Of a stretch of DNA of 64,000 nt, positions 1 through 64,000 are shown in pieces (within the stretch, counting starts at the first letter, position 1; each line of letters begins with the position of its first letter). Made by a program: the position numbers and the translations under genes. Source of the stretch: Octopus vulgaris (lineage: Eukaryota); the NCBI GenBank assembly GCA_951406725.2, contig OX597817.1, positions 115,196,001 through 115,260,000 of the forward strand. The letters run 5' to 3'. The notes under the pieces were generated by a model that saw only the letters and a program-made list of their open reading frames with translations, ran no database searches and was not told where the DNA came from.

Positions 1-19
1 CAATTATATACAGCCTTTC

Positions 20-300
20 TCGCTTTCTGTGTATTCATATAGATTCTGGTTACTGAAAATTTATAAGAGACGAGCAATGTTTCGGAACTGGAGAGTTGCT
101 GCTACACTGCACTTTCCACCATTAGTGTGCATGCGAATACTATGTTGGAACTGTAAACCTTGTAGTTTGTTGCGACAAAAAACTATATCTTTACATATAC
201 AGTTGGTCTTCCGTTTTGAAATTTCGCTTTTGTTGAACAGATTATCTGTAATTGTTGAACGTATGGAAACTGCATCGATAAAACTTTTTCGTGGCATTTA
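20..300 (-). mobile_element. Possible highly decayed Penelope-like GIY-YIG C-terminal fragment
   Basis: Frameshifted minus-strand peptides (TNCICKDIVFCRNK..G, CSVAATLQF..YKFS) loosely parallel the C-terminus of the intact Penelope ORF in this window (TNFTCASENLIY.., CAGN..PLYKFS). Weak match, by eye only. Confidence 0.25.
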
Positions 301-989
301 TAGTATGCTTATACTGGATGGAAAAAGACTGGTGACCCAGAGAGAATTTATATCGTCCAGGAGAGAACTGATATATGATTCACGTAATAATGTTGCTGTT
401 TATTTCCGGTATTAGGTGACGACATTTAGTATGATGTTACCAAATATATGAAAAATTGTAAACGAATTAAACTGAATGTGGCTAAGGCGGAAAAACCTCT
501 AATCTTCATAAAGAAGCTGTGTAGCAGCTACGGACACAATTCGGGCTTGAACGGAACAGATCATCTTAAATTATCTTTGTGCTGTGATTTGATTTTGTAG
601 CTATATCGTCTACGTTTGCTGCAAAATCTGTACAATGTGCAACAACCACAGTGACCACAACAACAGCAGCATCACCAACAACGACAACAACAGTCACTAC
701 GACAACAGCACCGCCACCACCAACAACAGAAATAATATCAACAACGAAGGAAGGAAAGAAAAAAGAAAGAAAGAAACGGAGAACTAATGAATGGGTATAC
801 GTTAACCTTCCATACTAAGAAGAGAAAATAGAAAACAAGATAAGGAATGGCATCAAAAGGCCTGGTCTCCCTGTCAGAATCACGAGATGAGGCCACACCC
901 TTAGATACTACCCCACACAAACAACACACTGGATACATGCTGTTTGAACCAATGCCCTATCAAAGAAAACTAGTCGACGAACAGCGTCC

Positions 990-1385
990 GACTGTCTTAA
1001 ATTTCATGTTGCGTACGAAATGATGTGTTCTTGCAGCGAAACATGTAACGGATCTATAAAGCGAGAACTTCGCGTCAGAGTAAAGGAACACATCCACAAG
1101 ACCACACCACCCAGCGTCGTATTCTAACACCACCAACATTGTAATGGGGATTTCTCTACCCGCATTCTAGTAAAGGGAACGGATGCAGTCAATCTCCGAA
1201 TAAAGGAGGCAGATTTCATTAAAAAGATGTTCAACCTTAACCGCCGGAATGAAGTAGACGGATAGAGATTCATATACTGCTTTGACAAACGCCCACAATA
1301 GCCACTACATAAAACACAGAACGTCTGATGAAGTATCCTTGATCCGAATGCGCTAATGAATGTAAATTTAAATTTAAATTTAAAC
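990..1385 (+). mobile_element. Penelope-like element 3' remnant: degenerate GIY-YIG endonuclease plus pLTR with decayed hammerhead motif
   Basis: 990-1265 translates DCLKFHVAYEMMCSCSETCNGSIKRELRVRVKEH..VF*HHQHC..FSTRILV..LRIKEADFIKK..LNRRNE, a decayed PLE GIY-YIG pattern. It is followed by CTGATGA..GAATGCGC at 1325-1352. Confidence 0.7.
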
Positions 1386-1435
1386 GAACATCTAGCAACA
1401 CAGGTATATGCATATCACACGTCACTAGTAGGCGG

Positions 1436-1580
<145 letters not shown>

Positions 1581-2578
1581 GCCTTAAACCATTAGACATT
1601 ACTACTTTAAAACTTTAAAACCATAAAACTTTGAAATTCTATAACTTCATGACTGAAGATTTAATAAAAGATTTCAGAGATTCGTGGGAAATTCTGGAGA
1701 ATTTTCTGCGAAATTTTTGGAAATCTTTGTAAATTTTTGAAACTTTTTCGTGTTGTCTGCATTTTTCCAAATACTTCGAGTAATTTGAGGTTTGTGTAAT
1801 CTAGTAAAAACTCTTACCTTTCCACACTGTCTCATGTTTTCATTTTTTCATTTTCTGTTTCTCAATTTTTCCTTTTTAATTTCCTTCTGTCTTGTCCATA
1901 AGTGCCTTTGGCGTCTATTAACTTCTCTTAATTTTTTAAAATTTCGCTTGGTGTCCTCTACTTTTATTCTGATGCAATACTTCACTCTCCTCTTTTCCCT
2001 TCCCAGCTTCTACTAACGGCGTTACCCTGTTGTCTTTCTAGACCGTAATGTTTGTAGTATATTTGTTTTTTTGTGTGTAAGTAGACTGATGGCTAGGTAT
2101 GATGCAGGAAAGAAAATTGATAAATTTGGTACCAACTTCTTTCGTATAGTGTAGATTTCTAGATAGAAGTAGATATAATGGCGTAATAATTCGTAACTCA
2201 GCATGATGAATGCTGCTGTGACTGCAATGTGATCCATGTATTCGTGTTGAGATGTTCAGATCTGGTGTTAGTAAAGGTTAAACAGTCGGGGTGAGAGGAC
2301 GTAGCCTTATGATTTATTTTCAGCATGGTTGGTTGAGGATTTCTGAGCTGCCAGTTGTGTTTAGTAAAATGATGCAGTTGAAGTAAATCTGTTATGAATA
2401 GAATATGTATTTAGTGAGGTTGCTGTTGTGTATCTTAAGTAATGAGTAAGAATGCCGATGCAATTAAAGCTGTAATTATTGTTTAATGCCCAAATCAAAT
2501 TTTATTTCAGAATGATTAAAACCGTTCCAACTGTAACATTCTCTTTATTTTTCCTGACATAATATATGTAATAGTATA

Positions 2579-2769
2579 GGGCAGCGAGATGGAAGAATCG
2601 TTAGCAAGCCGGGCAAAGTGCTAAGCAGCATTTTGTCCGTCCCTACGTTCTGTTTTCAAATTCTTTCGAGGTCGACTTTACTTTTCATCCTTTCAGAGTC
2701 GATTAATTAAATACCAGTCAATGTTACCGACTTAATCCCTACCCCTTGTGCCAGAATTTGAAATCAATA
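2579..2769 (+). mobile_element. tRNA-derived SINE, family A (MetaSINE-like central domain)
   Basis: Has an A-box-like head, a B-box-like TTCAAATT and the central motif GTCGACTTT..TTTCATCCTTTC..GTCGAT. Homologous copies at 18606, 51601 and 57380. Confidence 0.85.
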
Positions 2770-3740
2770 TATGTAGTATTACATTATACAATATCATATT
2801 AAGGTAAGGGTCATTAACATGTATGACAAGAGATTTGCTGGCTATTTCTAGCAGTTCGTTCGACCACGCATAGGCGCTACCATTGACTGGTGCTGTGAGT
2901 ATTACGTAATTTCTGTGGATTACGTGACTAGCTGTATCATTTAGTTGATGGTGTGTCTGATGTACTCAATGCGTCTGAAGTGGTTGTTAGCATGCTGTGG
3001 ACGTTGTGTTTGATCTGATTGGTGCCACGTTTCTGATGCAGCCAGGTCAATATCGCGTGTGATACACTGATAGCTTGGTGAGGTTCTTATGATAACTTTA
3101 TCTGATATAACCAGTGGGTGGGCTTGGTATTTGATATTTGCAACGCTTTTCCAATGTACTTGTTATTTTAATACGATTAATGGTGCTGTTGCAGCTGCAG
3201 TTATTGTTACTGCTATTTTCTATTTCATGTCTCTTCTCTGACAGTTGTTGTTATTTACACACACAACACTATGCTGATAGGAACCGAGTGTAAATGGTGC
3301 TGATAAATCTCCTGTCTGACCCTCATTGCTAGATAATTAATGACTGCCCATGTCAAACGAACAGTTTGTCGCTCTTCTGTGAAACCAACTTCAGAGCAAC
3401 AATAATTAATATCTTAAACATTCTCAGAATCCACTGCTACTATCAGCACCAGTACCAACACCAAGAACAACACCAACAACATCATCATGACCACTAAGAC
3501 TAAAGCAAAGAGAACAGTCTGTTACACCCCCATCACCATCGTTAACATCGGTAGCAGTAGTAACCCCACCAGACCAATTCCAGTGAGAAAAAACATCAAC
3601 AGCAAAAAAAAACAAAAAAACAAACAAACAGACCTCCCATGAAAATAGCGAATACATGCGACTAATTTAGCAGCAAAATATTCCAAAATTACTAACATCA
3701 ATAGCACCAAAATCGCCAAGACCAACACTAACACCAACGC

Positions 3741-3808
3741 TGTTGTTGCTGCTGCTGCTGCTGCCCCTGCTTCTTTTAACGTTGCGGTCGCAATTGCTGC
3801 TGCTGCTG

Positions 3809-3840
<32 letters not shown>

Positions 3841-3871
3841 GCAGCTGCTGCTGCTGCTGCTTCTGCTGCTG

Positions 3872-3955
<84 letters not shown>

Positions 3956-4035
3956 TAATTGTAACTCATACTGCTATTACAGCTGCTTCTATCACTACTT
4001 GTACAACTGCTGCTGCTGTTGTTGTTGTTGTTGTT
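3741..4035. repeat. (CTG)n/(CTA)n/(TTG)n trinucleotide microsatellite block
   Basis: Direct repeats that account for the poly-S and poly-L ORFs. Confidence 0.95.
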
Positions 4036-4657
4036 AAGCAACAAGACGGGTAAGGGTGATTAGGTAACGGTCTAGGGCTTAGGAGCGGGAGATCCCAGAC
4101 CTTGGAAAAAAACCAACTTTGGTCGTCTTGTTGTAGTCGAGGGCTCTTCGTTGACGCCCGACACCACTGAGAGGTGACTCTCGAACTCGCTGGAAATGGA
4201 CATCTCCAGGTCCAAGTTCTAGAACGGCTGCTGCTGCTGTTGCTCCTTTTGCTGCTGCAACAACTACTACTAAAGTTGCTATTATTACTGTTACCAAGAA
4301 CCTCATTCTTATGATTTCTGTCACGAACGTCGATACACCATCAAACCGTTACTATACTCTATACGCACCCTTCTTCAATGTGCCTACAAATGGAAAGACA
4401 TTGATCAAAGGTGTACCAAGGGAATATCATTGATCAAAGCTCTAATCGACTAGGGCTGATTGTGCAAACAGTGACAACTGGAATAATAACAATAAAACCA
4501 ATTTATTTCTTATCAACCATCATTCTTCACATAAAGGAGAAAGCTTGAATTTTGAGATATAGCAGCTTACTTTCACTAAAACATTCACAGACAGATTTAT
4601 ACAATACATGTATATATATATATATGAGAAAGTTGGTTTGTGAAAGCACGTGGTTGA

Positions 4658-4913
4658 ATATATAGAAAATAGTAAAAAGTGAAAAAACTACAGAAGGCTT
4701 GTTTTAAAAGGTTAAAAATATATATTTGAGTCAATATGTCTGAAGAGTGTTATAAATTTTTTCTTATAATGACATAGTTTAGAAGAAATTTCTTCTAAAC
4801 TATGTCATTGTAAGAAAAAATTTATAACACTCTTCAGACATATTGACTCAAATATATATTTTTTAACCTTTTAAAACAAGCCTTCTGTAGTTTTTTCACT
4901 TTTTACTATTTTC

Positions 4914-4920
<7 letters not shown>
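4658..4920. repeat. 263-bp near-perfect palindrome with no spacer
   Basis: Arms 4658-4788 and 4789-4920 are reverse complements around AGAAGAAA|TTTCTTCT, with one mismatch and one 1-bp indel. Confidence 0.95.
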
Positions 4921-5160
<240 letters not shown>

Positions 5161-5281
5161 TGTTGTATTTCGGGACGATCAATTTATTTATTATTCATTT
5201 TTTTTGCCAAATAAACAAACGCACTACATTCTTTCTTCACTCGTTTATTACTGTTATTTTATTATTTTAACGCTTGCCAAT

Positions 5282-5326
5282 TGTCCGGAAAGGTTTCATC
5301 ACACATTTGTGACCTCTTCAGGGACA
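5282..5326 (-). ncRNA. Minimal type I hammerhead-ribozyme-like motif in a probable Penelope pLTR remnant
   Basis: Minus strand reads TGTCC-CTGAAGA-G-GTCACA(aatg)TGTGAT-GAAAC-CTTTC-C-GGACA. Stems I and II pair and the core is intact, but stem III is degenerate. Confidence 0.65.
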
Positions 5327-5853
5327 CTTTTCATTTCCGTGTGTGTTCTTGCTCCACTTACTCTATTCAGTTCTTCTAAGATGTGTATTCTTATATACGC
5401 ATGCATTTGTGTCCTTTTTGCTTGTGTGTATGTGTGTGCGTGCACGCGTGCGTATGTGTGTATGCTTGTGTGTGTGTGTGTCATAGTTTTTAGCAGCAGT
5501 GAGGATTTCCCCTCAGTCGGCACTGGCACGTCACTTAGACAGATTACAGAATCCACACACATAACAGTAGACAGACCGAGCCTCAATTGAAAACATGAAC
5601 GAAACAATAAAACCCACCACTACACCACACCACATGACTAAAAACAGTAGGGATGTGAAGAGAGAAGGAAAGCGGGAAAAAGGAAAGAAAAACTTTAAAT
5701 ACACAGATACATACAGAGTAATATACACACAATAGACATATATGCACTTACCTGGGATACTTACGAGGAATAGAGATGGATGTATATAATAAATAAATAA
5801 GTAAATGAATATATAAATAGATAAATAAAGGAATATATAAATATATATAAATA

Positions 5854-6019
5854 GGCGCAGGAGTGGCTGTGTGGTAAGTAGCTTGTTTACCAACCACATG
5901 GTTCCGGGTTCAGTCCTACGGCGTGACACCTTGGGCAAGTGTCTTCTACTATAGCCTCGGGCCGACCAAAGCCTTGTGAGTGGATTTGGTAGACGGAAAC
6001 TGAAAAGAAGCCCGTCGTA

Positions 6020-6063
<44 letters not shown>

Positions 6064-6280
6064 TGTGTGTGGTTGTGTGTCTGTGTTTGTCCCCCTAGCA
6101 TTGCTTGATAACTGATGCTGGTGTGTTTGCGTCCCCGTTACTTAGCGGTTCGGCAAAAGAGACTGATAGAATAAGTACTGGGCTTACAAAATAATAAGTA
6201 GCGGGGTCGAGTTGCTCGATTAAAGGCGGTGCTCCAGCATGGCCGCAGTCAAATGACTGAAACAAGTAAAAGAGTAAAAG
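5854..6280 (+). mobile_element. tRNA-derived SINE, family B, full length with internal (TA)n
   Basis: Head GGCGCAGGAGTGGCTGTGTGGTAAG..GGTTCAGTCC, CORE-like ACCTTGGGCAAGT, internal (TA)n at about 6018-6060, and a 3' half ending GAAACAAGTAAAAGAGTAAAAG. Other copies occur in the window. Confidence 0.9.
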
Positions 6281-6918
6281 TGTAAAGAGAGAGATATCTG
6301 CCACATACCTGGGATAAAGGTAAGACAAAGACAGATATTATAAATAAATTAAACTATATAAATTGTATAGATACATATGAAGCGAACCCAAACACACATA
6401 CTCGAAACCTCATAGACGGCCGTATAATGTCAACAACACAACTAACACGGTCAGCAGTAGCGGCGGTGCCGACGAGGACAATAACAACAACAACTACTAC
6501 GATGCAACACCGGTGACGAACACAACTACATAGACGTAACTGTACCTTTCTTTTTATTTTCGCGGGTCATAGAACAGTAGCAGTACAATGAGGCGAGAAG
6601 TAGGGGGCTGAGTGGAAAGTCACACTGATGCTAAAAACTATGACGCACACACACAAGCATATATACACATACACACACACGCATACACACACACACACAC
6701 ACACGCACACACACGCACACAAAGAAACAAACAAGGACACAAACGCTTGCACACATAAGAACTCACATCTTAGACCATCCCGAAATCCAACAATATCTGC
6801 CTCAACACACGATTTTACATCAGTAATCTTGCAAAACAAATATATATATATATCAGCCATGTAACCACACGTACTGTTAGTGATATCTTTCTGTCTCTGG
6901 ACATTTCCGCTTTCCTTT

Positions 6919-6945
6919 CTGATGAAGAGCTTTGCTCGAGATGTC
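6919..6945 (+). ncRNA. Decayed minimal hammerhead motif (probable solo PLE pLTR, about 6850-7055)
   Basis: CTGATGA-A-GAGC(ttt)GCTC-GAGATGTC. Stem II is perfect but GAAAC has changed to GAGAT. Confidence 0.5.
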
Positions 6946-7108
6946 AAGACTCTTTGTTTTCTAGCCTTACCAAGTATACAACTAATACATTCCATGTGCA
7001 TGTTCTCTTGTTGTGTTGCTATTATTATTTTTAATTCTCGATAATTCGATTTGACTATATACATACATGCATACACACACATATATATATATGTATACGT
7101 ATACAAAC

Positions 7109-7199
<91 letters not shown>

Positions 7200-7202
7200 T
7201 AT

Positions 7203-7498
7203 GTGGAGGTGCCATGCCCCGGTGGTTAGAAGAGCGGACTCGCGGTCGTAGGATCGCGGTTTCGATTCCCATACCAGGCGTCGTGAGTGTTTATTGAGCA
7301 AAAACATCTAAAGCTTCACGAGGCTCCAGCAAGGGGGGGGCATCCTTGCTGTACTATTTCGACACAACTTTCTCTCTTTCTTCTGTTGGCCTGGTCGCTT
7401 AGCCAGCGGGGTGGCATCATTTGAAGGCTAAAACAATGCGAAGCGCATTGTGACCAGAGATGTGTAGCAACATCTGATAGCCTGGTCGGTCACGTGAT

Positions 7499-7505
<7 letters not shown>
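7203..7505 (+). mobile_element. tRNA-derived SINE, family C, inserted in (TA)n
   Basis: A box GTGGTTAG and B box GTTTCGATTCC. GC-rich body ends CACGTGATCACGTGA, with (TA)n on both sides. Confidence 0.85.
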
Positions 7506-7547
<42 letters not shown>

Positions 7548-7599
7548 GATTGCATTTATGTGAGACTATATGTTGGCAAATACTGAAATGTACGTAACA

Positions 7600-7780
7600 C
7601 ATGAATCAAAGGAATACCAAGCTGACACCCACGGTTTTACACATGTTTCACAAGCCAAATTTCCTTTCCAAGTGATTAGTCAAATGAAGTTGTGTTAGAA
7701 ATGCAACGGAGTGGGATGGAACATGAAGCAACGTAGTTTCAAAGCAAACATACGAACCAGATCGCAATGCCTACACCCAC
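7600..7780 (-). mobile_element. Old degenerate SINE family B 5' half
   Basis: Reverse-complement similarity to 5854-6015. Confidence 0.45.
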
Positions 7781-10700
7781 TCAGATTCTTATTGTATTCT
7801 TCCGTGACACGAAACCTCATTCTATATAATAATGATATCTAGTCGACTAAATTGGCTTTTTCTAGTATTGGGTTCTATTTTAATGGTTCTGGAGTAGTGA
7901 ATACAAAAAAAAATAAAACAAGATTACTTAGCCCCGCTTTATGCAATATTTCTCAAAACCCTACCAAGCAAAGTACAGGCCGAATGCCCAGAAATTTATA
8001 TCCTAGTTCCCGAGGTTCCGATCTCGATCTCACTGCGTGGCATGTTGGACAAATTTACCACCGTGTAATATAGCACGACTGAAACACTGCAAGTGAACTT
8101 AGATTGACTGTATTTAAGATTCAAATATTCAACACTTGAATCCGTTGATTTGTCCCAGAGAATTGTTCCTTTAAGTGTACATAGTATACATGTCTATGGA
8201 ATGAAAAGCCACTTCCGATTCAATGAATATGAACTTCACTTGATAGAACACGTTGAATACTCATCTTCGATACTGGTGGAAATCCATTTACCATTGTTTC
8301 TAGTATGAAATGATGAGATTTAGGATTCATGAAAGTTAGACAGCTTAGTGTGGGATCAGAAAGGTAATCATTGGTAATGTGTGATTATACTAACACGAGA
8401 AACATAAGAAATGAAAGGTTTCAGTTCGACTGATATTAACCTCTGTTCCTCTGTTTGACATTGATTTGATTCACTGATTACTTCATCTAATAAGAAATGC
8501 TTATATAATGGGATAAGTAAACGAAAATTCCTATAATTCATTCTCTAAGCAATTTCAGGTTTCTACGTACATTCATACTAAATTCCTCAGTGATTTTCTT
8601 ATTACTTCGGCGACTACCGTGAAATCGATGGTTACGAATGTTTTAACAAGTTCAGAGTTGTTTTATATACTTTATATACAAAACATTTAAAATGATATTA
8701 ATCTATGGTTTAAAGCAGGTGAATTAGTGGACTCGTTAGAATATTTGAAAGAGTAGCTTGCTTCATGTAACCTTGTTCTTAGATTTCGAATCCTCCGATA
8801 CCAGCTTTGCATATCATAATTTCACTGTCAAAAAATAGAATGATAATCCAAATTTGGTCGCGAATTTTCGTCTCTTTCTCCGTATCAGATTCATAAATGC
8901 ACCAAGAAAGGAACTTGTGCTACCTAGCCAATCCTTTTACTTTCACTCTGTGGAGGTAATAAGAAAGAAAGGTTAGGTTTAATATTGTTTTTAACGTCTG
9001 CATAATGAATTCCAGTTAGCATCCTGATGCTCCCTAGATATTGACTTAATTATAGTTTTTGTTGTGAATCGAGTATCTGGACAACCTATTCTTTTGTTGT
9101 AAATTCATATGGATACATGAAATCAGGCTCTGTTGAAAGAGGAAATGTTCTATAATTGGGACAATTTCCGGTGCTGATATTGTCTTTGTATTTATTGTAA
9201 GTAGGCCAATGCCATTTTGCAGCCTATGTAGTGATTTATATAAACAAGAAATTACATTTCACTCAATTTAGTAAAGCATTCAATTATTTCGAAAACAATT
9301 TAGAATACTGATAAAATATATTATCGTTAACAAGAATCTGCAGAAACAAATACAGCAGATAAGTCTGTTATGAAAAATATGTAATGAAATCAATAATTAT
9401 TCAATTTATCCTACCAATATAATATAGATTTAAAATCACTGAATGGTTCAGGTTGCTGATTACTAGCTATTGCTCAAATAATTTCTTTATATTCCTCAAG
9501 AGAATAAAATACTGTAGTTACCGCAATTAATTTGAGAAAAAGATCACGGATTGTTGGATCAATAGTTCTTAACCTGAGAGGCAGCAGCTCTTTGTGCAGT
9601 TGTGAGATCCAGGAAGCGGCAAATGTCAGGGGGCGCTACGAAGGTGTCAATCATTTTGAGGATCTGTGATTTTTCTTAGATATACAAATTTAAATCAGGT
9701 AGAATGTATTTTCTATATATTTTCAAAGGTATTTTTGTCGGGATAGAAGATAGTGTGACGAGCAAATATGATATCAGGGTCCAATGTCAAATCTTCATCT
9801 CATCTTTACTGATTATCATCGAACTACTAGTCCACATAAATAGTTATGGTAATGTGTAAGAAAATAGAGATAAAACAATTAATTATATAATTAGCTTCTG
9901 TTTGACTAATATGATTTGAGGGAGTGTTTCTGAAATGACATTCAGTGAAGCCTGACATTGAAAATATGAAACATTACTTTACATGAACAAGCATCGTGTA
10001 GACGGGTGTGGGGTGGGTGAAATTTATTTTCCTGTTAGCGTAGTATAATTGCTGGTGTGCCGTTTCTTGAATTATTCCACGTTTGTCTTTTCAGTAATTG
10101 ATATTCATTGAATATAATGAAATACACACACACACAAATACAATTCTAATGAGATCTACAGGAAGCAAACTAAAAAAGAAAATTAGTTATACTGTACAGA
10201 AAAATAACACTAGGATTTTAAAAAAAATTACGTAACAATTATAATACATAGCTAGACATTATTTGACAGTTAGATAAAGTATTAGACGACTAGATAATAT
10301 ATATTGAGTTAAAACTCTTAGTTGATTCCTTTCGTTTTTAAAAAGAACACTTCAACGTCAGTTCGTTTAAACTAAAGAATGAAGTATATGCATAAAAGTT
10401 TTCCGTTGATAACTATGATAGCTATATCAAGGAATCTAGCTCATGCAGTAAGGGATATTTAACTTGTAGTAGTTAATCGTTGGTCATATAAAACCTTGCT
10501 ATTTATTTAATGATTAACCAAAACGGTTTCTCTGTATGCTGTACAAATACAACCATTTCTTTTATAGCCTGTCAGGTTTGCGTTTTTCCTCACATCTTCA
10601 AACTGTAAAAGCAAGGAAACTTTCAAAATACGTGACAATAGAATAATGGTAATAGACAGAGATGAATCCGTTTAGAGTGTTTTGTGATGTTCCTGTAAGG

Positions 10701-13700
10701 ACTGGTTGTGAGTAGGAAATTTCTAATGAACATTGATATCTAGATGCTGAAAACATGATGATTGCCAGCGTCAATTATCTCTGAAAGTATAGATGGTGAA
10801 AGCGCAGTATAACACGTAGGACGAGCTCAAATCTATTTGCCTGTGTGATGTATACTAATATAATCTAAAACGATTTAATCTGAATTGTCATCTTCACAAA
10901 TGAATATTTCTTTCTGAAAGAACTTCCAAGCACTTTGTAATTTCAGTTCAAAAGATAGCGTGTATTCTTACACACATACTTACTAACCAACTGACTGACA
11001 TACATATCTAAATAAATACGTGCTGTTATAGATATATGCAATTATAACTATCTTCTGTAACCTGCTTTTGTTTTCTTTTACTCTATTACTGCTTTTAATA
11101 ACATGGACTGCAGATTCAGAAAATATATACATCGTACGTCTCTGATTTATACACACAATATAATATAAGATGCACGCGTATGTGTGTATGTATGTATGTA
11201 TGTATGTATGTATGTATGTGTGTGTATCTGTGCGTATGTGTACTTAATGCATTTTGAGCGAGTATGGTTAAGTGCTAATCTCTGTCAGTGTAAATTCATA
11301 TGCGTTTGTGTATGTGTATTTCTATCAACTTTTCGTGTCTATTCATATAAATGCTAAATACATATTTCATAAAATGCAATATATATCTATATGTGTGTGT
11401 GTGTGTGTTTGTCTGTGTGTGTAAGTATGTATATGTATACATAAATAATGCATAAATATATTTACACATGCGTACATATGTACATATATACCTATGCATA
11501 TATATGTGTGCATGTGTGTGTATGTAAATGTATGTATATGTGTATGTACGTATGGGTTTATTTGTACATACTTGTGTTTGGTGTGTGTGTGTACCTTTAT
11601 AGCACTTTCCTACAGATTTCCTCGAGGTCAATAAATATCAGCTGTCAACAGTTCATTAATGTTTGTAACTTCCATTCCTTGTTTCCGGTAAAATAGGGTC
11701 AGAGTGTGTAATTACTTAATGGATGCATTACCATAATTCATAATTCATCTACAGTTTACCATTATCAAACTTCAAAGCTTGATAGAAGTACATATCCAAA
11801 CTACAATATTGCTAATGATAAGTATTTTAAAAGATACCATTCTCATTGGAGTTTTCAGATTATTTGCTGAATTTTTCTTAGGCATAAATAGACGACAGCA
11901 AAAACCAATCAAAATAGCACTTCCTTCGTATTTCAAATCGAGGTCGAGTGGTCATTACCGTGTGCATATTGATGCTGATATTTTGGGTCCCATATCAAGC
12001 ATGATCCAAGAGATCCTATGATTAAATTTATTCTAGGTGTGATAATTTCATTCGTCGTTTTAGAGTTAGTTTATGCGACTTGTCTATGCAAATGTTTTAG
12101 AGACTAGAGTGTAGCTTGAAGGAGATATGGTTGCTCCCTCTATCGGTTGATAGAAGGATTGTCTGCGCATATGCCACGTAAATATTTCTTTTAAACAATA
12201 GTTGGTTGAGTGGGGTTCTTTGAGTCAAATAATTTCTTACAAGACGTTAGTTTAGTCGTCTGAAGTTACGCATGTTTATTTTCAGCAATGTTGTACTCAT
12301 ATTTCTGAATAACGATATGAGTTAGCATTGTATAGAGCAAAGGTTGTTTTCATATGACTGTTGATGGACAATAGCGTTGTTAGAAAGAAGTTGCCAACAG
12401 AGCAATCACTCGTTCACACTATATTTCTAAAGGAAAGAATGACAAATTAGTTTTGTAACTAGGTGCAACACAAACGACCAAAATTACCCTTTCTGAAGAA
12501 CAACAGTTTTTTTTTCGTTTTTCTTTTTTATGTTTACATAATTCACTGATATGGGCAACTAAGGTTGTAGTAGGAGACAATAACACAAGACCTTGTACCG
12601 TAGGGTTGGTACTAGGGACCACTAGGTTTAGAAGCAGACTTCTTAATCATACATCCATTACTGTGTGCATGCGAAGGATTAAATATAATTGAGGAGGAAA
12701 ATGTTGACATAGCTTTAATCCTTTTGCATATCAGATCAGGTCATCTCACATCATATCAGATTATATGAGTTTAAACTCCAAATATTTGCAACACTGATTC
12801 CAAGTACAATGCTACATGAACAATAAAAATAGGAAAAGCAATGTTTTAGACATTTATTCTATGTATCACAATAAATGTGAAGCGTAGCGTTTCAGTGGCT
12901 CTTGAGCGAGGGTTCCTTTTCTAGACTGCACTGTATGTTGTGTCCTTGGGCACTGAACTTCATTCCACGTTGCTAAAAATGAATATCAGGGACAGCGTGG
13001 GGATTAACCTTAAAGAGGGGTAGTCTTGAGTATCAAGTCGCGTCCACTTAATCGACTAATGAGCTCAAGACAGATCATAATTAACTTACATCTAAATAGT
13101 CTAAATGGAAAACCCACGGAGGTCTTGAATACCTTTCTTGTTGCATAACTCCAAGTAATCCTTGACAGAACACTTCGGTAATAAAATCCATTCCTATTGT
13201 TATTCTGTCGTATCAGTGGCATCCAGGATTATATCATTCTATTTATGTTTGATCCTTTGTTAAGACGAGAGTGTGTTGAGGAAGATGTAGCAGATAATTA
13301 TATCAGATTGGGAAACAAGAGAACGATTTCTACAGTGAATATTAGTAGACATAATGTGTAAAAGAAGAGTTTTACAATTATGAAAAAAATGGGTAGCATT
13401 CTTCCTTCACGTTATGGAAACAATGCAAATATTTTCACTAACTTTGTAAGATACCTGGCAACTGAATTTCTCTATATGACACTATCATACTACACTACAT
13501 TTGTTTCGCAATTTCGATCAAAGTATTTCGCATTTTATCAGGAATAGTGTGGCTGTTACAGCTATAAACCATTCTAGACAACGTTAAAAGCCCGCTACAA
13601 TTACCAATACGCGACCAAATACTAGCACACAGTGGTAATATATCATGTCTATCTCTTTTATAGAAATTATTATGGTTTCTGATTCTTTTGAAACTTTTAT

Positions 13701-14584
13701 GGGTATTCCTCTGAACATTAGCAAAATCAAACCCCAACATACCTACAGAATATCGATCAACAAAGGTCAAACCAACTCCACCAATGCAAATAGAACGATA
13801 ATTGAATATGATAGAGATCGAAAAGTAGAAAGGATCTAAAGACGGAGATTTTGAATATGACAATATTCTAAAGGTGGCAATAGTTAAAAAATTCAAATCA
13901 CTAGAAAATCTTCCCAAGGAGAAAACACGATGATAAAGAGCAACAATAGCATAAACTGAGCCATCATCCACACAAATATATATGCGGAGAACATATGTCA
14001 ATATCAATAAAAATAGGATACATAAAGTATCTGATACAGAAACTTCAGTTGTCGCATTGGGAAGTGATTACTACCTCAGGAGTTCTCTTATAAGAATCTA
14101 TAAATCCAAGAAAACGACGCAGGAAAGCAGTAAACAAAGAAAATAATAAATAGAAGGAAAGACAACTAAATTCTTAACAACATTGACAACGAAAGCACAA
14201 ACATAGACACTCACACACAGAACACACGCATAGATACACCTCTCACATAAACATATGCATAGCCATCATGTATATGTATATATGTATATATGTTATTGTT
14301 AAGTTTTCTTGCCAATAAAGGAAGAGTCGGTTTCTAACCTAAATCCAATTGTCCTTCATTGGCGTTTGAACATCAGCAGAGTATTTGACCATGAGTGTGT
14401 GTGTGTGTGCGTGTATGTGTGTGCGTGCGTGTGTTCGTGTGTGTGCATGCGTGTATGTGTGTGCGTGCGTGTGTTCGTGTGTGTGTGCGTTGTAATAAGA
14501 GTCAATGCATGAGCAGATTTGTTTGCTTTGTTTTATGTATGTATTGTTATGCATATAGTTGCATGTCTGGACATATACATATAC

Positions 14585-15077
14585 TTCTAGAAAGATTCAC
14601 CAATTTTTCCAGTTCTGTTGGTGACTTGAATCTGTAATCTCCTAATTAAATTTCTCCTTTCTGGTTCTGAGATGCTTAATTCCTTAAGATCGGCGCTTAA
14701 GCAGTTTGTTACATATCCCAGTGGCCATTACAAGTATAAACCAGAACTTCTAATCCGGATAGAGCAACTATGAATTTCTCAATAAGTTAGCGTAGGAATT
14801 TTCTTTCTCGCTGATCCTTAGCTTTATCTTGACATCTGCTGGGCAGCTGATTTTCACTACCGTATATAGTTTCTCTTATCTGTCCCAGATCAGTATGTCA
14901 GGACTGTTATGTCTACATTCTATTGAGGTTTTCACAGGAACATTCCACCAGTACTCCTTCTTATAAGTGGCTATGGCCTCTAGCATACTGTAGGCCTTTA
15001 TCTTTTTAGCCTCAGGATTATCCTTCGGGTGGATCTTATTATACAGTGTCTTGTCTACAACATCATGTCTCATCACT
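14585..15077 (-). mobile_element. RLE-type non-LTR retrotransposon 3' fragment (restriction-like endonuclease)
   Basis: RHDVV..EYWWNVPVKTSIECRHNSPDILIWDR, then after a frameshift EKLYTVVKISCPADVKIKLRISEKENSY. This is the RHD / PD-(D/E)xK signature. Confidence 0.8.
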
Positions 15078-15160
15078 AGATGTATGTATGTTTGTTTGTT
15101 TGTATGTATATATGTATGCATGCATGCGTGTATGTATATATATATATATGTACATACATT

Positions 15161-15196
<36 letters not shown>

Positions 15197-16189
15197 TTTA
15201 CGACAATTACGTCTTTATGGATAACAACAGATATGAAATTGAATTTAAGATGATGCAGTACTGAAAAAAAAAAACGGAACAATCTTTAAAAAAAAGAGCA
15301 ACTTATATTATTGAATTAAGTAAAGTTCCAGCACAAGCTAAAATGTAGAGGACTCATTTCTTAGAATTATAGTCTTGAATGAGGCACAAATTCAACGCCT
15401 TCCCTCTAAGTTCTATAATAAGCATGCCGATCCAACAAAGTTGGTGTTACGTGGTTAACTATAAATAACAGGTAAATCTCAATGAAATCATACCGTACCG
15501 TGTTAAGAAGGAGGATACATTTTTTAATGTAGGCGAAGTTATAAAAAGTCTATTGGATAGTTATGGTTGGATAACTTCGTGATCATAGTCTATTCAAATA
15601 GGAGCGATTTGAACCTAGACAACAACAACAATCAAAAAGCATCATATTGTGAAACGGAATTTGGAAAGTGATGTCATGGTGTTTGAGGACTGGGAATGAA
15701 CAATCAAGTACAATGTTTTTGGTTGTGCATCTTAACCTAAAGAAAACCCAGCATATAAAAATACACAAAATAATTAGAGGCATCGTACTCCAATTATAGA
15801 GCCAATATTATAGAATATTTATGTACGAAAACCTTACAAATACTTTGCACTAGAGCTCAAAAAGTATGAGTGAACGACCTAGAATATATAAACACTACTA
15901 TATATGGAAGATAATGTGTAAAGTAAATAAAGTACTAAGTTTACAGACATTTAGAGCAAGAAATACTTAAAATGACGTATCGTAGCATATCTGTAACAGA
16001 AATGAATATTACTATAAGGATAGAAATATGTAGAAATTAAAAATAGTCTGAATGTGGGGTTTGAAAACAAACACAGCCATTTATTAAATAAGACCGAAAA
16101 GGCGGTAAAGTCGTCTCGCTCTGGGTAACCCCACATCCCGGAATGCATACGTACCGTAGAGAAAATAATATCAGGATACATTACACAAA

Positions 16190-16800
16190 TATTACGGAGA
16201 ATGCTTTGAATTCAATATATAACAGAATGTAAGAAAAATAACAAATGTATGAAAGCAAACACTCCATTTGGTGGAGTGATGTTAATCCATGGACTTACAA
16301 AACAACTTAGACTGCTAACGAAATAACTTCTTACCCACAAACAACACCAGGCTAACAATACATACCTTTATTCCGAAATTCTACTGCGCGGTGTATGTAT
16401 ATATGGTACCCCTTTAAAGTTAAGTGGAGTAATCAAGGACATTGCGAACTTATTTCCTTGGATCAATTGCTTCGACGAAGGAAAATATACAATTTTGTCC
16501 CTTCAGCCGATAATCTGATAATCTTATTGACTTATCAGATACGACTGTCATATATTTCATCATACTTAAAGAAGTAGGCGTCAGTATGAAAATGTAGATA
16601 AGATTCTTATCTATAATTTGAGAAGTCAATTCAATATGGCGTCAAAAACCCAGTTATTGAAGTGTTGCATCAAGTGCAAATTCTTCTGCAAAATATATCT
16701 GCTACAATAGATTGGCACTCTTTGCAGGAACGAAATTTGCCTATTATCTACAAAACGCCGCAGGAAGTGTCCATAACGACCAGTTTAGTGGACTAAAGGG
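16190..16800 (+). mobile_element. Probable decayed Helitron PIF1-helicase fragment
   Basis: NTPFGGVMLIHG resembles the PFGG..GDFRQ helicase motif, and downstream pieces resemble later PIF1 motifs. Heavily disrupted. Confidence 0.35.
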
Positions 16801-18605
16801 ATCATATACGCGAAGTGATAAAATAAATAAATAAATAAAATTAATAGGTAGTTTGAAGTGGGATAAATTTATATTAACGTTTTATAGGAAATGTATCAAT
16901 CTCCTTCATTGTGAACACATAGTACGTTACTGAGGCTAAGGCTCCGGCGGGCTTTCTGGAAGTATTACTTGTTTGTACAGCAATTAATGAAAGTATCTCT
17001 GATTATAGGGAAAAACTTATTCCGTACCTAGATTTATAACTGACCCATATTGTCTGCATCTTACATTGTATGAATTAGCCACCTTTACGTCAAAAGAGCG
17101 ATAAATGACGAACACATAATATTGCAGACAGTCGGGTCACTCGTAAATTTTATTATACGATTGAAATAAATTTAGTTTACTAAAGAAGAACCTGCTCTGA
17201 CTGAGGATTATGGAAGGACATCCAGAAAATGTAACCGCCCATTCTCCACATATTCATCACGCCCAATTTTTTAATATATATTACTACGCACAATATAAAT
17301 ATGAACAATAAAATCACAAAAAAGCAACTAAAAAAACCAAACAAACTTTCACCCAAAAGCAAGACATAAAAACGATATGATCGTTACAATATGCTGTAAA
17401 ATATTTGTTACAAAATGACAGTCTTTTGTTTGATTCGTTGTAATCTCTTGATTAACATCAGTTTTATGTACGAACTTTCTTGGCCTAGGAAGGTTTAAGA
17501 GTTTTTTTACAATGAACGTTTCCAAACAATACCATTGAAATGATTCTACAGATTTTTTCATCTTTGTCAATTATTTTCAATTATTTAAAATCATAAATCA
17601 TAATCATTCGAAAAATTAACAATTATGTAACATTTCAGGAGAAAAACCACCAAATTAAAATGCTCCAACTTTGCAAACGATATTAAAAAATTCTTTAAGA
17701 TATTTTCATTAAATTTTTGTAAATTCTTATTCAGAACTGACAAGTCTAAAATAATCAGAGAATAATAATAAAAGCACTAAAGAGTTAATTTAAAGAAGTT
17801 TTAATCTTTTCTATTAAGACTTCTATCTTTTATCAAACATTGACAATGAAGCTTACAAGGCCAAGGGGAACAGTAGCTGTGATGATTGCCATTTAAAAAA
17901 TATAGCTCTTATTCTGTTGTGGAAAGTGTTTTGTTTAAAAAGTTTATATTTCATATTTATTTATTCATTTTTGCATTCGTTTATTTTTCGAAATTCGTAA
18001 TTTCTCTCTTCTCAAATGCCATTGTTCTGTGACAATTAGTTAATTTTTTTAATTTTTAATTTTGGAAAGTGAAAGACGAGACAAGATCTTCAATGAAATT
18101 TAACTCGTATTTCTTGAATTACACATGTCAAAAATCCTTTTGTTGTTGCTACTTTATGGCAAATTATTGAAGAATATTAAATAAATAAAACAAATTCTAA
18201 TACACTATATTCGAAAATAGATTAGCAACACCAACAAAATCTCTAAAAAAGGAATAAACTAAAACAATTTCGCCACCCATCACAGCATTTCTGACAAACA
18301 GAATAACAATGTGGAGAGGAGATCAGAGCGATAAAACAAATGAATAGCGATTTGCGATTGATTCACAAAAGAAGTAATTTATTTCACAACTGGTCTAATA
18401 TTTTGATCAAAATAATACCGACGGTTAATATAAATAAGTTAAATAAGATATGAAATATTCCACTAGTGTTACTTCCATAACTGTACCACCGGTTTTGAAA
18501 CAAAGTACAGTCGATTTTATCGACTATGTTACATGGGTGGTACCTATTTTGTCAAAATTAAGAAGAATTTTAATTAACGTTGGACTGAATATAAAATAAC
18601 ACGAA

Positions 18606-18810
18606 GGCAGAGAGCAGGCAGAATCGTTAGCGCACCGGGAAAAACATTTTTGGTGGCATTTCGTCCTCTGAGTTCAAATTCCACTGAGGTGGACTTTGCC
18701 GGTCATTTCTTCGGAGTCGATAAAATAAGTTATAGTTGTGTACTGGGTACGATTTAATCGACTTATCCACTCCTGCGAATCTGCTGGCCTTGTGCCAAAA
18801 TGTGAAACAA
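18606..18810 (+). mobile_element. SINE family A
   Basis: GGCAGAATCGTTAGCGCACCGGG..GAGTTCAAATTCC..GTCGATAAAATAAG..GGCCTTGTGCCAAAATGTGAAAC. Confidence 0.85.
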
Positions 18811-18844
18811 AATATAGTATAAAGTTTTCCAATTTTCTACTATC

Positions 18845-19020
18845 GACACAAGACCTGAAATCGGAGGGTGAAGGAAGTTAATAAGTGCTATTAATCCAAT
18901 TTTATTCGATCGACTTCCAAATTATGGAAAGTAAGCTGATCTTGATGAGATTTGAACGCACTTCAAGATTTGTAAAACAATTCAGTAAGGGTATTTTACC
19001 CGACGCTCTAACGATTCTGA
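18845..19020 (-). mobile_element. SINE family A, degenerate, inverted relative to 18606 copy
   Basis: Ends with the reverse complement of the family head (CCCGACGCTCTAACGATTCTG). A further partial copy follows at about 19030-19160. Confidence 0.6.
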
Positions 19021-19293
19021 AAATTTACCAGTCAGGCGTAGGGCAAACAATTTTTGAGGGAAGGGAGTTAGATGTCATCATCGACCCGAGTATTTGAATT
19101 ATACGTTATATTATCAACACCAGCAATATGACGAAGTCCTCGGCGGGATTTGAGCAAGCAACAACCATGAACAAATTTTAGTTAGATTTTATCAGCATAA
19201 TAGAGTACATTGAAGCCTGCCTGATTCATTGACAAAAAATTCAAGTGGAGGAATAAGGAACAATATATGGGATACCGAACGCAAACAGTTCAT

Positions 19294-20693
19294 CATCCAT
19301 CATCCTCGTCAGGTGTCGCACTATGCGATGTTGTGGTCATCATGATGTCTTACCACCTTCTCCTGTATTCTACCCCCATAGACAGCTGAGAATAAAGACA
19401 ATCCAACGGCTGCGATGTCTTTCAGCCAAGAAGTGGGTGTTCTGCCTCTTTTACGTTTGACATTCACCTTGCCAGTTATGATCGTTCGCTCAAGTCCATC
19501 CCGGCGCATGATGTGGCCAAAGAACCGTAGCTTCCGATTCATGATGTTTCACTGAAGCGTCATCTCACAACTGAGCTTTTCTAGTACCCAGTTGTTCGTC
19601 CTTCTTTCCGTCCACGATACTCTAAGGATTCTGCGGTAACACCACATTTCAAAAGCGCTCACTCTTTTCTCGTCTCCTTTCAACATTGTCCACGACTCGC
19701 ATCCGTACGTCGCGATAGAGAAAGCGGCAGCCCGAAGTAGCCTTATCTTCAGCAGCATTGATACGCCACGACTCTTCCAGATGTTCTCCATATCTTGTAC
19801 CGCTTGCCTCGTTATCGCAAGCCTTCTCCTTATCTCTGGTGTACTTGATCCACTGGTGCTGATTGTGGATACCAAGTACACAAAATCATCCACTTCCTGA
19901 ATCATCTATCCGTATACGGTGAAATCACCTTGGTCTGTCCTGTACTTATTCACCACCAAGATCTTTGTCTTTTTTACATTCAGAAATAGGTCACTTTGTG
20001 CACTCATGTCTTTCACTTTGCGTATCATCTGCAGCAATTCGTCCTTGCTGTTACTTATGAAGGTTGTGTCATCGGCGTATCTCAGATTGCACAGCCTTTC
20101 TCCGCCAATCTGCACACCACCATCGTAGTTCTCTTTCACCGCTCTTATGATGTTTTCTGCATAGATGTTGTACAGATATGGAGACAGAACACATCACTGT
20201 CGGACACCCCTCTCAATGCCGAACCACTCAGTGTCACCGACGGACGTCCTGACAGATGACTGTTGATCTTCTTATAGTCGCGCCAACAGTGCGACTAAGT
20301 GTTCAGGAAATCCCATGTCCTTCATAACGTCCCACAGCTTGCTGTGTCTCACACGGTCGAAGGCCTTAGAGTAGTCGATGAAACACACATAAAGTGGGAT
20401 GTTACATTCCTTAAACTTCTCGATCATCATCCTGATGTTGACTATCTGTTCCCTTGTTCCTCTGCTCTTGGCAAAGCCGGCTTGTTCCTCGGCGATGACA
20501 CTTCTATATTTCTGCTGCAGTCTACCTACGATGATTAGCAGCAGGATCTTGCTTGCGTGGACCATAAATCTGATGGTTCGGTGGTTAGAGCACTCGCGCG
20601 GGTTGCCTTTCATTGGTATTGGTACGAAGACTATACGACACCAGTCGATCGGCCACTCCATGTCGTTCAAGATCTTGACACACAGTTTCCACA
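19294..20693 (-). mobile_element. 5'-truncated RTE-clade LINE (RT domain, few stops/frameshifts) with target-site duplication
   Basis: ORFs contain ECSNHRTI, EEQAGF..RGTREQI, FIDYSKAFD, NLRYADD, YGCESWT, AFEMWCYRRILRVSW and FFGHIMRR. The tail is (GAT)-type. The TSD AAACAG(T/G)TCAT lies at 19283-19293 and 20694-20704. Confidence 0.93.
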
Positions 20694-23600
20694 AAACAGG
20701 TCATAAATAACTATTATTAATCAACGCACTTATACTGTTTAAAAAAAGCGATCTGTATCTACACAATGATGTACATCTTCAGTGGGGTAGATTAAAATAA
20801 GAGCATTATTGAGAATATAGGGTGTTAGACTGCCGGTTGAAATCAATTCGTTGCTCAGCAGTCTAATGATTCACATAAATTTCAGACTCATCAGTCATTT
20901 AGTAGTAATAGGCAGAAATATGTATGCAGTATAAATGTAAGTTATTGAATCTCTTCCACTAGCGTAGCTGATATAAATTAACACTTGTCACATTTAAAGC
21001 ACTACTACCGCATATATCTGCGGTTTGTCCCTACCCATTGGTACTGACACAGTACTACTTGGCCGTCATCTTTTGGATCCTAGTACGATTTGTCGATTCT
21101 GTCCTTTTTGAATTCTTTTTATTTGTTCATATCGGAAATAATTATAGAATTTACCTGTCGGCTGCAATTCAGATAACATGATCTCTTTGAAGACTACCTG
21201 ATTTACGTACAATAATATGTCCTTGACAAACTAAAAGAATAAAAGCCAAATCTCTCTCGAAACATAAACCCCTCCTTCAATAACGAAGGAAGCATTTAAC
21301 AATACATATATTTCCTGGATAACACTTGGAAATTTCGACCTCTCGACTGACCAGCAAGATTTAAGGTAGGGCTAAATAACAACAACAGAAACAAATATTC
21401 AGTTTTATCTAGATATGTGACACGATCCCTATATTCTACCAAGGATATTTTGGCTATTTTACCAAACACATTTCTTGTTTCAAACCCACTTAGTTTCGAG
21501 TTAGATGGAAGTCAATAGTTAAATTTTGTGATTCTCAGGCCCCATCAAAATTATAACATTGATAGAAGTTTCGTAATCTTTCGCTGTTGAGGTAATGAAT
21601 ATTGATTTCTAATATTGATATGAAGCCACATATTTTGGATATAGTCAAGTACTCAGAACTTGTCTGGCATTTTGCCTTATCAACCACAGAAAATGAAAGT
21701 CAAAGTCGACCTTGGTCGGATGTAAATGTGCGAAGTTAATATACATCAGTTACATTCTGCAAGCAGAAATTTTTACACGGACGTAGGTTCTCCATTTTGT
21801 GGTTTCAATTGTAATGTTTAGTATAGTCATAGCGTAAAATATATTGGTTCATTCATGCAACATCCCGATGCATTTATTTCTATTCCAAGCTTATCAATGC
21901 AGCAAGGATAGTAAAAATGTGTTTCTGTTTTATGATATTTTGGCTAGCTGGATTACTTCCGAATGTGTTCTTTATTTGTTTTTTTTCTGCTAATACCATG
22001 AGCAATGAGCTCTATATCTTCTAGATGCACATTGTACCTTCCGTTACATGGTGTCTTTTGGTAAATCTCAAGTTACTGTCAATTAAAATTAGAACATCAT
22101 ACCTCTACACTCCAAAACTACACTCTGAAAAGTATTCAGAATAATTATTAACTGAAGTAACATTACCTTCTTCTCTTGATTGCACTTAGACAAGGATAAA
22201 TGCTATAGAAATTGCCTTGACTTCAAGAAGCAAGGGCAAATGGAAGAACATTTTGGGATGTAACCTTATTTTGGTAAAATACCTATCACAAATAACCATT
22301 GAACTAGTTGAACTTTTAATGGAAACCGTAATGACTCAACGAAGTAAATATAATGGGGTCTTTTAGTTTAATGGAGTCTTAATGCTAGGTATTTTGTTGC
22401 GAATATCCCATCAATGTTGAACTGGTTTGTCCTATGGTTACAGGAAATGTGCCGGTGCCTTAAGACAGGTTACGATTTCACGGGGAGTTAAATGTTTTTT
22501 TTTTAAATAACATGACATATCTTATAAGTTGTTCCAAGCTGCCGAATCGTAACGCGTATCTTATATATCGACCTTTGTGACTCTTGCAATGGGGGAAAAA
22601 ACATAAAAAACAGAAGAAAATATTTTCCATGGAGATTGCAATCGATTTATCATTGGCAATTATAGATGGTATTTTTGAGAATTATCAAATAATACGGTTG
22701 AAATCATAAAAAGTCAAACTGGATGCTGTCCAAATAGGATTTCTGCGAAGTTGAAAAGAATAAATGGAATAGTGACAGGAAAATCATGATAGCTGCCATG
22801 AATAGATTAAAATTGTTATTGGATATATGTCCAATTTGTGTTTATGACTTTGTTATTTCGGAAGGCTGTGAACCTTATTAAAATTTAATTCCAAGATATA
22901 TGGTATGTCTTAAGGCATTTTGAAATGTGATGAGTTATTTTTAGTGTTTTAGTTGAAATGATATTGTTGCAATGATTGTTTTTAAGAATGATACAGTTCG
23001 CAAGATTCATTTTGATAGAGTTCATGGAGATAGTAAAAGCGTACAAAGTCATGTTTAAAGAAGAGAAAGTTAGCAAATGTATATAGAACCCACACATCTA
23101 CTCACGTGCATACGAATTCTTTCAAAAAGAAATTGGGTTTTTCGAAAGAAATATTCAAAACACTCCGCTAAATAAATAAGCTTTTCTTGTAGAAATATGA
23201 TCAGCCACACTTTCATGCAGGAGTTGTTGAACATGACCACTTAAAAGCTTCCCTATTGATCTGCTGTTTAGAATATAGAGGCAATGTGTAGTTACAATGC
23301 CAATGTATATTATAGAACATTTTCCCGCAAGTATTTCGGATTAGAGGCAGCGGGAGAACAAACTGAACCACTGATTTGCATTGGGAGATGATATACCATT
23401 TCTAAAGCATTGCACTCAACTCCATACGTCACAGTCTCATAAATAGACCATTACTTCTGAGATTTATGGGTAAACTGTATTTTGTGGCGCTTTGTCCGAA
23501 CATTAGCAATTTAAACTATTGTAGGCAATAAGTTAGAACCACATCAATACTAAGCAGTTTATTATACAAGCCACGACACAAATGAAATAATAAATGCCTT

Positions 23601-25514
23601 TATGTCATATACATAGGTGGTACACAGAATGCTGATATAAAGTCTATTTGTGTGTGCGAGATAGTTTCAAGGTTTATTTGAAGGATTTCCCATCAAATGG
23701 TACCGGTACCTACTGTTCTTAAACATATTCAAAAGCTTAGAAAGGTATGCGCTCTACAATGAGGTTCTCTGCGAAGATGGAATCTTGACTTACGACTCAG
23801 AAGAACAGGCAGCGTCATAAACATCACAAACTGCAATGTATGCTGTTTTATTATTTAATCGAATAAGACTCCAACAGAATTTGAAATCCGAAATAAATAT
23901 TCATAATGTATTTTTTATAAGTGTGACACACATACCTACACACACATCCTTTGAAAATATGCATAGCTATATCCATAAGCGTGTACATATACACATACAT
24001 ATATACATACAAAGATACATACACGTATACATATATACATACATACATAAATACATACAAAAATACATATATGTAAATAAATACATACATACGTAAATAA
24101 ATAGATACATACATAGATGTATATATACTCATAGATATTGTAGATTTACATCCAATAGTTTTCTTTGTACTTCTATATTTAAGACATGCAGATGAAACAA
24201 AAACCGGAGGAACAAAAGCTGACCTGTGTTGCATCAGTGCAGGTTATTCAAGCAAAGTTGTTTATAAGAGAGAATCTTCTATTATGAAATCTCCCTAAGT
24301 CCTACTTCCACTCGGTTCTATTTGGTGCTTTGCTATCTCGCACTTCCGTTTTGTGTCATGACAATGTTGAATAGCAATGGATCAAATACAACCTTTCAAC
24401 TTTCAATCGATATATACATATATATATATATATATATATGACTCATTACTCTCCTTCTCAAATGATAATACGAACTGACTTTATTGATATCAGCTAGAAT
24501 GCGATAATGATAGTTAAAACATATTTCACGTAAGGATTTCATAGATAAACGCACATCTTTTGAATACAGAAAATAGGAATATGTGTTGGATATTGTTAAG
24601 TTGAATACTTACCTCCTTTCTCCATATGCAATTTCATTGATGTAAGTGAAGTTATTCATTCTTTCCTGCCCTTAACACGAAGAAGCAAAACGCTATTTTC
24701 TAAATGTACACATTGTATCAGATATTCGCTGAGAGAAATACAGAAAAATGCAAGTAGATGATTTGAAAGTGTTTTCTTGCAAGTATGCAAATGAAATACT
24801 CTTTACTTGTAGTTAGCAATAACAACATTAATTGATACAATAGTTTATACACAAGACGAATAACGGATCATTATACATGCACATAAACACAGACACATAT
24901 AAACACACATACAAACCTACATACTCTTTCTTACAATGTAGAATAAAACAACTTACATATTCTACGCTAATGAATGTGTTGCAAAATATTAACTCCTAAA
25001 TAGCAACAAATGTAATGTATTCAAATTTGAAATCGTGTACCCACCACACAAATAGATGCTCACGCGCACGCACTCACGCACATTCATACACACAGACATA
25101 AATAGCCACATAGATAAGATTTTACGTCGCATCGGAGAAACTCAGTGTAGCTCAACGAGAAGTTACATTTGAAACTATTTTGCAAAAACTAATGCAGAGC
25201 TCGATAGTATCGTTTTTGTACCACATTATATCAAAGTTACTCTCAACAGTTACCTGTGATAATCTGACATTTTGACTGTATAATATTTCCGTGTAAGCCT
25301 ACGTATTACAACCATTGTCTTCAGAGATCTTGCCTTTAAACATTTTGTATGCTGCTTCTCTAGACGCGCATCAGCTGAAACTCCTTTCAAGATATTCGTG
25401 ATTATGTATCAATATATGAGCTTGCATGTATGCATTTGTGTGTATCAATTCTATAACCCGATTTATACTAACAATTCCAGTTGCAGCAGCACTTACCCGA
25501 GTAGTAATACCGGA

Positions 25515-25689
25515 ACAGCCAATCTATCTCATCTTCTTGGCCTCGATCCAATTTCTATTCCTTCTAAATTTACTTCTATAAAATAGCCAGGCCCGGAAGC
25601 GACATGCTATAGCTACATACATTTCAAGTGAGAAAGATCACTGGATTTGCTTTCTTGTTAGTTTCAATTGATACATACGGAGAGTAAGC
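25515..25689 (+). promoter_or_regulatory. Candidate Pol II core promoter and non-coding first exon
   Basis: CCAAT at 25519 and 25548, TATAAAA at 25577-25583, CCGGAAG just downstream, and donor-like GA|GTAAGC at 25684. Motif order only. Confidence 0.25.
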
Positions 25690-27629
25690 TTCTTAGGTGA
25701 AATTAAATGTGAACGGTGACATTTATGCAAATCAGTGAAATTATTAGAAAGAGAGCGTAATAGAATTAGCAACGATCCGGAACTGGCTACAATTCAGTTG
25801 CAAAAGACTGCTAGTATTTTAGGCACCTAATTCAGCTGTTTCATAGAATGTGCTTCTAGTATTACCTGATTGAAATTCTGAAGCTTATGCATTGATTCGT
25901 AACTAACACAGTAAGCTTACGAAATATTTACCAATTACATATTGGTTTTATCTAAACCAGTGTTGTTTAAAGGGAGCTGTAACGTCTCTTTCGGGGCGTT
26001 GTAGGAAATTGGGGAAGAAGATAACCTCTATGATTTGCATTGAAACTGAATGCAGATGAAAAGTCTGCTTCATGAGAAGCGAGAGAGCATTTATAGTGTT
26101 AAAATATTAAGAACGTGCTTTTGGGACAAAGCGGTTGAGTACATCTGGTATAAATAAACTGAATTACCGGCATTATACTTATTTTGCTTGAAGGTCATAT
26201 AAGTTTTTACATGTTTTGCATTAAGGGGAGTTATTCTACCCCACTTCAATGTCTAGAACATATTTAATAATCTGGCAAGAAACAAAATACAAATAAGCTT
26301 TGGCGTAACTAAATACAGCAATACATATTCTGTTCAGTGAAAAGAATCTGTGATTCATGCAGCATTATACTCATACATACTCCATGCACATGTGTATAAA
26401 ATAATTGCTTGAAGAACATTCATAATCTCCGTCGATCAAAGTTAACATGCAAGGCTTTAGTCCACATGAGATGATGACAGAAAGCACTTTTCCTAAGATG
26501 ATATCGAAACTGAAATCACGTAAATGCGAAGTGAGCTTCTTAACTACATGTCTATTCGTGCGCCTAGATTGATCTTATACAGAACCAACACGTATTAGTT
26601 GTTTTATATCTAAACGGATGAAGCGCATAATGGCAAGAAATTTCCAAAGCTGAGATTATTCGCGCCTTTTCGATGGAGATTATTCGTGATTCGAAAGTGA
26701 ATTTGGTTCCAAAAGAAAACTTATATGATATTTATTGTTATTACCTGATTAATTTCGCATGTAGTCATGGAAACACACCTAAAAAGAAGATAGTGGAAAA
26801 TATTGTGGGCCATTTACAAATTCTTTGAAAATATTGTAAGTAGTGAGATGGTTACAAATGAGAATTATAACTGGGTCGTTGTTTCAACTCAGTAGAAGAT
26901 TTTATGATATGTTTACTGCATCTAAAATGATTTAAGGTGTTCGGTTTAATTACAATTTTTTAGTCCTGAAAAAATAGAAATAAATCCTGATACTGCGAAT
27001 GACAAAGCACATATCTTTGGAGTAAACAAATTTATTCCAACGATTTGTTGGAAAGCGCAGAATGAAGTGCTTACTATAAATAGAATAAAATACTAGTGGA
27101 ATATTTGAACACGATGCCTTGTTCAACAGATCAATATTTTATGAATTAGACCATTACGCTGTGTACTCACTGGACTATCTCTATCTACAGTGGTGACTGA
27201 GAGAGCCAAACAGCTAATGGCTTTTTCCAAGATTTGTGTAACGGTTTTCCGACTGACGGATATTCTATTTTAATGTGAAAGTAGATTAAATAAGGAACCA
27301 AATACAAAATATAAAAATAAACTAGTAATTGTTTTGTCACACGAATATATTATTGAAAAATATATATAAAATATCATATAATGCAAAAGAGAAATTTGGT
27401 TAGCTTTTGATTGTAGTTTTTTAAATCACGATACACATACCAAGCATGAAAAAGTGAAAGAATAAAAAATGATTGAAATTTAACATAAAAAATAAATAAT
27501 TCTTTAAAGAGGAAGTAAAAGGCAAAAAGAAGCCTTCCACTACGAAAACAACAGGAAAAAGAGAAAAAAAAACCCAAGAAAAACGGGTAGAAATTGCACA
27601 AGATTCAACAATATAAGCCTAGAAGACGA

Positions 27630-27698
<69 letters not shown>

Positions 27699-27700
27699 TG

Positions 27701-27762
<62 letters not shown>

Positions 27763-27764
27763 TG

Positions 27765-27830
<66 letters not shown>
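27630..27830. repeat. (AAT)n microsatellite
   Basis: About 200-bp trinucleotide repeat. Confidence 0.97.
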
Positions 27831-29232
27831 GTTTCTTTCAAAATATATGTAAACTATTTGGAAGTAAAAGTGAGATACGAGAAGAAAAAACAGAATTTAA
27901 TGAGGCAGAACATGCTCATCAAATAAAACCTACTGTTCTATATTTTGATTTGTTCATGAAAAACTAAGGAAAAATAAACTTCGTTCTCACTTCATCTAAT
28001 CTATACCACCTTTTGATCATTTATTATTAATATTCCTTTTTGGCCTAGTTAACAGACATACATATACACTTGCCTGTGCTTGCATATGTGTGTGTGTGCA
28101 TGCATTTTTTTATCTATGAATCTTACTGTATGTGACGTAATAGCAATCGAAACATTAATATATAAGAGAGAATTCTGTGCACTTGAACGATTGTTTTTAT
28201 TTTTTGCCTTTCATTTCTGATTTCAATTCTTTCTATAAGTTATGGATTCAACTTCCATGATTGGCCTAAGGTTTTTAAGGTCAATAAAATTCACCTATTT
28301 TACTGATCATAGTTTAGAGGCAGGCATGACGTTAAATGTGGATTTTAATTTAGCGCACAATATCTGATATGTTCGTGCTTTGCTTTGTTCCATGAAATTG
28401 TAGTTGGCATGCGAAAGGTTTATCATGTAAAAAAGAATTATTCTATTGGCATCAACCGATGTATCGTGAACCGCATTTTTCAGGAATGCAACACTTTAAC
28501 ACATTTGACCTTCATCACAATAATGGCAGTACATTTTGTCTCCAGCGAATATAAAATGGAAACAAATACAAAATCATTTCACTAGAGAATAACCAATTTT
28601 GAAATACTACCTTCATTTATTCTGTAATATACTTCAGCCCGTTTATTTCTGCGAGAAAAAAAAAATTCGTTTAACTACATGAAAAGATTTTACAAAATCA
28701 GAGCACACTGTGATGCAGAAGGAATTCAATACAATCTTTACACCTTAATCATCAGCACAGTAATGCTTTTTGTCAGCGATTCTGAATGAACTGTTGCTTG
28801 CAGACAGTGAAATATCTATTATACTATCAATGCTTTAAATCACTATATTCTGCTACATATAATCTGATGAGATAACAGCTGAATGAAATTCCTTTGAAAA
28901 TTACTTGTCAACTGATATCATGCAACGATATGACACGATTCCATTATTCAAATGAGCAGTATTTTAGATATAGGTATATGGCCCGTAGCGGACGCTTAGA
29001 AGAAAGGAATTGATAATCAAGGAACAAAATCGTAATATTATGTACATAAATGAACATAAAAAAAACAATTGGCAAAATGTTTTCGAGAAAATAATGTCAT
29101 AGATGTTGTTTTTGTCATCTTGCACAGACGAATAAGAACCTACAGAACTAAAATAATAAAATAAATACAATTACTTGATAGTTGCATCGATATTCTGTCA
29201 AAGTCAATTTAATATTTCCTTATTGTCTAAAG

Positions 29233-29405
29233 CGGAGGGCAAATTGCTGTGTGGTTGTAGTTAAGAATTTCTATGTTTCGAGTTCAAATTCTGCCGGGAA
29301 CAAATTTACTTTTTGCCATTCTTGCGCCATACGCTACAGTACCATCCAACTGTTTAAGTTGATTTAACCAGCTATTGCTTGCCTTGAAATGTGTGGCCTT
29401 GAAAC
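29233..29405 (+). mobile_element. Degenerate SINE family A
   Basis: GAGTTCAAATTCTGCCG and the 3' motif CTTGAAATGTGTGGCCTTG. Confidence 0.55.
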
Positions 29406-31939
29406 ACTGTCAAATATGAATATTACCAAATTGACTCTTAAACTGTAGTTGTTGCCTCTTAATGAATTTTTTCCCCGGGGTGCTTACGATTGTTCTCTTT
29501 GCAACCATCACAGAGAGATAGACAGACAGCAACACACACACACACACACATATATATACATATATATCAATGATTGATTTATTGTGACTGGGTGCAATTT
29601 TAGTGAAGAGAAAATGGGAAACTACCCCATGTATAAATTTTAGATGCAGAAATGGGTGATATTTTATTCTTGAGATCTCAATAACTGTATCTCTAACACA
29701 TGATGGGCAATAAGGAGTTCAGTAAAAACAAATAATGTCATTATCTCGAGTTTCATGATCTTTTAAGTGATCTGTTGCATCTTTTTCGATAAGAACTATT
29801 ACAGTATCCTTTATATTTAATCAGAAGAGTTTTACTGCCCTCCCTATAAAACAATAATACGCATGGGATGCTGACGTTACAAACTGACTGACATAAAAGC
29901 CATCTGGGTAACTTGGCTATCATAGAGTTCATTCTGTTTTACTAAACCTCTTCGAGTGGAAGCTTATATCAGCGTCTGTCGACGAGAATCTCTTTGATTT
30001 ACATCCTAGTAACATTAGAGGCGCTATCTATCGAATTTTGCTGCAAACTCTGATCCAAATGATGGACTTTCCTGTTGTTAGTCGTACTTCAAACAGATGT
30101 CATATTTTATAGAGATGATATCAACCTTTGTATATGGCTATAATCCAGCGTTATACGTTAAAATAAGGAAAAAAATAATAAAAACATTTCTATAAAATAT
30201 AATTTCAAAACTTTACCGAAGGGAAAATATATAAAATTAATTATAATTAAAATTAATACATACATACATTATATATATATATATATATATGAAGACATAT
30301 ATGCACACACATACACATATTTATGTGTATACATATGTATAGATGGACGGATAGGTATACACATACATATACGCGTGTGTGTGTATATGTATTTGACAAA
30401 TTCATTCGAAATCAACTAATTATTTTTCGATTGAGCATGTTTGAAGTTAGGCGAATCTTTTTGTTCCGACTAATTTGTATATTATTTTTAATTTTACACC
30501 AAGAGATAAGAACTAGATTAGTTAAATATATTGATCAACAAAAGTTTAAGCTGAAGTTAATTATATCAATTTATATTAAATCAAATTAAGACTTCTCAAT
30601 TAGAGGATAAAAAGAATATCGTTTTTGCGAAAATGTTAATAAATTTACTTTGAAGGTCATAATTATGGAAAACAAATTTTGTAAATTTGAAAATTTTGGC
30701 AAAGTTTCATGTTAGTGAAACATACCCTAGTTATGAAAAATCAATATAAGATACAAATATAGCATTTCCTGTAAAAATCAATGTTATAGCAGGAAGAAAT
30801 TATTCTACAATCATAACGTTCATAAATTCGCTTCATATTGTGTATATATTTTCTTAATAGCATTTTAGGTTGCGTTAAACCTAAAGTATATATTTGTGTC
30901 TTCTATTTTTATTTAATAGCCCTTTTATACGATTGTTGTATCTGTATTGCTTAATGATATGAGAATTTAACGATCATTTAATTAACCCTCAGACTTCTGT
31001 TTCAAGTAAGTTTTCAAAATTGTATATTTTGCGTCATTTGTAAGCCATTTTGTCAGCAAATCATATTTACCTTGCTTTGTTCGCCTTAAAAAAACTAAGC
31101 AATGAAAATCTACTGATCAATTATAACTTGCTCTTAAATTTAGCTAACATTTTGAAGGATAATTATATAATAATTACGCTGTTCAGTATGTCACATACTT
31201 GTCGATATAAGGCTATACAAAAAAAATAGAATAAAATTAGTTACAAAAATTAAATCGAAATATATTCCCTCATATAAACACACAAGATTTCTTTCATATG
31301 ATGGAGTGATTATTCGTTTCGAAGATGAGGTTTAGCTGATCGATTATCTGCATTGCCTACTCATTAAATTAATGTGTAAATGAGTGATATTCCAGTGATA
31401 TGTGTGTGTCTTTAAAGTAATTTTAAAACTGTCATCGACATATAATCTGTGAAGAAGCTAGCCCTTGAAAATACAAGTACAATCCATCTAATAGTTACCG
31501 TCAGCCCACTTTTATTCACAAACTCTGGATCGACTCAAAACTATAAGAAAAAACACTTGCAGAAAATACAACTTATGACATCGATCTTCAAACTTTGTTA
31601 ACATTTAGGCGTGCTTGCGTCTGTCCTATATTGGGTGATTAGTGCAACATTACATTAAAATATATGTAACAAATACAACAGAGAAAACACATATTTGAAG
31701 ACAGAAGAGATTAATTTGATATGACTGCTACTTTATATAGGACAAGCAACAGCATAGATGCTTCTTCATTAACTCGAGGGATTCCAGATCTGCTTGAAAA
31801 ACGATAATGGAAAACTGCTTTAGTATGTACCCAATCTTCATCCGAAATTATTGTCCTTCAGGCCTAAATTAGACCTGATCGCGTGGAATAAAGAAATTAT
31901 CCTGATCATGCTTCGAATGCTTTTTTTTTTTTGATCAAA

Positions 31940-32322
31940 AGCATTCCAACCATTGAGTTATGTCCATGCTGGGGAACCACCCTGACTGTTTTAGTCAAAT
32001 AAATTGGTCTCTACATATTAAAAAAAAAATAGTATTTCCGTTATCGGAACTCTTTTGTCGAACCGCTAATTATGAAGTGATGTGGATATAACTAAGCCAA
32101 CACCGGTTGTAAAGTGGTGGTGGGGACAAACACAAATACACGCACACCTACGCATATATACGACGGGTTACTTTCCGTTTCTATCTACGAATTAAACTCA
32201 CAAGGTTTTGGTGGACCTGGGGCTATAGCAGAAGCCACTTGCCTAAAAGGCCATGTAGGAAAACAGAAATCCGAACCATGTAGTTCAGAAGCAAACTTCT
32301 AAATACACAACCACGCCTACAC
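31940..32322 (-). mobile_element. SINE family B (diverged, full length)
   Basis: Reverse-complement match to both halves of 5854-6280. A family A 5' fragment follows at about 32330-32433. Confidence 0.8.
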
Positions 32323-32812
32323 CCTAAAAAGGGGCGGTCTTCCTCGCAGGAATTGGAACTCAGAATGTAAACCTGGAAAAAACGCTACTAAGCTCTTTGT
32401 CCGTCGTGCTAAAGATTTTGCTCGTTCGTCGCCCTATCCTAGTCTATTATTTCAGTTAATTCACACTTTAAAGACAGCATACTATGGTTTCAGAGAAATG
32501 TAGCTGCTATTTTGAAAAGATAAAACGTACACAGAGAGGCATTCCTTCACCTTGATGATTTGGTGCACATACAATGTTTTATCCCAGAAAAACTTAATTT
32601 AGCAACATCATTTCTGTGGATCTCACCAGGAGCTAATTACAAGTGATTCCTTGATATCTTGTGTGAAATTGTCGACTCTACATTAAGACCATCATAAAGC
32701 TATTACAAGTGTTGGTAAAGGAAAGTGATTTCAGTTTGATGTTGAAAGAAGAGGAAAATAAAGGGAAACAGTGTTAGAGAGCGAGTGAGCGAGAGAAAGC
32801 CTCTATATGTGC

Positions 32813-32854
<42 letters not shown>

Positions 32855-32981
32855 GAAAAAAGGAGAGAAAGGGTACAACAGAGACAGTGAATGAAAGATT
32901 GATTTGAAGTATTATTTTAAACCACAATATAAATATCTGCATAGAATAGCGTGAGTTAAAAATCTTTACACATAGAATAAT

Positions 32982-33010
32982 CACTACTACTACTACTACT
33001 ACTACTGCTG

Positions 33011-33108
<98 letters not shown>
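32982..33108. repeat. (CTA)n microsatellite
   Basis: Direct repeats. Confidence 0.97.
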
Positions 33109-33109
<1 letters not shown>

Positions 33110-33561
33110 ATACCACTATACTATACTTACAGATATATGCGCATAGCGTCTAGGTAAACTTTCTAATTGCAAGAGAGATCTTTCAACAGATCTTTTTGGC
33201 AACATTTTAGAAAAACACGCATTAGCGAATATAAACCCAGGTAAACATCCGGATAGGCTCGTCTGGAAGGATTATGATCATATTTGTTCGCTGGATCAAG
33301 GTTGGTGTAGGGTTAAACAAAGGCACCAGCGACAGCATCATTATGATCTCCAACAACATTTATTTATTTCTATTTCCGTTTTTATTTTAAAATATTGTAG
33401 GTGTGAATGGTCGCTGGAAGTACGAGCGAATGACCCGATAAAGAACGTCTTATGTATTCGCGTACAAATACCACGGTGATTTATTGTGCGTTTCATCTTT
33501 CAGAGGCTGATAATAATGTAAGCACCAGTCAAATAGTGGGACGATTAAGTCAATTGCTCTC

Positions 33562-33755
33562 CTACGGTAGTGCACAATCCCCGTAATGTGCTAAAAACCT
33601 CCGATGAATATCAGCATCTGGCACACCTTTCGACCAGAGAATTGGGGTCACTGCTCTTTGTTCTTCTTTGGTGGACATTGCTAGTGGAACAGCCATTCTT
33701 ACACTGTAAAGCCAGAAAAAAAACTGTTCGATCAAGCTCATACTTTGATCACGTG
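33562..33755 (-). mobile_element. Mariner transposase N-terminal (HTH) fragment
   Basis: MAVPLAMSTKEEQRAVTPILWSKGVPDADIHRRFLAHYGDCALP matches the mariner start EQRAVI.FL..EG....EIHRRL...YG. Confidence 0.75.
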
Positions 33756-34703
33756 ACAACAGTAGTACCAGCTATAAATACGCATGCGCAGAAGGCAATT
33801 TGCCAAAATAAATATATGTTATAGCGAAAATGCTATATTGTGGTCTGAACAAGACTAAGGAATGACATAATCAAAGCTAATAGCTCTATGGATCCCACTT
33901 CCTCGATTAGCACTGACCAGGTGCCACATGACAACACAAGCAAAAGCAATTCAGAATCTGTTCCTCCTGAGAATTATTACTCAGCCAAAGCTTATGATTT
34001 CAGTATCTATTTGCATGACTGGAACTTGAGGCTGTATAACACACTATAAAATTAACATTGAAATGCAAGCGCAACGCAAGTGTGCGCACGCAAATTTACG
34101 CTTACATTTCTGTAAGTATGTATACAATTTGTAAGATGAGGTACTTCGTGGTATTTCACGTTGTGAGACGAATTCTAAAGGGAATAGTGAGTCGTAAGAA
34201 GAACTAAGAATGCTGGAAAGTTAAGATAAATTTAAGAAACGCTAGATCTGCCCGACAAAGCAGAACGCACTGCTTCTCACGAGGCATGAACATATATACT
34301 ACTAATTACATGAGCGGAAGCTAGACTGGTGTAAATCCGTCAAAAGTCTACGAGCTCATTACTCAGCCATTGTCCCGGTTTCTATGGCGTATAAGTGGCT
34401 CTCTCTTGAAGGAGACACCAATTTGCAGAGCCCTACCTGTGGCTTGTACATGTTTTCAACCGGCTCTGTGGTAATGGGAAGCGTGTGTTTATAAATGAGT
34501 GTGGAATAATAAATTGTTAATTTTAGAAGGTACTGTTTAAAAAAATTTCAAACGTAGTTACAAGTCCCTTGATGTTTCGAAAATTGCAGTTAAACAAAGG
34601 CAATGTTTTTTGCATAGGAAAATAAAAGAAAGCGAAACAAACAAAAAATACTGGTCGTATGAATATAGCTAGGATCATACAATACCTTGTACATATAACA
34701 TAT

Positions 34704-35799
34704 TGTTACGGAGGCAAGGAAAAGTAAACGAGCAAAGAAAGACATTATGCCCATTGTTCCATTAGTTGGAATTGAACCGGCGCTCCAGTTGTTCAGGACA
34801 ATGGTATTTCCTTTATCCTGTCGAAGGCCACGATTATTAATGGTCCTAGGCTTTGAACTATGGCCCCCACACGGTCACGGAAAGTTTAAAAAATAAAAAT
34901 GCTGGGACAACGTTATAAATACGGCTAGCATTAAGTTAGTTGGTCAGTCAGCGAGAAACCGTGAGAGGATCAGTGTGAGCGGAGCGGACCCGGGAGTGAG
35001 TTAGAGATGGTGGAGTCGGCGAGAGGCAGCCACAACGATGACAGCCAGGGTCTAGAGAGAGACAGTGAGTGGGCAAGAGACAGGACAAGAGGTGGTGAGG
35101 AAGATGACAGTGAAGGAGCAGAGAGAGACATAAAGAAGCCGGATTACTATAGTGGGGGTTGTGATGTTCAGGGAGTGTTGCAGGCGTGGAACATACGGTA
35201 ATGTCTTTTATTTTTTGTTTTGAATTTCGATGTTTAAATGTTTGGAAAAAAAGAGAGAGGCTCTGACGTAACCATTGAAAAGAAAAAAAAGAGCGTGTAC
35301 TTGGCTGTTTTTAAAAGAAAAGAAAAAGAAGAAAAAAAGAACCCGGAAATGTTTTTTAAAAAAAAGCAGAATGAACTTTGAGAACTGTCGTGTTAAAAAA
35401 AAAGAGGAAAGTGGAGCTCTAAGAGACTGTTGATTTTGAACTTTGTGCTAAATGTAAAAGGATTTGTCTTGAAAAGAACGAAGTGTATTGAGTCAAATGT
35501 TGAATGATTTGTTTTTCGAACTCTGTATTATGTATAAATGCAAATGATTGTTCTTCGAACTCTGTACATGATTTGTCAACCTTTGTTTTGGAAAGCTTTG
35601 ATTTGTTTTGAAAAAAATTGCTAAATTACGCAACTTCCGCTGTGTCTCTTTCTTTTGTTGTCGTTGTGTTGGTTCCTGACTGCGTTCGCCGCCTTCCCCC
35701 CCTTTCCGTGGTGGATTTCCGGTTTACTGAGCGTCGTCGTCGCGACTTAGGGCCCGTGGTAGAATCGGAGGGCCTTGGGCCCTGAGTAGCGGCGTAGCA
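34704..35799 (+). mobile_element. Solo LTR (1096 bp), probably Gypsy-type
   Basis: Begins TGTTACG and ends CGTAGCA (TG..CA with a short terminal inverted repeat). Flanked by the 4-bp TSD ATAT (34700-34703, 35800-35803). TATAAATA near 34914. Orientation is inferred from the TATA box. Confidence 0.85.
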
Positions 35800-35859
35800 A
35801 TATATTTAGGTGCGAGGTATGAGTTTGTGTTTCCTTGCAGATGCATTTATATTAGTAGG

Positions 35860-36230
35860 GACAGACAGAAAGACAGTGAGATTGATATACAGCTAAATAG
35901 ATAGATAGACAGACAATCAGAAAGACAGATAGATAGAAAAAGAGATAGATTGATAGCTAGACAAACAGACAGACGGTCTGATAGAAAAATAAAATAGGTA
36001 GATAGATAAACAGAGAGGAAAACAGACAGATAGGAAAATAGTTAGATAGACGGACAGGGAGATAGATAGATAAATAGGGAGGGAGAGACAGAGACAGAGA
36101 GAGAGTGAGAGAGTGAGAGAGGCAATCAGGCAGATAGATTGATAGATAAACAGACGGGTAGACAGATAAATAGGAAAATAGATAGCTGGATAGATAGACT
36201 AAGAGGCAGAAACATAAAAACATTGATAGA
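35860..36230. repeat. Degenerate (GATA)n/(GACA)n repeat
   Basis: Tetranucleotide low-complexity tract. Confidence 0.85.
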
Positions 36231-36669
36231 TTTTTAACTTTAAAGTATTAATTTCTCTTTACCTTTGATTCATAATTATTCAAATTAAATTTTGTTTGGC
36301 TTTGTCATAATTTGCTATCCGATTCTTTTTTTCTTTTCTTTTAGATTTTACGTCTTATTTCATTTCAAATAGAAGACATTTCTCTATCGTAATTTACTTT
36401 TCCAATTTGGAACCTGCAGAGATATTTAAATTGCATCTGTCCAAATAATCGTAAGTCCATCTTTCCAGCAAACTTCTGAGTCTCAAGTAAGAAAATGCAA
36501 ATCAAGTTAAAAGAGAAAAACCGATTGAAATCCTTTTAAAAATTAAAATTTCAATCACTGTTCATGTGACGCCAAAGTAAAATTTTTGAAACATTTTGAC
36601 AGGCATCAAAAATTTCATCAATTTAGAAAAATCCGAACTTCGGTTGCTGAAGCCGTAATAATGATAATG

Positions 36670-36753
<84 letters not shown>

Positions 36754-36754
<1 letters not shown>

Positions 36755-37316
36755 GTCCCGATGCAGTATCAGGCAGTGGCTCTCGTGGATTCTTATATTA
36801 ACTGATTGGAAGTGATATCATGTGCATTGTTTTGCCTTGGTATAAAAGATGGCTACAACAAATATTCAGTTGAATAACACAGGTTTGCTTGTCAGTTGTT
36901 TGACCTTAACCAGTTGAGCATGTCCCTTAGTTGCTGACGATATGTGCATCTCTGATCATGAGCAGAAGTAGTGGGGGAGCATCATAGCCATGATAGAATA
37001 TGTGCTGAGGGGGATTTCTGGGGTTTCAATGATTCACCTCTGGAAACATGGGTGTTTCGTTCAACTTCCCTAAACAATCCTTATTTAGGGACCTTTTGAG
37101 CGGGATGGGTTACTCGACCATAAGAAAATTCTAACTAGGCCCTACCTGCGAGGTCATGTGCTGTTTATCTTGATAAACGATCATCATGTCGTGCACATAT
37201 GGTTGTGACGTATGTGCTTAGTGTACCCTTATAGGACGAGTAGTCATGATGAGTATACTGGGCTTCGTATATTTTACCCCAGTGTCACTTTGATGGCGTG
37301 CACTGCTCTCTCATTC
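36754..37316 (+). mobile_element. ~560-bp non-coding interspersed repeat inserted in (AAT)n
   Basis: Flanked by (AAT)n on both sides and ends CACTGCTCTCTCATTC-AATAAT. Homologous minus-strand copies at 39121-39326 and 39860-40350. Confidence 0.8.
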
Positions 37317-37332
37317 AATAATAATAATAATG

Positions 37333-37368
<36 letters not shown>

Positions 37369-37371
<3 letters not shown>

Positions 37372-38668
37372 CATAGAATGCACCACCCTAAGGCAGATAC
37401 AGAACGACTCTATCTGCCAAGAAAAGAGGGAGGCCGTGGTCTTTTGCAACTGGCAATAACAATGAAGATTGCTACAATTGGTCTAGACACCTACCTGAAA
37501 AACTCTGAGGACTGGATGTTAAAACTTGTCTCAAAACATGAAAACAAGAAAGCATCATACTCAGTCACAAAACAGGCAAAGGAATATCTAAGTGAATTCC
37601 GAATACAACAAATTTCGGAATTAGAGATAGATATACAAGAAACAAGCACAGAAAAAGCTAGGCGCATGAAAACCCGTGCCAAATCTGCGGCCTTAGATAT
37701 TCTGAATAATAAATGGCAAGAAAAACCTCTCTATGGCAAATACCCAAAGAGAGCGAATAATGCAGATATCGACAAAGCCCTGACCCATCAATGGCTAATG
37801 GCCTCTGGCTTAAAATCTGAAACAGAGGGGTTTATCATAGCAGCTCAAGATCAATGCCTACCAACAAGAAACTACCAGGCCAACATATTAAAGAACGGCA
37901 GTAGCCCAACATGTCGTGTATGCCGACAACAAAATGAAACCATTGACCATGTTGTCTCCAAATGCAGTCTTCTAGCGCCTACAGAGTACCTCAGTAGGCA
38001 TGATAGAGCTGCACAATATATTCACTGGGTAATTTGCAAAAACCTGGATTTGCCCCATGAAAAAAACTGGTGGGAACACAATCCACCTCCTGTGCTTGAA
38101 AATGACCACATCTCACTCCTCTGGAACTTCACCATTCAAACTGACAGGAAGATAGATGCAAATAGGCCAGACATTATATTGAAAGACTTCAGACAAAGAA
38201 CATGCCTCCTCATTGATATGACTGTCCCAATCGATATAAACGTATCTGTCAAGACCTACCAAAAACTGAGCAAATATAAAGATCTTGAAATAGAAATCAG
38301 CAAAATGTGGAAGCTGAAGACTAAAACAATACCTGTTGTCATAGGTGCCCTGGGAATGATAGCGAAAGGGACTGATTGCTACCTAACTCAGATACCAGGA
38401 AACCCCAAAATGGCAGAAATTCAAAAGATAGTGCTCATGGGAACTGCTCATATCCTACGCAAAATATTCTCAATGTAATCCCAAGGTTTAAAACAAACTT
38501 TTTTATTTATTTATTTTTTTATTTATATTTTTTTTATGTATTAGACATTCACTAGTACAACAAAAAACAACAAATATATGGCACAGAACTTCCAACCTGT
38601 TGTCTCTTGAGATCTCTGGGTGAGACTTGGAGCCAACTTGTACAGACATAAAGCAAAAGTCAAACATA

Positions 38669-38670
<2 letters not shown>
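37369..38670 (+). mobile_element. 5'-truncated R4/Dong-like RLE non-LTR retrotransposon
   Basis: Open frame to 38478 with RLYLPRKEGGRGL, ETEGFIIAAQDQ, the CCHC finger CRVC..ETIDHVVSKC, RHD, RPDI..IDMTVP..KLSKY and IQKIVLMGTAHILRK. The 3' UTR runs into (AAT)n. The poly-I start in the ORF track is microsatellite. Confidence 0.93.
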
Positions 38671-38735
<65 letters not shown>

Positions 38736-38737
<2 letters not shown>

Positions 38738-38897
38738 TATTTTTAAGACATTCACTAGTACAACACTAAATACAAAACCAAATATATGGCACACTAGGCA
38801 TAACAACAACATGAACTTCCAGCCTGTTGTCTCTTGATGTCTCTGGGTGAGACTTGGAGCCAACTTGTACAAAATATAAAGCAAAAGTCAAACATAG
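38736..38897 (+). mobile_element. 3'-UTR-only copy of the same R4/Dong-like family
   Basis: Close duplicate of about 38540-38670 (AGACATTCACTAGTACAAC..AAGCAAAAGTCAAACATAG), bounded by (AAT)n. Confidence 0.88.
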
Positions 38898-38917
38898 AAT
38901 AATAATGATAATAATAA

Positions 38918-39070
38918 TACAGTATTGTTGGGTACAGCTCGCATTCTAAGGAGAGTATTGGATCTTTGGATCACAGGAGAAGATGTTACTTGAAACCTTT
39001 GGTGATTTGTTACTGCCTGCTTTCAAGAATAGAATAACCGTAATTAAGAACTATCCGAGAGTCTTTTAGA
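38918..39070 (+). mobile_element. Extreme 3' end of a second R4/Dong-like family
   Basis: Encodes TVLLGTARILRRVLDL, followed by a different 3' UTR and a triplet tail. Confidence 0.75.
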
Positions 39071-39120
39071 ACAACAACAACAATAATAATAAGTATCATC
39101 ATCATCATCATTATTATTAT

Positions 39121-39326
39121 TGAGTGAGATATCAGTGCAGGCCATCAAAGTGACACTGGAGTAAAATGTACAAATATGACTACCTGTCTGATAAGGGTAC
39201 CCCAGGCATTTGCATCGGAACCATATGTGCGCGACATGGTGATCTCATATCAAGATAAACCGCGTATGACCTCGCAGGTGAGGCCTAGTTAGAGTTTTCT
39301 TCAGGTCAAGTAGCTCATCCCGCTCA
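39121..39326 (-). mobile_element. Partial copy of the 36754-37316 repeat
   Basis: Reverse-complement match to about 37095-37316. Confidence 0.8.
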
Positions 39327-39657
39327 AGAAATTGCAGGTATGGCAATAGCTATGCCCTTCATTTCCTTCTTCCATTCATTCACTAGAAGAATGTCTGGTC
39401 TTCGAACATCAATCATTGAATCATACTGGATTGTAAAATCCCATAAGATTTTATACTCATTATTCTCGGTGTTGTCATCTGGTTTATGCTCATACTGTTT
39501 CACTGTCCTTTCAAGACCGCACTTCTCATACAATCTCGGTCACTATTTCAGTTGTTCTTCTTATTTTGTTCTGTTTCACGTCTTCTCCGATCTTAATCTC
39601 TTCAAACTATTAAACATCTTACTTATAGTTCTTTCCGTCTCTCTAAAACCTCCTGCT
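39324..39657 (-). mobile_element. RLE non-LTR fragment
   Basis: YEHKPDDNTENNEYKILWDFTIQYDSMIDVRRPDILLV. Confidence 0.75.
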
Positions 39658-39795
39658 TTCTTCTTCTTCTTCTTCTTCTTCTTCTTCTTCTTCTTCTTCT
39701 TCTTCTTCTTCTTCTTCTTCTTCTTCTTCTTCTTCTTCTTCTTCTTCTTCTTCTTCTTCTTCTTCTTCTTCTTCTTCTTCTTCTTCTTCTTCTGC

Positions 39796-39848
<53 letters not shown>

Positions 39849-39855
39849 TATTATT
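39658..39855. repeat. (TTC)n-(ATC)n microsatellite
   Basis: Direct repeats. Confidence 0.97.
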
Positions 39856-39859
39856 GTTT

Positions 39860-40350
39860 GTGAGTGAAGGAGCAGCACATGACATCAACTTGAGACTGAG
39901 ATATAAATATACAATGCCAAATATACCCATCATGACTACTTGTCTGATAAGGGTACCACAGGCACATGCATGCCAACCATATGTGCACGACATGGTGATC
40001 TCATATCACGATAAACAGCATAGGTTGACAGCAGCTGGAATTTTCTTCGCTCGAGCAGCCTATCCCAATCAAAATGTCCCCGAACAAGGGTTGTTTAAAA
40101 TTGTTGAAAGAAGCACCCACGATCCTAGGGGTGAATTATTCAAACCCCAAAGAATTCCTCTTAGCACATGGCTATGATACTTCCCGGCCATTTCTGTTCG
40201 TGATCAGAAATATACGTATTGTTAGCCACGAAGGGAAACGTTCAACTGTTTATGATCAAACGATTGACAAGCAAATCTGTGATGAGCAGAATATTTGCGT
40301 TAGCCTATCTTTTAAGCCAAGAAATTATATGTACATGATAACACTTCCAT
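39860..40350 (-). mobile_element. Diverged copy of the 36754-37316 repeat
   Basis: Collinear reverse-complement similarity (GACAAGCAAATCTG, GATAAGGGTAC, ATATGTGCACGACATG). Confidence 0.8.
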
Positions 40351-40769
40351 GAGAGCATCTGCCTCAAGTCATCTGCTATATTTATATTTATCCACCGGGC
40401 GACACCGAGGCAACTGAGAAACATATTGGATATGATGTTTTTATTATGATTGTTTGATGTCACGAAGTTGTAGAACTGGAGAAAAATAAATATAATAAAA
40501 TAATGAAATAATAAAAAATGTGTGTGTATGAGTGCTCTATAGAGTTGTGAAATTTATGGTAATGATGCTTAAAGGAAAATACGCGCTGTGCACATTAGCA
40601 TTAATTTTTGTATTTGTTTTAAACAGTTTCCATGATATAATATCTATAAGTTTACCAGTTTCATTTTTTTATTATCGTAAGTGCAGCTATAACTTCAGGT
40701 ACCTTAATTGTTTCCATTTACCAGCTTTCGACAATCAACATCTTTGTATTTCTATATTTTATTCAGTTC

Positions 40770-41655
40770 TTTGACAGTGGCGTTGTTCTTTGTGAGAGCG
40801 GTCATAAGAATTAGGAGACACATTTTATCCGTATAATTTGTTTTTCTGTTATATCTGGCGATTTACATTAATTGTTCTATCGGTATTAAGTGTAAAATCC
40901 CAGAGAATGATGATATAGCCAATATAAGTGACTGACTGGTGAAAATGTCCATACCAGTTTTTTAGTTGCTTCTCCTCACCCCCATGGTGTTCACAAAATT
41001 CCAAAGGATATATTGCCCGATTTGGACGGCCTGTCTCTATCATGATTCACAGCCGTTGAAGAACATCCGGAGAAAAGGTGGTCGATCGTTTCTCCTAAAT
41101 AACCCACGCTTTGAATCTGTCCCGTACTTAATTATATTTTCCTGGTAACTATGGGTCAACAAGGAATGGTTTTGAGCTACGATGATTCGCTTTGGTTTTT
41201 ACCTTTAATCCAGCTCTTTGCAACCATTGATCATTGTCAGCATTAGCTTCATTGGTCAGTGCTAGCTATTGGCTGTGTAAGGGTTTATCTTACCAGCGTT
41301 GTTTTACTTGCTTCAAGTTCTTTTGTGTGCTTTTCTTTTCATTACTTTTCCAGCTTGGTTTGTTTGGTGACATTTCTCTGGTCTTGATGTCCATATTATC
41401 TAAACTGAGCCCGTTTTAATGTTTTTTTGTCCCTTTTGTGATAGATTATTTACACGCCATATTTTCCTGATTTTTAACCATCATCCAGTCAGTAGTATTA
41501 ACAACGTATGCTTCAAGGCCGATGGTAGTTGTCTTAAAGGTTATTTGAAATGAAATACTTCTGCGGCTTTCATTCCTAAGTAGGTATAGACGTTCAATTC
41601 AGGTATAGGAGAGCACATATTGTGAGAGATGAGGTGCTTTCTGGTTTTCACATTT
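40770..41655 (-). mobile_element. Old decayed R4/Dong-like copy
   Basis: Contains IILWDFTLNTDRTINVNR plus remnants of ERLYLP.. and KTTTIGL, with many disruptions. Confidence 0.7.
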
Positions 41656-41656
41656 A

Positions 41657-41714
<58 letters not shown>

Positions 41715-41718
<4 letters not shown>

Positions 41719-44302
41719 TAGTTTTATTTTTATAGCGTGCTTTCACTTCACTACCGAGCGCAGCTCTGTGTGCCTTGGGTATGTGCTGTGATTTGTTGTG
41801 ATGCTCTGATGGTTATTGTATGGAAAGTGCTCTGCGTAGGATGTGTGCAGTGCCTAGTAGTGCAATTTTCTGTATGATATATGTGTTTGTAAGTCCTGGT
41901 GTTTTTGTTATGTATTTGTCTGAATATTTTTTTATCATGCCTAATGCACCTACTATGATAGGAATTGTTTCTGTTTTCAGATTCCACATTCTAGTTACCT
42001 CTATTTCCAGGTCTTTGTATTTTGAGAGTTTCTCCATTTCTTTTAGAGACACGTTGTCATCTGCCGGTATTGATACATCAATTAGAAAGCATTTTTTCTC
42101 TTCATGATCTCTGACAACTATATCTGGTCTGTTGGCCTTAATTTCTCTATCTGTGTGTATCGGCATATCCCAGAGTATGGTTGCTTTCTCGTTTTCTGTA
42201 ACCTTTTCTGGTGTGTGCCTATACCATCTTTTTTCTGTTGTTATTCCATAATGTTGGCATAGCTTCCAGTGTATGTAGGTTCCAACTCTGTCATGTCTGT
42301 GAATATATTCCTTCTTAGCCAGGACTGGGCAGCTAGAGATAATATGATTTATTGTTTCTTGTCCATCTCCACATATTCTGCAGTTACTTGTAATATTTCT
42401 TTTCATTACATGTTTTTGGTAATTTCTGGTGGGGAGGCTTTGGTCTTGTGCTGCAATTAAAAATCCCTCTGTTTCTGCTTTGAGTCCTGAGCTTCTCAAC
42501 CATTGCTGGGATCTTTCTTTGTCTATTTCTTTTGCGTTTAGTTTAGTGCAGTATTTACCATGAAGGGGCTTTTCTTGCCATCGTTTTATCATGGTTCGTT
42601 GCTGTTCTATTTTTAGTTTGGATTTCATTTGTTTTATAGCTTTTGTTGTTTCTTCATCATCTTCTTCTTCTTTCTCGTGTTTATTAGGTGGTATGATTTC
42701 TTGTTTGTATTTGTCAGCTTCCTTAAATACTGAGAACAGTTTTCTGTTTTGCTCGTGTTTTGCTGCTATCTGGATCAGTTTTCCTTCCTTCTGAAGTAGG
42801 TATTTTTGCAGTCCTATGGTGGTTATTTTATAGTAGTTTTCCAGCTGTATAAGGCCTCTACCACCTTCTATACGTTGTATATATAGTCTTTCTATGTCAG
42901 ATTTTTGGTGATGCATCCTAGATCCTGTCAGTATTTTTCTTGTTTTCCTATCTATTTTGGACAGTTCATTTCGTGTCCAGTTAAGGATATTGTAGCTGTA
43001 ACTTATAACTGTGACAGCTAAAGTGTTGATACCTATTATCTTGTTTTTAGCATTGAGCTCTGTTTTTAGTATTGATCTAACTCGTCTATAATATTCTTTT
43101 TTTATTTTCTCTTTCATTTGTGTGTGTTGTGTCTTATCTAGTTCATGGATTCCTAAGTATTTGTAAGTTTGGCTTTGGTCTAATTCTTTTATTTCATTGG
43201 TTTTATCTAGTGTGATGTTGTTACTTTTAACTAGTTTTCCTCTTTTCATGGTTACTTTGGCGCATTTTTCTAATCCAAATTTCATATCTATTTCTTTGGT
43301 AAATCCATGAACTGTCTTTAATAGTGTTTCCAGCTGTTTGTCATTTGCAGCGTATAGTTTTAGGTCATCCATATATAAAAGGTGGTTGATCGTTTTGCCG
43401 TAACATTTATATCCGCATCCAGTTCTATTTAGCATATCAGATAGAGGTGACAGTGCCAAGCAGAAAAGGAGTGGAGAGAGCGTGTCTCCCTGGAATATTC
43501 CTCTTCTGATGGGGATGTCTTTGGTTTTCATGAGTCCCTCTTTTGTTTGGAGATGTAGGACTGTTTGCCATTTATTCATAGAGTGCTCTATGAATTTTAT
43601 GATTGTTGGTGCTACTTTGTTAATGGCTAGTGTTTCAAGGATCCATGTGTGGGGGATGCTATCAAACGCCTTTTTGTAGTCAATCCAGACCATACTGAGG
43701 CCTTTCTTCTTTCTGTGGCTGTCTTCAGTTACGGCTTTATTAATCATTAGTTGATCTTTACAGCCATATGAGCCTTTGCGGCATCCTTTCTGCTCTTCTG
43801 GGAACAGTTTGTTTTCGTCCAGGTGCTTGTTCAGCCTTTGCGATATCACTGCAGTAAATGCCTTGAACATAGTAGGGAGGCAGGTTATTGGTCTGTAGTT
43901 TTCTGGTTTTGCTGTTTCATTTGATTTGGGAATTAAGATGGTTTTCCCTTCGTGAGCCATTCAGGCATTGTCTCTGGCTCTGCTAGTATGCTGTTAAAGT
44001 TTTCAGCCAGCTTTTTGTGCATTCCTGTTAGATATTTCAACCAGAAGTTGGGGATCTTGTCATGCCCAGGTGCCTTCCAGTTGCTTAGTTTTGCAGTGCC
44101 TGGGTGACCTCTTCAGTTGTTATGGGGGTCCAAAGTTGTTCAGATGCCGAGTTTGTTATTTTGATACTCCTTTTTTTTGGCTGTTCGTTCGCCGACCATA
44201 TTTCTCTCCAGAATTCTTCCAATTCTTCTGCCGTTGGTGCTGCAGTGACTTCTATTTTATTTTTTCCCAGATCTTGGTAGAACTTTTTGGGGTTGGTGTT
44301 GA
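41715..44302 (-). mobile_element. R4/Dong-like RLE non-LTR retrotransposon, 5'-truncated, bounded by (AAT)n
   Basis: Contains the 715-aa ORF plus frameshifted upstream coding pieces (NPKKFYQDLG.., SNWKAPGHDKIPNFWLK). The 3' UTR is 41715-41812, and TAT repeats lie on both sides. Confidence 0.95.
41813..43960 (-). CDS. Reverse transcriptase + CCHC zinc finger + restriction-like endonuclease (retrotransposon ORF, N-terminally frameshifted)
   Basis: NYRPITCL, WIDYKKAFDS, GIFQGDTLSP, HLLYMDDLK, YKYLG, CRICGDGQETINHIISSC, RHD, RPDIVV..IDVSIP..KLSKY. Confidence 0.92.
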   Translation of the reverse strand: MAHEGKTILIPKSNETAKPENYRPITCLPTMFKAFTAVISQRLNKHLDENKLFPEEQKGCRKGSYGCKDQLMINKAVTEDSHRKKKGLSMVWIDYKKAFDSIPHTWILETLAINKVAPTIIKFIEHSMNKWQTVLHLQTKEGLMKTKDIPIRRGIFQGDTLSPLLFCLALSPLSDMLNRTGCGYKCYGKTINHLLYMDDLKLYAANDKQLETLLKTVHGFTKEIDMKFGLEKCAKVTMKRGKLVKSNNITLDKTNEIKELDQSQTYKYLGIHELDKTQHTQMKEKIKKEYYRRVRSILKTELNAKNKIIGINTLAVTVISYSYNILNWTRNELSKIDRKTRKILTGSRMHHQKSDIERLYIQRIEGGRGLIQLENYYKITTIGLQKYLLQKEGKLIQIAAKHEQNRKLFSVFKEADKYKQEIIPPNKHEKEEEDDEETTKAIKQMKSKLKIEQQRTMIKRWQEKPLHGKYCTKLNAKEIDKERSQQWLRSSGLKAETEGFLIAAQDQSLPTRNYQKHVMKRNITSNCRICGDGQETINHIISSCPVLAKKEYIHRHDRVGTYIHWKLCQHYGITTEKRWYRHTPEKVTENEKATILWDMPIHTDREIKANRPDIVVRDHEEKKCFLIDVSIPADDNVSLKEMEKLSKYKDLEIEVTRMWNLKTETIPIIVGALGMIKKYSDKYITKTPGLTNTYIIQKIALLGTAHILRRALSIQ

Positions 44303-44303
44303 T

Positions 44304-44446
<143 letters not shown>

Positions 44447-44699
44447 CATTATTACTGTGGATTTGTAGAGAGTGTCGTTCGGAGAAAAGCATTGCCGCTG
44501 CTTATTTCGAATATGTTTAAAAAAATTCCCCGATGTTCATCCTTTAGCTTGTCATTCTTTCAATTTCGATGAAATATAGTACTACTCCGATAATGGTTTT
44601 ATTTAATCCGCAAACACCTCACCATAGAAACATTTCTGCCATTCTTTATATGCATGAAACACTTGTCATTCTTGTTACTGTTGTTCTTTCTCTCTACAC

Positions 44700-45450
44700 A
44701 CAATTGCGTTGAACAAAGCTCTGGTCGCAACTTTGATAAAATGAAATCATTCTGTTCACAAGCTATGAGCATCAGAAGCTAACGAAGATGTAACACATCA
44801 AATATTCGAAGCGACTTCTCAAACAGAATGACAGCGATATTCAAACTTATAACTTCCATGCCGTCGCCTTTCTGTGATGGAAAAATGAAAATGGAGACTG
44901 GTGACAAAGAAAAAGGAAATGAAAACAAAAGAAAGACATTATATTAACAGTTGATCGGATGAGTTAAATATAGACATGTAGCTGATTCATGAAAACTACA
45001 GATCTCTTCCGGGATTGTGCCAATAAATAAGCAGAAATTAAAGCAATTAAGTTGATAGTTTCAAGCAGAGAGCAATGTTGCTATACGTGTGATCTGTAAA
45101 GGGAAATGATAAAGTGAACAAAAACGGAAGCGATGAACATCAGAGAACTGAATACCAAGAACTGACCCCTTAAAAGTATTTAACTGTTGAGGACTAGGAA
45201 ACCGCGTTGCTCACTTTGCAATAGTATCAGTGTTGCCTTGCAGTGAATAGGAAGAAAGATGAAAAATTTAGAAAAGTAGCAAGTTGTCTATATACATAGC
45301 AAGACAAAGCGGGAAGAATATAAAGTGCAGATAGAAACACGAAAGATCCAAGAACAACATCCTGCGATTCTGAAGTAATTCACGAGTGTCATAGTTCATT
45401 GCGTTGTCACTAAGATCTTCTTGATAATACTGACCAAGACTAGTTTGTCG
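44700..45450 (+). mobile_element. Possible heavily decayed RTE fragment
   Basis: Remnants RSLPG(A)DC near 45000 and KIFLIIL near 45415 resemble RTE endonuclease and pre-RT motifs. Confidence 0.3.
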
Positions 45451-46879
45451 TTGCCAAAATTTTGGGAGTGATTTTAAGATAATTTAGGGAGCTGAATGAG
45501 AATAGTTTTCCTAGATTTGCTCGAGCTTTTGACTAGAGAATTTACCGTACTTAGCATTCAGCGTCTCTATTTTCTGACATAAAATTGTTGCTGAATTAAT
45601 TCTTAGATATTAGGTCATCTAATTTATCTAATGTTAAATATTGAAATTAAAAAAACTTTTATTTTCTCCGCAAAGCATCAGCACATATTGACATGAAATG
45701 CACAAAAATGTGTAGCACATTAGACCACTGAAAATTATGGAGAAATAAACACAAAATACTTGATCTTATGCAATAATATTGTCTAATAAGGTATATTAAA
45801 TATGACAATCAATCCTTTAAAAAATTTTGTTTGTGTGATTCTCATTTGTGTGGTTTCTCACGACACTTATGCAGAAGGGTCGTGCAGTAGTCTGACAGGT
45901 TTCTGCCCCATCTGACTTGATACCTTTTCTTCTTCACACTCGCACACTTCAGCTCATTTTTAAGGTCATATTATAAACGCTAAACACTGCAAGTTAATAA
46001 CATACTCAATTCGATACTCCTAACGTCAACCTAGTTATAGTATTGAGTTATCTTTAGATTAACTAAATTAAACAATGTCCAAGTAAGTTATTTATAAAGC
46101 ATATCAGGAACAGGATACGAACAGTCACCACTTTATGTGTTTTTTTCCTGAAAAAGAAAAGGATTTTGCTCAGTATTTCTTGGAACATTAAGTGACCTCG
46201 TCAAGGTCCTTTGTTGTTAGCTAAAGAACTGATGTACTTGAAAGACTATAACGTAATACGTTATTCTTATAATGGTGAATTGATTATGTTCGACAGTAAG
46301 AACTGGCTTTTCGTTTTTCCTTTACTGGTGCCAGTCATGATAATACGAATATGTTGGGATAGCATATAACTCCATACAGCAATATTTAGACTTGCTCTGA
46401 GTCATTAGACAGCACATATCTAGAAGTATAATGAAGTGGTATAATACACTTATAAATATATGTTAATATAGTCAGTGAGAGATGTTTCCTGCGAGTGTAA
46501 GGCATACTGGAAATAACAGCCAAATGTTACTGAAGTCATATATAACGTCTTAAAAAAGATACATTAGATAATGCAGTCTTATATACCACTAAAACAGTAG
46601 GACGAAACCTTTTTAACCTGCACCACACCTTCAAGCAGATGAAAATATCGCAGAACTCTCAATAGAAACATTTTAGATTACCTATAAAGTGGACTAATTT
46701 AAATGTAATTATTAAATAAAACTATAGATTGTCAGAAAACAGTTATGAATATAGTTTATTGTAGCATCCAATAATACAGACTGATTAATGGAAAACCTGT
46801 GCCAGATATTTTTTTTTTGCTTTTGTTTCAACGTTTAAACGTATATATGCTATGCACAACCTCATTTCTTCAATGCAGC

Positions 46880-48981
46880 AGAATATTTCTTGCTTCGTAT
46901 TTTTATTGTAATTTATGGCTGAAAATCCTTATTGACACAAACAAGTAGAAAATTGTAACAAAGCTGATAAGGCTATGTTACTTTGGGATATTCCTTTCAA
47001 AGTGAATTCCAAAATGTATTAATGGGTATCTCCGAGTGGTATGTTTTAATCCAGCCATCACTGAAAATGGTTACCACGTCCTCGTCATCAGATATTTGAA
47101 GCCCAGTATAAGATCGATTATTTGTGAAGGTATAATTTAAAATCCAGCAGTGCTTATCAGTTTCAATGACGGAAAATAGCAGCCATTTTTTTTCTTCCAG
47201 CTTTATCAGAGGATTAAATATAAGAGGGATCATTTCCTTAAAGCTGTTCATACGCATTGAGGCAAACATATCAAACTTACCCTATCTTATTCGGCTTTTC
47301 CAAATTATATTTTCTTTTGAAAGCAACCAACTTATCTGTATAAGTGAGAATATATTCGGTTTTCCCTTACACATTACTGTTAGCAAGAAATATTCACGTT
47401 AAACTATACTAACTTAAACCTACACTGTTCACATTTGCTGAATCTTTCATACACATCTTTATCAAAAAATGTTTTTAATGCTTTTTGAAGTTCATAAATG
47501 TGAGCTGGTATTTTGCTTTTACAAAGCCGTGCAAGACTAAGCTAAAGTGTTGAGAGTCCAATTTTTCACACGGTTGTGCAAATATTCTTGACTTCAAAAG
47601 TCTTCTTTTAATATTATTGATGATTTCAACGACTTGGATTAACATTTTCTCCAACGTTTGTGCTATTTTTGAAACTAGGACTTCTCTCTAAAATAATGAC
47701 TACAAACAGGTTTTGAATTTTCTTTTTTCACGGGGAATTCAAAACCTTTAATAGAGTACATGGTACGTCGTTGGCAGAAATAAAAACACGTTATTCTCAA
47801 GTAAAATTCCCTTTATAAAAGTTACCGAGTTAAAATATCAAAAGCATCTTGACCGCTTGTACTCGTTGGTATTTCTTTTACAACATAAAAACTAATATAT
47901 TATTTCATCTTCAATAAAACAAATATATGCATGTAATTAAGTACTGATACTGAAATGTGTAGATTCATCAAGAATAAATTCAAATTGAGATTTCTGAAGA
48001 GTTCTCTGGACATTTTTCAATATCTTCAGATAAATTGAAAATTCTCGTAATATTATATCATTTCCAAGTGGAATTTTGTTAATATCTGCAACTTTTTCTT
48101 CCCCCATTGTTTTAACCATCGTTTTACAAACTCACAGTATGTTGTACTCAGTTAGGATGTGAAACCTGGAAGTTATTGTTATTATTTCAGGTATTGCTGT
48201 TAAAATAATTTGAGCCTTTTCAGAGAAAGATATTATATTCACAGATATACTATTCGATCGTTATTCTACATCTCTATCCTGTAAATGCAAATGCGATGTA
48301 CTAAAACGTCTTTTTAAAATTTACTTGGTACCATAGATTTATAGGACATTTTTCACCACAAACTATACATAGTGGACTTAGTTAATGAGTGTTTCCAGTT
48401 CAGAAACATCCGCACTTTAAATAGTCATTACATTATTGCCTATTATGACGAACTTTCGTTGTTTTGCACTGAAATTTGTTTTGTTTTCAGTTCTAGATTT
48501 ACACTCATCATTACCATTTTTTTTCTCTGTGTAAATTTATCCATTGTAGATAGGCAACTCAGAAATCTTGTTTTCATAGAAACATACTGAATGGCTACAA
48601 TAATTGTTTACCCATTTTCTTCATTACTACACATGAAATAAGATTTAGCTAATGCTTTTATAAAATAACCATTTGCAAGTACGCGGACTACATTTAATCT
48701 GAACCAAACAAAATGCATGCACTGACGGTATACATCAGATCAAAATCACAACTAATAAAAAGTGAAAACAATTATTGTTCTTATTTAATATAAAGGTCAA
48801 AATTTATCAAAATTTGCCCAACCTGCAGATGCCTTAACTCATCCGTCTGCTACTTTGTTACTGTGATCTAAACCCAAATTTTTTTAACCCTTCTTCCAGT
48901 ATTTACGTAATTTTTCCTGTGTGGCATGAAATTGTTTCATGACTTAGAAGCATATTGCAGTAAACGTTTTGAGAAATACTG
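46880..48981 (-). mobile_element. Decayed hAT transposon (Buster/Charlie-like)
   Basis: MVKTMGEEKVADINKIPLGND...FILDEST matches the Buster-type KIPLSNNTI..LDESTD. A BED-finger remnant SMVPSK.KR lies near 48330, and the terminus CAGTATTTCTCAA is at 48981. The left boundary is uncertain. Confidence 0.75.
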
Positions 48982-50551
48982 CCCTAAACATAAAATGGCC
49001 ATAACTGGAATGTCTTTGATCATAGATATAGTAGATTCCGTTGACGGGGATTGAACTGAGGGTTAAATAGCTTCGAAAATATGTTAGAATAAATTAAAGT
49101 GTTGCCATCCGCATTATTAAACGAGGTACGTTTATACTAACTTACTTATATATACGCAGTTGCGTACTGCTCCAAATTTAGGATGTTGCTGTTGATATAC
49201 AGAGACAGATATCATAAACCGCATCCTTCGAAAGACTAGTTGACAGTAATTTGCTTACTAACAAATTGCAAGTTCTACCCACAAATGTATTCTTCTTCCT
49301 CTGCGTTTCCTACTAAAATTACATAGGCCACTGCTTTTCAGAGCTATCTTGATTCAATTCTCTTCTACTCGAGCACTCGTGGCTCAGTTGTCCCCTTTTC
49401 TCTTGTCAAACATATTGTGTTAAATGTACATTCCACAGTTACCAGTACGTACTTTCTCCTTCATTCCCAGATTGTCGCATCAGGTATTCGCATACGACGC
49501 AAAATCCAGAATTTTTTTCTTGTAGCTCTCATATTCCATATATCCCAGTGGAATATTATCGTCATGAACTTCACATGCGAAGATCATGACCTCAGCTCCT
49601 CCCGCAGACCTAGCTAATTAAGAAAATAACATTATTCTCGCGCACATGACGTTTCTTTATAATATATTCTCTAACTGATTTTAATTAACTACACAAAGTG
49701 GTGCATATACTTCTATATTTACGTAGTATCTCTCTCATCACTACTTCATTATGTACTATAAAAGTTATACATCTCCAAGAGAGTATGTGTCGAAAGTTAT
49801 CTGGAGCTAATTCCCCCAGTTGCAAAATATTTAAAATATTATTAGACAAATAATATTTTTGTCATTGCATAACTGCATAATTATTTATGGTTTGCTTTAT
49901 TTTAATGATACCCACCCTGCCCGATTTAAATATGGTAGCACCGAAGTCAGTACGCTAAGAATATAACTATATAGTGATTCTCGTATACTAGGATATCGTG
50001 TTGCTGCATGGATCCTATTGGAAGGGAAACTGGAGCAACTGCAATAAGTATGTGTTACGACGCTGGTGCTTTTTGAAATCTTTTCTTTTTTTTATCAACT
50101 CGCAGAAACTGATTTTCGGCCAACACTTTCTGATAAAGGGTGTAAGAATTTGGCATAAGTGTATTCTAAGAAACATGGAATTTCAGAACTAAATAAGACT
50201 GGAAGTTCTAACTTGAACGTTCAGCATAACACATAAATCATTAACTTTAGAGTAAATGGTAAATTTCACTTCAAAATTAGATACATTAATTAGATTAACA
50301 CATTCAGTCCTAAAAGTGAATGTTTAATAGCGAGTTGCATGTTCATATATATCATTGAAAGCTAAATTGTGCTGAGTTAACGTCGCTCGACGTAACTATT
50401 AGAAATAACAATTAGATCTTTCTCGATACATTAGATATTATCTTAAAAAGATATGTTCATGACTGGAAAATTAGTAGTCATGGATCTACTGGATCAGAAC
50501 CGGCCTGTGCTCAACAACAACTTGGTCTTCTGTTTTCAACTGAAATGAGTG

Positions 50552-51330
50552 TTTATCTTTTATCTTACACTTGTTTCAGTCACAAGAATGCAGCCCCGCT
50601 GGGGGCCACCTTGAAGGACTTTTAGTCGAATGTATCGTCCCCAGGATTTTTTTAAAAACCTTGCAGGTATTATATTATTCTCTTTTATCGAACTGCTAAT
50701 TTACGCGGACGTACACCACCAGCACCAGTTCTAAAGCGGTGGTGGAGGAAAACACAGACACAAAGACACACGCACGCTAACGCACTCACATATCCCTTCG
50801 CTTCTTTCTTCTCACTTTGCTCCTTTGCACCACATGAGCTCAACTCCCCTCCTATCTTCATCTGAGACCATTTATATTCAATATATATTACTAGCAAGGG
50901 AGCGGACCCTGGCTATCGCTCTGGGGACCAGGTACTCGCGATTGAGGATGAGCCAAGGAGCTCGAAACTGAATCAGTCTCCCGATCTTGCTGTCTGCTCG
51001 AGGACGGCAGGGGTTCGCTCCCCTAGCTAGCAATATATATTGTATATGAAGGATGTAGTGTCGCACCGATAACCAGCTGCTGTAAGATCTACCTGGGTTT
51101 ACACTAGTAGTAACATGGAACAGTCACTTTGACGTGGTGATTGACTGTACTTATGTATATAATTATAGGATGGGCTTTTTTCAGTATCCGTCTACCAAAC
51201 CCACTCACAAGGCTTTGGTTGGCCCAAGGCTATAGTGGAATACACTTTCCCTAGGTGATGCACCGTGGTAGCAAACACCGAGCCATGGGGTTTGGAAGCA
51301 AGCTTCTTACCCCAAAGCCACGCCTGCGCA
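50552..51330 (-). mobile_element. SINE family B split by a ~375-bp insertion
   Basis: The 3' half is at 50552-50790 and the 5' half at 51168-51330. Unrelated sequence sits where the internal (TA)n normally is. Confidence 0.8.
50936..50984 (+). ncRNA. Type I hammerhead-ribozyme-like motif within an inverted-repeat-flanked unit (50881-51040)
   Basis: TCGCGA-TTGAGGA-T-GAGC(caagga)GCTC-GAAACTGA(a)TCAGTC-TCCCGA. Stems II and III are perfect, the cleavage triplet is GUC, stem I pairs 5/6, and position 3 is U instead of C. Confidence 0.7.
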
Positions 51331-51600
51331 AATAATTTTTACTTGTTTTCTTTTAATAATGTGAATCAGTTTCAAACTGTAACGATTATGACACGCCTGT
51401 GGCTAAATTCATTAGTCTTTGGCCTTTTTACTTCATCATTACAAATGATTAACTTCGTAATTATTACATCTGCACGAAGTTTAGACCAGTTTAATTGTCA
51501 GTCGTCGTCAAGTGTTTTATTTCTCCCGTGAATATATATTAACAGAATGAATTCGAATGTGTCTCTACATGTGTGTACGAGCTGATGCTTTAGAGTAATA

Positions 51601-51815
51601 TTGATTTCAAACTTTGGAACAAGGCTAGTAATTTCGCAAAAGCGGGTAAATCGAGTACATCGACCCCAGTCCTCAAATGCTGCTTATTTTATCAACCCCG
51701 AAATGATTAAAGGCAACATCGACATTAGCGGAAGTGGAACTCAGAAAGTAAGGACGGACGAAATGCCGCTAAGTATTTTACCCTGCGCGGTAACGATTCA
51801 ATTGGCTTGACGCCT
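51601..51815 (-). mobile_element. SINE family A
   Basis: Reverse-complement match including GGACGAAATGCCGCTAAGTATTT..TAACGATTC. Confidence 0.85.
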
Positions 51816-53299
51816 TATGCTTTCGTTTAGAAAACAAAAATTCATTACTTCAATTCAAGCCGCGGAATATCTGCACCTCTAGAAATAAGCCACGGGATAA
51901 CAATCATATTTCAAACCAATTAAAATATATCCAAACTGAGTGAGTGGAGCAGGTAAAATCCAGACTACTTACATTTCCTAACTTGCAGATCATCTGATGT
52001 AAGGTACTCAGCTAGCTGTTCGTCAAGCCAAAGTTACCTTACTTATATGAAGGTTACATTCGAGTTTTATTCGCATTCATATTAACTAGAGTTGCTAAGC
52101 GTGAGCTATACACATCTTTTTCAGCTTATCGAACGTCTACATGGGAAAAGCCTTCAATCTTAGACACTAATAAATTATTATTATACCTGAACGTTGTTCT
52201 TTATATATACCACGGACTACTCCAAGTTTACAAATTTTCTTTACTTAGATCCTCATATTTTTATAATTACATATCGATATCGTTAAAGCTGAGTTTGATA
52301 ATCCGAAAAATTATACAATTCCACTCGGAAATTCTTTCAAATCCATATAAGATTTATGTACAAATGTTTACTTTCATAATATAACTACTAAAATCAGGAT
52401 GTGTTCTGATTATAATTTGCAAGCATTTCGATTTCTTTTCTGTTGAGTATGGAACAATATTTTCGCTTTTTTTTTCATTATATTTTATTTTTTACTGATC
52501 TCTATCAAATGGCATTTTTTTAATATTTGTTCGCCAACTAATTTAGAGTAAAAGATATTACGATTACTTTGTTTTCGTGATCAAATGATTTCCACAAACA
52601 AGAATTATCTTGTTTCACAGTCAAGTTATTTATTTCAAAACATTGAGGTAGATTACTTTTGCCAGTCAACTTACTTCTTTCAGGAAACATGACTTCCTGT
52701 CTAAGTAAGATATTTTATAGAATTTAGTCTGAGTTTCGTCCATTTATTACATGATTAAATTAGTATAACATATGCCTCTTTGTACAATGAAAACCATAGC
52801 AACGGCGTTGATTTTACTGTTATTCTTCACTACGAAACAAATGATACGGAAATACTATCCAGGAAAATTTCATTGGAATAGCAATAATGATAATATTTTC
52901 TAATTATCCTAGGTAATAAGTAATATAAAAGTGCAATTATATTTACAATATATTCACTTATATTTACAAATATTTTCTTATAGATTACTAATAACTACAT
53001 ATACAAAACATTGAAAGCTGTGCCACATAAATGATGTCCATTTGTAATGTTATCTTGGCAATATAATTTCGAAATCTTGTCTAATGACAATAAAATAAAT
53101 AGTCTAGATTGTACTATGTCGTCTACTTTCACACTGCACGCACGCGCACACAAACACACACACGCGCACACACGCACGCACATATACGTGCATATATATA
53201 TAGAGAGAGTTGGGTCGAGATAAGTGAGTGTGTTTGTGTGGTGGGCGCAGCATTTATTCCAGTAGGCCTTGCAACCCTTTTGCTTACAAACTACTGCCG

Positions 53300-56200
53300 C
53301 TAGCTAACCTATGTTGTCAACTGAAAAGCAATCTAGCTTGAGAAGTCTTTTCATACAAACTTTCCATCACCAAGACTCATGTCTGGTCTCCTCGGCAAAT
53401 GGTGGTTTTATGGCTACAAGCTTCCTTGGTAAGATTTCTTGAAGCTCCAAAGATGCAGCGTACAGTCCTACACTGATATATAGAACTAGTCAATTATAAA
53501 CCTCGGCCCTCTTATGTCATGAATGTATCCAAAAAGTGCACCGAGATAGTAAAAATGTCAGTTATCCATGAATGGAATTTCTTAAGTCTCTTCGACTGAG
53601 AGGATACAGCACTAGGTTTTGCTTCTCGAGTAAGGTAGAGACTTGAGGTGCTACAACATAGATATTTCTACATTCAGTGAACCCAGGATATATACAAAAT
53701 ATTTTTATCTTAAGAGATGTCCAAGACAGTCTCACTGTTCTCTAAAATATCTACATTTAATGTGATATCACCTATATGGCATCAGCTATTGCTGTAACGA
53801 TTACTTAATTGTTTAAACTGATAAAAACACCGTTTAATTTTACTCACCCTGCACAGAGACACTAGATCACGTTAGTGAGTGCCAACACATCCACTCTATT
53901 ATCTAATGATAAGGACAAAGGCTTTTTATACCAGCTGCTAGATTAAGACTGACTAAAGTTCCTAAAAAAAGCAATACAATAGTATGCTGTAATTTAATAA
54001 ATTTGGTTTCGAATTATTGGAGAGCATGATGTTGCAAAAGCTTACAGCAATAATACCAGACATGTTCCTTTGAGTGAGCTGCTCAGCCTTAACTCAGCAA
54101 CATACTTTTTTCATAAAAACACACGCGAATATTCAGGGATGTCTCCCACTTCTAATATTTTATTGACTACATTAGAGGTAAAGCTTTTAAAGCTATCTTC
54201 TCATTTGCACATTGAAAGGAGCTGAATATTTGGTAGAACATCTCAGGATTCTCCAAAAAGGTCTGGTTGTAAGCGAATTCTTATTTATGTTCAAAGAAAC
54301 CAATTACCAACAAATTTTAGTTCTCCATGATTAACAGTGAGTGATATTTGTAAGGACTCCCTTCACAATTTAGCTGTCAATCGTTGAATTTTGGAAGCAC
54401 GCAAGATCTATAGATCTCGTACGGTGAAAACTGTCCTCCTTAAATTCTCCAATGGTGGTTTTCAAGACGGTAGAATATTTTGACTATTTCGAGGACATGT
54501 CAAGAACAATCGTCGGATTTCTGAATTATTAAAAAGCCTAAAGAAATCCAGATGAATGTACGCAACCATAGCATATGCAATTTGTCATTCAATACACGTC
54601 ATCTATACTCATAACAATTATATCATGTTATTCATCAAGTCTTCAAACAGCATATATCAACACTGAGAACGCTTTAGCGAGCTCCTAAATCAACCTTGAG
54701 GAATGGATCTCTCAATCATGCAGCAAATTTGTAAAGTTCCCTTAACAACGCGCCAACTACATTGATGACCTAAACAATCGTAACAAGTTGCTGACATTTC
54801 TGATTTTAGACCAGGTATCCCGTAGTAATCTTGCAGGAGGGCACTTACTTCTGCCCGAGAGCATTTTTCACTACTTAAGAGAGGTCGAACCAGGAATATA
54901 AGCAGACTTTAGAAAGACATTAATATTTTCACCATCCAAAAATCTGTTGCTCCAAAATTAAAGTCATTGCAAACATGTTCGTTTTCCGAAAAGTTCTGAT
55001 GAAGGTCAGGTTCAAAAGACTGATCCAGTCAATATTAAAATAACTCAAACTCACAGTTATGTCATTGTTGGTCATCCGCAGGTACAAAGTGGAGATGACA
55101 TTGTTTTTCGAAAAAGGCAGCTTCAAGAGAAAAGCAAGGAGCGGCATGAGAACTTATTCATTACATCTCTGGATCTATCTAAAACTTTTGAAACCGTGCA
55201 CGGAAATCCTGTTGGCTGTTTTCGTTAAGTTTGCTTGCCTATCAAATTTTGTGAATCTTCTACAGTTCCATGCTGGGATGATGAGATGACATATTGGGAC
55301 GTGCAGTGTAAAACCTATAAAGAGAAAGCTACCAGCTGGCTTTTGTATGATTTTATATCGTCGTAATGTGTATGTACAGATTGTTACGCGGAACCTTAAA
55401 GAAGTAATTGTCACTATTAGTTTCATGTGCGACGGCAGACATTACTTTTCAATAAAATATTCTTGTCATCGGCAAGTTCAGCTCGCAACCCGGAAGCCAC
55501 AGGAGTATCTTCTCAGCAGATGTAACGGCTTATAAAACATATAGTTGGGACTTAACGTGCTGAAAACCTACATCAACGGTCAATGACACATTGCACTTCT
55601 AATTCAGATACGAGAGAGAGCTTCATTTCCAGTGATTGTACACTGGACAAGGAGATTCATAATACCCAGATCATTCTCCAACCGAAACTTTTCGTGTAAT
55701 GGTGGATTTTCGATTTCCCATTCATAGGTACGAGACATAAACCACAGAAAGCTGATAAAGTAAGAATATATCTAAGATGATTTTGCATACAGTATTTTCC
55801 AGAATACTCTATCAATCCTACAACAAGACTGAAAGGATCTTCCGGAAAAAAGAAACTGCATGTATGTCTGCACACGGAAATTCCTTGATAAATCAGCACT
55901 AGCAACATTGAATCCACATTATATCGTCATTAACTTAGATGACTGGGACATCTAGTGATGTGCCTGATTCCTATCTTACCAATGGATCCTCTAACATTCA
56001 CTACACCATAGTCATTGTCGACCTGCTTAGGACCACTTTGAAGAGGATCGACATCGACCCTGCTACAGTGTAAGATAAACTCTTTTTGGAGATTTATCTC
56101 CTGGAAACAACTTTGAAATATGATAGAGAAACGAACTTGTCGCTTGCGGTTATGAAATGAGGAAAGAGACATGTATATAAAGTTTTGGATTGTGCAGCAG

Positions 56201-56300
56201 ACGATGTATATCAAAGATTGCGATGTACTCTCATTAAAAGGTTCACATATGTAAGAGAACATGTCATAATCGCTTTCATTAAAGGAAGGTGAGCAAATGG
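53300..56300 (+). mobile_element. Ancient near-full-length RTE (BovB-like) LINE, heavily decayed
   Basis: Ordered remnants: CYNIDISTFSEPR (APE start, ~53650), IIGEH..LIDYI (~54015-54175), EKARERHENLFITSLDLSKTFETV and KFACLSNFVNLLQFHAGMM (RT, 55130-55290), and C-terminal SKIAMYSHL..H (~56215-56250). Confidence 0.78.
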
Positions 56301-56788
56301 CAATCATGAAGGTGCTGGTATTCAAGTGTGCCTATATATGAATGTGTTTCTATATAAAATTTCCGTTATCTTTGAATGTTAACACATTTCCTTCATAAAC
56401 GATTTCTGTATATCAATACTTAACAAACAAATATTTCTATCGCTAAGCGATTTTTATTCGCATTTAATAGTGTTCAAATGTAGAAATGAGTGAGTGAAAA
56501 CTTCTGGCTTGTCTTATTATTTAAGTCATAAGCAAAATTCAGTGGTGAATATGTCGGCGAGTTTCCACAGTTTATATGCAGTGTCTTAATATTCTGTTGT
56601 TCTATAGTGCGTGCGTGTGTGCGCGCATGTGTGAATGTGCGAGTGTGCCTATGTGTACATGCGTGTGGTGCTTGTTTTGTGTGTTTCTTTTCAAAAAGAA
56701 CAGATTTTTTACGGCACTTTGGACATAATCACCGATTTCCTTTTAAAGTAGTTGATATTTATTTCTTTTCTGTAATATACGGTGCATA

Positions 56789-56950
56789 GGCGCAGACATG
56801 GCTGTAAGGAAAGAAGCTTGCTTCCCAACCACATGGTTCTGGGTTCAGTCCCACTGCGTGGCACCTTGGGCGAGTGTATTTTATTATAGACTCGGGCCAA
56901 CCAAAGTCTTCTGAGTGGATTTAGTACACGGAAACTGAAAGAAACCAGTC

Positions 56951-56951
<1 letters not shown>
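56789..56951 (+). mobile_element. SINE family B 5' half followed by (TA)n
   Basis: Close match to 5854-6017. Confidence 0.88.
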
Positions 56952-56996
<45 letters not shown>

Positions 56997-57379
56997 TAAT
57001 ATGCTGTGTGTGTGTCGTTGTAACTGTATTTATGATATTGATGATAAATGTTAATATATATATATATCTTTGAAGCTCATTCGCTAATAACCGGTCTGAT
57101 ATCGTTCTATGTCCAGTGCAAGACGAGTAGCACGTTATGGGTTTATCAATATACCAACAATATTTCGCTTTAATTCTAAATACCGAATACTGAAGGCTAA
57201 CCTCTTGCCTTAAAAGAGTCCTAAGGCCCTCACCCTATATGAAATTTGTTGATTTGTCCACTTCAAATTGCCTTGCCATAAAGAAACGTCAATTCAACAA
57301 TCTTGAATATTTTCACATTTCATGTTACACTTTGAACTAAAGCAAATCTTTTGTTATTGCAACTTGATCTGGGCATACA

Positions 57380-57594
57380 GGGTGGGGAGTTGGTAGAATT
57401 GTTAGCCCACCATGCGAAATGCTTAGTGGCATTTCCCTTGTTTGACGTTCTGAGTTCAAATTTCGCCGAGGTCGACTTTTTTCCTTTTATCTTTTCGGGT
57501 TCAATAAAATAAGTATCTATTGAGCATTGGGATCAGTGTAATCGACTTACTCCTTCCCTTGAAATTGCTGGCCTCGTGCCAAAATTTGAAACCG
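57380..57594 (+). mobile_element. SINE family A
   Basis: GAGTTCAAATTTCGCCGAGGTCGACTTT..CTTTTCGGGTTCAATAAAATAAGTA..GTGCCAAAATTTGAAACC. Confidence 0.88.
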
Positions 57595-59463
57595 ATATGA
57601 TTTGGAAATATGAGATAATTTTTAAATCTACGCTCTGCTTCTTAATACCTTTCAAGAGTCTAATTTCGATTACCTTTAGTACCTTTCAGGAGTCTAATTG
57701 TCGGATTTCTAACTCTAAATATCTGTATTGCTTTTTTCACATTCTTTTTAAGGTTTAATGTTATGCTGTGTGATGTCATTTCTTTTGGCAATGAGAATAA
57801 TGCATTATCGTTGTAGTGCTTTATTAAAAATGGATTACGTCGACAGGAATACTCGGCAAGATGTGTTGTAAACATACTTGAAAGATACAATGATACCCGT
57901 CGTATTCAGTATATAGAAATCTTATTTCTTTGTTATCCAGGCCTACTCTTGTAGGTCTGTCATTATATTCTAAATAGCTTTGTATGTATTTCAGTTCATT
58001 TCATTTATTCTTTATATTTCCTATAATTTTTTTAATTTCCAGATTTCATTATCTCAGTAGTGTCTTTCAATCTACATTTCCAAATTTTTAATACTTCTTG
58101 ATGAATTACGTGTTAACGCACATAAATATTAGATTTACAAACATTTACATATAGATATCTCTTTCATAAAGTATTAATTATTCAGTGATTTAATTATTAC
58201 TCCCTCTAATTTCCTAATGTTTAATGATCAGAACCAGTGGATCAAACAATGCATGCATACAGTAAAATAGTGTCTTCTTCTAGCAAACGTTTTCTCGGTA
58301 TATAGCGAATGAAGTAAAATCAAAATTAAATATTGGCGCTTTTATTTCGGGAAAATATTATCTTTTAACAAGTGAATGCTTTTAAAATATATTGTATCTA
58401 TGAACATCTCATTGGCATAATACTCTATACCTAATCGTCTTATGTTTCTTCAATGCTTTGTATTTTATTTAGAATTGAAAATCGTTTATTCAAAAGAAAC
58501 AGTTAATTCTCCCTTTAAATGAGCAGGGCATAGTTATTAATCTGCATAGAATAAAAGAACAGAATATCTTTATAACTTTAAGAAAACGCCGCTTTCTATG
58601 AAGCCACCGAAATATTTAGAAACCATAGTAAAATCACATTATTTTCTTTGATAATTATAATCAAATTTAGTTTTCTTTCTTTTGAGAGAATGTCGATTTA
58701 CACTTCTTTTAACTCAAATTTAGTTCACATAACTTGTCTTCATTTTCTTTTGTTCTTTGTCTTTTTCGTTTGTCCTGCCTTTATTTATGTCCCTCCCTCA
58801 TGTTTTCTGTCTTTCTGTTTCACCATCTAATTCATATTATCAGCGAAATTTTTATTTTAAAAAACATATTTTGCTATTTTGTTTAATAATATCCGTTAGA
58901 TGTCTTCCTAGTTTGATTGTAATTATTGAAATCTTTCAACAAATTCTGAGAAAATTATTTTAAAATTTCAAAGAAAACTCTTCTGTTTAAAACTTTAGAT
59001 GTTTCAATGAACTCTGCCTTTAATCGAATTCGCAAACAAGGATGAACGAATCTATTTCATTTGAAGATATTCGTCAATAGTAATTGCATCATGGGATTAA
59101 TGTCAACAGGTTTTAATAATTAGTGATTATGGAGCTTCATGATCTTCTTTCATTCAAGAAATACAAATAACCTCTCTCACTACCTTTCTCATCCTTTTCC
59201 CATTACTTTTCACTCTTCCTCTCCTTCTTGTTAATATGTATATTTATCAAAGCTACGTAGTGTGAATCATTTATCAAAAGCTAATTCATGTGAACTGTAA
59301 GGTGGTAAAGATACCTCTACAAACTAATTTTATTTGAAAATCGTCGCCACTGATCCATCATCTTAGATCTAATACGTTTATACCTTTAAATAAGTGTTCG
59401 TGAGATGTTTCTTTTTAACTTAAGACCAGGAATTGTCCATGCATACTGTTCTTTCCTTTTCAG

Positions 59464-59583
59464 GCTTACAATATTGACCAGGCGAAAAGCAAGGTCTACA
59501 CCAACTTCATTGGCGTTGTTGTTAGAACCCAGTTAGATATTACAAAGCATTTCGGTCCACAAAAGTCCTCTCTCCACCGATTG
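59464..59583 (+). other. Candidate internal host exon (120 bp, open in phase 0)
   Basis: Acceptor TTCTTTCCTTTTCAG| and donor TTG|GTAATT. Reads AYNIDQAKSKVYTNFIGVVVRTQLDITKHFGPQKSSLHRL with no stop. No homology recognised. Confidence 0.35.
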
Positions 59584-60421
59584 GTAATTTTATACTATTT
59601 ACTAGGCTTTGCATCACTTTAAGAAATGAATAACGGTCAGATATAATTCTGAAAACAGATCCAGAAAACTGATTAAGACAAGAATGATCATTGAACACAC
59701 TCCTCAAAAAGGGTTATGAACAATGATGCACATTGATTATGCACATTGTTAACAGTAGCTATAATTTCATATCTGCGGTGACGTTGATATATTTCCAGTA
59801 ATATCACAGTTAAAATGTTACTTTTTTTATTATTAGGCAGAAAATCCCATTCCACATATTACCATTTTAGAGGGATGTAAATGGAATTTATTGAATCAAT
59901 ATCTTCTGCATGCACATTAGTTGTGTGCAGATAATATTGCAAATGTTCATCTTCTAATCAAAATCGCTTAGTTGTCTCAGCTGGTGAAGATCATATACCT
60001 TGTTCCAAATCTCTTACTATCGTCACCAGCAAAGCCTGTTAGTAAGAATTCGACGCTGGTGTATGAAATCTCAAGCATAGATTTCATTTAATATTTATTT
60101 ATCTCATAATATTAAGTTTCCAGAATCAGTGAAGCGCCAAAGTAAATGCCCGGTAATATTCTATCTCGATCTGTAAATTTCGCGACTTAATCACACTCCA
60201 TCGCTTAATATAATTGCTCAACAGATAGATAATACCATCCGCTGTTCCATGAACATATGGAAATGATGAGGTGGGCATGGCTGGAATGCATTTGTTTCTG
60301 GTACTGCTCGATTACATTTAACCTAGACTTAAATGACACCCAATTTTTCTATATATTTTTGAATTATTTAACAGAAACATTATATTTGTACACTCACGCA
60401 CGATCATATGTAGGCACAAGC

Positions 60422-60471
<50 letters not shown>

Positions 60472-60676
60472 TACATAGTAATTATGAGAAAAATATTTTA
60501 TTCTAATGCCAAAAATACCTCTACGTGCAAAAATATTAAGAGGCTCCTTAAAAATGGTATATACAATGTACATAGAATATGTAAATAATATATAAAAATT
60601 TATATACAGATAATGCGAAAATATGCTTTAAAATATCAAACCACACAAGTATTTATGTAAATTTATAAATGCTCAC

Positions 60677-60687
<11 letters not shown>

Positions 60688-60762
<75 letters not shown>
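60688..60762. repeat. (TA)n microsatellite at the Penelope 3' junction
   Basis: Direct repeats. Confidence 0.95.
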
Positions 60763-60765
<3 letters not shown>

Positions 60766-60808
60766 AAAAATGAAGTTCGAAAATGCTGCTGTATTATACA
60801 ATTTTTAA

Positions 60809-60880
60809 TTTTTATATATACATTATAACATGTTTCAGTTCCTGAAATGAACCTTATCAAAAAAAGTTATATATAAAAAA
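60809..60880 (-). ncRNA. Minimal hammerhead ribozyme, U3-A8 core variant
   Basis: Minus strand reads TTTTTATATATA..TTGATAA-GGTTC(atttcag)GAACT-GAAACATGTT..TATATATAAAAA. Stem III is palindromic (ACATGT), and the flanking 12-bp segments are complementary. Confidence 0.65.
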
Positions 60881-61240
60881 AGACAGCTCATGCCGTCAAA
60901 CACAAGAAATTCATTTATAATACACAACGGAGTCAGACATCTTAGAGTTCATGTATAGTTGATATATAGTTCATGTATAGTTGATATATAGTTTGAAGTA
61001 TATGTTCAAAGTGTTCGATGCAGTGGCTCACGGTGGCGATACGTATTCAATACAAAAAGCAGATCAAAGTGGTGGAAAGCGGTCAATACAGAAGATTGAT
61101 GTTTCCGAAAGAGTGAGGAATTCATTTTTACCTTAAGTAATTGTGATGACCCATGGTGGATGTTCGCTGGGTGGTTCTAGTGAGTTTTTGTGAAGTGCTC
61201 GGTTTTATAATGCCTGTTAGGTGGTCAATCCAGCGTAGCG

Positions 61241-61670
61241 TGACGTCATCAACGTTTTGACCAATCGTTTCGTTAGGTGGCTTTAGTCAAGTAGAACGGG
61301 ACGTCATCATTATTTTGACCAATCGCTGCATTATAACTGCCTCTTGTTTGTTTCCTGTTTTGACCAGTCGCTTCGTTAGTCAAGTAGAACGGGACGTCAT
61401 CATTATTTTGACCAATCGCTGCATTATAACTGCCTCTTGTTTGTTTCCTGTTTTGACCAGTCGCTTCGTTAGTCAAGCAGAACGGGACGTCATCCAGATT
61501 CTGCCCAATCACGACTTATAGCTACATTAGATCTGCCCCCTGTCTGTACTTGTTAGGTGACTAGTCAAGCAGAAAAGGACGTCATCAATATTCTGACTAA
61601 TGACTGTCCCCTGTTTGTATCCTGTCCATTCTAGCAGAGCTAGACGTCATCAACTTGTTGACCAATCAGA
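61241..61670. promoter_or_regulatory. Array of six GACGTCA-N12-CCAAT modules, including a 93-bp tandem repeat (61283, 61376, 61469)
   Basis: GACGTCA at 61242, 61300, 61393, 61486, 61578 and 61643, each followed exactly 12 nt later by CCAAT (one is CTAAT). Confidence 0.7.
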
Positions 61671-61836
61671 ATCGGGTCTGACCCTTAGCTCTATCGTATG
61701 TATCAGGGTCAGATTTGCACGAAATAATTTTTTTCCCTTTTTTACTAAGGCATATTTCCGTCAGAGTGAGTGTCTGTTTGAAGTAGCGGCCGTGGTGGAA
61801 TTTTGCTTCTCCTTTTCGGAGGACTTATCTTTTGTT

Positions 61837-63993
61837 TTAGTATTCCTGGCCCAGGGTGTTTAAACTTGGTCTAAATTTTTTTATGAAATATAGTTCTTTA
61901 TTTTGGCGTTGTGTGAAGGTTGCGTTGTCACTGAATTTATAGAGCGGGTTAGTTGTAAATTTCGGATTTACATTTCCAGCACATCTATCTATGTGTCCGC
62001 TGACCGGTATTTTGCGGTAATCAGGGTTTCTAATTTGTGATTTATGCACCGCCATCCTGTTACGTAAGCTATTTTTTGTATGGCCTATATACTGCCTATT
62101 GCAGCCTGCGCATGTTATGACGTAAATTAAGTTTTCTGATGCGCAGGTGAAGTTTGTTCTAATGGTGAACTGGTGGCCTTGTTCCAGTATAAATTCTGAT
62201 CCTTCTTTCAAGATGACACAGATTCCGCAGTTGGGCCTTCCACATTTTCTAACTGCTGGTTTTGTGGTTGATGTTGAGTGCAGTGTAGCTTGGGTTAAAA
62301 TCCTTTTCAAGGATTTTGGTTGCCGTTTACTTTTAATGATGGTGTGTGTTTCGAGGATCCGGTTCATCTTTGGGTCTCCCTTTAGTAGGGCTGTGCTTTG
62401 TAGTATGGTGTTGAAGGCCTCATTGTTGAGTGGGTTGTGTGTAGAGATGTAGGGAAGGGTTTTTAATTGTTCTTTCTTTTTTGGTTTTGTTTCTCTCAGG
62501 TCTTCTATACTTAATTTAAGTACCCGTTGGATTGCACTGTCTATTAGGGGCTGTGGATAGTTTCTATTTGTGAGTGTGGTTCTAAGTTCCTGGAGACGTG
62601 TGTGTCGGGTGTTTGTGTCTGATATTATGGTGCAAATCCTTCTAGCTAAACAAAAAGGGACATTCATTCTAGTGTGTCGTGGGTGGCATGAATCAAAGGG
62701 TAGGTACTGTTTAGAGTCTGTCGGTTTATAGTAGATATCTGTCTCTATTTTGTTGCCGGTTTTCTTAATGAGGATGTCTAAAAATGGTAATTCTTTTTCG
62801 TTGTGGTCCATCGTGAATTGTATATTGTCATTTATTCCATTTAATAGTATTTTAAATTCCTCAAGTTTCTCTATACCTTTGTCCCAGATGATGAAACAGT
62901 CATCGAGGTATCTTTTCCAGTTGTTATGGATATAGGTGGCGAAGGTGTTTCCATATTTCTCGAGTGTCATCCGGTATAGTATTTTCTCGAGGTATCCCAT
63001 CATTAGGTTGGCAAAAGATGGTGCAGTACGCGTGCCCATCGCTGTTCCCGATCTTTGCCTGTAGAAATCATTGTCAAAAATAAAATAATTGTTCTCTAAA
63101 ATGAATCTAAGTCCTTCTATTATAAGGTCTTTGTTTATGCGAGTTGGGAGTTCAAAGGGGTAGTTATTCAGCCAGAAGGTGATCGCTTCTATTCCTAGGT
63201 TGTGAGGGATGTTAGAATAAAGATTAACTACGTCGAATGATACTAGAAGGGTTTTCTCATTGACTGTTTTAGGGAGGTGGTTGAGCATATCTATATCGTC
63301 TCTTACGTAGCTTTTGATGTGTTTTAGGAAAGGTTTAAGAAGTGTGTCTAAGAAATTGCTGAGGCGGTGAGTTTCACATGCTGGCCCTGCTATTATCGGT
63401 CTTAGTTTAAGATCATTTGGTGAAGGGATTTTGATGAGTGTGTCGGTGGATGTTTTGCACGTTTCTCTAATGGTTTGGCTTTTGTGTACCTTAGGGATAC
63501 CATAGAACAAACTCGATTTGCATTTGAAGTTAGTGATGTATTCATACTCCTTGTTCGTGAGTCCTTCTTGGTATGTGTTGATTAATGTCCTAAGGTTATG
63601 CATTATTTTTTGCTGGTTATACTGTTGGGCCCTTTCATAATACGTTTCATCTCTTAATAGGGATAGCACTAAATTTTTATAATCGTTTGTATTCATTATT
63701 ACTATCACGTTGCCCTTATCTGCCTCCTTAATTGTTATTGTTTTGTCTTCTCTTAGTTTGATGAGGTCGTTCCATTCTCTTTTGTTGAAGTTAGGACTGT
63801 GTTTTTGTTTCTTGATGAATTGAAACGGGAAATTAGTTATGTAGTCACAATAGCGGTCTAAGGCTTTATTCTTACCTTTGGTGGGGGTGTAATTGCTCTT
63901 GTTTCTAGCTATTGAGTCCTCCTCTATTTGTTTGTCTTGAAATGCCTCGGTGAGTCTTAGTTTTCTGCAAAATTCCGAAATATCATCTTTCAT
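61837..63993 (-). CDS. Penelope-like reverse transcriptase + GIY-YIG endonuclease (frame still open at window edge)
   Basis: IKEADKG, FYGIPKVHK, LRPII, SFDVVNLY, GTAMGT..APSFANL, RYLDDCF, LPFLD, the Cys-rich linker CGRPNCGIC and NLIYVITCAGCNRQYIG. 718 aa with no stop. Confidence 0.95.
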   Translation of the reverse strand: MKDDISEFCRKLRLTEAFQDKQIEEDSIARNKSNYTPTKGKNKALDRYCDYITNFPFQFIKKQKHSPNFNKREWNDLIKLREDKTITIKEADKGNVIVIMNTNDYKNLVLSLLRDETYYERAQQYNQQKIMHNLRTLINTYQEGLTNKEYEYITNFKCKSSLFYGIPKVHKSQTIRETCKTSTDTLIKIPSPNDLKLRPIIAGPACETHRLSNFLDTLLKPFLKHIKSYVRDDIDMLNHLPKTVNEKTLLVSFDVVNLYSNIPHNLGIEAITFWLNNYPFELPTRINKDLIIEGLRFILENNYFIFDNDFYRQRSGTAMGTRTAPSFANLMMGYLEKILYRMTLEKYGNTFATYIHNNWKRYLDDCFIIWDKGIEKLEEFKILLNGINDNIQFTMDHNEKELPFLDILIKKTGNKIETDIYYKPTDSKQYLPFDSCHPRHTRMNVPFCLARRICTIISDTNTRHTRLQELRTTLTNRNYPQPLIDSAIQRVLKLSIEDLRETKPKKKEQLKTLPYISTHNPLNNEAFNTILQSTALLKGDPKMNRILETHTIIKSKRQPKSLKRILTQATLHSTSTTKPAVRKCGRPNCGICVILKEGSEFILEQGHQFTIRTNFTCASENLIYVITCAGCNRQYIGHTKNSLRNRMAVHKSQIRNPDYRKIPVSGHIDRCAGNVNPKFTTNPLYKFSDNATFTQRQNKELYFIKKFRPSLNTLGQEY

Positions 63994-64000
63994 TTCATAG

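What the first reader, a model, noticed from the sequence alone, without database searches (positions are those of the whole stretch)
50791..51167. Small non-coding hammerhead-bearing unit with ~30-bp inverted arms, nested in a SINE (retrozyme/solo-pLTR-like)
Seen: 50881-51040 begins ATATATATTACTAGCAAGGGAGCGGACCCT and ends with its near reverse complement GGGGTTCGCTCCCCTAGCTAGCAATATATAT. Between these arms is a type I hammerhead fold with GAGC/GCTC stem II, GAAAC, a 5-bp stem III (ACTGA/TCAGT) and a GUC site. The whole ~375-bp insert replaces the internal (TA)n of a family B SINE and has no coding capacity. Known: minimal type I hammerheads occur in Penelope pLTRs and in metazoan non-LTR retrozymes that make circular RNAs. 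Inference: a non-autonomous self-cleaving mobile RNA family whose long closing stem could allow monomeric folding. This copy has C3>U and one stem I mismatch, so it may be dead.
Basis: partly seen in the sequence, partly recalled or inferred. Interest (0 to 1): 0.75.

Follow-up and report, generated by a model that had tools for sequence, protein, structure and literature searches.

The report
Old Penelope-spread hammerhead retrozyme copy
This is one decayed copy of an old, widely scattered 360-base non-coding repeat that carries a predicted self-cutting RNA motif (a known class, animal retrozymes); its fixed ends, back-to-back arms and direct joins to pieces of a Penelope-like retrotransposon show the insertion pattern of that transposon type, whose enzyme likely copied it.

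Summary
The hammerhead, the long stem and the nesting in a SINE are real. But the element is not the 160-nt hairpin or the 375-bp insert. It is an incomplete copy (50899-51152) of a closed, circularly permuted 360-nt unit, scattered through the genome (1,241-1,301 first-look candidates; best other copy 86-87%). The family consensus has an intact, full-size type I core; this copy has C3>U and a stem I mismatch. Among 136 pieces in 80 loci, 83 3' ends fall at two fixed sites, mostly followed by microsatellite; 5' ends vary; 25 head-to-head joins occur; 29 pieces exceed one unit; none leads into an ORF. The 'inverted arms' are partly the family's own stem and partly a fold-back copy. 50807-50870 is a piece of a separate Penelope-like element with its own pLTR. 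Five of 80 loci, this one included, join that element directly to the unit. Verdict: a non-LTR retrozyme, likely moved in trans by a Penelope enzyme, and long inactive. Cleavage, transcription and circles are not shown. The scan has already reported younger families of this kind on other DNA of this genome.

The parts
50557..50790 (-). 3' part of the host SINE (split by the insert)
   Evidence: 69% over 229 nt to window 6061-6280
50807..50870 (+). 64-nt piece of an abundant Penelope-like element: the last codons of its endonuclease-like ORF and the stop. Truncated on both sides. Not part of the 360-nt unit.
   Evidence: 502 candidates, 87-95% over 54-64 nt in the 39 other scored matches. The flanks of those matches give RT-like and GIY-YIG-like frames (motifs recognised from recall; no Pfam hit) and a separate pLTR.
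50867..50903 (-). Short inverted copy of the unit's right stem arm (about c37-c74), joined in the shared GGAGCG. Inferred fold-back or second-arm product; it makes most of the 'left arm'.
50899..51152 (+). Main piece of the 360-nt unit, c281 through the cleavage site to c172 (c1 = first base after GUC); 85% to the family consensus; ends at the second of the two common 3' ends
50936..50984 (+). Type I hammerhead: stem I 50936-41/50979-84, core from 50942 (U in place of C3), one extra U between A9 and G10.1, stem II 50950-53/50960-63, GAAA 50964-67, stem III 50967-70/50974-77, predicted cut after 50978
51153..51329 (-). Residual microsatellite and 5' part of the host SINE
   Evidence: 81% over 181 nt to window 5855-6035

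Best explanation
This is a decayed, incomplete copy of an old family of 360-nt non-coding repeats with a type I hammerhead motif (an animal non-LTR retrozyme) that was likely copied into microsatellites by a Penelope-like element's enzyme. Shown: the closed 360-nt unit, the intact consensus core, dispersal, two fixed 3' ends, variable 5' ends, head-to-head arms, copies longer than one unit, microsatellite flanks, and joins to one Penelope-like family. Inferred: master copies were transcribed, the hammerhead cut the RNA to unit length, and the unit closed into a highly paired circle (or stayed an uncut tandem transcript). Also inferred: the Penelope endonuclease nicked AT-rich repeats, and its RT started at one of two internal sites (c~172 or c~218-230) and ran across the cleavage junction, sometimes from both DNA strands. 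For this copy the inferred path is one cDNA that started at c172, crossed the junction to c281, folded back for about 38 nt, jumped to Penelope RNA for about 64 nt and was joined into a SINE's microsatellite. The copy then decayed neutrally and probably no longer cleaves well.
For: Dispersed family: 307, 1,241 and 1,301 first-look candidates, 40 scored each. The consensus closes on itself at 360 nt; circular fold -157 kcal/mol against -101.5 +/- 6.1 for 60 shuffles; longest sense frame 58 codons. The 12 core positions are intact in 37 of 67 pieces (31 of 60 without pattern-picked loci); N7, the free position, is the variable one (G 35, A 27). 48 exact core-plus-stem-II matches, reversed-pattern control 0. 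83 of 136 3' ends lie in c165-177 or c211-233, a tenth of the circle; 31 of 52 do so in the loci found with a query that held neither site. 51 of those 83 have microsatellite in the next 20 nt, against 14% of random 20-mers. 80 of 136 pieces cross the cleavage site, 41 cross c231, 29 exceed 360 nt; 25 head-to-head against 2 tail-to-tail joins. Penelope fragments abut unit ends in 8 of 17 cases by script, 7 of 16 after one false hit was removed, against 0.6 expected (max 5 in 5,000 placements). Five of these joins are on the same strand with no microsatellite between them (window, L002, L040, L064, L084). These insertion features match those described for PLEs (PMC8557442 passages, PMC11167929 parts 1-2, PMC3846280 passages).
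Against: No covariation above shuffles (86.3% paired against 85.9 +/- 0.3; 15 against 15.6 pairs with double changes), so the structure rests on the consensus fold. Core conservation is only slightly above background (92.8% against 89.0%). No young master copy and no intact tandem array was found: best other copy 86-87%, longest piece 643 nt, and none of the 48 intact cores is near another. The class as described is mostly tandem. The inactive fold is predicted to be more stable than the active one. The 3' ends share no significant similarity with the partner's pLTR (score 32 against a shuffled mean of 39). SINE pieces also abut units more than chance (11 of 93 against 3.1), and two other repeats with hammerhead-like motifs lie in unit flanks, so adjacency can come from a shared target. 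Arms of one locus share only slightly more derived changes than unrelated copies (1.2% against 0.85% per site).
Confidence: 0.75

Rival explanations
1. The unit is the pLTR of an autonomous Penelope-like element that was not sampled; the copies are ordinary 5'-truncated tandem and inverted stumps.
For: The insertion anatomy is that of PLE stumps. The ribozyme has the extra base between positions 9 and 10.1 that Cervera and de la Pena list for PLE hammerheads (PMC4209133, passages). It has the same GAGC/GCUC stem II as the Penelope family next to it. Only 80 loci of more than 1,000 were read.
Against: Every long piece runs on into the unit itself: 41 of 136 cross c231 and 29 exceed one unit. 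Flanks share only SINE-like repeats and short pieces of other elements, in either orientation, with no common extension. 0 of 11 endonuclease loci and 0 of 30 pLTR loci of the neighbouring PLE family hold the unit.
Confidence: 0.13
2. It is a retrozyme-like unit copied from linear, uncleaved tandem transcripts, with no circular RNA stage; the hammerhead is inherited from a pLTR ancestor and played little part in copying.
For: For a lizard PLE in vitro, ribozyme mutants insert as well as wild type and uncut RNA is the main template (PMC11167929). The consensus is predicted to prefer a core-sequestering fold. Read-through of the cleavage site fits an uncut multimer as well as a circle.
Against: No tandem master array was found. 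The whole unit folds as a compact closed structure far below shuffles. Circles are documented for same-size mussel retrozymes (PMC7229834 section 14).
Confidence: 0.3
3. The Penelope piece at 50807-50870 and the other joins are successive independent insertions into shared microsatellite targets, not template jumps; the partner enzyme is then unidentified.
For: Both elements end in (TA)n. SINE pieces are also enriched next to units, 3.5-fold. Other hammerhead-like repeats lie in flanks.
Against: The enrichment is about 12-fold for this PLE. Five joins have no microsatellite and are all on the same strand. In the window the PLE piece is cut on both sides and both SINE halves lie outside it.
Confidence: 0.35

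Closest known systems
Animal non-LTR retrozymes (Cervera and de la Pena 2020, PMC7229834: sections 13 and 14 and passages read, supplements not read; Li, Clavereau and Pollet 2026, 10.64898/2026.07.22.740005: parts 1-3 of 5 read, supplements not seen)
   Same: Non-coding unit of 150-450 bp (mussel 350-390 bp), one full-size type I hammerhead per unit, GC under 50% (47.8%), highly self-paired predicted circle, thousands of copies, PLEs in the same genome.
   Different: Sampled copies are dispersed partial monomers to 1.8-mers with inverted arms, not long arrays. The family is old and decayed. Stem III is 4 bp with a palindromic 3-nt loop, where 1-2 bp is usual. No TSD seen at this copy. No RNA evidence.
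Endonuclease-positive Penelope-like elements and their pLTR stumps (PMC8557442 passages; PMC11167929 parts 1-2 of 4; PMC3846280 passages; PMC4209133 passages)
   Same: Fixed internal 3' ends at two sites, 5' truncation, partial tandems, head-to-head inversion with palindromic joins, AT-rich microsatellite targets, extra base between hammerhead positions 9 and 10.1.
   Different: No RT or endonuclease ORF; the unit closes on itself; the hammerhead is full-size, not minimal; the two end sites are about 58 nt apart, against the 30-40-nt tail.
Rfam Hammerhead_HH9 (RF02275)
   Same: Type I topology, GAGC-type stem II with a six-base loop, extended stem I with an internal loop.
   Different: 18.7 bits against a gathering score of 52: not a family match.

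Membership tests
Animal non-LTR retrozyme | Repeat unit of about 150-450 bp without coding capacity, GC under 50% | tested here: met
   360 nt, 47.8% GC, longest sense frame 58 codons
Animal non-LTR retrozyme | One canonical type I hammerhead per unit | tested here: met
   Consensus core intact, 6-bp stem I, 4-bp stem II; this copy has C3>U
Animal non-LTR retrozyme | Head-to-tail tandem organisation (dimers or more; monomer derivatives also counted by Li et al.) | tested here: inconclusive
   Units are continuous head to tail, 29 of 136 pieces exceed one unit, longest 643 nt. No array of two or more full units with intact ribozymes in 80 loci or among 48 pattern hits.
Animal non-LTR retrozyme | Highly self-paired predicted circular RNA | tested here: met
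   -157 against -101.5 +/- 6.1 kcal/mol; prediction only, no covariation support
Animal non-LTR retrozyme | Self-cleavage and circular RNA in vivo | not testable with these tools
   Only assembled contigs of runs with unrecorded library type were offered
Animal non-LTR retrozyme | No LTRs, primer-binding site or polypurine tract | tested here: inconclusive
   No LTR-like bounded repeat in the piece maps; PBS and PPT not searched
Autonomous Penelope-like element (pLTR) | pLTR attached to an RT plus GIY-YIG ORF | tested here: not met
   No unit piece continues into a shared ORF; 0 of 41 loci of the neighbouring PLE hold the unit. Sample of 80 loci, not the whole genome.
Autonomous Penelope-like element (pLTR) | Fixed 3' ends, 5' truncation, partial tandem and inverted copies, microsatellite targets | tested here: met
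Autonomous Penelope-like element (pLTR) | Minimal hammerhead (short or absent helix III) | tested here: not met
   4-bp stem III and extended stem I; the extra 9/10.1 base is shared
Rfam Hammerhead_HH9 | Gathering score 52 bits | tested here: not met
   18.7 bits

The most novel reading that the evidence does not exclude
The insert is the fossil of one reverse-transcription run that read a retrozyme RNA across its ligation junction, folded back on its own cDNA and jumped onto Penelope mRNA. With four more seamless retrozyme-Penelope chimeras among 80 loci, this names the specific Penelope family whose enzyme copied retrozyme circles, a partnership so far argued from co-occurrence and sequence kinship.
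Probability: 0.35. Interest if true: 0.55.

Novelty: new member of a known kind. Interest (0 to 1): 0.3.

Why it matters
Animal retrozymes and their proposed dependence on Penelope elements are published. This copy is old and probably dead, so on its own it is ordinary transposon debris. What the family adds is junction evidence: two fixed priming sites, read-through of the ribozyme cut site, and chimeric joins to one Penelope-like family. These make the trans-mobilisation model testable with one named partner. Five literature searches listed no paper on cephalopod retrozymes, and the main text of PMC7229834 does not mention octopus or cephalopods. Its supplements and those of the 2026 preprint were not seen, and Repbase or Dfam could not be checked.

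Tried and rejected
Covariation test on 47 of the 55 pieces that cover the stem (8 left out for large gaps or because a pattern had picked them): no excess over shuffles, as expected for neutrally decaying copies. Search for young or tandem master copies with near-consensus loci and with core patterns: none. U3/A8 compensated version of this core: none; the pattern found 2 matches, both U3 with G8, one being this copy. The unit as pLTR of the neighbouring PLE: rejected. Pfam on five PLE-like frames: only a sub-threshold GIY-YIG hit (E 0.0026) for a different element in L004, so the PLE clade is not assigned. The L087 'PLE' adjacency was a false hit to a repeat downstream of a query and was dropped. 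Expression: no RNA holder listed. Contigs of four runs of unrecorded type hold diverged relatives of the unit, and no contig covered 50881-51139 at 95% in four runs; neither is evidence on expression. Single-template test between arms: inconclusive because of age. No target-site duplication seen at the window insert. Search of earlier findings by sequence: nothing.

Full report
Observation. The quoted arms, stem II, GAAAC and GUC are at the stated places. 50881-51040 folds at -70 kcal/mol, z -4.33. Rfam gives only a weak HH9 match, 18.7 bits, E 0.73. The core starts at 50942 (U in place of C3), G12 is at 50964 and the predicted cut follows 50978. A monomer can form 4 bp of stem III with a 3-nt loop. 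The insert lies in the internal microsatellite of a minus-strand SINE whose two halves match another copy in the window.

The family. The 160-nt stretch has 307 first-look candidates in the 2.8-Gb own genome; the 40 scored are on many contigs at 78-85% for full-length matches. Aligning 30 loci and iterating gave a consensus that closes on itself at 360 nt. I number it from the base after GUC (c1). As a circle it folds at -157 kcal/mol against -101.5 +/- 6.1 for 60 shuffles; the ribozyme sits at the tip of a rod of about 60 bp. It is 47.8% GC, with no sense frame above 58 codons. Searches with two near-consensus loci gave 1,241 and 1,301 candidates, the best other copy at 86-87%. Copies are mostly 80-93% identical to the consensus, and CpG sites are the most decayed (74.5% against 88.5%). 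The family is therefore old and decaying neutrally. Earlier notes of the scan call this genome an octopus; the SINE fits that from recall, but I did not test it.

The ribozyme. In 67 pieces that span it, all 12 core positions are intact in 37 (31 of 60 without pattern-picked loci). C3 is C in 57. N7, the unconstrained position, splits G 35 / A 27. An exact pattern for core plus stem II has 48 matches, none clustered, with a reversed control of 0; loop II varies (CAAAUA 12, CAACCA 7 of 48). Stem I has 6 bp and stem II 4 bp, the canonical sizes. One extra base lies between A9 and G10.1, a trait listed for PLE hammerheads (PMC4209133 passages). C3 pairs with G8 and natural covariation is to U3-A8 (PMC3088659 passages). 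This copy has U3 with G8, and no U3-A8 version of the core exists in the genome. With the stem I mismatch, it is probably impaired (inference). Against the structure: no covariation above shuffles, only slight core excess (92.8% against 89.0%), and a core-sequestering fold predicted more stable than the active one, by 3.6 kcal/mol in the consensus and 4.6 in this copy.

Insertion anatomy. 99 loci from four searches reduce to 80, with 136 pieces. 3' ends cluster at c165-177 (29) and c211-233 (54); both main sites read TTTRCTT. Two queries ended near c230, but in the loci found with the window query, which held neither site, 31 of 52 ends fall there too. 51 of the 83 fixed ends are followed by microsatellite, against 14% for random 20-mers. 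5' ends are scattered. 80 pieces cross the cleavage site, 41 cross c231, and 29 exceed one unit (longest 643 nt). There are 25 head-to-head and 2 tail-to-tail joins. This is the pattern described for PLE insertions: partial tandems, inverted 5'-truncated copies and microsatellite bias (PMC8557442 passages), and internal RT starts at two sites after nicking AT-rich DNA (PMC11167929 parts 1-2).

This copy. The main piece is c281 to c172 at 50899-51152, ending at the second fixed site. The left 'arm' aligns best to the reverse complement of this copy's own right arm (50.5, against 42.5 for the consensus right arm and 35.0 for the consensus left arm). So 50867-50903 is a short inverted copy joined in GGAGCG. 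50807-50870 belongs to another repeat with 502 candidates. In 11 loci it is the end of an ORF with GIY-YIG-like and RT-like frames (motifs from recall; Pfam silent). About 700 nt downstream lies a pLTR with a minimal-type hammerhead-like motif and a fixed end in (TA)n. That motif has the same GAGC/GCUC stem II and extra base as the unit, but the two sequences are not otherwise alike (score 32, shuffled mean 39). None of 41 loci of that element holds the unit.

Partner evidence. Thirteen of 80 unit loci had a hit to this Penelope-like family. Eight of 17 fragments lay within 30 nt of a unit end, against 0.6 expected; one (L087) was a false hit, leaving 7 of 16. Five joins are on the same strand without microsatellite (window, L002, L040, L064, L084), one is head-to-head across (TA)n (L007), and one is unclear (L047). 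A SINE control is enriched less, 11 of 93 against 3.1. Two other repeats with hammerhead-like motifs also occur in flanks. Template jumping by one RT is the simplest reading; serial insertion at shared targets is not excluded.

Mechanism and rivals. Best reading (0.75): a non-autonomous retrozyme moved in trans by a Penelope enzyme, priming at two internal sites and reading through the cut site. Whether the template was a circle or an uncut tandem transcript is open. Arms of one locus share few more derived changes than unrelated copies (1.2% against 0.85%), which is inconclusive at this age. A pLTR of an unsampled autonomous element (0.13) is disfavoured, because long pieces always continue into the unit and flanks share no common extension. 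The rival confidences overlap and do not sum to one.

Comparison and novelty. It works like, and meets the testable sequence criteria of, the animal non-LTR retrozymes of PMC7229834 (sections 13-14 and passages) and the 2026 preprint deriving them from pLTRs (parts 1-3 of 5). Long tandem arrays were not found, and cleavage and circles are untested. It is not an autonomous PLE pLTR by the ORF test. The searches listed no cephalopod retrozyme paper; unseen supplements may hold one. The scan's earlier notes describe several younger families with the same anatomy in this genome; they are unchecked and were not used as support. Verdict: new member of a known kind, old and probably dead here; interest 0.3.

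Noticed in passing
L112-L141 (G000), query L071:2060-2275: The neighbouring Penelope-like family has 1,665 candidates for its pLTR. Its hammerhead-like motif reads U at core position 6 in the majority and has no helix III loop, and all 30 copies stop at one base before (TA)n.
   Followed up: partly
flanks of L007, L030, L108 and of L056, L102: Two further repeats with hammerhead-like motifs lie next to unit copies, probably pLTRs or retrozymes of other families.
   Followed up: no
L004:2411-3084 (-), L014:1009-1358, L066:476-724: Endonuclease-end fragments of a second Penelope-like family near unit copies; GIY-YIG E 0.0026, below cut-off.
   Followed up: partly
unit c55-57: Ten of 136 5' ends stop at c55-57, at the foot of the long stem; this may be an RT stall, but one query began there.
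   Followed up: no
window 61224-61676: Five to six imperfect repeats, several spaced about 93 bp, each with GACGTCA and mostly CCAAT motifs; promoter-like.
   Followed up: no
window 37294-38478 (+) and 41813-43960 (-): Open frames of 394 and 715 aa that look like the RT and C-terminal nuclease part of non-LTR retrotransposons, in opposite orientation (recognised from recall).
   Followed up: no
window 19549-20700 (-): Broken RTE-like LINE reverse transcriptase frames (recognised from recall).
   Followed up: no
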